Shown in pieces: positions 1-64,000 of a stretch of 64,000 bases of DNA; positions within the stretch are counted from its first letter, which is position 1; each line of letters starts with the position of its first letter. Source of the DNA: Harriotta raleighana (lineage: Eukaryota); contig JBNZDD010013678.1 in the NCBI GenBank assembly GCA_050575255.1, positions 4,684,753 to 4,748,752 of the forward strand, read 5' to 3'. The notes beneath the pieces are model-generated. The model had not been told where the DNA came from. It saw nothing but the letters and a program-made list of their open reading frames with translations, and did not search any database. The position numbers and the translations under genes were made by a program.

Positions 1-1012
1 TGAAAAGATGTTAGCAAACCAGTGATCATGTCCAATGTAACAAACGGTGACATTTCAATGGAATTCAAGAATGATTGACATGTGGATGTGATGCCTCTAG
101 ATTCTAGAAACATGCAAGGCATATCTTGATGCATCTATACTTCCTAGAAAAAAATGAATGAAACAAGGTGATAAAGGTTTAGGAAGAAATACATCAATCA
201 GTTGCCTTTATGTGATGACAAAGTGGTGATCATGATCTAACTAGAAAGTGATCAATTCCTAAAACGTGGAATATGGGGAGTGGAGTGAAATTATTACTAA
301 TTATATTAGATGAAACTTCAAACATGTGGCTGAATCAGGTTAGTGGAAATTGTTAGACTGCAAGTAAACTACAAAGAATAACATGGTAAGTTTTAAAACA
401 GCATAGAATCCAAAACTTTTATCCGTTGATTATTTTCAACTATTTTTATCTTTTAGTATTCAAAACTGAACGTGGAAAATAATCCACAAGAAAAGCATGC
501 TACGATCACATCAGATAATCATGACTCAATATATTTTTATCCTCTACCATATGAAATAAAATGAGGTTAAAATTGAACTTTTTGATAAAAATAATTATGA
601 TATTAACTGATGTGATCCTATTTGGGTTGATTGTATTTTGTACAGATTGCTGGAAATTTAATTTTAAAGCAGAACTGTTTTTTAAAAAATCTTTTAAATT
701 AGGTTTGATTAAATTAGAGCAAATAAATAAAAAGTGAAATAATAATCCTTGCAGTTGATACAGTGCCTTATCAAGTCTTCGAGGCGTCTCAAAGAACTTC
801 ACAGAATATACTGTAAAGTGAATTGACTGTATATTTTGCGGGCAAAATCAATAAAAGAGCAACAGAAAGAGGAAAACAGATAGAGTTTAGTTATATTGAT
901 CTATTAGGACAAGAATCTACCATTAAGCATTAAAGGTTATCTATGTGATTAGTCAGATTACATTTGGTTTCATAATTAATGTTAAAGAAGAATGTTATCC
1001 CCATAATCCAAC

Positions 1013-3937
1013 CTCTTATAATAAGTTTTGCAGAAGTAGTTGCTTTTCCAGCTTCATTCAGTGCCTCACAGACATATTCTCCTTGATGTTCCTCTTTGCA
1101 TACTTTGTCGATTATAAGTGAGTAAGTGTCACCTTCTTGCAAACATTTGAACTCTTTTTTGGAAGCAATTTGCCTGGCATTAAGGTACCAATTTACCTTT
1201 TGAACTTTTGTGATCACTGTGCTAAATATTACTTCGCTCTCTTCATCTATTTCCATATCCGACAGCCCTTTAGTGATGAGTGGTGGAGTTTGGGCCTCTC
1301 TCTTTCTAGCTTTTTCTTTCTCCTTTTTGAGGTTCGCTGTTGGCTGTTGTACTGGGACAAAACCCTCTGCTTCAGTGGTTATCAGCAACTCTGTTTTCTG
1401 AGACACAGTGCAAGTTGACTCACTCAACATTGACTTATCAGACACAATTGCAGTGTTCGTAGGGGTGCTTGGTTCTGTCACTGCCTGAGCCTCTCTGCTC
1501 AGACAGGCCAGCAATGCCTTCTCTTTTATGAGGATGGGCTGCTCTTGGTGAATAATAGATTGCAACGCCGCTCTCAATTCCTCTCTCAGATCAGCTTTCT
1601 GGGGATATTCCCCTTCAAAGGCTAGAGTCACTTCTATAGAAGGACAGGTATTAGTGATCTGATAGGTGTACAAAGTGTACCGAGGTTCTTTCTGAATTTT
1701 TATCTCCTTAATCTGCACCTCGCCTACACTGCCCAGCAATTCTGAGGAAAGAACACACTGGTCACTTGCTAAGGCAGCTTGCAGTGCTTTCTTTATCTGT
1801 ACCTTTACATCCAGAGTGACTGCGTCGGGAGTTTGGACTACAAATGGGAGCTCTTTTGGAAACGCCTCACTCTCCTCTACGGCGTGAGCTTGCAGTTTCT
1901 GCTGTGACTGTTTCACTACCTTTAAGGAGGTTTCACCTGACCTCTCGACCGCCGAAGAATGTTCCTCTTGAATGAGCTGCTTCTCATGAAGCAGCAAAGG
2001 AATTCTTACTGACTGGCCCTCCTGGATTCTAACCGCGAAATCTTGCTCTGCAGCCTCTAGGCTACTTGTGCTCTCTGTCGAAACAGCCTTTTCCTCAACC
2101 TGGATAGAAATTGAAAGCAATTTGGGTTCGTGTGAATCCTCACAGGTTGTGGCAGTTGTGCTCGTAAAAGTGCCTGCAAAATCATCTTGTAACACTGTAC
2201 TCTCCACTGTCGTACTGAACTGTTTGACGATATCATCTACTTTATTTAATACAGCACGCTGCTCCTCTGCTTCTACTTTAAAACGCTTCTCCTTTGACAG
2301 CAACATTGGCAGAGTCACTGACTGGAGGCAGGTTTGGGGCCCAGGCTCGGTTTTGACCTCGGAATGCAAACTTTCAGCCTCCTTTTCGAGAGCTTTAGTT
2401 TGTTCCGCTTGCATTTCTCGCTGCTTCTCTGCAACGGCTGCACAAGTGTAGATTTTCTCCAGTCTACAGACTGCCGTGTGGGGAGCTGGTTTTTCAAGAA
2501 GAATGACACCTTCCTTTTGCAGAATGTGTCCCGCTTCTATGTCAATGGGAAATACTATAGAAGCGGGTTCTTGTGTAGATTTACAGGTGATGGCTTCCGT
2601 CACACTGGGTATCTTGCTAGTGAATTCATCGGGGATGGATTGCTGTTCATGGGACAACAGTGAATGCAGCAACGTTGGGCTTCTCCTCAACTTGGCTTTC
2701 TCCTCTGCAGGTGCTTCAAATGTAAGTGTGGACTCCCTGGGCAGAGTGTCTTGTCTGTGAATGACTTGCAGGTGCAAACGCTGCTTTTGCTCCTTCACAG
2801 ACCTGACTGACGTTGCTCTGTCCAAGCCAACTATCATTGCTTCTGCGTATTCGGCTGAAAGCTGCTGTATTTCCTCTGTGACCATCGCAGATTTCACAAG
2901 GTTATCCCTTGCGCACGACGCCTGGAGCTTTTCGGATGGATGGGATTTCAATGTTGATTCTTTCGGTAATATTCTCTGGCTTCCAATGACAGGTAACAGC
3001 AATGGTGGTAGTAACTCTCTCGACGCCCTGGCCCCTGTCACTATATCTACTGCCTGAATATTCTCCACCACCAATTCTTCAACTGTGGGCAGAGTGAGAA
3101 GAGGCTGCTGTTCTACTGTTGCGCTGGGCAAGGCAACCACAGGTGGACTTCGAATTGGATCATAGTGTTGCTCCATAAATCCGTGACTTTCTTGTGTGGT
3201 CTGCGAATGCATGACGATCTGGGTCTGTGCAACCGATGACTGTGCAGCTGAGAGAGTCACATCACGCAGCAAGCCTGTGTGTTCACTGTGTATCGAATGC
3301 TTATCTTCTGTTGCGATGGTGTACACCAACTGATCGCCTTTCTGTAATCCAGCCCCTGCATCCCCGGGCAATCTTACCACGAATAAACGGGACTCTACAG
3401 CTTGATCATCACTTACGGATTCTTTATACGATTTAGTGTGTTGTTTTTGGACTACCGGAGGTTTGGCAGCTGATTCCCTCATCCCTCCTGTCCCTTCCTT
3501 TGATTTCACCCTCAGATAGGCGCTGCAAGAAGTCTCCCCATTTACGTTACTCGCTGAACAAATATACTCTCCCTCATCTGTAACTTTCGTATAAGAAATA
3601 ATCAAACTATACTCATTTTTATCGTACACAAATTTGTAATTTGGTGAAGGAGCCAACTTTCTACTGTTGTAAAACCACTGAATAGAGGGTTTGGGAATTC
3701 CAGCAACAGTAACAGAGAACTTCGCTACATCCTCTACAAATACCTCAATGTTGGAAATTTGTTTAATGAAAACGGGGACTGCTTTTGATGTGGTAGCATC
3801 AGTTTTTATCTTCAAAGTGCTAGATTTAACTTGAGATTCGGGCTTGAGTTCAAATGTTTTATCGGTCAAGTGAAGGTCACTGCTGTAGAAATCTTCCCTC
3901 TCCTCTTCAGCAGAGATGGTAAGAGAGCTAGAAAATT
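1013..3937 (-). CDS. TTN: Titin N2B exon (human exon 49 equivalent): Ig + N2B unique sequence + Ig
   Basis: Acceptor tacag|AA at 3937, donor AG|gttgga at 1013; 2925 nt, phase 1-1; begins EFSSS, Ig VFIKQISN..GIPKPSIQWF..DEGEYICSASN, LEAAEQDFAVRIQEG motif. Confidence 0.95.
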
Positions 3938-6900
3938 CTGTATAGAAAATAATATGGTTAGCATTTTAGGAAGCAAACGCATATTGATTCTGAGTAATGC
4001 TTCTTATTGCTGGAACGTGAAAATGGTGACAATCATTAGTAGCATATTAAAGCTTTCTATGTTAAACTATTTAAAAAGAATAATAATAAAAATGAATCAT
4101 TGAAATATTGTCTTACAAGAAGAATCACGAGCAAAAGTATTGCCCAGCAAAACGGGATGCGAAATGATGATGTACCTGAAATTACCTTTGACATAGAGAT
4201 GACATTATATCAAAAAGTAGATTCAATTCATAAAATACAGCATTACTCAATTGGAAAATTAATTATTTGACTGTGCATTCACTGGCTTTGTAGAGATAAA
4301 GAGCATTGTGAAGGCTAGTTAGTTTACTCACAAGTAAATACATTAAGAGCATTTAAAATCTGTGTTGCCCCATTCCCTATTATAACTAGAAAAATGGAAC
4401 ACATTGCAGTTTGATCAAGATAGGACATTCTGCAAAGGGAAATGTAACAGAAATCTAGCTGAATGGTAGTCATACTGAATGATGTTATTCCATGATTTCT
4501 ATTGCATGTTGTAAATTATCAGAGAGGCTGGAAAGTAATTTCTAACAAACTTTATTCCATCTGTGAAACGTATATTTTTCAATACAAATGAATCAAGAAA
4601 ACAAGTTGAATATGAAATACTACCGAGTACAAGTATACTGTAGCGTAAGTGCAAGGAGTTTTCAAAGTTAACAATGTTTCAAGCTTAAAAAAACTTTAAA
4701 ATATATTATTTGTGAACCTTGCCATTCTCGAAGAATTCGAATGTTTTAGCTAAACCAATAAGTTTGATCATTAATACACGTAAATAGGGCAAATAATACC
4801 CTAAAATAATGTGTGTATTCAGACCACTATTTCGTTAATCATTCAAAACGCAAATTGACAGAAATGATGAACAAGCAGCCCACAAGTGATTGAGATGTTG
4901 CTTCATATCAAATGTCAGTTAAGAGGTTTTGTTTTAGAAGCATAACATTAAAAAAAGAACACAGTTCAAACTGTTGAAGCGTTCGACCAAATGTCATGTT
5001 CATGTTGAAAACAATAATCTCTTCCAAATGCAATTTAACAAATCAGAAACCCAAAATATCAAAATACCGTTAAAACAATCAAAGATGTGAACTGGAAACA
5101 TGAATGCCAATTATTATATGCAACTCTATTGCATTGCTGAAAACACACAACTGTCTACAGATGGATTATTCCATGGCTAAGATCTCTAGACAACTCAAAA
5201 ACTCATTTGGCAGACTTACACGGGCACACATTTTAAATCCAGTTATGCCACACGAATACAGCCTCCTAACCAACTCTACTCCACCCACATCTCAACAAGC
5301 CAAACTATTCATCTAACTGACAGAGAGAGGGAAGACAGATTTCCTCCTGCCTCTCACAAACACTAGCTGAAAGTAAATTAACTTAAAATGCCCCAGAAAA
5401 CAATAAATCAAACTATTTACTCAGCAGCAATTTTTAGAAATCCCTCATATGATACATGCTCATTAAGAAGAGAATAAGACTTTACACCTTGAATGTTCTA
5501 GGCAATAAGTTCCTTACTGAGGACACACAACCAGGGCCGGAGTGATCCTATGCACTCCTCGAAGCAGTAAAGGTACTTTCCCTGGTTTACGAGAGGGAAC
5601 TAAAGGGAGAAAAAGAATTACCCAGAATAAATAAGATCAGACTTACCAAATTCTGAACACTCACTCTAGGGCATGGAAACCTTCCATCTTAATGCATAAT
5701 AAGCCCATTGTAACTTTCTTCGGGTTCCTCTGATGCATTCTGCCTCTCTCTCTCTATAATGTCAATTACTGCTCTGAAACGTCACTTACCCATCATGCAA
5801 AGTAACCAGATACAACTTCATTCCCCAACGCTTAAAAGAAGGGCAACACAACGTTTAACGTGTTCCCTGAATATAGCATACATTATAGCTGGTGGGGAAA
5901 GATGAAGAGAGTGGGTGGGGGTTGGGTGGGGGGGTGGGGGGGAGTGATAATTCAGCAAAAGCACCATCAACGAGATGTCTTAAGGTGGGTTTTAAAAGTG
6001 AGGTTGGAGGAGGCAGGTTCGAGTCGCTCCCAGATGGAGTTTCAGAGAGCAGGGCAGAATAGCTGACAGCTTATTAAACAATGGTGGGGTGACTTGGGTG
6101 AGGAACACAAAACATGTCACTGTTCGCTAATCAGAGGGAATGGCTGTGTTGACATTGTTAAGGTCGATGAGGTTGCCAGAGTTAAGATGCCATAGAGGGA
6201 TTTGTATGTGAGGATCTTGATCCCTTGTGGGATGGACAGCCAGTGGAGCCAAGAGAGAAAAGAGATGCTAAGCTTTCAATGTAGGGTAACAAGCACTCAA
6301 ATTCATTGCTGCCATGATATAAACAGCACAAGGCATTTCAGATCACATACAATGTCAATATAATTCATGGAATCCAACATCAAAGTACACAGCCAACAAC
6401 AACAACAAGAACAACTTGGATTTATATAGCGCCCTGCACGCTAGACAGCATCTTAGAAACCACAACTTTGAAGCACCCCTAACTATTCCACAAGATAAGA
6501 CCATTTTAGATATCCTCTATCCATAATTAAGAAAAACTAAAAACTCGCATATCTCAACTGCTGAGATTAAAAAGTAGAATCTTAGAAATCAACTTGGTAC
6601 ATTGTCCCCAGTATTTTCTTGCTAAGTTAACTAACAATATGCAAACGTTTGACAAATTAGCTGTCACGTTCCACAACGAGTTAAGTATGTGAGTTAACTC
6701 AAATCTTCAGCTTTAGTAACAAATAGAAAATAATTCGTTATATCTGCTCTGTTTAAAGATTTCAAATTCTGAACTCAATTCTCAACGAATGAGCTTGCAA
6801 ATCGAATAGAGCACCAATACAAATCATGGCCTGAAAACAAATTTCTGTACCTGAGCTTTGTCATATGTTGAGGTGCTGAACTCAGTTATCAGACTGCAAA

Positions 6901-7369
6901 ACTAATAAAACATGCATGCGTTTATAACATGGTTAAAGTTACTTTATAGGTTTTAACTAAGAAACAACAAGAACACATCTAGGTACTGTATACTGCCATA
7001 CTCCACATTAAAAATGTCCAAACTATATTTTGGTTGCCCTGCTTGATGTAAAACCCTTTAGGCCTCAGCTCAGTGATAGAGTTGAGCCCTTTCTTTCATA
7101 TGAACAAACAAACTTCAGAGTAAAAAAAAGTGAATAGGAATCACCAAGCTTACTGTAGAAATCCACTCTTTCGTCAATAGCTTTAAAGGAGCTTTCTATG
7201 ACTCTAACAAACATGTATTTAGTTCTTGATAAGAAGAAAAATTCTACACTTGTGAATTTAGCAAATTCATAGGTAGACTACCATACAAGTCTAGAACAAG
7301 GTAGCATAGTTTGCAATGCTCAAAATATAAGACAGTGGACGTACAGAAAGAATAGCAAGTACTATTCAG

Positions 7370-10300
7370 CTAGAACACTCTCAAAATGGCATCTGTGACT
7401 GCATTCCCAGCTTTATTAACAGCTTTACACCTGTATGTTCCAACATCAGATTTTGTAACAAATGGAATGACCAAGAAATGGTGTCCTGGTTCTTTTTCCT
7501 GGATCAAATGGTTGCCCCCTTGAAGCATTTTATCATTCAGATACCAAGTCACAGTAGGTTTGGGGGCACCAGTTACAATGCATTGAAAAGATGCTGAGCT
7601 CCCTAGAAATGTATTGCAATTAAGCAGGGGCTTTGCAAACTTTGGGGGCGTTTCTATGACTTGAAATTCAAACGTACACGTCTCACTGCCCTCGGCTTGA
7701 AACTCAATGGACTCCTCTTTGGCGGCTTCAGCAAATACATCAAAGCTAATGTTCAGACGTTCCTCCTTTCCCTCCCCCTTCTCTTCCTGTGCCGTTACAG
7801 CCACCAGCTTAAGAGATTTCTGAGAGTCTCCGCCGCCTTGCTCAAACTCAAACTCGACTTCAATTTCCGAAGCCTGGTTCCCATCCCCAATGAGAACATC
7901 TAACTGCTGTGGGTGCTCCTGAGCGCTACCCAGTGACATGGCTGCTGTGGCTTTGCCTCCTGCTTTTGCAAGTGCTAAATGGGAATGGGTTACTGCCAGA
8001 TAAGCTCTGCATGTAGCTTCCCCCAGGCTATTGGTAGTTTTGCACAGATACATGCCGCTGTCAGAGGAGCACACTCCGGTTATTTGGAGGTGGTGCTCAG
8101 AATGATCTCCCGCAGCGACAGTGTATTTCTTGCCATCTGAAACAAGGCGTGAATCATCTCGGTACCAGTGCACCCGAGGGGCTGGAGCACCGGTCACCGA
8201 GCACTCAAAGAGGGCGTCGCTTTCCTCTGGGATCTCCAGATCGAAAACCGGCCTGGTGAACCGGGGGGGGGTCTCGGTCGTGTCTCCCAAGTCCATCCTC
8301 ACGTCGCCGTTGTCTCCGGCGAAGCAGCCCTCGTCGGGTTGGTCGCCGAACATCATTGGGAGGACGTCCAGGGAGATCAGCATGTTCTTATTGTCGGGCG
8401 TGAATTCGGGAATCGTAATGATTTTGATCTGCCTCTCAAATGCCCTCACCTCACACTCATCGAGTTCGACCTCGAGCAGGATTTCTTGCGGAGAGGGGGA
8501 TCTGGACGTCTGATCTCGCTGGATATCGAACTCTAGGACGTGTTGGTGGGTCACCAAGGGAGGGAGTGCAACTGTTCTGGCGTCTTGTGACAGGACATCC
8601 AACTGCCCCCGGCTTTTGGCTTCTCCCGTGAGGTTCACGGCGTGGCATGTGTATTCCCCCTCATCTTCTCTGCGGACGCCATCAATCAGCAGCGTGCACG
8701 CATCCCCTTCCCTTTCCAACCGGATCCTGTGATCCGGCTCGAGTAAAGATTCATTCCGGTACCAGCGGACATCGGGGACGGGGCAGCCGATCACCTCAGT
8801 CGTGAACACCAGCGTGTTTCCTTCGTGGAGCTTTTTCCTTGTAAGTGGTTTGATGAAGCCGGGAGGCATTTCGTCCCCGTTGGCTTCTGTTTCCCGGGGA
8901 GGTGTCGAGAAGAAATCTGACCGTGTCTCTCCCACGGTCAGGCTTAAATCCCCCGCAGGTGTTGTTTCAATGCCATCCGCTCCGGGTGTCCTAAAACACT
9001 CCGGCGGAGTATAAAACCTCTCCAAGAGGGCAGCTAGCGGAGACTTGGCTGAATTGTTGGGTGAAGGCAATCTCTCCGGAGGTGTCGTGAACCCAGGAGA
9101 CTGAGGAGGGGTATAAAACGACTCTGCCGACATAACCCGTCTCACATTTTCCGAAGCCACGGGCTCCGGGGTGTAAAATCTCTCTATTTCATCGGTGGCG
9201 GTGGTGGCGTGGCCGAGTTCGATAGACATTTCGGACTCAGGGGAGAGGGATCGCGCCCCCTCCTCACTCTGACTATAGTAGTCGTAAACAGCCCCAAACG
9301 TGACCTCTTCAACCTGCATCGAGGTGATGATTCCGGACTCGCCGTGAACAAGTGCCTCGTTACTGCGGTCTCGGCGAACTGCAGCTTCCTCTCGTCCCGC
9401 CGTCAGGAGATACTCCGAGAGTGAGAAACTTCCACTTTCCTCATCCCTCGCAGGGACGGCGTCTGCTGAGGAGATACCTTGATCAGACACTGAGTCAGCA
9501 GCTGACTCTGCCTCGGAAACTTCAACTGGAGCCCCACGACTTTCAGCGGGACGTTCAGCGACATTGCCGGAATAGGCAGACTCTTCGTACGACCCTCCTC
9601 CAACGGTGTGTGTGTGAGCTCTCGCTTGAGCTTGTTCTCCCGTCTTGGAGTCTTCAGTTAACGCCTGCCCTTCAAGGTCAAGAAAGCGCAAATAATGGCT
9701 GATGGACAATGTTTCGTCTTCTCCTTTGGCGGGCGTTTCATGCGCTGCCGCTTTACCATCCGTTGTGAGACTCCCTCCCTTCTCCTGCTCAGCCGGCAAT
9801 TCAACCGAAGACTCAGTGGAAACGGCAGTCACTCCAGCTCCCTCCTCGGGGTTGAGAGTGAACGCTTTCTCCTGGGTGCCATGTGAAGGGGAAAGAACTC
9901 TTCTTCTTTCTTGCCGTGATAATTGCCTTTGCTGCTTAATGCCTTCTTCCTGCCCCATTTTGCTGAGATTGAGCAGAAAGCGACTCACAGAAGAGCCTTC
10001 CTCATCAGATGATTCAGTATCTTTCAGATGGCAAATAAAACTCTGTTCTGCGGGTTCTACCCTATAAATACCCTGTGTTTCTCTAGCTTTGTCTAAACTC
10101 TGTTCTGCGGACTCTACCCTATAAATCCCCTGTGTTTCTCTAGCTTTGTCTAAACTCTGTTCTGCCGACTCTATTTTAGGACTATAAATCCCCTGTGTTT
10201 CTCTAGCTTTGTCTAAACTCTGTTCTGCCGACTCTACCCTAGGACTGTAGATACTTTGTGTTTCTCTAGCTCTGTTAAAACTCTGTTCTGCCTGCTCTAT

Positions 10301-10926
10301 CGTAAGACTAGACATACTCTGTGCTTCTCCAGCTTTATTGTTAGCCACACATTTATAGCTCCCCAAATCAGACATTGAAACACCATCAATGTGTAATCTG
10401 TACTTTCCTCTGCTCTCTACAAATCGATACTTAGCGTTACCACCCAATAAAAGTCTGTCGTTTCGGAGCCAGACAACAACGGGTTCTGGCTCTCCAGAAA
10501 TCAGACATTCAAACATCACAGATTCCCCTTCCACACAATAAATTGGCTCTAATTCTTTTACAACCTTTGGAGCTTCGGAAATCACATCGAAAGAGAACTT
10601 AAATTTATGTTTGGTAGTCTGAGAGAAGGGATCCTGGGATGAATCCAATTCATCTGCAGGATAAGATTCCCTTCGTTCTTCATCTTGCTCCGGTGTTGGA
10701 GTGGGGGCAGTTATCCTAATTTCAACAGGAGCGGAGAGCAAAGACAGATTTTTAGGGCGTGATCGAGGCATAAAAACACCAGGTAATTGCAAGGTTGATT
10801 TTGTCGCAGTAGATGGAGTATTGAAGAACTCAACTTCCTTTTCAGCCAACAAGTCAGAGTCTTGCTCATCAGTACATTCCTTTGGGGCATGAGTCACATG
10901 CACATCGAAAGGTGCCACAACTTCAT
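7370..10926 (-). CDS. TTN: Titin Novex-3 terminal exon, 3' part (4 Ig domains, stop codon)
   Basis: Acceptor cctag|AT at 10926; ORF to TAG at 7370; TPTPEQ, FKFSFDV, ERFYTPP, SRSPSPQEILLEVELD motifs typical of Novex-3. Confidence 0.92.
10037..10297 (-). repeat. Coding tandem repeat, 57/63-bp unit, ~4.5 copies (ESAEQSLDKARETQGIY[SP]R)
   Basis: Near-identical ctctagctttgtctaaactctgttctg units visible in DNA and protein. Confidence 0.9.
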
Positions 10927-11035
10927 CTAGGAAACAGAGACAATTTTTACTTTTATTGAAAAATAATCAACATTTGAATACACTAACAAAATACAGGTAG
11001 GTTCAGAAATCTGACAAGTGTAGAGTGAAGCCTAC

Positions 11036-23634: not shown

Positions 23635-23755
23635 CTAAAGAAAGTAAATTGTACATTATTTGCAAAGGGAGCAATCAACGACATATGTGGTACTGTATTT
23701 ATTAAATACAATTGCACAGAATACAGTTTATAATTAATGTAATACTTATTACTGT

Positions 23756-24079
23756 AATAATAATAATAATCCTTGCATTTGATATAGCCCTTTTCACAAT
23801 TTATCGACATCCCAAAGCGCTTCACAGAATAATCTGTAAAGTGAATTGACTGTATATTTGTGGGCGGAACGCAGCAGCCAATTGCGCACAGCAGCGTCCC
23901 ACAAACAGTCATGGATTCAAATAACCAATTTTATTATTGTGTTTTTTTTGAGGGATTATTATTAGGCATGTGGAGTCAGGAAACTTGCCCAAGGTTTCGC
24001 CCTGATCTGCCTGGATTCGAACACAGGCCTCATGCTTGTAAGGCTTGCAAGGCGAGTGCTCTAACCACTGAGCCACAGG
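23756..24079 (-). mobile_element. tRNA-derived SINE, same family
   Basis: GTGGCTCAGTGGTTAGAGC A box, GTTCGAATCC B box, (ATT)n tail. Confidence 0.85.
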
Positions 24080-24253
24080 AGCTCCTTGCATAATGTTCCT
24101 TGCATTTGATATTGCACCTTATATCATGTCGCTGAGACGTCTCAAAGCACTTCACAGAATATACTGTAAAGCAGATTCACTGTGTATTTTGCGGGGGAAA
24201 TGTGGCAACCAGTTGTGCACAACAATCCATTCAATAGAAAATTATATTTATAT

Positions 24254-24560
24254 TTGAAGGAGGCAATGGAGGGAGCGAAGCGAAGGGAATGTGGGATGGA
24301 GTTCCAGAGTGTGGGGGCAGCAAGGCCAAGGAGGGTTCAGAACGTGAGGAACGAGACGTTTGAACTCGACCGTATGAGAGATGGGAAGACAGTGGAGCCG
24401 GGCGAGGGTGGGTGTGATGGAGTCATGGAGCCCGGTGCAAGAGAGGACACAAGATGCAGAGTTCTGGATGATCTGCAGCTTGAGGAAGGAAGAGTTGGAA
24501 AGGCTGACAAGCAGGGCATTGGCATAGTCGAGCCTAGTTGTTATGAAGATATGTATGAGG
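24254..24560 (-). mobile_element. LINE (L2-like) 3' ORF2 fragment
   Basis: Minus frame LQIIQNSASCVL..SITPTLARLHCLPI..EFK resembles the L2 post-RT C-terminal motif. Confidence 0.7.
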
Positions 24561-24787
24561 GATGTCCCAACAACAATATCCCAAAAGCAATCATGGAGTG
24601 AGTGACTAATTTAAACGGGGGGATTTTGGGGTAAAACACTGGGAGAAACCCCCTTCTCTTTTCAACTAGTGCCACAAGATCTTTAACATCCACCTGAACA
24701 GGCAGGTGGAACCTCGGTTTAATGTCTCATCCAATGCTAACTTAAAGCAGCAGATGCACACTGTGTAAATAAATGCTGAAATCTTAC

Positions 24788-25048
24788 GGTTGATTGTCAA
24801 TGTAGCAGAGACTTTATCATTTCCACAGATGAAGGTGTATTCTGCAGAATCCTGGTGACTGGTATTCATAATAACCAGCTGGTGTAATTTTCCTTGCACG
24901 ACAACTTTGAACTTGTCACTCATTTCAATTTCCACACCATTCTTCAACCAGGTGGCTGGGACGTTGAAATGTGAGACTTCACACTGGAAGGTGGCAGCTT
25001 TTGTCTCTGGGATTTCAATATTCTTCATGGTCTTGGTGATGTGGACAG
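24788..25048 (-). CDS. TTN: Titin exon 37 equivalent (Ig)
   Basis: 261 nt; HITKTMKNIEIPETKAATFQCEVSHFNVP. Confidence 0.95.
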
Positions 25049-25087
25049 CTTAATAAATTTGGGGAAAAGGGAAAGAAGATTTTATTA

Positions 25088-25300
25088 TGAACATAAGAAC
25101 ATAAGAATTAGGAGCAGGAGTAGGCCATTCAGCCTCCCGAGCCTGCCCCGCCATTCAATAAGATCATGGCTGATCTTCTGACCTAACTCTAATTACCTGG
25201 CCTATCCCCATATCCCCTAATCACTCTATATTAAAAGAAATCTATCAGTCTCAGCCTTGAAACTGTTCAAGGACTGAGCATCCACAACCTTCTGGGGTAG
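25088..25300 (-). mobile_element. CR1-type LINE 3' end (shark HER1-like); related pieces near 26320-26430, 47990-48225, 55838-55930
   Basis: Minus strand gatcagccatgatcttattgaatggcggggcaggctcg..gaatggcctactcctgctcct followed by (tcttatgt)n tail. Confidence 0.7.
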
Positions 25301-25545
25301 TGATTTTATTTTATTTAAATTAGAATTAGATTTTATTAAATGCTTCCAAATGGATAATATTAATAATACTAATAAATAATCCTTGCATTTGATACAATGC
25401 CTTTTCGCGTCATCGAGATGCCTCTAAGCACTTCACAGAATTTACTGTACAGTGAAGTGACTGTGTACTTTTCAGCTCAAATAAATTGTAAATACAACAT
25501 GTAGAGCGAGATATTTAGGATTATACATCAACAGGAAATACTTAC

Positions 25546-25806
25546 ATTCTACGTAAAGTTTCGCTTTGCAGTCAAGCTGTCCGACAACGGCTGAATACTC
25601 GCCAGCATCTACAGGAGTCACATTCTCCAGCACTAACTTGTGAACTTTCCTTTCGGAAATAACTTTGCAGCGGTCGTTTGGCTTGAGTTCTATGTTTTTG
25701 AACATCCATTTCACAGGGATATTATCGTGCGACAGATTAAGTTCAAAAGTAGCAGTGCCATTTTCCATGGCAGTCACATCCTTTGGTTTCTTCACTATCT
25801 TGATAG
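25546..25806 (-). CDS. TTN: Titin exon 36 equivalent (Ig)
   Basis: 261 nt; IKIVKKPKDVTAMENGTATFE. Confidence 0.95.
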
Positions 25807-26461
25807 CTATTGTCCAGAAAAACAAAATTAGTTTAAATGCTTCCTACTCCAATGCAATGCATGCAATAAAGATTACGTTTTTATTTGCAACTCTGCAATT
25901 TAATATATCTATGGTTATATTATTCAACTTTTAGTTAACGCCTGTGAAAACAATCAATGAATTAAAATGTGATTGTTATATATTTCCCTAATTAATCCAT
26001 GGTGCTGTTAAATTAAAAGTTATAGCGAATGTTCAAGGTATTTTTATGATAGTTCCACAGATTTATAGATCGATGTATAACATTTTGTTTTAGCCTCATT
26101 TAACACAAGTAATTCATGAATTCAGCAAGTATAACAAATCTCATGAAAACCTCCATAGAGCGAGCAAGAACACTATCAAGTGACATGTTTAATTCTTTTT
26201 TTCCCAATTGTGCACTGTGGCATACTCTTCATTATAGTCTTGCAATCTTTACAATAAATTATATCCTGAAAAATGTAATCTGACATGTTGCAAACAATCA
26301 AATATACAAATAGAAACAGAGAAATAGGAGGAGGACATTCAGCCCCTTGAGCCTGTTCAGCTATTCTACAAGATCATGGTTGATCTGTACCTCAAATCCA
26401 ATTACCCATCCTTACCCCATATCCCTTACCACCCTGCTTAAAAAATAGTACTGTTACTTAC

Positions 26462-26725
26462 TTTCAACGTGAAGCCTGGCATTGGCTGACAATCTGCCGA
26501 GTTTGAAGTTGTACACAGATTCATCTGTCATTACACACTTCTTAATTTTGAGTGTATGAACAAATCCTTGCACCGTAATCTCATATTTGTCACTAGATTT
26601 AAGTTCTTCCCCATTTTTGATCCACTGGGCTCCGGACACATCTGGATGTGTAAGTTCCAAGATAAAATCTGCCTCTTGGGTTTCGGTAACTGTCTGATTC
26701 TTCAAAGTTTTCTTTATCTTGACAG
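26462..26725 (-). CDS. TTN: Titin exon 35 equivalent (Ig)
   Basis: 264 nt; AVKIKKTLKNQTVTETQEA. Confidence 0.95.
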
Positions 26726-28232
26726 CTGCACAAAACACATCAACAACAATACAATTGGTTTGACGCAAGCAGTTGTAATATATAATGCCTGTTTAGGCCA
26801 TTGTTTAAAGATGTTGGAAGGCAAAGTCTCATTTACAAAACATAAATTGGGTTTGAAAATTCTTGGTCAATATAGAATATGTCAGCATGGTTTCATCAAT
26901 GGCCTGGTGGGTCGATACCAACCAGGAAAATCCCAGTTTGATCTCTTATCTTTGGCTAAGTCAGTGTGTCTCAACCTTACAGTGGTTGGAACACTACAAT
27001 CTGCCTTAACACGCCAGGATAGTTGGAGGAAAGTTTAGCCAAGGATTACACACGTCAGGTGATGGCAGGGTTGGGATCTGTGTTAGATCAAGGAATCTAC
27101 TGGTTCCTCAGCACAGATTGACGACTTGGGTGGGGAAACTGCAGATACATTGCCACTTGTAGGGCACACTCCTCAATGACTCACCGATTCTTATTATAAC
27201 AACAATAATAATCTTTGACTTTATCAAGTCAGAAGGATGCCTCAAAGCGCTTCACAGGATATACTGTAAAGTGGAATGACTGTGTTTTGTGGGCGAAATC
27301 AGCTGCTAATTGCACACAGCAATATCCCACAAACAGCCATGGAGAGACTGACCAATTTTATTGAGGGGATTGTTGGCCTGACATAGGGAGAGAGGAAAAC
27401 TCCCTTCTCATTTCAAAGCATACCACAGGATGTTTAATGTGCCCCTCATCAGACAGATGGGACATTGGTTTTAACGTCTCATCCAAAGGACTTTAGATGA
27501 TCAAGAAAAATGAGAGAACTAAAGGTATTAAAAAACAGCAGCGTGAAATGTATCAAGTGTATTCAAAACCATGCAACCAGAATAAGTCCTTAATCTTATT
27601 TCAGCTATAAATCTGCAGTGTAATGGTACTTTAAACATGGTAATGACATTTTATGGTCCCAATAGACTGATTCATGTTGCTAATCACTCCAGACACTTCA
27701 ATTGTGATGGCAGTATTTAGGAAGGAAATAGTCCAATGAATTTAAACCCTCATCAACATCAAGGGAATTCAATCAAGTCTGAGGAAAGTGACACACTTGA
27801 TATAATGATGAATATTTAAAGCATGTTCTCTGCTTGTAATTATCATTTAAAAGTAGTCAAAGCATTTCTAGAAAAAGTTTACTTCCATAACTCACAAATG
27901 GAGCACTTTGTGAGTGCAATTATTATTTCACTAAATATATCAACATTTTGTATTTCAATTTGCAGCTTGAATTATCAATGAAAAAAACAGCAGGAATGTT
28001 TGAAATGACATCTCCATTTCTCAACCAAGTGTCCACACATAAATGTATCTCCTTTATTCTTTTAACTGTTTGTGGAACACTGCCGAGCGCAATTTGCTGC
28101 CACGATTCACCCATAAATATACAGTCAATTCACATTACAGTACATTCTGTGAAGCTTTTTGAGACTCTGGAAGACGTGAAAAGTGCTGTATCAAATGCAA
28201 GGATTATTATTATTTTTTTTATTAATACTGAC

Positions 28233-28493
28233 CTTCAACCTTCAGTTGAGCAAATGTCTTAGAGGTTGCAATTTGGTATGAATATTCAGCTGTATCTTCA
28301 GTCTTGGTGATCTCAAATACGAGACGCCTCCTAACTCCAACATCTTCTTTTCGGATTATGTTAGTGAAGTTTATTTGCTTGCCATCCTTCAGCCATATTC
28401 CCTCAGCGTATTCATTGGCAACTTGACATTCAAAGATTGCTTGCTGTGATTCAGCCACAGTTTGATCTGTGAGAGGCTTGCTGATAGCACCAC
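28233..28493 (-). CDS. TTN: Titin exon 34 equivalent (Ig)
   Basis: 261 nt; GGAISKPLTDQTVAESQQAIFECQVAN. Confidence 0.95.
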
Positions 28494-28675
28494 CTGCAGG
28501 AGTACATAAATAGCGGAATGAAGCAAAATATCTTCCTGGATAGAATGAATGATTAATAATACTGTGCAACAAGGAACCTTGTTAATACAAATTCTAAGTT
28601 TTTCTCTAACTTTAACTCAGGCTTCATTGTAAGTGTTTGACTTGTAAACTTCCACTTGGAGAAATCGCTTCCTAC

Positions 28676-28936
28676 CTGAGACTGTCAGGTTTGCGTTCGA
28701 GGTCTTATCGCCAGCAGAAAATGTGTATTCTCCCTCCTCGTCTTTCATGACGTTGAGCAGGATCAACTTGTAGATTTTGCCGTGCGTTTCTATCTTGCAT
28801 TTGGGACCTGGTTTGAGTTCTTGGCTTCGGAACATCCACGCCACGTCAATCCCCGTGTGAGACAACTCAGCCTCAAATGTTACGTTCTGCGTCTCTGTGC
28901 AGGTCATGTTCTTGAGTCCTCGAATAATTTGGATTC
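28676..28936 (-). CDS. TTN: Titin exon 33 equivalent (Ig)
   Basis: 261 nt; IQIIRGLKNMTCTETQNVTFE. Confidence 0.95.
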
Positions 28937-29303
28937 CTATTTAGACAGAAAGGGTAGACATTCAGAAAACAATAACTTGCACTTTGTATAGCGTAGGATA
29001 GCGTCCCAGAGAGCTTGACAGTGACGGAGCACAATGCCAAGCTGGTGGGAGTGGGAGGGGGGAGGAATAGGGAGGTGACAATAGGTACGGTCGGCTAGGA
29101 AGATCGTCAGGCGCGATCTGAAGATGGGGAAGGAAGGGGCAAGGTGGAGGTTTGCAACAAAATTTTAATAAAAAATAAATCAATAAAGCAAATCCCTCAA
29201 CCAATTTCATACATTTTAGTGCCTTAGGACGTCCTCCCGATGTGAAAGGCACTATACAAATGTAATTTTGTTGCTGCTGTGATATACAAACGGGGGCACT
29301 TAC

Positions 29304-29567
29304 GTTCAACAGTGAGATTGCAGCTAGTTTCAGTTTTGCCAATGACAAGCTTGTAGTTTCCTTCATCAGAAGCAAATGCCCTGTTAATCGCCAGCCGCTG
29401 CTTAGCTCCTTTGGCCACACTCTGCAACCGGTCGTTAAACTGAATCTGTTCTTCGTTGAAGAACCACTTGACGGACATAATATGTGCGACTGAGACTTTG
29501 CATTCTAAAACTGCCTTTGTCCCTTCAACAATGTGAAGATCTTTAAGGGGGATTACAATATCGACGC
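29304..29567 (-). CDS. TTN: Titin exon 32 equivalent (Ig)
   Basis: 264 nt; VDIVIPLKD..EGTKAVLECKVSV. Confidence 0.95.
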
Positions 29568-29872
29568 CTGAACAGAGCAACAAAAAAAGTAAATTGTTAA
29601 TATTCGTACATACGATATGAATTGAGAATCGTATAAAAGTATTTAATTTACACACAAACACAGACATACAAACACACATGTGATGACCAAAAAGTCATGA
29701 TACAATTACAATGTTTAATAAGTTTTAAACAGATATATATGACCAAAAGTTGTGATAACTACCCTATTATCTAGAATACAATTCTCATTTGTTTAAGATT
29801 TCTTAGTTATTTGTTTTTAGTTATTTCTTATTTGTTTAAGATTTACTGTATTACTTGTATTGTATATATGTA

Positions 29873-30260
29873 CTGTAAAAGCTCGTTTATCCGGCACCCA
29901 ACCAATCGGAATACTCAACCCCAACCGGTATCTCCCAATACGATTCACCATTCCAGCAAACGGATCTCATACTGGAGCCATCCGGGACACTCTTGAGTAA
30001 GCTCACTTTGTGCATGTGCACTTATTAAATTTAACGAGCGCTGGGATTTTTATTTTATCGATCATTTTACCGAATGTGCTGGAATGCTTTATTGGTAAGT
30101 ATCCATACAATATTATTTAGTCTATTATTAATATTGTATGTTTTAAAATAAGTTTTTTTTTGTGTAGGATTTTCAGCAACTTGTCACTCGAATATCCAGC
30201 ATATTTGATTAACCGGCACCGGTCAGGTCCCGAGAGTGCCGGATAAACGAGCTTTTACTG
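29873..30260. mobile_element. Non-autonomous Tc1/mariner (Tigger/pogo-like) MITE
   Basis: TIRs ctgtaaaagctcgtttatccggcac / gtgccggataaacgagcttttactg; TA on the left flank; no ORF. Confidence 0.8.
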
Positions 30261-30287
30261 TGTATAGATAAATAAATAAATACTTAC

Positions 30288-30560
30288 GCTGCACACTTAA
30301 ACGTGCAGATGTTGAGAGGTCAAAATCAGTGATGTGAAATGAATAGGTGCCAGCATCATCTTTCACGGCATCCTCGATGAACAGCAAATGTGAAGCTTTG
30401 TCAATCACAATGTGAAGGCGCTCATTCGCTTGCAGTTCACAGCCATCCTTCATCCAGACACCTTCAACGTTCTCTTGAGAGAATTTCGCTTCAAATTGGG
30501 CAATATCTCCCTCACAAATCGTTTGGTCTGCAAGACCGTGGAGGATTGTCACCGCAATTG
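30288..30560 (-). CDS. TTN: Titin exon 31 equivalent (Ig)
   Basis: 273 nt; ILHGLADQTICEGDIAQFE. Confidence 0.95.
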
Positions 30561-30792
30561 CTACAAAATGAGAAAAATGGATTTAAGTCAATAACCCAGC
30601 TGGGATCCAAAAAGCCCTGACTTTCCAGCGTCCTGGGACATCTTTCCAACATGAAGCTCACTATACGGGTATAATTTGTTGTTGCAGTTGTTGTAACCCC
30701 CAGTAATTTTTCTAAATCTAGATTCCTTAAATTCACAGAGAGCTTTAATTTTGTATGGCACAATTTTGGTGTCAGTTAAACTCTGTGCATCT

Positions 30793-31053
30793 AATAATAA
30801 TAATAAAATTCCTTGCATTTGATCTAACAGTTTTCGCGTCTTCTAGACACCTCAAAGCCCTTCACAGAATATACAGTAAAGTGAATTGACTGTATATTTG
30901 TGGGCAAAACGCGGCAGTCAATTGCGCACAGCAGTGTCCCACAAACAGTTGTAGATTGAAATGACCAATTTTATCCAAAGTTTTTTTTGGAGGGATTATT
31001 ATTAGGCGTGTGGAGTAAGGTAAACTTGCACAAGTTTTCGCCCTGACCTGCCT
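30793..31053 (-). mobile_element. tRNA-SINE family copy, 5'-truncated
   Basis: Colinear with other copies, head missing. Confidence 0.8.
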
Positions 31054-31133
31054 GAAATGCATTGCAGAAAATGCTCGAGTCAGTTCATGTTTCTCTCGGT
31101 GACTTCCTTACGGGCACAGAACAGTTCACTTAC

Positions 31134-31400
31134 CTTTCATTTTCAGAGTGCAACTTGTTCTTTCGCCATTGATGACAAAGCTGTATAAACCTTGATCTTC
31201 CTTCACAACATCCTTGACAGTAAGAAGGTGACGGCCACGACGGGAAGTCATGTAGTACTTGCCGCTGCTGTGGATCTCAACATCACCTTTGTACCATTTG
31301 CCTTCTGCATCTTCGCGTGAGAAGACACATTCTAAATCACCCGAGAAGGATTCTGAAACTTCTAAGTCTGTAAGCTCAGTGATGAACTTGTGAACAGTCG
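31134..31400 (-). CDS. TTN: Titin exon 30 equivalent (Ig)
   Basis: 267 nt; ATVHKFITELTDLEVSESFSGDLEC..EGKWYKGDVE..SRRGRHLLTVKDVVKEDQG; not in ORF track. Confidence 0.93.
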
Positions 31401-31799
31401 CTGCATGAACACAAAGGGGTTGTGATTAAGCAACTATAATACGACACCAGTTTTCAAACATTGCTCAACAATTCTTATCTCCAATAAGCTAGGAAAATGA
31501 TTATCAAGGGTTTCATTGGGAGCAAAGAACAGGTAGAATGCTCCATCTACTTTCCTGTAATATATCATTACTCACTCCGTAGTAAATTAAAATGAACTTA
31601 GGTCAAAATGTTCGAAAATGCACTATTTGCAAATAATAAATATACAACTTGCCACTCAGCACAATGAGGAAAAAAATAAGTTCTCAGTGTTTTTTTAAAC
31701 AAAATAATTGTAACGAAATGTTATGAGGTTTGATCATTGTTTGTCAATTCAGGGTGACTAGATTTATTGCTTTATTCTTGACAATTTTCTTGTGCTTAC

Positions 31800-32081
31800 C
31801 TTCAACGGTCATTTTAGCTGTGGATTGTACAGAATTATCTTCCACGAGAGCACAGGTGTATTCTCCAGCATCACTCAGTTCAATACCCAATACAGATAGG
31901 AAATGAATTCGTCGGTCCGAATGTGTTCGATATTTGTCATTCTTAGCGATGTGCACACCATTCTTAAACCATTCCACCTTGTAGAATGGTTCACACAATT
32001 CACACTCAAACGCTGCCATTGTAGCGTTCTCTTTTGCATGGATGTCGTGCAGCTCCTGAGTAAATGTAATTATTTGCTTGG
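31800..32081 (-). CDS. TTN: Titin exon 29 equivalent (Ig)
   Basis: 282 nt; AKQIITFTQELHDIHAKE. Confidence 0.95.
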
Positions 32082-32515
32082 CTGTAAAAAAAAATAAACT
32101 GTCATCATTGGGCAAGAAAACAAAAACAATTGTGTGTTTAGTCTTGCCTTGCGCAGAGCATCATGAAATATTTATATCAACCTGTCTGCTCACTCTGCTC
32201 AGTGGGATCCGGCCTCCTCCAAGTTCTCTGCCCGGCATTTGAGCATTCAGTCTCTCTGCCCCCACCCTTAGGAACTCCATCCCACATTCCCTTCACCTCA
32301 CTCCCTTGTCTCCAGCAAAGCATGTTTCAAGAAACTCCTGTTCAACCGCACCTATCTTTCACCCTCCTTGCCCTCCATCCCACCCTCTCTGATCTCAACC
32401 CAACCCCCCTCAGCCGAACCACTGCTCGGGTCCAAATCCCTGACTGCCCAGCGCCTTGGGACATTTTCTCGATATGAAAGGCGCTACACAAATGCAATTT
32501 AGTATTGTATTATAC

Positions 32516-34209
32516 CTTGAACGAGCAGGAAAGCATGGCTTGAGATTTCTCCAGCCACATTGATGGCTTTCACCATGATGCTGGCCGAATCGTCGGATAC
32601 AACATCTCGGATCACAAGTTCACAGACATTGTCTTCAGGCCAGTACCAGTAGACCCGTTCGGACTTTTCTATCTTGACACCATTCTTAAACCACTGGCAT
32701 TCAGGATCCGGCCTACCCACCACTCTGACACGGAAATGAGCTTCATCTCCTTGAGCGACTGTCTGACTCTGAATACGCTCGAAGATCTTGGGGGCTTCCA
32801 TGCTTGGCGATAACTGAATTCTGTCTGGTTTGAAAGTTGGGATAGTCAAAGTGCCTTCGGGAGGCAGTGGTTTCTTTTCCTCCTCGGGCACCTCTTTGGT
32901 CCAGTGAAGAAGTTCGTCCTTACGTTTCCTTAACATATCTTCATAGGCCTCATCCTTTCTACGTAACTTGAGCTCAACTGCTGTAATAGCTTCATAATAA
33001 CCCTCTTCCTTTCTACGCTTGAACTTGCTGCGTAGTTCCTCAGTTTCCTCTGTGTGTTTCTCGTGATATATCCGTTCGGCCTTTTTGAGCATCACGATTT
33101 CTTTGCTCTTTGCATCGGCTTGTTTCTCTACCTTCACCACTTCGAAGAATGGCTTGTTTATATCTGAGAGTCCCATTTCGGTTTTGTGTTCTGGGGCTCG
33201 ACGGAGGATGGACCTGAAATCTTCTCTTTGTGTCACTTCCAGCTTAACGATATGTTCGACGACCCCCTTGGGATTCTCAGCGGTTATCTTGACATCGCCT
33301 GCATCGTACGATTTGCAGTCGACAATTTCCAAGTAGTAGATGCCGTCGTAGCGGATTCTGAACCGTTTGCTCTTGCGAATGAGCTGGCCGTTGAGGTACC
33401 AGTTGACTTTGGGATATGGGTACCCCGTGACGCGGCAACGGTAACGAGCGGTTTCCATTTCCAAAACCCTCGCTGGTTCCGGGAACAAAACGATTTCAGG
33501 CACTGTTTGTTCTTTTCCAAGGTCTTCGGACACACCGGCATGGGCACCTTCATGAGCGATTCTTTCAAGTTCTTCGATCCGCTGCATTCCCCTTCTGCCC
33601 TCGGGCAACTGAGACTCTTCCACAAGGCTCTTCTCGTCTTTCACAATAAGCGTGGCTGACGTCTGATCGACACCATACTTGTTGGTCGCCCTGCAGGTGA
33701 TGATGCCGCTGTCCCTGGGATAAGCCACCTCATAGTCAAGGCTGCAATAGCCAAATTCGTTGATCATGCGAAGCCTGTTGGCCGCGGCAAGGGGTTTGCT
33801 GTCGTGCAACCACTCCACCATCATGGTCGGGTCACCAATTGGCGTGAGTCGGCATTCGAAGTGGGCTGGAGCAAAATACTTGAGTCGAACCGAAGTGGTC
33901 TTCTTCTTGAAATGGGGCTTCTGCTGTTTCTCCTTATCGTACAAGTCACCCTCTTCCCACTGCTCTTGTCCGTAGCGGAGGTGGAGGGGCTCGAGCTCAG
34001 GAGCGGATATCTCTTTGGCTTTGTATGTGCCCTTGGGAATGATTAGTCTGCGTTCTGGCTCAGGTTCAGAAAACTCAAGTTCGACGTTGAGTTTACACCT
34101 GGTTGTGTCTCGACCTGCTTTATTGATGGCGGTAGCAGTATACCAGGCAGCATCAAAACTAGCTACGGACTGTATTTTAAGAGCAGCTTCTCCCTTGGCG
34201 CCTTCAATT
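32516..34209 (-). CDS. TTN: Titin exon 28 equivalent (end of Z-disk Ig region and first I-band Ig)
   Basis: 1694 nt; [64 protein letters not shown]. Confidence 0.97.
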
Positions 34210-34311
34210 CTGAAAGTGCAAGAAGGTGAGAGTTAAAAAACACAGCACACGACATTTGCCCATGATTCCTTTATCACCAGCAACAGTTTTCCTTTGCAGG
34301 AGGACACTTAC

Positions 34312-34480
34312 TTAATGTTTGGGTACTTGTGAGGTGCAATGATCTCACTATTTTTGAGCCACACAATATCAGGGTTCGGATTTCCGGCTGCTTTGACTGA
34401 CATTGCAACAGGTGTCCCCTCTTTAACACTGACGTTTTTCAATTTCTCCACGAACTGTGGTTTCACTAAATGTTCCTTAG
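34312..34480 (-). CDS. TTN: Titin exon 27 equivalent
   Basis: 169 nt; AKEHLVKPQFVEKLKNVSVKEG..GNPNPDIVWLKNSEIIAPHKYPNI. Confidence 0.95.
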
Positions 34481-34614
34481 CTGCAAAGAAAAGAAAATCA
34501 AGTTATTGTTAAAATAAAAAGCTGCAAACGGATCTAAAATGTACCTATTTCAAAGTACACACCAGAATACATTCGTACCAAGTCTGCACAGGACGCAAAT
34601 CACCGCTGTCTTAC

Positions 34615-34779
34615 CTTCTACGCTGAGTGTCATGGAAACTGAGGTCTTGCCACCTCTGTTCTGAGCAATGACAATCCATTCGCCAGAATCACTTGGCAGA
34701 GCGGGCACAATGATCAGGGATTGAATCCCGTCCTCCTTCACCACAATTTTGTGAGTGTAATCATTGACAATTTGAACGC
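34615..34779 (-). CDS. TTN: Titin exon 26 equivalent
   Basis: 165 nt; QIVNDYTHKIVVKEDGIQSLIIVPA. Confidence 0.95.
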
Positions 34780-34942
34780 CTGCGATAAGAAAAAAGTTCT
34801 CAAATTATACACCTCCGTTTAGTCTCAGATTAGGAAGTGATCCCCAAAGTTACTTCTATACAATTAGATTCTTCAAGTACCCCCCGGCGTGAAATTTGCG
34901 ATACAAATATAATTTAGTTGTTGTTGTTTTAAATGTTCTTAC

Positions 34943-35139
34943 CATTGTGAAACCATAATGTCTCCGGCATGGGTCTGCCAACAACCTTGAGGTCAAATCT
35001 AGCTGTCTGTCCCTCGCAACATTTGAAAGACGTGGGTTTCAGGACAAACACGGGTTTGTATAGTCTCTCCAGCTGAGACTCGTCTGTGTCTTCCAGCCTT
35101 CGTCCAGGTGAACGGCTTGGCGATCGTGGAGACACAGAG
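34943..35139 (-). CDS. TTN: Titin exon 25 equivalent (SPxR motifs + Ig start)
   Basis: 197 nt; SVSPRSPSRSPGRRLEDTDESQLERLYKPVFVLKP. Confidence 0.95.
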
Positions 35140-35263
35140 CTAAAGAGCAGAGAACAACATTTAAAGGAATCACTTATACTGAGAGATCACTCACAAATTA
35201 GACATTTTCTAAACATCAAAACAAAAGCGAACCCGGGGATTGAAGATATCAAGCAGAGCATAC

Positions 35264-35505
35264 CGGATTCTCTTCATTACTTCAGTGGTTGGTAGGTAAG
35301 CACGGCCTGGAGTTCCAACAGGTTCTATGAAGAGTTTTCCTGAACAGATAGCATTGCCTTTGATGTTGCTGGCAAATACAGTGTAGATCCCCTCATCCTC
35401 AGGCACGGCTGCAGCAATATGGAGACTGGCCTTGCCATCCTCGGTAATCTCCATGTGGTAATGGTTTCCTTGTCTGAGACGCCGTCCATCTTTAAACCAT
35501 GCGAT
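35264..35505 (-). CDS. TTN: Titin exon 24 equivalent
   Basis: 242 nt; IAWFKDG..PEDEGIYTVFASNIKGNAICSGKL. Confidence 0.95.
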
Positions 35506-35966
35506 CTGCATAAAGGGCAATGGTTTAATTTCATGATCAAATTACTACAGAAACAAATCAAAATATACACTCAGTTCTCGCTTAACGTTGCAGCTGCCTT
35601 CGTGAAAAGAGTGACTTGAAGCGAAACAACGTTAAGCGAACCCACTGGACGATCGGCTGCTATATATGCTCACGCTGCCCAAAGTAATTTGTTTCCACCT
35701 GCACGTACAATGTAATCGACAATGTTACAACGTTAAACGAATATATATCCCACTATGTATCAGCAACAACAACAACTTTGATTTATTTAGTGCCCTCCAC
35801 GCCGGACGGCGTCTCAGAGCGCTCAGCGACATAATAACAAAACAATATTGACCGAAGCAATGTTAAGCAAGGTCTACCTGTACTTCTATATCAATTACTG
35901 TATCCAAGCACCAACATTTAAATGTCATCTTATTAACTCCACTTGTTTTAGGGTATAACTACTTAC

Positions 35967-36197
35967 CTTGGGCAACGGGTAACCAGAGAGCTTGCAGTGA
36001 AACATAGCCACCCTGCCCTCGAGAATTCTGTAGCTTTTCACTGTTGAGTCAAATCCAGGTTCAATGGATTCATCTTCAGAAAAATCCATGGACATTACTT
36101 CTCCATCTTCCTCAAGAAGTTCCTCCAGAGTAATCTTAATGATTCGAAATTCAATTTCTTTAATAAGTCTTTCTTCAAATGCAGAAATGTGATATTC
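35967..36197 (-). CDS. TTN: Titin exon 23 equivalent
   Basis: 231 nt; EYHISAFEERLIKEIEFRIIKITLEELLEEDGE..FHCKLSGYPLPK. Confidence 0.95.
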
Positions 36198-36697
36198 CTG
36201 GAGAAAGCAAAGAAATCTATTTTAGATGATAAACTTTTTGAAACTTTGTTAAGCAGCCAAAAAGTCAAACAGAAGGAACGAGACAGCATACATCTAAATA
36301 AATGCTTTCAACTGAAGTCGGAGCCTGAAAAATTAAGCATGTTGCAAAATTATCATCAGAAAATCTACTTTAAAATTATGTCTCTTAAACAAACTGTTCA
36401 TTGGTTGAGGCCATTCGAAAGACACACAAATCTCTGTGTTTTTTTGTGAGAAGGCTGTTTGCAAATGGCTGCCACCTTCACCTACAAAATGCAGTCAATT
36501 CTGTGAATTGTGAAGCGTGAATTAAAACAATAATTTCTGTGAAGCGCTTGGAGAAACCACAAAGACATGATAAGGTACTGTATCAAATGCAATTTAGTTT
36601 AAGAGCAATCCAAATAAGCAAGCCAATCTGACATATATAGTATTGGTATTCAGCAGATTTCTCTGATTGTAGGAATTCAATTTAAAATGAGCCACAC

Positions 36698-36894
36698 CTG
36701 CTCTTCAGTTATGGATTTCATCATAACGGAACTTTTTCCCATTTTCTTTCTGATTAGTATTTGTTCTTTATCATATTCAGTCATCGAAATGACTGGCGCT
36801 ACTTCTGCAACTTTGGGTTGTTGTACATATTGTGTAGATATTTCTGTTCGATATGTTACTTCCTGGTGCTGCTTCATGTAAGCTTCGTACTCAT
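36698..36894 (-). CDS. TTN: Titin exon 22 equivalent
   Basis: 197 nt; EYEAYMKQHQE..EYDKEQILIRKKM. Confidence 0.93.
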
Positions 36895-37245
36895 CTAGAA
36901 ATAAATGAAATAAGAATTAAAACAGGCTGCAAGTTACACAAATGTTGCTTTCCATTTAACCAATCATAAAAACAAAAAGATCGCAATGACACAAATCTTT
37001 TAAATACATACAGTACTTTGAAGTATCCTCTAATTTGAAACAACAAATGAACATACATATTTTAAATCTTACATTTCAAAGTAAAGGCAAATTGTATGAC
37101 CATTCCTAAGCTGAAAGTTATTTTTGTTTTCAAAACAATTCTTGAAGAATTTGGTTTCTCGTTGGTAATTAAATCTCCATTCAATGTGTGAAATGTAGCT
37201 TGCAAACAATGTACGCTTTTATCAATGGTGTTAATGGCTTCGTAC

Positions 37246-37388
37246 CTTCTTCCATTAATTGAGCTGAAGCAGAAACTTCTCCAAGTTGATTGCGAGCAAC
37301 AATGGAGTATTCACCAGCATCATCTACAAAAGTCATGGAGATCTCCAGCTGGCATTCTCCAATTTCCTTGTTGTACCTCACTTTGTAT
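37246..37388 (-). CDS. TTN: Titin exon 21 equivalent
   Basis: 143 nt; YKVRYNKEIGECQLEISMTFVDDAGEY. Confidence 0.95.
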
Positions 37389-37544
37389 CTGCGGAGAAAC
37401 AAAACACTTTCCGTTGAAAGCTCCATCAGAATTAGCAGCTTCACTATTCCAAGCAAAAAAAAGGGTCGCTGGGACATCCATTGAAAGGAATAGCCCTGCT
37501 CGGTGGTTGTTCTAAGTATCTTGTCCTTATCGTAAAGGAGTTAA

Positions 37545-37822
37545 ATCTCAAATCCAGGCAGGTCAGCGCGAAACCTTGAGCAACTTTTCTTACTCCACAC
37601 ACCTAATAATAATCCCTCCCCAAAAAAACCACAATAATAAAATTGGTCATTTCAATCCACAACTGTTTCTGGGACACTGCTGTGTGCAATTGGCTGCCAT
37701 GTTTCGCCCACAAATATACAGTCAGTTTACTTTGCAGTATATTCTGTGAAGCGTTTTGAGACTTCTGTCTAGAAGATGTGAAAAGCGCTGTATCAAATGC
37801 AAGGATTATCATTATTATTATT
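37545..37822 (+). mobile_element. tRNA-SINE family copy, 5'-truncated
   Basis: Reverse complement of the minus-strand copies; (att)n tail. Confidence 0.8.
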
Positions 37823-38159
37823 AATATATAAATCTGAATATTTAACTTGTGCTGTTTATAATCATTTTTCCAAGGATTATTCAGTCATGTTTTAAATAAA
37901 ACAATAATTTGTAATGTAGAACAATATCCTTTTCTGATCAGTTAACATGTTTTGCCTAAAAATACGCAGATAAGACAATTTTACTGTATTTCCTGTGAAG
38001 CGCTTTGAGACATCCTCCTGATGTGAAAGGCGCTTTCTCAAAGTGTAAGGATTATTATTACAGTACTTTCCGTTCCAATTTAACGCAACGAAAGTAATGT
38101 AATCAAGGGTGACAGCAAAGTGGCTACGAATGAGACTTTAGCTCCTGCTCAGCAGGTAC

Positions 38160-38369
38160 CTGTAGCCAGTAGTGAGTGGAATTCCAGCTTTTCTCCAGTA
38201 AATATGTGGCTTGGAGCTGCCACCAACTTGACAATCGAAAATGACACTTCCACCTTCAATCAGCTTTTGCACTGTTGGTTTCCTGATAAAGAACGGAGCG
38301 GTTCCAGGCACAGCATCAGCTGATTCAGGGGTAATACTGGTCTCTGTCATTTCCACCTTCATTTCAACC
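38160..38369 (-). CDS. TTN: Titin exon 20 equivalent
   Basis: 210 nt; APFFIRKPTVQKLIEGGSVIFDCQVGG..PLTTGYR. Confidence 0.95.
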
Positions 38370-38442
38370 CTAGAAAGAAGCAAATGTTTATTTAGGTTAT
38401 AGGAGATATGGTTTGATGATAAATCCGTAGGAATGGGTGCAG

Positions 38443-38826
38443 CCCTGTAGCTCAATGGTTAGAGCACTCGCCTTACACACGTGAGACCTGTGTTTGAATC
38501 TAGGCAGGGCGAAACCTTAGATAAGTTTCCTTACTCCACACGTCTGATAAAACTCTATAATNCACGTGAGACCTGTGTTTGAATCTAGGCAGGGCAAAAC
38601 CTTAGATAAGTTTCCTTACTCCACACGTCTGATAAAACTCTATAATAAATTGGTCAATTCAATCCATGACTGTTTGTGGGACATTGCTGTGCACAATTGG
38701 CTGCCACGTTTCGCCCACAAATATACAGTCAATTCACGTTTACAGTATATAGTTTTAAAAGACAGCTTTTAGGTGTCCAGAAGATTTGAAAAGCACTATA
38801 TTAAATGCAAGGATTATTATTATTAT
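38443..38826 (+). mobile_element. tRNA-SINE family copy with an 84-bp duplication around N38562
   Basis: cctgtagctcaatggttagagc head, gtttgaatc B box, (att)n tail. Confidence 0.82.
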
Positions 38827-39018
38827 CTATGTTACATTTTATTTTAATTCTTCCACACTATTCAATGATGAATAAAAAGTTAAATAAGCAATGTTTTGAA
38901 ACTATTGCATCTTAGATTAAAAATGTACAGAAATAAGAATCATTGCACACACAACAAACAGGATCAACCAAATACTACTCTTCTTGTGGGAATTCTTTAA
39001 AGAATGTACTGAACATAC

Positions 39019-39088
39019 CTTTGTCCTTCAGCAGCAATTTCCTCAGTCACAACAGAACTTTCCTCTCTGCTTTCAATCTCTTCTGAAA
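39019..39088 (-). CDS. TTN: Titin exon 19 equivalent
   Basis: 70 nt, phase 1-2; VSEEIESREESSVVTEEIAAEGQ. Confidence 0.88.
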
Positions 39089-39196
39089 CTGCAAACATTG
39101 AAATGGAAACTAATCAGTTTAAGAGAACCTGGATTTGGAAACCATTCAACGCATTTTGGTAAGCTACATTTGGTCCGACGCTAAGTAAATCCTTAC

Positions 39197-39455
39197 CTTG
39201 AACAAGAAGATAGCAAGAGGTATTGGTGGTGCCAGCTTCATTAGTGACAGTGCATGTGAAGCGACCACTATCTTCTGCAAAGGCCTCTCTGATGGTAAGA
39301 CGAGCGATGCCTGCTTCGAAGACAATTTGGAAGTCAATGGAACTTTCAATGCGATAGTCCTCTCTGAACCACATCACTGCTGGGGTTGGGTGTCCCGAGA
39401 TCTCACACTCTAGGGTCACAGATTCACCTTCTACCACAGTCATGTTTTTCAAGCC
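39197..39455 (-). CDS. TTN: Titin exon 18 equivalent (Ig Z3)
   Basis: 259 nt; GLKNMTVVEGESVTLECEISGHP..WFREDYRIESSIDFQI. Confidence 0.96.
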
Positions 39456-39602
39456 CTGGGTGAAAAAAAATAAGTATAAGAACACACCCTTTTTAACTCC
39501 CCCAGATCGGTGGAAGGCCGAGAGGTAAAAAGGAAGCAAAATAAAAACGCCGTCAATTCTAACAGAAAAATGTTTTCTTTGAATTCAAAAGGAATCACTT
39601 AC

Positions 39603-39668
39603 ACAAATGACACTTGGTGGCGTAAGTGGAACCTCTGTTGGAACAGGGGCAGCGACAGGTTCTGTGAC
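39603..39668 (-). CDS. TTN: Titin exon 17 equivalent
   Basis: 66 nt; VTEPVAAPVPTEVPLTPPSVIC; tag|..|gtaagt. Confidence 0.9.
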
Positions 39669-40014
39669 CTAGATAAAAACAAAAGCGTTTTACTTGTTTC
39701 ACATCCTACTTTGCGACTTGTAATGAACATGGAGGAGAAACACCATCTATCGATCGAAGCACTGAACAGAGAAGATCTTCAATTCAATTCACACTCAACT
39801 ATTGTTGTTATGCTTAGAGTTATATCACGTTATTCTATTCAGGAAAGGTTTCCAAGGAGGGAGGGAAGGAGTGAGGGGCAAGATGGAAATGTTGTTACGT
39901 TTGATCTCGATGAGAAATGGAAGAGAGTGGAAAGGTATGATCACTGTTAATTTGTGGATAGCACACCAAAAGTTAGAGGATAATGGCGGTAAGATTGCGT
40001 GGTGTTGAACCAAC

Positions 40015-40275
40015 CTGGACTTCTGCCATATAATGATCTTCGGCTTTGCGTGAGGCTGAAACACTTAAATCTAGATGTCTGTGCATTTGAGAATCAAAAC
40101 GTGTCTCATACATGTCCATTCCTTCTCTAAAAGGAGGCTGGGGGGATACACTCCCCTCGATCACATATCTGGCCTCTTTTACCAATGGAGGTTTCACTGC
40201 CTTGGTAACCTTCAGGGCAGAAGATGCAGCCAATTCTTTTTCCAGAGTAACCAATGCAGTTCCTGCTATAGAAAC
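40015..40275 (-). CDS. TTN: Titin exon 16 equivalent (Zq region)
   Basis: 261 nt; VSIAGTALVTLEKELAASSALKVTKAVKPP. Confidence 0.9.
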
Positions 40276-41339
40276 CTAACCGAGCCAAGGAGAATAAAGA
40301 TATTTTATTTCATCTTTTTTTTTATTGAGAAAAAAACGCTGCTGGCCACAATGACAGGGGGAAATGGGGTGGGATTACTGTGTTAGCTGAATTAGGTTGC
40401 CTTTTTGAGGGAAGTATTGTGTGAGGATGAAAATGAAGTGAATAACAACAGAAAAGTCTGCAAAATGAAGGAGAGGATGTTTCAGAAAACATTGAGGTAC
40501 AGCTGAAAGTTTCACCCGCAAAGAAAGAGAGAAAAAAAAATCCTACAAATAAGAAGCATTAGGTTCAAAGAATGTCAATTAATATAAAGTTGTGTTAAAT
40601 AAAATCTCTATTAGTAATGTATGGTAAAGGTCAAAACATGTATTAATGAAAAAATGTAAAATGGATGAAACAAAGACTGCGGGAAATGTGTCAATACAAA
40701 AAGATATCTTTTGAATACTCCAAGATAGAGACATCAAAACTTTGAACACTGTAATGCCAGGCAAATATCAACATCTAGTGGAAATTCTGTGCCACCAAAG
40801 TGAAATAGGACTCTATCTATGCATCTTTAATAATCATTTGTAATTCATTCCTAAGATTACACCAATGACCAACCACTCTCTTCACTCCAGCCCCCAGCTC
40901 AGGTTAAAACCCTTTATTACCCATTGCCTTGGGACGTCCTCCCGACGTGAAAGGCTTTATATAATTGTAATTTGTTGTTCAGTTGCTTTCCAGAAAATAA
41001 AGCAAAACAATGTGACAAACGTAATGTGTTTCTTTCATGTTCTACCATGGAATCTGATCACTATCTCTAAATACAATATGTCTTTATTTTTCACTGCTGG
41101 CCATAAATAGCTGTATGGTTTACCCCATGTCTGTCGTTACTAATTCTACATTTGCTTCAATGATCAGATAAAATATACCCAAACATGTGTTTACTCTGTG
41201 TAGAGGAATTAGCAGTTGCTTTCCTAAATAGGCAATGCTATATTTCTCTCAGAGTGGCTTTTAGATTTCTGCCAATTATATCAACGACTCTGTTTATAGT
41301 CCTGTTTGTTTGCCTGGCATTCAGAAATCTGTCCCTTAC

Positions 41340-41453
41340 CTCTTGGATGGGTTCTGGTTTGGCTACAGTGATTTTTGAAACAGTGAAGTGAGGAATTGGG
41401 CTACTGCAAAGTTTGTGGTCCAGATGTACTGTGGATTCAGATGTTCTTTCAAT
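41340..41453 (-). CDS. TTN: Titin exon 15 equivalent (Zq region)
   Basis: 114 nt; IERTSESTVHLDHKLCSSPIPHFTVSKITVAKPEPIQE. Confidence 0.88.
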
Positions 41454-41610
41454 CTACGCAACCAAACAAATTGCTCTTTATTAGGTGATATTTCAGCACG
41501 TGACTGATAATAGCTTTGCAAGAAAAAAAGGCTTGTCAAAATGATCATCATCATTAGAAGGAATAACAGAGATTCTTTGTTACTGTTTTATGAGTCAAAT
41601 GAAGTCTAAC

Positions 41611-41901
41611 CTGTGAAATGCGTGTTTCAGCATGTTCGCCATAGGAAATTTTTGTAGGGGTTGGAACAATAACTGTTTCTTTTCTGACAGTTGTGGTGAC
41701 AACTTGTTGCTTGGCGGGGGCAGTTGGTTTTGCAGCGGGAAGCTCAATGGTACGTTCACATACATCGCCCTGTGCATAGTCATACTCCAAAGATGTCTCC
41801 GCTGTGCGCACTCCTTCAGCGTACACAGGTTGTCTAGTACGTGCCTGATCCACAGCAGCCAACACTTTAGCCACAGCTTCAGCCTTTTTGCCAACCTCAA
41901 T
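41611..41901 (-). CDS. TTN: Titin exon 14 equivalent (Z-repeat 7)
   Basis: 291 nt; GKKAEAVAKVLAAVDQARTRQP, the alpha-actinin-binding Zr7 motif. Confidence 0.93.
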
Positions 41902-42632
41902 CTGCAGACAACAAGGACTAAGTCTGCGAGAGCATTCATAGTCTAATCTTTTATAGAACAAGATTAACTATGACTTTTAAAAGCAATACCATTTGGACTT
42001 TGTCAATGGCACGTCCTCCCAACGTGAAAGGCACTATAGAGACAACAGATTACATTTGTATATTGCCTTTCAAGTCGGGAGGACGTCCCTGGGCTATACA
42101 AATGGAATTTGTTTCCGTTGTTGGATTGGTCATTCCAAAGATTTTTTTTTAGAACATAACTTACATTAATAATAATTCTCACATTTGCATTTGATAAGCC
42201 GAATGTTACATGAGTTAACATTAGGCTGGTTTTCGTTGTTGTAAACAGTTGGCAAAATTACCAATCCAAAATAGTTTTTAAACAGTTGTTAAAATCAAGA
42301 AAAGTTTGAGGGTTTTGGGCCACTTTTCCAATAAAAAAAAGGTATATACTGAAAAAATTGGTATTGCTTTTGGCAGCAAAATGCACAATACACAGAAACA
42401 CATTTGACTCTCCAATAGATATTGTTGTGCAAAACAGTCTAAAATAGCACAACAACTGCATGCAAAAATTGCTCACAATTAATAGGAGTGTACTGGTGAA
42501 GCTAGGTGGTTTAAGGATGTGAAACCTATCAAGGTTCCTTTGCGTGAATGTGACTGTGAAATACATTACGAGACCAGGTTCGTGGGTCAAAGAAAGGTGC
42601 CAGTTAAAATGAATTGTGAGTGTTCAGACTAC

Positions 42633-42791
42633 CTGATCCTGACATGGTTGTGCTTGTTCTGTAGACTTGTCTTTCTCTTTGATACGTCTTTCTGCGTTGG
42701 TGGCAGCAGTCACAGGCGCTCTTACTCTGGCTTGCTCAACGGCAGCAAGTACAGTAGCTAAAGCTGTTGTTTTCTCTAGGTCATGCTGTGT
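42633..42791 (-). CDS. TTN: Titin exon 8 equivalent (Z-repeat 1)
   Basis: 159 nt, phase 0-0; TQHDLEKTTALATVLAAVEQARVRAPV; not in ORF track. Confidence 0.9.
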
Positions 42792-43276
42792 CTGAATTGG
42801 TTTTCACAGCAAAATAGATTGATTTTGCATATACTGTACGTAGGTCACGTAACTAAACATTAAACAGTCTCCAGGCTTCCTCCCTCATTCAAAATGTTTG
42901 TATTCGCCTTCGAATGAAGGCATACAGATGATTTCCAAAATGCAGATGCAAGTACGTACATACACATTAAAAGAACAAGCCAAATCATTTACCACTCTCA
43001 AGTCTCAACTACTATTATAAATGTGTTTCTCTAAACACACTCAAGCAGGGTTCGGGTTTAACCTCGAATCGATCCGTTTGAATCCACCTTTAATGTGGCT
43101 TGGAAATGGATCCGTTCCGTTATACCTGTGCCCAAAGGCTCTAAAACCGGGTTATAACTTAGCTGAATTGCTAAACTAAAATTAAAAATAAATCTCTACT
43201 TTTGCTGGTCAGAGCTGGATCATGCTATGATGATAATGCAACAACAACAACAACAGCAAAAAAAAAAGGTCCTCAC

Positions 43277-44914
43277 CTCTTTGCCAGCAACCACAGTCCC
43301 AACANGCCAACAACCACAGTCCCAACAGCAGCACCAGAACTGGAAACTCGGGATATTTCAGTGGCTCCAGCAGCTCCGTCAACGATGGTGACTCCGGCAA
43401 CTCGGGCACCTCCAGCTGCTGCGGAAAGCCCGGCAGCCCTGGCAGCGCCAGATACTTCAGTCGTTCGGATGCCTCCGGAAACCATGGACACGGTAGTGGT
43501 TCTGATAGCACCAGCGGAACCAATGCTGGCAGCACTGAAACCACTGACACCACCGCCACCAATGCTGGTAGCGCTGACACCGCCACCAATGCTGGTAGCA
43601 CTGACACCGCCACCAATGCTGGTAGCACTGACACCGCCACCAATGCTGGTAGCACTGACACCGACACCAATGCTGGTAGCGCTGACACCGCCACCAATGC
43701 TGGTAGCACTGACACCGCCACCAATGCTGGTAGCGCTGACACCGCCACCAATGCTGGTAGCACTGACACCGCCACCAATGCTGGTAGCGCTGACACCGCC
43801 ACCAATGCTGGTAGCACTGACACCGCCACCAATGCTGGTAGCGCTGACACCGCCACCAATGCTGGTAGCACTGACACCGCCACCAATGCTGGTAGCGCTG
43901 ACACCGCCACCAATGCTGGTAGCACTGACACCGCCACCAATGCTGGTAGCGCTGACACCGCCACCAATGCTGGTAGCACTGACACCGCCACCAATGCTGG
44001 TAGCGCTGACACCGCCACCAATGCTGGTAGCACTGACACCGCCACCAATGCTGGTAGCGCTGACACCGCCACCAATGCTGGTAGCACTGACACCGCCACC
44101 AATGCTGGTAGCGCTGACACCGCCACCAATGCTGGTAGCACTGACACCGCCACCAATGCTGGTAGCGCTGACACCGCCACCAATGCTGGTAGCGCTGACA
44201 CCGACACCAATGCTGGTAGCACTGACACCGACACCAATGCTGGTAGCGCTGACTCGACTGCCAATGCTGGTAGCACTGAAACCACTGACACCGCCACCGC
44301 TGACAGCACTGAAACCACCACCACCGCCACCACCACCGCCAATGCTGGTGGCACTGAAACCACTGACACCGCCACCGCCAATGCTGGCAGCACTGAAACC
44401 TCCACCACCGCCATCACCACCGCCAATGCTGGCAGCACTGAAACCACCGCCACCACCATCGCCAATGCTGGCAGCACTGAAACCACCGCCACCACCATCG
44501 CCAATGCTGGCAGCACTGAAACCACCGCTAATGCTGGTAGCACTGTAACCACCGCTAATGCTGGTAGCACTGTAACCACCACCAATACGAGCAGCACCGG
44601 CAGCACCAGCAGCCATGGAAGCTCCGTCAGCGATGGCAATTCCTCCTCCAGAGCCAGCCATTCCGGTGATGAACGTCTGTCCGTGCAAACCGTATCTCCC
44701 CTCCCACTTTTCTTCTCTGTGTATCTGAGTGCTGCTTGTGGTTGTCAACCTGCTTTCTCTCATCCTCGATTCGCTGGCGGAAACGTAATCTTCCTGCTTC
44801 CAAGGAGGTAAGGATTCTGTGGTGGCTGTCATGGTCTGAGATTTGCGTGTCAGGAGGGGCGATTTAACGGATCTGATGGGTGAGGTGGACAGTCGTCCAG
44901 CCGGAGACACAGAA
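43277..44914 (-). CDS. TTN: Titin exon 7 equivalent with large Gly/Ser repeat insertion
   Basis: SVSPAGRLSTSPIRSVKSP..PPWKQE..EEKWEGRYG..AGKE|gtgagg; 1-nt frame discrepancy at N43305 is probably an assembly gap. Confidence 0.88.
43559..44260 (-). repeat. 27-bp coding tandem repeat, 26 units, (GGGVSATSI)n; degenerate flanks to ~43520 and ~44580
   Basis: Plus-strand unit ccaatgctggtagcRctgacaccgcca; 702 bp / 27 = 26. Confidence 0.97.
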
Positions 44915-45689
44915 CTAGAACAAAAAAAAGTATTTGATAATATAATAATAATAATAATCCTTGCATTTGATATAGCGCTTTTCACGTCTTCTAGACATCT
45001 CAAAGCTCTTCACAGAAAATACTGTAAAGTGAATTGACTGAAACAAAGACGCAATCAACAAGTAAAACTGTCAATCACATGCATCAATGGCTGACATTGA
45101 ACTGTTAGGCGCTCCGAGGCACCATCCTGCGTGAAGGGGGCACAATACAAATGCAAGTTGTCGCTGCTATTGTTGCTGGTGTTGCGCCAAACTAATACCA
45201 AATAATAACGTTTGTTTTTCTGCATCAATAGACTAGTAATAATTCTTGCATTTTACCGAGTCCCTGCCATGTACACAAATTTACACTTCACAATTAATTG
45301 TCGCCAAGGAGAGCTTGGTGTCCGAGGCAGGCCATTTGGTACGGTCACAACGTGAATTACCAACATCTTGGAAGACAAACTATTAGCATCAGAGCTGGCA
45401 CTCCCGCGTTTCCCTACTGGTAGCGACACGATTGACAAAGAGGAGAGAAACAATACAATTGGATTCAAATTTAGAGCATATCCAGAGTGTCCTCTCAATT
45501 TTACGGCCGATCGAGCAGACTGGTCATTACATTCGCGGCCACCAGATGGCATCATCAGCCTTAAGATTTGGCCAGAATAAAGAGTTGAGCCATTGAGCTC
45601 CACATCACTATGTTTAACATGGAATAGAATCCAGAGGAGGCGCAAGTGAGGAGCACAGTTTTCATCCCTTTAGTCTGGTCTGAACTCAT

Positions 45690-45910
45690 AATCTAGGCTA
45701 CCTATTCCAATGCAGTACTGGGGGAGCGTTGCATTGTCAGAGGTGCCGTCCTTTAGATGAAATGTTAAACCGAGGCTCACCTGCCTATTCAGGGGGACGT
45801 TAAAGACCCCATGGCAGTATTTGAAGGGAGTTTCTCCCAGTTTCCCAGCTAACACACCCTTAGATCAAATTACTTATTCGCTCATTAGCAGTTTCTGGGA
45901 TACTGTTGTA
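45690..45910 (+). mobile_element. Deu-domain SINE (AmnSINE/SacSINE-like), interrupted by a MITE; resumes at ~46514
   Basis: gcagtactgggggagcgttgcattgtcagaggtgccgtcctttagatgaaatgttaaaccgagg..gttaaagaccccatggcagtatt resembles the Deu core; reverse pieces near 24590-24735 and 27370-27490. Confidence 0.72.
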
Positions 45911-46513
45911 CAGGCAGTCCTCAAGTTACGTCAACGTTAGGTTCCTAAGATGTGGGGTAAGTCGAATTTGTATGTAAGTCGAGTCACCCCCCTATAATGC
46001 TTACAGTAACATACAGTGATTGGTTGTAGTGTATAGTGAGCTGCCCTCTCTCCCCTGCACCCCTCCTAATATGTACAGTACTGTAAATAAAATAAAATAT
46101 TACTATACTTACATGGCTTCATTGTGAGTCTGGCACGCGATGTAGCGCAACACAGGAGATCACATGCGACGTAGCGCAACACAGGAGATCACACGTGACG
46201 TAGCGCAGTCTAAAGGCTCGAGAGTACTGTACCGCCGAGCTCACAGACTCACACAGTACCTGTACAGTACACACTCGCATCTCGCCTCCATCCTGTTCCT
46301 GTCCCGAACGCGTATCGTGGTCCCGTAAGTGTTGAGAGCGGCGAGGCACCGTGTGACTCTAGTTTTCTATCGCGCGTGGGGCAACTAAAGTATTTACGTA
46401 GCAGTGTCGTAACTTCGAGACTTTGGATGTAACTCGGACATAATTTTACTGATATTAAGCGTCGCAACTTCGAATTGTCGTACCTCGGAACGTCGTAACT
46501 AGAGGACTGCCTG
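45911..46513. mobile_element. Non-autonomous Tigger/pogo-like MITE
   Basis: TA|caggcagtcctcaagttacg ... cgtaactagaggactgcctg|TA: TIRs with TA target-site duplication. Confidence 0.85.
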
Positions 46514-46785
46514 TACTCAAATTGGCTGCCTTGGTCTTCTGATAAATACACAGTCCCCACACATTACAGTATATCATGTGAAGCCTTTGAAAGGTCTCAA
46601 AGACCCTTGCAATTAGCAGCTGCCTTTCGTCCACAAAGCACAGAGTCAATTCACTTTACAGTATATTTTGCGAAGCGCTTTGAGACATCTCCAAGGCCTG
46701 ATAAGGCTCTCTATCAAATGCAAGCATTATTATTATGATAAGGCGCTGTATCAATTGCAAGGATCATTGGTTTGCAATTCCTTAC

Positions 46786-47006
46786 CGAACAGGTGAAGGT
46801 CCTGGTGCTCTGACGTGGCGGACGGGCGATGGAGATTGCTGGCGGGTAGCTTGCACTTTGCCAACTATGGGTGTGGGGGACAGGGATGTGGGCTTTGGTG
46901 GGACACGTGGAGGGGTCTTATGGTGCAGATGTTGCACCACCAACTTGCCCCCAACCATCATTTCAACTGTACCAGAAGATTTTTCGTCATAGTGAGCTTC
47001 CATTTT
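46786..47006 (-). CDS. TTN: Titin exon 6 equivalent
   Basis: 221 nt; KMEAHYD..HKTPPRVPPKPTS..RQQSPSPVRH. Confidence 0.95.
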
Positions 47007-47120
47007 CTGAAATACAATGAAATGGTTAAAACAAAATGGAGTCACCCTCTCCAGTCAATTATCACAAGGTGGAACAGTCACCTTATTCTTTCTCGTGAGG
47101 AAGATCTGAAGGCAACGTAC

Positions 47121-47209
47121 CTTTTCAATTCGGGATTGTCTCGCCTCGGAAATGTGAGCAGTAGATACGATTGTCTTTGTCTTTTTGGCGGGTACAACTT
47201 CATCATCGG
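47121..47209 (-). CDS. TTN: Titin exon 5 equivalent (NAGNAG acceptor; alternative start 47212)
   Basis: VPAKKTKTIVSTAHISEARQSRIEK|gtacgt. Confidence 0.93.
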
Positions 47210-47315
47210 CTGCTAAGAAGCAAATGCAATACAGGATGAGTTTGCGAGAGGTTTTGAACCGTAACACGTTATCGCTGTGACCGACTCAAAGCAACGCAAC
47301 GCAAATAGAACCCAC

Positions 47316-47603
47316 CTTGGATGAGTAGCTCTGCCGTGGAAGTGGCACGTCCAACGTTATTTGTGGCTGTTACAGAGAAGGTTCCAGAATCTTCACGGTA
47401 AATTTCGGGTATAATTAAGCTGTATAAGTCAGCGTCTTGGGCAATTTGGAAGTCTGGTGAACTCTGGATTTCTGCTCCTTCCCTGTAAAACTTAACCACA
47501 GGTGTAGGGATTCCAGTGACTCGGACATCCAGTCTCACTTTGGATCCTTGTTTTACAGTCATACTTTGTAGTCTTTGTGTAAAGTTCGGAGGCGCAGTTT
47601 CCG
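47316..47603 (-). CDS. TTN: Titin exon 4 (Ig Z2)
   Basis: 288 nt; AETAPPNFTQRLQSMTVKQGSKVRLDVRVTGIPTPVVKFYR. Confidence 0.97.
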
Positions 47604-48360
47604 CTGCAGGAGGAAAGAACAAACGGTTTTGTCGCAATGTCCATTGCGTTCATAACTGCGATATCTTGCATTTAATCCTCTATTTATCTGTTCATAAAAC
47701 GGGCAGTTCAGTCCAATCCGTCTGTGACAATTAATGTGGTTGACGCGTGCAAAATGTGGACAGGTTTTGTTCCCTGCGTTCTTTCTTAAAGTATTGTACT
47801 TTATTATACAGTAACGTCAAAAATTCCTCAGCCAATTTGCTGACCTTATTCCTTTGTAAATTCAAATTGAGAAAATAAGCAACGAGTCAGTGAGTCTCCA
47901 AATACCACTGGCACCAAAGTCTATAGTAAGCAATCTGGTTATGGTGAGTACATCTGGCAAAGTTAGTCAAGCTTAGTTAGTCAAAGGGTACAGCAAATCT
48001 ACAATTCTCTCTCCCCCAAATGGCTGTGGATGTCGGATCCATTCACATTTTCAAGATGGAGGTGGATAGATATTTGTTAGGTCAGGGCATTTAAGGTTAT
48101 GGTGCAAGGGAAGGTGACTCATCTTAATGATCTTATAAGCCTTGATCTTATAAAATGGTGGAGCAATAGGCTTGAGTGGTTGAATAGCCTACTCCTGTTT
48201 GTGTGCCTATATATCTATGTGTCTACGTAAAACTCTTTAACTGAAGCTCCCAAATGTTTTGACTAACAATCCTTCCTCCCAGACCTCTTTAACTCCACCC
48301 CCTTCACACACACACACACACACATACTCCAGAGTATCTCAGGGGCCATGCTGTTGTTAC

Positions 48361-48564
48361 CTGTGACCAGCAGCTCTGCTGTACTTGTTGCTTGACCTGA
48401 TCCATTGGTGGCTCGCACAGAGAATCTGCCGCTGTGCACAGGCGTCAATCCAGAAATCTTCAGCATTGCGCGGCCGTTGCTGAAGGAGATCTGGGCGCCT
48501 GGCAGGGTGGCTGCGGACAGGACCTGGCCGTCTCTGAACCAACTCACCTCTGGAACGGGTTGAC
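48361..48564 (-). CDS. TTN: Titin exon 3 (Ig Z1, second part)
   Basis: 204 nt; PVPEVSWFRDGQV..LPGAQISFSNGRA..ATNGSGQATSTAELLV. Confidence 0.97.
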
Positions 48565-48995
48565 CTGTAGACAGTCAGGCAACAGCGATGTCAACTACAC
48601 AATCCCAGCAAATGCACCAGGAGCATCTTACGCACACACTCACACAAACCACACATACACAAACACACCATACTCACACACCACACACGCGCAACACATA
48701 CAACACACACAACACACACAGTGGAAAGACTCCAACTACGCAAATAGATCCGAACGCGAATAAATGTGATCGGATTACTTGTGAAAAGCAAGTTATAGGC
48801 AATAAGGCATACGTCTGAAAATCAACCAGAAAGAGGCAAATCGAATAGAGATAGATGCAGTCAGACAAATGGATGCAATCTGTAAGATTAAACATTTTTG
48901 TAGCCTTTGACGAGCTATTTATTTCACACCGGATCTACAGGATTATTATTTAATAATTAAGAATCAAATGCAACAAGTGTTATTTGGTAACTTAC

Positions 48996-49086
48996 CAGCA
49001 ACATGTGCTTCAAAGGTTGCGGCACTACCCTCTAGAGCCACAACGCTTTGAAGCGGTTGTATGAAAGTCGGAGCTTGCGTGGCCAT
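48996..49086 (-). CDS. TTN: Titin exon 2 coding part (start codon; exon begins at 49099)
   Basis: ttttag|AGTGCCTATAAAA ATG; 91 coding nt MATQAPTFIQPLQSVVALEGSAATFEAHVAG|gtaagt. Confidence 0.97.
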
Positions 49087-49244
49087 TTTTATAGGCACTC
49101 TAAAACACAACAGAAATCCCTCGGTTAATGACAAAGAATTTTAACTGGTGTCTTCACATGCGAGTTTTGAGTAGAATAATTGTCTAGAAGAATAAAATAA
49201 ATAAGGTTCTTATACCAATGTAGTTAGCTTCACAAAAGTGCCTT

Positions 49245-49700
49245 ACACAACAACAACAACTTGGACTTTTATAGCGCCCTCCACGCAAGATATTGTCTCA
49301 CCTCACTTAACAGTTATGGAGCCTGATTTTGAGCCGATGGGGAGGCAGATGAATGTGACCACAGATGAATGTGGTTGAAAACTAAGGGCGAGAGAGAAGG
49401 CAAGGTGGTGGGTTTGAGGGAGAGTGTTCCACAGTTTGGGGGCGTAGTGGCTAAAAGTGCGACCTCCATTGGTGGAGTACAATTTGTGGGAGACAAGTAG
49501 GAGATCGGTCCCAGTTGAGCGGAGGCTCCGGGTGGTGAATTGGGGAGTGAGGAGGTCGTAGACGTAGAGAGATGCCAGGTAGTGAATGTATTTGAACACG
49601 AGTGTGAGGATCTTAAAGTCGATTTGTTCGATGAAAGGAAGCTAGTGGAGCCTGGGCAAAACTGGTGAGATGGGGGTACACAGTCTGGTCTGGGTAAATG
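49245..49700 (-). mobile_element. L2-like LINE 3' fragment; similar fragments near 5950-6260, 32180-32498, 53850-54065, 58615-59030
   Basis: Remnant ..YDLLTPQFTTRSLRS..GGRTFSHYAPKLWNTLP, typical of the L2 ORF2 end; (gtt)n tail. Confidence 0.7.
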
Positions 49701-50469
49701 TGTGGGCAACAGAAATCACAGTATTTGGCTGACTAGCGGTAATGATTTAAAATAGTTTTTCCCCCTTGAGCTGTTTCTAGTGAGGAATCTTTTAAATTTT
49801 GTGCAGTTCGCCCTCATATTGAAGAAGATTTAATCTTGATATTTCCATGTGTTATCTTCATTTATTCTTTATCTTATGGCAGAGCTATGTAATGTGAGAT
49901 GGAGCTGTGGTATGAGTCATTAGCATGTGGATAAACCTCATAAGTACTTGTGGGATGTAATTCGAGCTGTTTGTGACACAGTTCTATGAAAACAGTTGAT
50001 ACTGAAAAGCTTTGGACATTATAAAAAGAAAGAGATAAAATAAACTTGTGTTATGTAACATTTCTACTTTGCCTACAAAATACACACAGATAGACAACTT
50101 TACAGTGTATCCTGTGAGGCGCTTTGACCCAGCTCAATAACATGATAAGGTTCTATATCAAATGCAATGATTATTATTATAATTTCAGATTGGCCCTGTT
50201 GTAACCACAGATCATATTATGTTGTCCAAATGCAGGCAAAGATGTTAATAAGTGCTTGATATTTTTCTGATCAATATATTTTCAGGAAAGAAACAGAAAA
50301 ATCTTTCAAATCAAATCAGAAATAAATCATTTATTTAAATTAAATTGAAAAATTAAAAAAAAACAATATAGTAAACATTACATTTAATGAAATACTAATA
50401 TATATGCAATGCCATCAATTCAGAAACTTTGATAAACAACTTTATGTCGCAACACTTGTAGTTCTTTAA

Positions 50470-50960
50470 TGGAGTGTAAGTGAGCTTGCAACATTTTCTA
50501 AATCTGAATCTTGGTGTCAGTATAAGTGATGATCAGCTGGCTTGGGGTTGAAGAGCTTGGGTTTAAATTTAGCCAAATGTCAATGATTGACAGAGGACAA
50601 ATGCCACATAGCTAGTGGTACAAATAATAGCTCATACACTGATTCCCTTAAAAAGTCATCACTGCCTGGCTGATGCCATATGCATATCATCAGTACTATT
50701 TTTAGCAGTCCTCAAATCATCCATCCATAGCCTAACCTTGAAAACTTTAAAAGTTACAATTGTCTTTTAGGCTTCCCTCGTTTAATTAAACAGCTATTTT
50801 CTAGATATTTATCCAAACAGAGTTTGTTTCCAAATATTTCAACACTCATCGTTGTCCAGCGATGAATTTCATACACAAAAGACCGACTAACATAAGAATT
50901 AAGTGATCAAAGTTTCAAAATGTATATTTTAAATGAACTTTTCACGCTCCCGAGCACTTA
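50470..50960. promoter_or_regulatory. Candidate muscle enhancer in TTN intron 1
   Basis: MEF2-consensus CTATTTTTAG (50696-50705) and TTAAATTTAG (50563-50572), E-box CAGCTG (~50534), several TAAGTG NKX-type sites. Confidence 0.5.
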
Positions 50961-51076
50961 TATTTAAGGGAATATCATACGACTTAAAAGCTTGTGTTAA
51001 ACAAAAGAATACTTAAATTAAGCAAAGAACCAAGAGGAACAAAATGCCACTTTGGAAGAAACAGAAATCTACTGAC

Positions 51077-51297
51077 CTGAATGTTCAAGAGTGCCCAAGT
51101 AAAGGGGCCAAGCCCTATGGAATATAGGTGTGGAACTGCCTCCTTATCCAGATATTTTTCAACAATCCACCGAGAGAATGGGTATACCTCTTACTAAAAG
51201 GAAACAAAACTACACACAGACTGTGGTCTGAGTGTAGTTTTAATTTTCCTATGCAATCCCTACACCCGAGGCAAGGCTGGGAGTGCCTGAACCGCTC
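51077..51297 (-). other. TTN: TTN non-coding exon 1 (5' UTR); TSS approximate
   Basis: CCCAGCCTTGCCTCGGGTGTAGGGATTGCATAG resembles the mammalian TTN 5' UTR as I recall it; donor TCAG|gtcagt; TATA ~30 nt upstream. Confidence 0.82.
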
Positions 51298-51323
51298 AGA
51301 ATTGCTAACATGGTCGTTTCGCC

Positions 51324-51440
51324 TTTTATACCACAGCTCTACGGACAATTATGCAGCATGATTACCCCAAGACTTCTGATTGGGTATTCCGTCAAGGCTT
51401 CATGGGAAAGGGATCCCGTTATATGGAACCCAACAGCTGT
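51324..51440 (-). promoter_or_regulatory. TTN core promoter: TATA box and E-box
   Basis: TATAAAA on minus at 51324-51330; myogenic E-box AACAGCTGT (CAGCTG 51434-51439). Confidence 0.72.
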
Positions 51441-52424
51441 CAGTCACTTCACTTTTATGCAGACAGTGCTAATTTTGTCGCATTAAGTTCTGAGGGTTAG
51501 TTCTATTCCATCATCTTGTTCATAATGATTAAGTTCAGTTAAAGTAACAACAGACTACGTGTCTGACCCTTTCCTTGGTCGGTTCTTACTTTGCTGTATT
51601 CTTGTTATCACCAAAACTGATAAGGAAAGAATGAAGCCCTTAGCAACAGGACGCATTTGAATGCACAAGTCCTGTCTGTCGCTGTCAATCACTTTCAAGA
51701 CCATTTTGCTCCTCCGACATATGGACACCAGCAACTGTATGTGCCAATCACCAAACCAAACGCAAAACTCTTCTATTTACCAAAGAGCAAATCTAATTTA
51801 AATGTTTTGAAATGCAGACAAACTCCAAACTACAGCAATATTTTTTGGGGGGAGATTCCACAATTGCTTCTTTTTGTATTCAAGTAAAGACTCTCAACAT
51901 ATTCAAAAGGGCATAAGGTAGAATGATATGTAATTCTATCTCATTGTAAAAATGGACTGAAATGTAATGAGAGATCAATTGCTTTGGTTGATTTGAAGGT
52001 TAAGTTGTTAAAATATCATGAAATATAAAACTACACTACTTTCAATTTATTGGTAGAAACTGGTCATGAGAAACAGATTACTTTTGCAAGCTACATCTTA
52101 ATGAAAATAGTAAAAATATTTACTATATATAGTATTGCATTACTATAAAAATACAATTCTGCTAACAAATTCGAAGTGTATTAACACCAAAATCGAAAGC
52201 TGAGATGTTGATGATTTTACGGGGCAAAATTAAGATAAGGAGTTTTATGTAAATAAACCTATCAGGGTGCTCTGTAGTTCCACAGTGAATACTTCAATGC
52301 CTCATATTTCAGATTTTCAATTTCAATCTACATGTACTAACAACCCTTGGCTAATCCTTCAATTTTTCACAATGTTGAGACCTCTCAAAGAACTCCACAG
52401 AACATATTGTAAAGTGAACTGTAG

Positions 52425-52455
<31 letters not shown>

Positions 52456-52814
52456 GACCCACTCACAATACAAAATAACATTTGTATAAGAACATTCACA
52501 TCGAGAGGATGTCACAATCCACTGGACAGTCAGAGATTTGGACCCAAATGGGGGGAGATTGAAATCAGGGAGAATGGAGTGCAGGCAAGGTAGGAGGGTG
52601 GCCAGAGGCGTAGTCAAAGAGGAGAGAAATGGATATACTGTAAAGGGATCAGTTGGTAGTGCACAGTCTTGACTGACACTCCAATGCAGTGTTGCTCCAC
52701 TTTATTATAGTATCTTTGCATTTTATGTGCATTTGAAGGGTTGTCCTATGTGTTCCATGGTAACACAAACTGAAAGGCATCAGCTGCCAAAGAAAAAGAC
52801 ATTGAATAACCTAC

Positions 52815-52977
52815 CCCAACTGAACTTGTCCAGTCTCTGATCTTTGGCCTTTTATATAACTTGCTGCAAGGCATTTCAGATTTGCAGCTGATTCAGTTGT
52901 CACTGTCATTGTCATATCTTTACGACCTTTTTCAGCAGTGTCCTTGATAAAAGTGCATAGTTGTCCTTTAGGTTTTT
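52815..52977 (-). CDS. Candidate linker exon between the CCDC141 Ig exons and TTN
   Basis: ccatttcag| acceptor; open in phase 1 (EKPKGQLC..QVQL); GG|gtaggt donor overlapping the in-frame TAG; no recognisable homology. Confidence 0.35.
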
Positions 52978-54927
52978 CTGAAATGGCAATTGAGATCAAG
53001 TGGAATTAGAAATGTTTCTCCAAATGATGTAGTAATTCATCAATTAGGCATTTTTCACGGTGTACTGGTTTTACCATAGATCTTTTTAAATCCTGTGGAT
53101 TTAGACAAAATAGTCATTATATTAGTTGTTTTTGCATTGATGGTCTTGTTGGTAATATGATTAAATATTAGTGTCCAAACCTATCTTATAGGATATGATT
53201 TCAAATGACAAGTCAAATACCCTTTGCCCTCAACAAGGAGAACTTTGATTGAAGTGAATGGTTTAAAATATAGAATTAGAGGTTAAGTGTTTTAAACCCA
53301 CAATGAAACCTTGCAGACTGTTTTACTGGTTTCTGTGAGAAAATTAGATTTTTACAGCATCATTCATCTTGTAAAATAACCCATTATTAAAACTCATGTT
53401 TATTACCTACCGTAACTATAATAAACTGATTCTGAAATATTAACATAAACCTAATCATTATCTATGACAATATATGTCTGTACTGATGATGCTATATGAT
53501 ATTAAGGGTGACAAACTATGAAGTAAACACTGTTTAGCTCTTACAAATCAACGATAAGGTTGAACGGTTAAAATTCATACACGCCTACATTTTTCAACTT
53601 GCAAAATGCCTACCCTTTCTGCTTGAATAGAACATTTCTCAAGAGAATAATAGGGAGGCAGTCAAATCATTGGGAGACAGTCATCTAATCAATGTTTTTT
53701 TGATGTCATGAATGTGAAAGAGAAATTAGTGTAGATGTAACAATCAGTCGGAAATCAAATCCATTCTAAGGTATTCATTATCATTGGATTCTGTTTCCTG
53801 GAATGTTTTTGGATTGTCTTTATACTACAATAACAGCAAAATTACTTTCTAGAGCAACTTTCACGTTGGGACAATGTCCCAAGGCGCTGTACAGTCAGGT
53901 CAGGACTCGAGCAAGGGGGAGGGACAGGGTAGTGGGGATGGATGGGAGAGAGTTAGATGGGGTGGGATAGAGTTGGGAGGGTAGCGAGGATCTTGAAACC
54001 GGCCTTGAAGGAGCCAAGGGAGGAAGCAAGGCGAAGGGACTGTGGGTGGAGTTCCAGAGTGTGGGGATAATAATCGTGGAAAAAGGGAATTGGATAAGGA
54101 GTTGAAGATGTAGAATACATAACAATACAGAGCAAAAGCAGTGATGTGGGATTAAAATTGGACATTGCACTTTCAACCACTACACACCAAAGCTCTGGAA
54201 CACTCTACCTCAATCCTGCCGCTTTTTCCCCTCTCTCCCCTTTTCCATATCCCTCCTGAAAACCTTCCTTTTCGACCATGCTTACGATCACTTACCCCAC
54301 CCACTCAGATTCAGGCTCCATTATTGTTAAGTGCTCTGAGACACTACCCTGTGTGGATGGCACAATGTGAGTGCATGTTGTTGTTGTATTAGTTTAGATA
54401 GCAACCAATGGATGAGCTGTACCCTATCTTGCGCTTGAAGAGTGCAAATGACCCCCTTGTCTGCTATAATTGATTTCATTCCATGAGTACCATAAATGGA
54501 ATAGGTGGTATTAATCAGTTCATTTTTGAGCTGATAATGGCTGATGTTCTCAGCTAAAGTTTTTTCTCCGCGCCCCAGGCTTCTTCATATTGTTACTGCA
54601 CATTCACATTCAGCAGCTTGGCTTGAAGAATTTCTGTGTTGGAAGTTTATTGAAAACTTTGTCAGTCGATTACTTGGAAATAATACGATTAGCTTCGACC
54701 TTTAGTGCTCCAGTCAGCAGAGACTCTCACTGAATCTCAATGTGATCTTCAACCCTTCTGTCTGAGAAATGAGCATCTACCTAGTCCTGTGCTTAACTTG
54801 AATGTTAACATTTTATCTTGAAGCCATAATTGTCATCCAGCTATCATCACTGGATTAATGATAAGCACAGTGGTACATAATGCAGGAAATATCCAAACAT
54901 TTTTTAATTGTATCAAATCATAATTAC

Positions 54928-55057
54928 CTGTAACAACTACTGAAGCAGAGCAGCACACTTCACCTTCTGTGTTTGTGGCAATGCAACGATACAAGCCACT
55001 ATCAGCTGAGCCAACGTTTCTTTTCCTAAATACATGCGTTTCACCTGAGCTTGTTAC
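54928..55057 (-). CDS. CCDC141: Extra Ig exon, second half, downstream of CCDC141
   Basis: ttcag|GTA, ACAG|gtaatt; ADSGLYRCIATNTEGEVCCSASVVVT; phase 0-1. Confidence 0.75.
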
Positions 55058-55178
55058 CTGAACAAAACAACACATTGTAGTAGTTCAATAATGGCTACGG
55101 GACTAAACAGGTTCCACCTGAATTATCTTTCAAAATAAGTGTGCAAATGGAGAAAAAATAAAAGCAAATGATTCTCAC

Positions 55179-55333
55179 ATTGGAATTTCTGGGTGACAGC
55201 ACTGTGGAATCTTTAAACCACATCACACTTGGCTTGGGTTTTCCTGATATAATACACTGGAGTATCAGATCATTCCCTTGCATCAAAACACAATCAGCAA
55301 ATCTCTTTTCAAAGTCAGGCGCCTTGTCTTGTA
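55179..55333 (-). CDS. CCDC141: Extra Ig exon, first half, downstream of CCDC141
   Basis: ttctag|TA, AAT|gtgaga; APDFEKRFADCVLMQGNDLILQCIISGKPKPSVMWFKD; phase 1-0 fits the donor at 61848. Confidence 0.75.
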
Positions 55334-58159
55334 CTAGAAATAAATGACATTGTTCTTTTTAAAAAAAATTGGGTGAGTAACTGGAATGACATTAGCAGCG
55401 AAAGTTATTTTTAGAAATAAAGTTTCTCGAACAAAGATCTTCATTTGAATAAAATGCTTTATTAGAAAGACAGAGCGTGCAGAGAATCATCCGCTGTAAT
55501 AATCAAGGCCATGCAAATTACTCCTGATTAATTTTCACAGATGCGTTTGCTATAATGAAGAGAAAATTGAACGTTTCGGATACAGAAGAACCAAGGAAAA
55601 AGTTGCCAGTTTGATCAATTTAGCAATACACTTACCACAATACAATCCACTGTTTATCGATATCTTGTACTGAAAGGATTGTGCTGGTAGAGAGTTGAAA
55701 TGCTAATTCCAGGGATGGTTCTGGTATGAAGGAATTTGCAATACTATTGGCAATTAACTTAGAGTTTGTTGAATTAATTTTTTTAATTTTGATTTATTTA
55801 ATTACATTTTAATTTTAATTTTCCAAGCCTTCTATCTATAGGAATATAGGAACAGAAGAAGGCCATTCACACCTTGAGTCTGTTCTGCCATTCAATTAAA
55901 TCATGGCTGATTTGTTCCTCAACTCCAAATACTGTATCAGGCTTTGCCTACATTTCATGACTATATAAGGGTTGCATTGATCGAGAAAACAAACTTGGCA
56001 AAGTTGTGGGTTTCTTTTTTGCCCTTGACAGAGATGCAGTGCATTTTATATTACCTTGCGCTGATCAATAGTCTCCATTCGATACACTTCTACACAATAA
56101 TTTTGTGATTAATTTAATCTTCTACAGTGTTGGAATTGACTTTGTTTTCAAACAGAACAATTTCAGCAAGTCACTTCCCAATGAATGATTTTTTTTTACT
56201 AAATAATTGCGAGCTGCATGCATAAGCCAATCAAATTATATGCAATGGGCAGCAAAAACAAAATAGGAATAGCATATACAGTAGTTCTGACTATTAATAC
56301 ATCTATATAGTGCCCGGGTGCAGAGCTCATGAGAAAAGAGCAATGTGATCCTCTAGGGCATCTTTGGTGGGTGCCTGCTGTTGGTGACTGTTGACGTGAA
56401 TACAGCGACAATCCTGGTGATACAATTACCTCCTTCATTAATTCATTTCACAAAGAAATGTACTCAAAGATTCATGACTGTAGCAAAATTAAATTGACTG
56501 TAAAGCTGCTCAAAAATAATAGCAATCGAATTGGTACCAAAATGAGTACTTTCCATGTAATGTACTTGGGACTTCTTCACTCCAATATGCAGCCCAATGT
56601 TGCTAAGCCTTTGTAAGACAGCTCTGTATTAATTTCTCATACAGGGGCAAAGATTCCTGACTGCTTTGGTGAAACATTAATATTCTTCATTAAATCACTC
56701 ATGAAATAGCATTAATAATTCTTTTAGAGGTGTCTGCTGCACTGTGCTTCGCTTAAAGTTTTGCTTTAATGCCCTTTATGTAGACCTTATTAAACAAAAT
56801 TGGCCTTTTTTTATGGCCTTGTAACTGAAAAAAAATTCTAAGGTTTGGAAAACCGACAGTAATACATTGTCTATTAATGCAATCTCTCAACAACCAGCCG
56901 TATTATGCATGTCTTGATGGTCACCAGAGTTGCGATGACATGAATGTCGGGCTATTTATTTTAAAGTGAGGCTTTTCACAAATTATTTGACATTAATAAC
57001 AGCTGTAGTGTTTTGACTTTGTGGAATAAATGAAGGGATGTCATTAGGCCAGTCGCCGGGTTACCTTTTGATTGAATTGAATTGTTGAGGACATTAAAAG
57101 AATTCTAAAATGCCAGTGAAATAAATTGATTTCTGTTCAGCCTATGAAACCAGAGAATTCAGATTGCCCTGTTGATTAGATCTAGAATTTGTACACAGCT
57201 TTTATTCACGAGAGTCTTTGGGAGGAATTTGCTGATGATCGCCACAATTGTCAATTTGCTCCCATAAGTTTACGGGCATTTAAAGTTCCCTTACTTTCTA
57301 CACAGTTTAAGATTATTCTTCTTATTACTTTCACCTATCCTATTTTCTTCTTAGCCTCTCTAACGCTTATTCAAATAATTAAGACTTAAATATGATTTCT
57401 ATCTCATACTATTTTTTGATTTCCTGAGTCATTTAAATCCTTCTGGACCTTTTTGTTACAACAAATGTCCTCAATTATCTACTATCGTCTCAGCCTTCTG
57501 CTATTCTCCTTTCCTTAGGGATATACCTTATCTCTATACCTTCTTCAATAAAAGTTATCTTTGTTCTTCTTTTGTTCTATTAATTTCTAGTCTCTCCCCA
57601 CCCCAACCCCCTCATCTCCTCCTTATTTCAGTCCCTGAAATTAATTTCAATGTTTCATCTGAATATCCATCCAAGATTAAATCAGGAATTAAATCACCAT
57701 GATTGAGCTGTTGTGGTTTCAAGGGCTTATGAGCAATTGTAAGGTAGCTCACGTAAGCATAAAGCTGGAGCTATTGCTGCTTAATGCTGGACTCGGCTTT
57801 GTTTAAACGTCTGACTGTATCATAATTTCAGAGGCTGAAGAAGAACGATTATTAGGGCAGTTGCATTTGGAACAGCCCTTCACCCCCCTGGACCCATCTT
57901 TCACCAAGAAAAGCTGTGTAGATTGTTTGGCCCTTTGTGGTTGAAGGAAATCTCAACCAAGAGACCAGAAAATGGTTTGATAACAAGATTGATGTTGATA
58001 AAGAAATCACTTCAGCCCATCCCATTCATACCTCCCAAACATCAATCATAGTGTTTAAATGAGTCAACAGTCCAGTCATTGAGCAAATTTTCTTACNCCA
58101 ACTGCCCCTCAATCATAGTGTTTAAATGAGTCAACAGTCCAGTCATTGAGCAAATTTTC

Positions 58160-58412
58160 TTACTCTCCACACGCCTAATAATAATCTCTCAAAAAAAACA
58201 ATAATAAATTGATCACTTCAATCCACAACTGTTTGTGGGACACTGCTGTGCGCATACAAGGTACAACTAGTACAAGGTGCTTTGCTGCTGCATTTCGTCC
58301 ACATTTATATATACAGTCAATTCACTTTACAGCATATTCTGTAAGTGCTTTGAGACGTCTAGAAGACGTGTAAAGTTCTATATCAAATGCAAGGATTGTT
58401 ATTATTATTATT
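58160..58412 (+). mobile_element. tRNA-SINE family copy, truncated
   Basis: Body and (att)n tail match other copies. Confidence 0.72.
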
Positions 58413-61400
58413 GTTGTTGATTACTTTCTACTCTAAAGAAAATCTTCCTGGTATCTGTCCTGAAATTATCCTTTAAAACCCCAAACCTATGTCCTCTTAT
58501 TCTATTGTCCTGAAACATCCTAAATGATTCATCTGGGTTTATTTTTGCAATCCCATTTGACATTTTCTACCCTTCTATGTGGTCTCCTCTGAGTTGTCCT
58601 CTCCCAACTGAAGAAGAACAACAACAAAATTACACTTCTACAGCACCTTTCACTTCAGGAGGACGTCCCAAAGCGCTGAACAGTCAGGTCGGGACCTGAG
58701 CAGGGGGAGGGTCATGGATAGGGAGAGGGGGAGGGAGAGTGGGAGAGGGGAAAGAGTCAGGGGGCGAGCCAAAGGTGTGGTCGAAAAGGAAGGTCTTGAG
58801 ACCGGCCTTGAAGGAGGAAAGGGAGGAAGCAAGGCGGAGGGACTGAGGGATGGAGTTCCATAGTGTGGGAACAGAAAGGCTGAAAGCCCAGCCACCAATG
58901 GTTGGGCGGTTGGGACGAGGACACGGAGAAGGCCTCAGTCTGCTGAAAGGAAGGTGCGGGCAGGCTGATAGGGAGACAGCAGGTCAGAGAGACAGGCGGG
59001 GGCAAGGCCATGAGTGGCCTTGAAAGTGAAGAACCCAGCTTGGCTTTGTTGCTCAATGGTTTAAAGAAAAACATCTATTATATTTGACTGTCAGAGTGGA
59101 CAACCAACTGAGCAATATACTGCAAGTAAGTTTGCGGTTGTGAGGGAGCTATCATTATGACTAGTACATCATTTTCATAAATCTCCAGTTGTTATGTTGA
59201 CACAAAAGTCACACAAAGACATTACATTGTATATGTTACACAGAGACAAGACTCATCCGAGAATAAAATAATAGTTCTTAGTAACACAATTAATAATCTC
59301 AAGTTTATTTTATATCTGAACCAGTAGGAGACACGTTAATACAATGAAAATCAACTCTGGATGTTTTACTGGTCAATACACTCAATGTGTATATTTGTCA
59401 AGATTAGTAATATAGTGTATTGCTTCTCACCTCAGGTGCATGAACTCCACCCTTGTAAACATTTACTTTGTATTGACTTTTGAAGGAATATCAATATCAA
59501 AGTGAACATATTTCTGCAGCAAATACAGTCACGTTCATTTAGGTTGTCCTGATCTGCATAAATTTGAGTTTGTAAGGCATTTTCCTATCACATTACTACA
59601 TTCCTGCATTATTCTAATGGCAAAATATTCTTCTCTTTCCACTTTTTTTTTTAAAAAGGCTGCTTTGCTAAAATATCTAATTTCACTACAGTTACTACAC
59701 TTTATAGTATGTTCCGTGAAGCACTTTGAGACATCTTGAAGATTTGATAATGCGCCATAGCAAATGCAAGGATTACAGTGTGCATGACCGCCATGCAATG
59801 AAAATCTATTCACTTCCGTTGAGGAGAATAACCTCGCTATTGATTCTTGCTGAGAGATGAAGCTGTGCAAAGTTTGCTTTCTCTTTGTTCTTTATCCCTG
59901 CACCCAACTGCATTTTTATATAAATGATATCCGGAATGCTACAACAGAAATGTCAGATGAAGTTGTCAGCCGAACTATTATTTGTTATGTACTAAAGTTA
60001 ACAGAATTGAACAAACAAACTTTGCCTTCAGATGACATCTGACACCATAGACCATAAAGTTACTACTGGTAACCCATATATTGCTGTACCTGTAGAACAT
60101 GTATGTAGGGAGACATAGGGAGATAAAAATTTACTATAATATAAATTTAATTTTTGGATTTACAAGAACAAAATGTAAAAATAATTCAAAGAAAAAAAAC
60201 ATAAGTTATCTCTGCTTATTGCATGTTGTATAGTTTGCATTGTTTTGTTTGACGTGAGAAAGGAACTGCATTCATGCTACCTTTCACACATAGGAATTTA
60301 TTTAAATTGTAAAATACGAACATCAGAAGTGACTTTTAATGTGAACTACCTTGGATCCAACCTCCACATAAGTCAACCTCGAAACAGGCCAATATGTCCA
60401 GTGTATTTTCATTGCAACGAGCAGAGTAGAAAGTGCATTGTGTTAACCTGCATTTTTCAGTGTCTCTTAGTCAGTTTGGTTAAATTGGGATACCATTCCA
60501 CTATCAAAGGCCAGATTCAATAAATTGGATTTTGTTGGTCTCAGAGTGAGTGAAACCAAAGGTGAGGAATCATACTGTAATGTACACAGTGGAAAAGAGT
60601 AACAATACCAGGAACCAATACAAATGCAGCAATAAATTGTTGATAAAGTTTTGTCAACGCATTGCAAAGCTGTACAGGGAAATTTGCAGGGGGGAAAATG
60701 TAATTCATTTTAGGGACACATAGCCTTTCCATCTTCCTAAACTTTTAACTAATTAAAACTCATTTCAGAAACTAATTTCAGCTCAAAGCAATTTAAAAAA
60801 TTAAGAAGACTGAAATGTAATTATATTGGTGATCTGCTGTAGAGTTTTGTCAATGCTGCCTCAGAATTAATTTGCTTTAAATGCTTTTTTGTATGACTTC
60901 CCTAGTCTTTGTCAAAACGTACTGTACATTAAATCTTCATTGATTGTAAATTCTTATTTTACTCCCTTCTTTCTGTCTCATAGATTGGATGAGAGTGCAG
61001 ACATTCGTTTTTGTTCCCAGACTTCAGTCACTGTCTTGCTATCAGGTTGCAAATATATACTCTATTACCAGTTTGGGGTAAATCACAGCACATTTTCTAC
61101 TGCTTCATGCACAGTGCATTATAACATTAACACACTCCACTACTTATTCATCTAAAATTCCACCTGATCATTTTCCATTGTATCTATTCCAAAACATATT
61201 ACACAGACAGTATCAGGAAGATAAAGTTTTCTCACAAAAAAAGTTTCATATGTTAAAATATATAGATATGTTTAAATTCATCATAAAAATAGTTTCAAAT
61301 TTTTTTTTGATAAGAAACAGATAAGAATATCAGAAAGTGTGCAAATTAAAAACTGGTCAAATTGCTCAGTTTTTTGTGTTAACACTACTGTGAATGTGAA

Positions 61401-61734
61401 CGAACACGATGAAGGTTTTATTCAGTGTCACTGACTGTGTTATTAACAGTACGATTCCGTTAATGCTGTGCATCGGTACCGGAATATTATGACATCTCAC
61501 TGAGAAACAACAGTCAATGTTTCAAATTACATTACTAACATTTACCAGCATTTCAGTGAAATTTGGAATTTTCAATAAAAACGTTAATATTAAAAACTCT
61601 TTTGTGGTGCAGAGGCAGTGCATTATCATAGAAACATTGCATTGTGATATTATTTGTGGAAAGGACAGGTACCAACTTTATTTTTAGTACAAGGTGAAAA
61701 ACATCAATGTAATCAAAACAGTGATACATAACAG

Positions 61735-62020
61735 TTAAATAAACAGTGTATACATTAGAAACAAGCTAACACACACTATACACAGCCAAGCTAGAAAGGT
61801 GAGCCAGTCTATGGGATCAGTGTGGAAACATCCGAGTCTGCATTTACCTTGTACTTGAAGTATAGCAGTGGAACTGATAGTGCCACTAGAGTTTATAGCT
61901 CGTACAACATAAATGCCTGAATCTTTATCAGACACCTTCTGAATGAAAAGAATGTGTTTGCCTTCCTTTTGTGAAACTTCTAAGCGCTGATCTGTTGTCA
62001 GCTTTTGTCCATTCTTGTAC
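61735..62020 (-). CDS. CCDC141: CCDC141 last exon: second half of the Ig domain plus hydrophobic C-terminal tail; internal donor at 61848
   Basis: ttcag|G; YKNGQKL..DSGIYVVRAINSSGTISSTAILQVQGKCRL..WLTFLAWLCIVCVSLFLMYTLFI*; AATAAA at 61677-61682. Confidence 0.88.
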
Positions 62021-63342
62021 CTGAAGTAAAGAATGCATTTTCAAGTCAAGCAGTTACTGTATAAACACCAGTTAAACAGCTGATTAAAACAAGAACATCT
62101 AAAAAGACAGAATATGAATTTTATATTAATGGCATAAAAGCAAAATACTGTATGTAACTTTTTTTTAGTATGACAAACTAGCTCTATAATGAGTTAAGTG
62201 TTAGTAACAATCTTAAATAACTGAGAACTTGGGACCTGATTTTGGAAATATATTCAAAGTTGCAAACATTTCCGGCTTGTATTTTCATTGTGCCTCTGGA
62301 AAATGGAGGTGATTTATAATAGATTCATTCTCATCCTAAAATTATTATTGGTTTCCTAGCTGTGGGAAAAAAGCATGCAAAGGTTTATTTCAATCTTCCA
62401 GGGTTTCCCAATCTCTTTGTAATTGTTATGCCTCGTCATCTTTGTGTTCCTTCAAACCACGAATCACCATCAAGCCAGTGAATAGAGCAAAATTAATCAA
62501 GATTTTGGATTTGGATTTGCGTCTTAATGCAATGTTATGAAAAATGGAAGCTTAAAGGATTATGAGATTCCAAGAATCACTTTTTTGAAGTTATTGTCAT
62601 GTATTGTGAGTAAGACTTTCAATTTGCTTAGAAATATAGGAATGTACAACATGGGAAAGGCTGCTAAATTGGTCCCAAAATTACCATTTCTCTCTTAGGA
62701 GGAGAAATGATGGCAGAAACATTGGAATGATAATGATTATTTTTCTCCCGACACTTTAAGATTTGCTTGGATGAATCCTGATCCATACTGTAGACAACAT
62801 GAAAATGCTCTGTTGCCATTGAACTAAACAATTACCATTCAAAGACTGCGAATCGTTCATGAGAATTACTTGCCATGGTGCAATGCACATTATATACTCA
62901 CCTTTGCAGCAAAATATATTTATAGTACTCCTTGATTCAATATTATATCTAATTACGCAGCCAAAATATCTCAAAATGGTTTACAGGATTTACTGTAAAG
63001 TATAGTGCATTTTTGGTGAATGTCTATCATGATATTAATGTTACTTTTATTACATATGGGTTGTATTTAATAGCTGAATCCTCTACATTACTTATGATGC
63101 ATTGATAATTTCCTGGTTTGAAGTTTAGCTGATGGTTGCCTCTAATTTGGACATCATTTTTATTACATCGGCTTCCGAAATAGAAAATACCAATGTTGCA
63201 AACCAAAGTGATTTGGTTCACAATCGCATCATGAAATGGAACAACATTGAAAATAAAATCAGGCCCCGTCGTCAGAAGTTCATGCTGAACCTCCAACTGA
63301 ATGCAATGTAGATATTACTGCTAGTGGTTATAGGCTACCCAC

Positions 63343-64000
63343 CATGTCAAAGTTGGTTCTGGGAATCCTGATACTTCTATTTCCAAGGTCACAGGAGAAC
63401 CTTCTACCACATTGACATTAGATAAGAGCTTGGAGAAGCTTGGTGTTGTACCAGTCAGGAAGCGCATAACTGTGTTGTTCAATGGACCTTGGATGCCCTC
63501 CCGGATGATGGTTTCTCTGTGGGGGCCTGTGGTGTCATGCATGGGTGGGCACGCACCGAGGGACGCCGTTAGTGGTTGACTTGAAACATGGAATTCATTG
63601 CTGTTAGAATCCATTCGGTTCGCAACCCGGTCACTCTTGGGTTCATGCAGTCGTGACACCCGAGTCTCAATCACACTCTCATGCACATCGTAAGTCTGCA
63701 GCTGAGATTCATGCACTCGACGGACAATATCACGGGTTGAGGATTTAGTCACGATTTGGGTGGCCACGATATTTGAACGGGTGCTGGAAACGAGAGTGAG
63801 TGCAGGGATTGTCAGTGGGCGCTGGATAAAAGAGGAAGGCTCGGCAGAGGGTCCAGTGCAGGGAGTTGAACGGTGAGATGAATAATAGTCAGGCTCATGA
63901 GAAGCTTGCGGACTTGAATGATTTATGGTATCAGCCGTGGCAACAGGTGCTACTGGGTCAGAGCGATCAGTCATTCTGCTCCAGTCCATTTCCATTTGTG
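63343..64000 (-). CDS. CCDC141: CCDC141 penultimate exon (starts beyond window end)
   Basis: Ser/Thr-rich linker then PSFSKLLSNVNVVEGSPVTLEIEVSGFPEPTLTW|gtgggt; position immediately upstream of TTN as in human. Confidence 0.9.

Follow-up and report, generated by a model that had tools for sequence, protein, structure and literature searches.

The N-terminus of titin is customarily treated as fixed at Z1. The locus analysed here, a 64,000-nucleotide stretch of the Harriotta raleighana genome (the window), raises the question of whether the neighbouring gene CCDC141 can be spliced in frame into TTN, as an earlier note on this DNA had proposed from extra exons between the two genes. A fused ancestor and a human transcript spanning both genes are already published. 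Hanashima et al. (2025) proposed a single gene of origin for CCDC141 and titin, 'connectitin' (SESTD1-CCDC141-TTN), intact in cnidarians and placozoans and said to have split into three in bilaterians (PMC12198301, available text), and a human FLJ39502(CCDC141)-TTN spanning transcript from Labeit et al. 2006 is cited in the available text of both PMC12657953 and PMC12198301. An in-frame vertebrate CCDC141-titin fusion was not found in the literature on CCDC141-TTN read-through, fusion transcripts or long reads, and the available part of the elephant-shark connectin paper does not mention CCDC141 (PMC12241362).

The 3′ exons of CCDC141 and the second Ig domain

The CCDC141 sequence in the window has its best match in C. 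milii, and the start of the gene, at extended coordinate 106861, agrees with the C. milii model. Its 3′ part comprises the following elements:

63343..64000, minus strand: 3′ part of the large unique exon (exon-23 equivalent) and first half of Ig1; phase-2 donor at 63343
61848..62020, minus strand: exon-24 equivalent, second half of Ig1; internal phase-1 donor AAG/GTAAAT
61677..61847, minus strand: read-through tail encoding a transmembrane C-terminus; stop codon near 61737, AATAAA at 61682
55179..55333, minus strand: exon A, first half of Ig2, phase 1 to 0; 155 nt, AG/GT-bounded, I-set E 1.7e-8
54928..55057, minus strand: exon B, second half of Ig2, phase 0 to 1; 130 nt, AG/GT-bounded, I-set E 2.7e-6

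The exon-23 equivalent extends beyond the window, its start being at extended coordinate 64325. The phase-1 donor of the CCDC141 Ig exon, whose phase and coordinate (61848) agree with those given in the earlier note, sits inside the terminal exon that carries the CCDC141 transmembrane tail. It outscored 33 of the 38 mapped donors on a splice-site matrix built from 38 sites, two of 40 mapped junctions having been dropped beforehand as apparent mis-calls. Read-through at 61848 leads into the transmembrane tail (89% identity to C. milii over 94 aa), which is the usual end of CCDC141 in cartilaginous-fish models. Shark and ray models whose tails are short and alternative apparently use the donor; for these tails no placement was obtained in the intergenic region of the window.

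Exons A and B span Pfam I-set positions 1-44 and 50-90, and these assignments and the reading frames bear out the claim that 55333-55179 and 55057-54928 continue in frame as one complete I-set Ig. Their products are 56% (A) and 69% (B) identical to Hemiscyllium (epaulette shark) XP_060684102 (P0134). Elsewhere in the genome, exon A has only weak paralogous Ig matches. A short-query protein search with exon A returned no match, a weak test given that relatives were later reached by another query, and a phmmer search was dominated by multi-Ig proteins. A complete Ig2 is present in 91 of the 246 CCDC141 models compared, and in 1 of 61 cartilaginous-fish entries. Exons A and B form an ordinary second Ig domain of CCDC141, which is annotated in jawed vertebrates generally and is no peculiarity of this species.

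The linker exon

Downstream of Ig2 lies a further exon with an alternative end of its own:

52815..52977, minus strand: linker exon C, phase 1 to 2, 55 codons, without recognised domain; 163 nt, AG/GT-bounded
52701..52814, minus strand: alternative 3′ end of exon C; the stop TAG (52813-52811) overlaps the donor, AATAAA at 52706-52701

The region thus has the layout of a two-Ig isoform, namely a phase-1 donor within the transmembrane-tail exon, then a split I-set Ig2, then a phase-1 exon of about 50-56 codons (here 55). At the DNA level exon C is single copy. Against the post-Ig2 exon of Hemiscyllium XP_060684102 it scored 39, a value reached in 0 of 2000 shuffles, and it was the best of 45 intergenic ORFs in this comparison; a BLASTP of exon C against the whole Hemiscyllium protein placed the best match at residues 1795-1816, but with an E value of 0.24. 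Correspondence with bony vertebrates is positional only: profiles of bony-vertebrate tails gave no significant score on exon C (reached by 321/2000 and 143/2000 shuffles), and of ten pairwise comparisons, with gar, lungfish, bichir, lizards and birds, nine fell short of significance. Exon C is not termed an Ig here, because the sole Pfam hit is to C2-set at E 0.059. A short-query protein search, again a weak test, found no match, nor did the ESM Atlas at 0.9 or above.

We conclude that exon C is probably real. That 52977-52815 is open from its acceptor and ends in a phase-2 donor was reproduced. The earlier note had regarded this exon as the weak link and any lack of conservation as fatal to the proposal; a match in the shark post-Ig2 exon was found instead, and together with the putative lizard donor described below it places the exon on firmer ground than the note had allowed.

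The donor at 52815 and the end of exon C

The donor at 52815 (GGG/GTAGGT) is in phase 2 and is the only donor-quality GT within exon C. Its strength is close to the median (18 of the 38 mapped donors score lower). Among 47,200 intronic exon-sized windows, 2.6% contained an in-phase donor of equal or better quality, and such a donor falls on 121 of 11,781 stop triplets. Exon C also carries what a terminal exon has, its own stop codon and a polyadenylation signal, the signal on its own having a chance of 25%.

Exon C could consequently close a soluble CCDC141 isoform with two Ig domains, in which case the donor-like motif would be accidental or a relic without use, and CCDC141 would be separate from TTN as in other vertebrates. 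The stop at 52813-52811 and the AATAAA at 52706 favour this reading, as do models that finish in the linker exon (shark at codon 54, gar at codon 51, lungfish at codon 56), the one shark model with exon C ending at the exon's own stop. CCDC141 moreover already has two other read-through ends, the exon-23 read-through and the transmembrane tail, and TTN is provided with a TATA box and an exon 1 of its own just 1.4 kb downstream. Model ends in the linker exon are, however, also expected of a real donor, because a phase-2 donor that is read through stops at once by its own sequence. The terminal-exon reading must also attribute the donor to a coincidence of 1-2.6% chance, and in lizards the isoforms part in phase 2 at the matching codon; we consider it unlikely overall.

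The lizard and bird evidence on this donor consists of predicted protein models, taken without DNA. In Varanus (monitor lizard), two isoform peptides are compatible with a single downstream exon only if the donor lies at codon 55 in phase 2 (23/23 nt; 0/2000 shuffles), and the comparison of Lacerta with Podarcis places a phase-2 donor at codon 53 (67/77 nt; 0/2000 shuffles). Isoforms of Pogona and Tiliqua diverge at the same residue, and it is on this branching residue, codon 56, that the lungfish model terminates. The downstream squamate exon would not account for the kept phase, because its frame differs between Lacerta and Varanus. From the frames of these predicted isoforms we infer, in lizards, a phase-2 donor at the same codon as in exon C, which is 55 in the monitor lizard. 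The 52815 donor may well be an ancient splice site, and exon C is likely a CCDC141 linker exon of ancient origin, for which two fates are proposed.

The start of TTN

The elements between exon C and the second titin Ig domain are as follows:

51616..51636, minus strand: strong rival acceptor ahead of the TTN promoter; phase-2 splicing to it meets a stop after 10 codons
51330-51324, minus strand: TTN TATA box, ahead of non-coding exon 1
about 51300-51077, minus strand: TTN non-coding exon 1; internal acceptors 51259, 51193 and 51114, no ATG
48996..49099, minus strand: TTN exon 2; 13-nt leader 49099-49087, open as V-P-I-K, ATG at 49086
48564-48361, minus strand: TTN exon 3, part of the rest of Z1 and Z2 (exons 3-4, 47316..48564)
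47603-47316, minus strand: TTN exon 4, part of the same Z1-Z2 region

The length of exon 1 agrees with that of human TTN exon 1 (212 bp), and the human exon-2 leader is 13 bp (PMC13586513, available text). Exactly 13 stop-free nucleotides from 49099 to the ATG at 49086 were recovered here too, as claimed. The leader is preserved as V-P-T-x in two fish loci, L018 and L019, the former beginning with a donor motif that resembles that of TTN exon 1. Over three sequences in all, it varies at 0/4 first, 2/4 second and 4/5 third codon positions. A leader can exist without a bridge, because humans have the 13-nt leader although their CCDC141 is described as ending at exon 24 with one Ig. An upstream-ORF constraint on the leader was rejected for this species, where TTN exon 1 has no ATG. 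The GTDB and viral collections contained no TTN exon 2.

The acceptor of TTN exon 2 is not strong (pyrimidine fraction 0.62, versus 0.875 at 51616), and the acceptors between exon C and TTN exon 2 (51616, 51259, 51193 and 51114) all lead to stops, as does every tested route through TTN exon 1. The 52815 donor may be used and the read-through captured by a stop-containing exon, either that at 51616 or TTN exon 1 through its 117-nt 3′ half; the product would be CCDC141-Ig2 with a short tail, the spanning RNA would probably be degraded, and the effect on TTN would be at most regulatory. Sauropsid models do join the linker-exon donor to stop-containing exons, and a stop position is marked in a legend on the human spanning RNA (PMC12657953, available text). 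A search for the sauropsid downstream exons nevertheless found no counterpart in the window (seven peptides, best 17/300 shuffles), and capture leaves unexplained why phase 2 and the open 13-nt leader are both kept. We judge it rather improbable.

The spliced frame from CCDC141 into titin

Spliced in silico in the order exon 23, exon 24, A, B, C, TTN exons 2, 3 and 4, the frame is open throughout and reads ...GQVQLG-VPIK-MATQAP at the junction, confirming the predicted V-P-I-K-M-A-T-Q reading of a phase-2 splice from 52815. CCDC141 and TTN are adjacent, on the same strand and, in silico, joined by a stop-free spliced frame into titin Z1. Splicing 61848 or 54928 directly to TTN exon 2 gives a stop after E-C-L, and joining the exon-23 donor to TTN exon 2 was rejected because a stop follows immediately.

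The phase-1 donors at 61848 and 54928 had further been put forward as frame-compatible with TTN exons 3 and 4. Their frames are indeed open, and the 61848 donor is apparently the one used in the shark and ray models with short tails, but an open phase-1 frame is expected anyway because 16 of the 19 mapped TTN junctions are phase 1; the compatibility is generic and was rejected as evidence of fusion. A transcript entering TTN at exon 3 would lose the first third of Z1, and neither route could include TTN exon 2; fusion through these donors appears very improbable.

None of the 403 proteins compared is a fused vertebrate protein, the titin start motif never being internal, and the motif stands at residue 1 in all three vertebrate titins that carry it; this is a weak test because the CCDC141 search covered 574-2000 aa and fused lengths fall outside. 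An in-frame join of exon C to TTN exon 2 is a serious possibility, because exon C has a shark counterpart and the lizards a probable phase-2 donor. The suggestion that a fused isoform persists is partly supported: it gains an open frame and a better-supported exon C, and is weakened by the exon's own terminal stop and by the stop-containing competing acceptors.

A proposed two-fate model and its significance

The explanation that we favour, at slightly under an even chance and from sequence evidence, is that exon C serves two ends. A CCDC141 isoform would end at the exon's own stop, and in a minor share of read-through transcripts the phase-2 donor would skip TTN exon 1 and join TTN exon 2, placing about 1,870 CCDC141 residues in frame before titin. 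Conjoined transcripts usually skip the first exon of the downstream gene. Such a transcript would have to escape three earlier ends, namely the exon-23 read-through, the transmembrane tail and the end of exon C. Use of the 52815 donor, TTN exon 2 as its partner and the resulting protein are all predictions, and that the join occurs as an in-frame minor mRNA is nearly as probable as that it does not, while a functional fused protein is a good deal more doubtful.

The fused chain would drop the membrane anchor and place in front of Z1-Z2 the spectrin repeats, both Ig domains (Ig1 and Ig2) and a 55-residue flexible linker. Nesprin binding has been shown for mouse CCDC141 (PMC12657953, available text); extended to the predicted fusion, it would tie the Z-disc end of titin covalently to a nesprin-binding spectrin rod. 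The fused junction would be the surviving junction of the ancestral single gene. More speculatively, and in our view unlikely, jawed vertebrates may never have fully split CCDC141 from titin: the linker exon and the 13-nt leader would be the two sides of a coding junction that the ancestor had and that has persisted since the lineages of chimaeras and bony vertebrates diverged. Cartilaginous fishes, and perhaps lungfish, gar and sauropsids as well, would make a titin whose 1,870-residue spectrin-Ig head links the Z-disc to nesprin or costameres.

If the model holds, the proposed ancestral connectitin would persist as one chain in a living vertebrate isoform bearing the CCDC141 spectrin rod. 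The lasting adjacency of CCDC141 and TTN, a question left open in the available text of PMC12198301, would then have a reason, and a direct link from titin to the nucleus or to costameres would be suggested. What has to be decided comes down to a single junction, 52815>49099, together with the corresponding ones in shark, gar, lungfish, lizard and chicken. Should the join be absent, the gain would be a modest one in annotation, a two-Ig CCDC141 isoform in a holocephalan.

Comparison with known systems

The closest relatives of the exons described here are the two-Ig CCDC141 entries of RefSeq/GenBank (Hemiscyllium XP_060684102, gar XP_015214533, lungfish XP_043931242, Varanus XP_044282875 and Gallus XP_040559750), which share an identical Ig1-Ig2-linker order. 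Exons A and B are orthologues of those in these isoforms, and exon C matches that of Hemiscyllium; the isoforms all stop at or beyond the linker exon, and none runs into titin. The human FLJ39502-TTN transcript, like the proposed fusion, is a vertebrate RNA that extends from CCDC141 into TTN, whereas human CCDC141 has 24 exons and ends in one Ig and a transmembrane segment, unlike the two-Ig form here (available text of the sources cited above).

Single genes combining both parts are found in invertebrates. Drosophila sls with Zormin (PMC7039190, available text) has a spectrin-repeat, CCDC141-like start and titin-type Igs in one gene, and the Saccoglossus titin-like XP_006823021 (P0176) joins a CCDC141-like start to a titin-type Ig array in one model; a CCDC141-like start also runs into tandem Igs in a locust model (P0262). 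Comparison of the first Igs of sls/Zormin and P0176 with Ig1, Ig2, Z1 and Z2 gave no clear one-to-one correspondence. By definition connectitin also contains a SEC14 domain, contributed by SESTD1. As for its relation to the present locus, the second CCDC141 Ig, the linker exon and an in-frame vertebrate junction are absent from the description of connectitin in the available text of PMC12198301, whereas its gene order and strand are equal to those found here.

The 3′ end of CCDC141 and its second Ig domain

Of the CCDC141 matches, that of Callorhinchus milii ranked first, with 76% across the unique exon. What is left of the gene was located upstream, with identities of 67-95%, and the window is accordingly holocephalan DNA. 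On recheck of the sequence, every coordinate in the earlier note proved correct, including those of the following 3′ exons:

62020-61848, minus strand: CCDC141 Ig1 exon
55333-55179, minus strand: exon A, after the Ig1 exon
55057-54928, minus strand: exon B, after exon A
52977-52815, minus strand: exon C, after exon B

That note overlooked that the 61848 donor sits within the usual terminal exon of CCDC141, where read-through encodes a transmembrane tail, with AATAAA at position 61682; all three C. milii models terminate in such a tail. Exon 23, the large unique exon, has a donor whose read-through (63343-63324, minus strand) gives a short W-W-V-A-Y tail and then a stop. Twelve of the first 174 CCDC141 entries end in this manner, and the tail fits isoform 1 of PMC12657953, which has no transmembrane segment.

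Exons A and B jointly span an entire I-set domain (Ig2), as previously claimed, and are ordinary rather than peculiar parts of CCDC141. Of the 246 CCDC141-family entries fetched, 91 include a complete Ig2, and they represent sturgeons, paddlefish, gars, bichirs, lungfish, squamates, alligator and birds. Only one of 61 cartilaginous-fish entries has it, namely the epaulette shark (Hemiscyllium) model P0134, and mammals were absent among the 120 matches listed of the 497 in the CCDC141 search. Two Mobula models (P0153 and P0156) stop one residue past Ig1, where exon A may carry a premature stop, and in sturgeon and paddlefish the models end 2-3 residues past Ig2; Ig2 and exon C may be decaying in some lineages.

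The intron separating Ig1 from exon A contains, at 58120-58040 (minus strand), a stretch of about 55 nt that is duplicated on either side of one N (58097), probably as an artefact of an assembly gap. About 137 kb beyond the window end (extended coordinates 200813-197591), zinc-finger exons, which we take to be of ZNF385 type, lie upstream on the same strand. The published synteny (PMC12198301) also places a ZNF385-type gene upstream on the same strand.

The probable linker exon C and its donor

The earlier note regarded the exon at 52.9 kb as its weak link. A counterpart now exists, as P0134 carries a 54-residue exon after Ig2 that can be aligned with exon C (score 39, shuffle maximum 38, 0/2000) and against which exon C is the best of 45 intergenic ORFs. 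The support stays moderate, because in BLASTP against the whole 1844-residue P0134 the top match, at this post-Ig2 exon, reaches only E 0.24. Neither pairwise comparison with nine other tails nor profiles of bony-vertebrate tails gave a significant score for exon C, and its orthology to the bony-vertebrate linker exon is argued from where it lies, from its phase and length, and from a comparable E-K-x-K start. Judged from sequence, exon C is probably real.

A rival to the fusion is that exon C is purely terminal: its read-through meets an immediate stop, with an AATAAA at 52706, both overlooked previously. Against this, exon C contains a single good GT, its phase-2 donor, and an in-phase donor of equal quality occurs in 2.6% of exon-sized intronic windows. 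Scored with a matrix built on 38 mapped junctions of this locus (2/40 were excluded as mis-called), this donor surpasses 18 of the 38 true donors; 15 of 676 intergenic GT sites do as well, and four of these 15 lie at exon edges already known. Lizard isoforms also speak against a purely terminal exon. For two Varanus tails to be compatible with a common downstream exon, the linker must end at codon 55 in phase 2 (23/23 nt; 0/2000 shuffles), which makes the linker exon 163 nt, the length of exon C, while a cross-species comparison of Lacerta with Podarcis places phase 2 at codon 53 (67/77 nt). Pogona and Tiliqua isoforms diverge at the residue where the linker of other lizards ends, and the models of manakin and lungfish have their stop there, as expected from read-through of a phase-2 donor. 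An internal acceptor at this residue is disfavoured relative to a donor, since three species branch after the same codon. The isoform pairs, as predicted protein models, thus independently support a phase-2 linker donor, and we consider a purely terminal exon C unlikely.

Candidate splice routes into titin

51330, minus strand: TATA box of the TTN promoter
51300-51077, minus strand: TTN exon 1, non-coding
49099-48996, minus strand: TTN exon 2, starting with a 13-nt leader

Spliced in silico, the Ig1 exon, exons A, B and C and TTN exon 2 can be read without a stop into titin exons 3 and 4, as had been proposed. Joining 61848 or 54928 straight to TTN exon 2 brings a stop after three codons, and all tested routes via TTN exon 1 hit stops; among tested routes leaving Z1 whole, the frame stays open only where exon C leads into exon 2. 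The phase-1 donors at 61848 and 54928 are indeed in frame with exons 3 and 4, but this means little because phase 1 is shared by 16 of the 19 TTN junctions that were mapped, and fusion through these routes is hardly credible.

Alternatively, the exon C donor may be used and the transcript captured by a stop-containing exon. A strong acceptor at 51616 and others inside TTN exon 1 are competitors that all lead to stops, and sauropsid models join the linker donor to stop-containing exons, both of which count against the fusion; those sauropsid exons, however, have no counterpart within the window, and their frames differ between lizards. We judge such capture unlikely.

The 13-nt leader length is shared by two vertebrate loci of a metagenome collection, L018 and L019, where it is open as V-P-T-x ahead of the ATG. 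Both loci are presumably bony fish, possibly two tandem titin copies. Across the three sequences (the window, L018 and L019), leader variation (0/4 first, 2/4 second and 4/5 third positions) looks coding-like, the coding part varying at 2, 2 and 19 of 29 positions, respectively. The human leader is likewise 13 bp (PMC13586513), and human CCDC141 is described as terminating at exon 24 (PMC12657953); the leader alone is therefore no proof of a live fusion.

In L018 (2124-2136) and L019 (3508-3520), TTN exon 2 starts with G instead of A, so that a phase-2 donor ending in TG (exon-23 type) would read Trp there but a stop in the window. TTN exon 1 of the window has no ATG; two uORFs in this exon are termed highly conserved in PMC13586513. 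The start of L019 (1-330; 29% GC), with an ORF unlike the remainder, may stem from chimeric joining to microbial DNA. Further into titin, an exon upstream of the Z-repeat region (44919-43270, minus strand; one N at 43305) carries a large Gly/Ser-rich expansion of about 25-30 near-identical 9-residue units (G-G-G-V-S-A-T-S-I type) in a 580-codon open frame. The first 90 residues of this exon correspond to residues 306-397 of bat titin, and no match was found for the repeat part.

A possible fused transcript and its known relatives

Our preferred reading is a composite exon C, alternatively terminal and internal. Most transcripts reaching it would likely end at its own stop, giving a soluble two-Ig CCDC141, while a minority would run through the polyadenylation signal of exon C and be joined to TTN exon 2, bypassing exon 1. 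The product would be titin with about 1,870 added residues (1715 + 95 + 54 + 4) and no membrane anchor. By our own judgement, which like that on the rivals was not computed, the chance that an in-frame CCDC141-TTN mRNA is made falls a little short of even, and a functional fused protein is doubtful. None of the fetched vertebrate proteins, from a search range that excluded fused lengths, joins CCDC141 to the titin start, and we found no report of an in-frame vertebrate fusion in the open-access literature.

A single-gene ancestor of SESTD1, CCDC141 and TTN has already been published as connectitin (PMC12198301), and a human RNA spanning CCDC141 and TTN is cited from 2006 in PMC12198301 and PMC12657953. 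The linker exon C is not described in the available text of this literature; new here are its phase-2 donor, likely conserved, and the match of that donor to titin's conserved leader. Outside vertebrates, models from Saccoglossus, a flatworm and insects have a CCDC141-like start leading into tandem Igs within one protein model.
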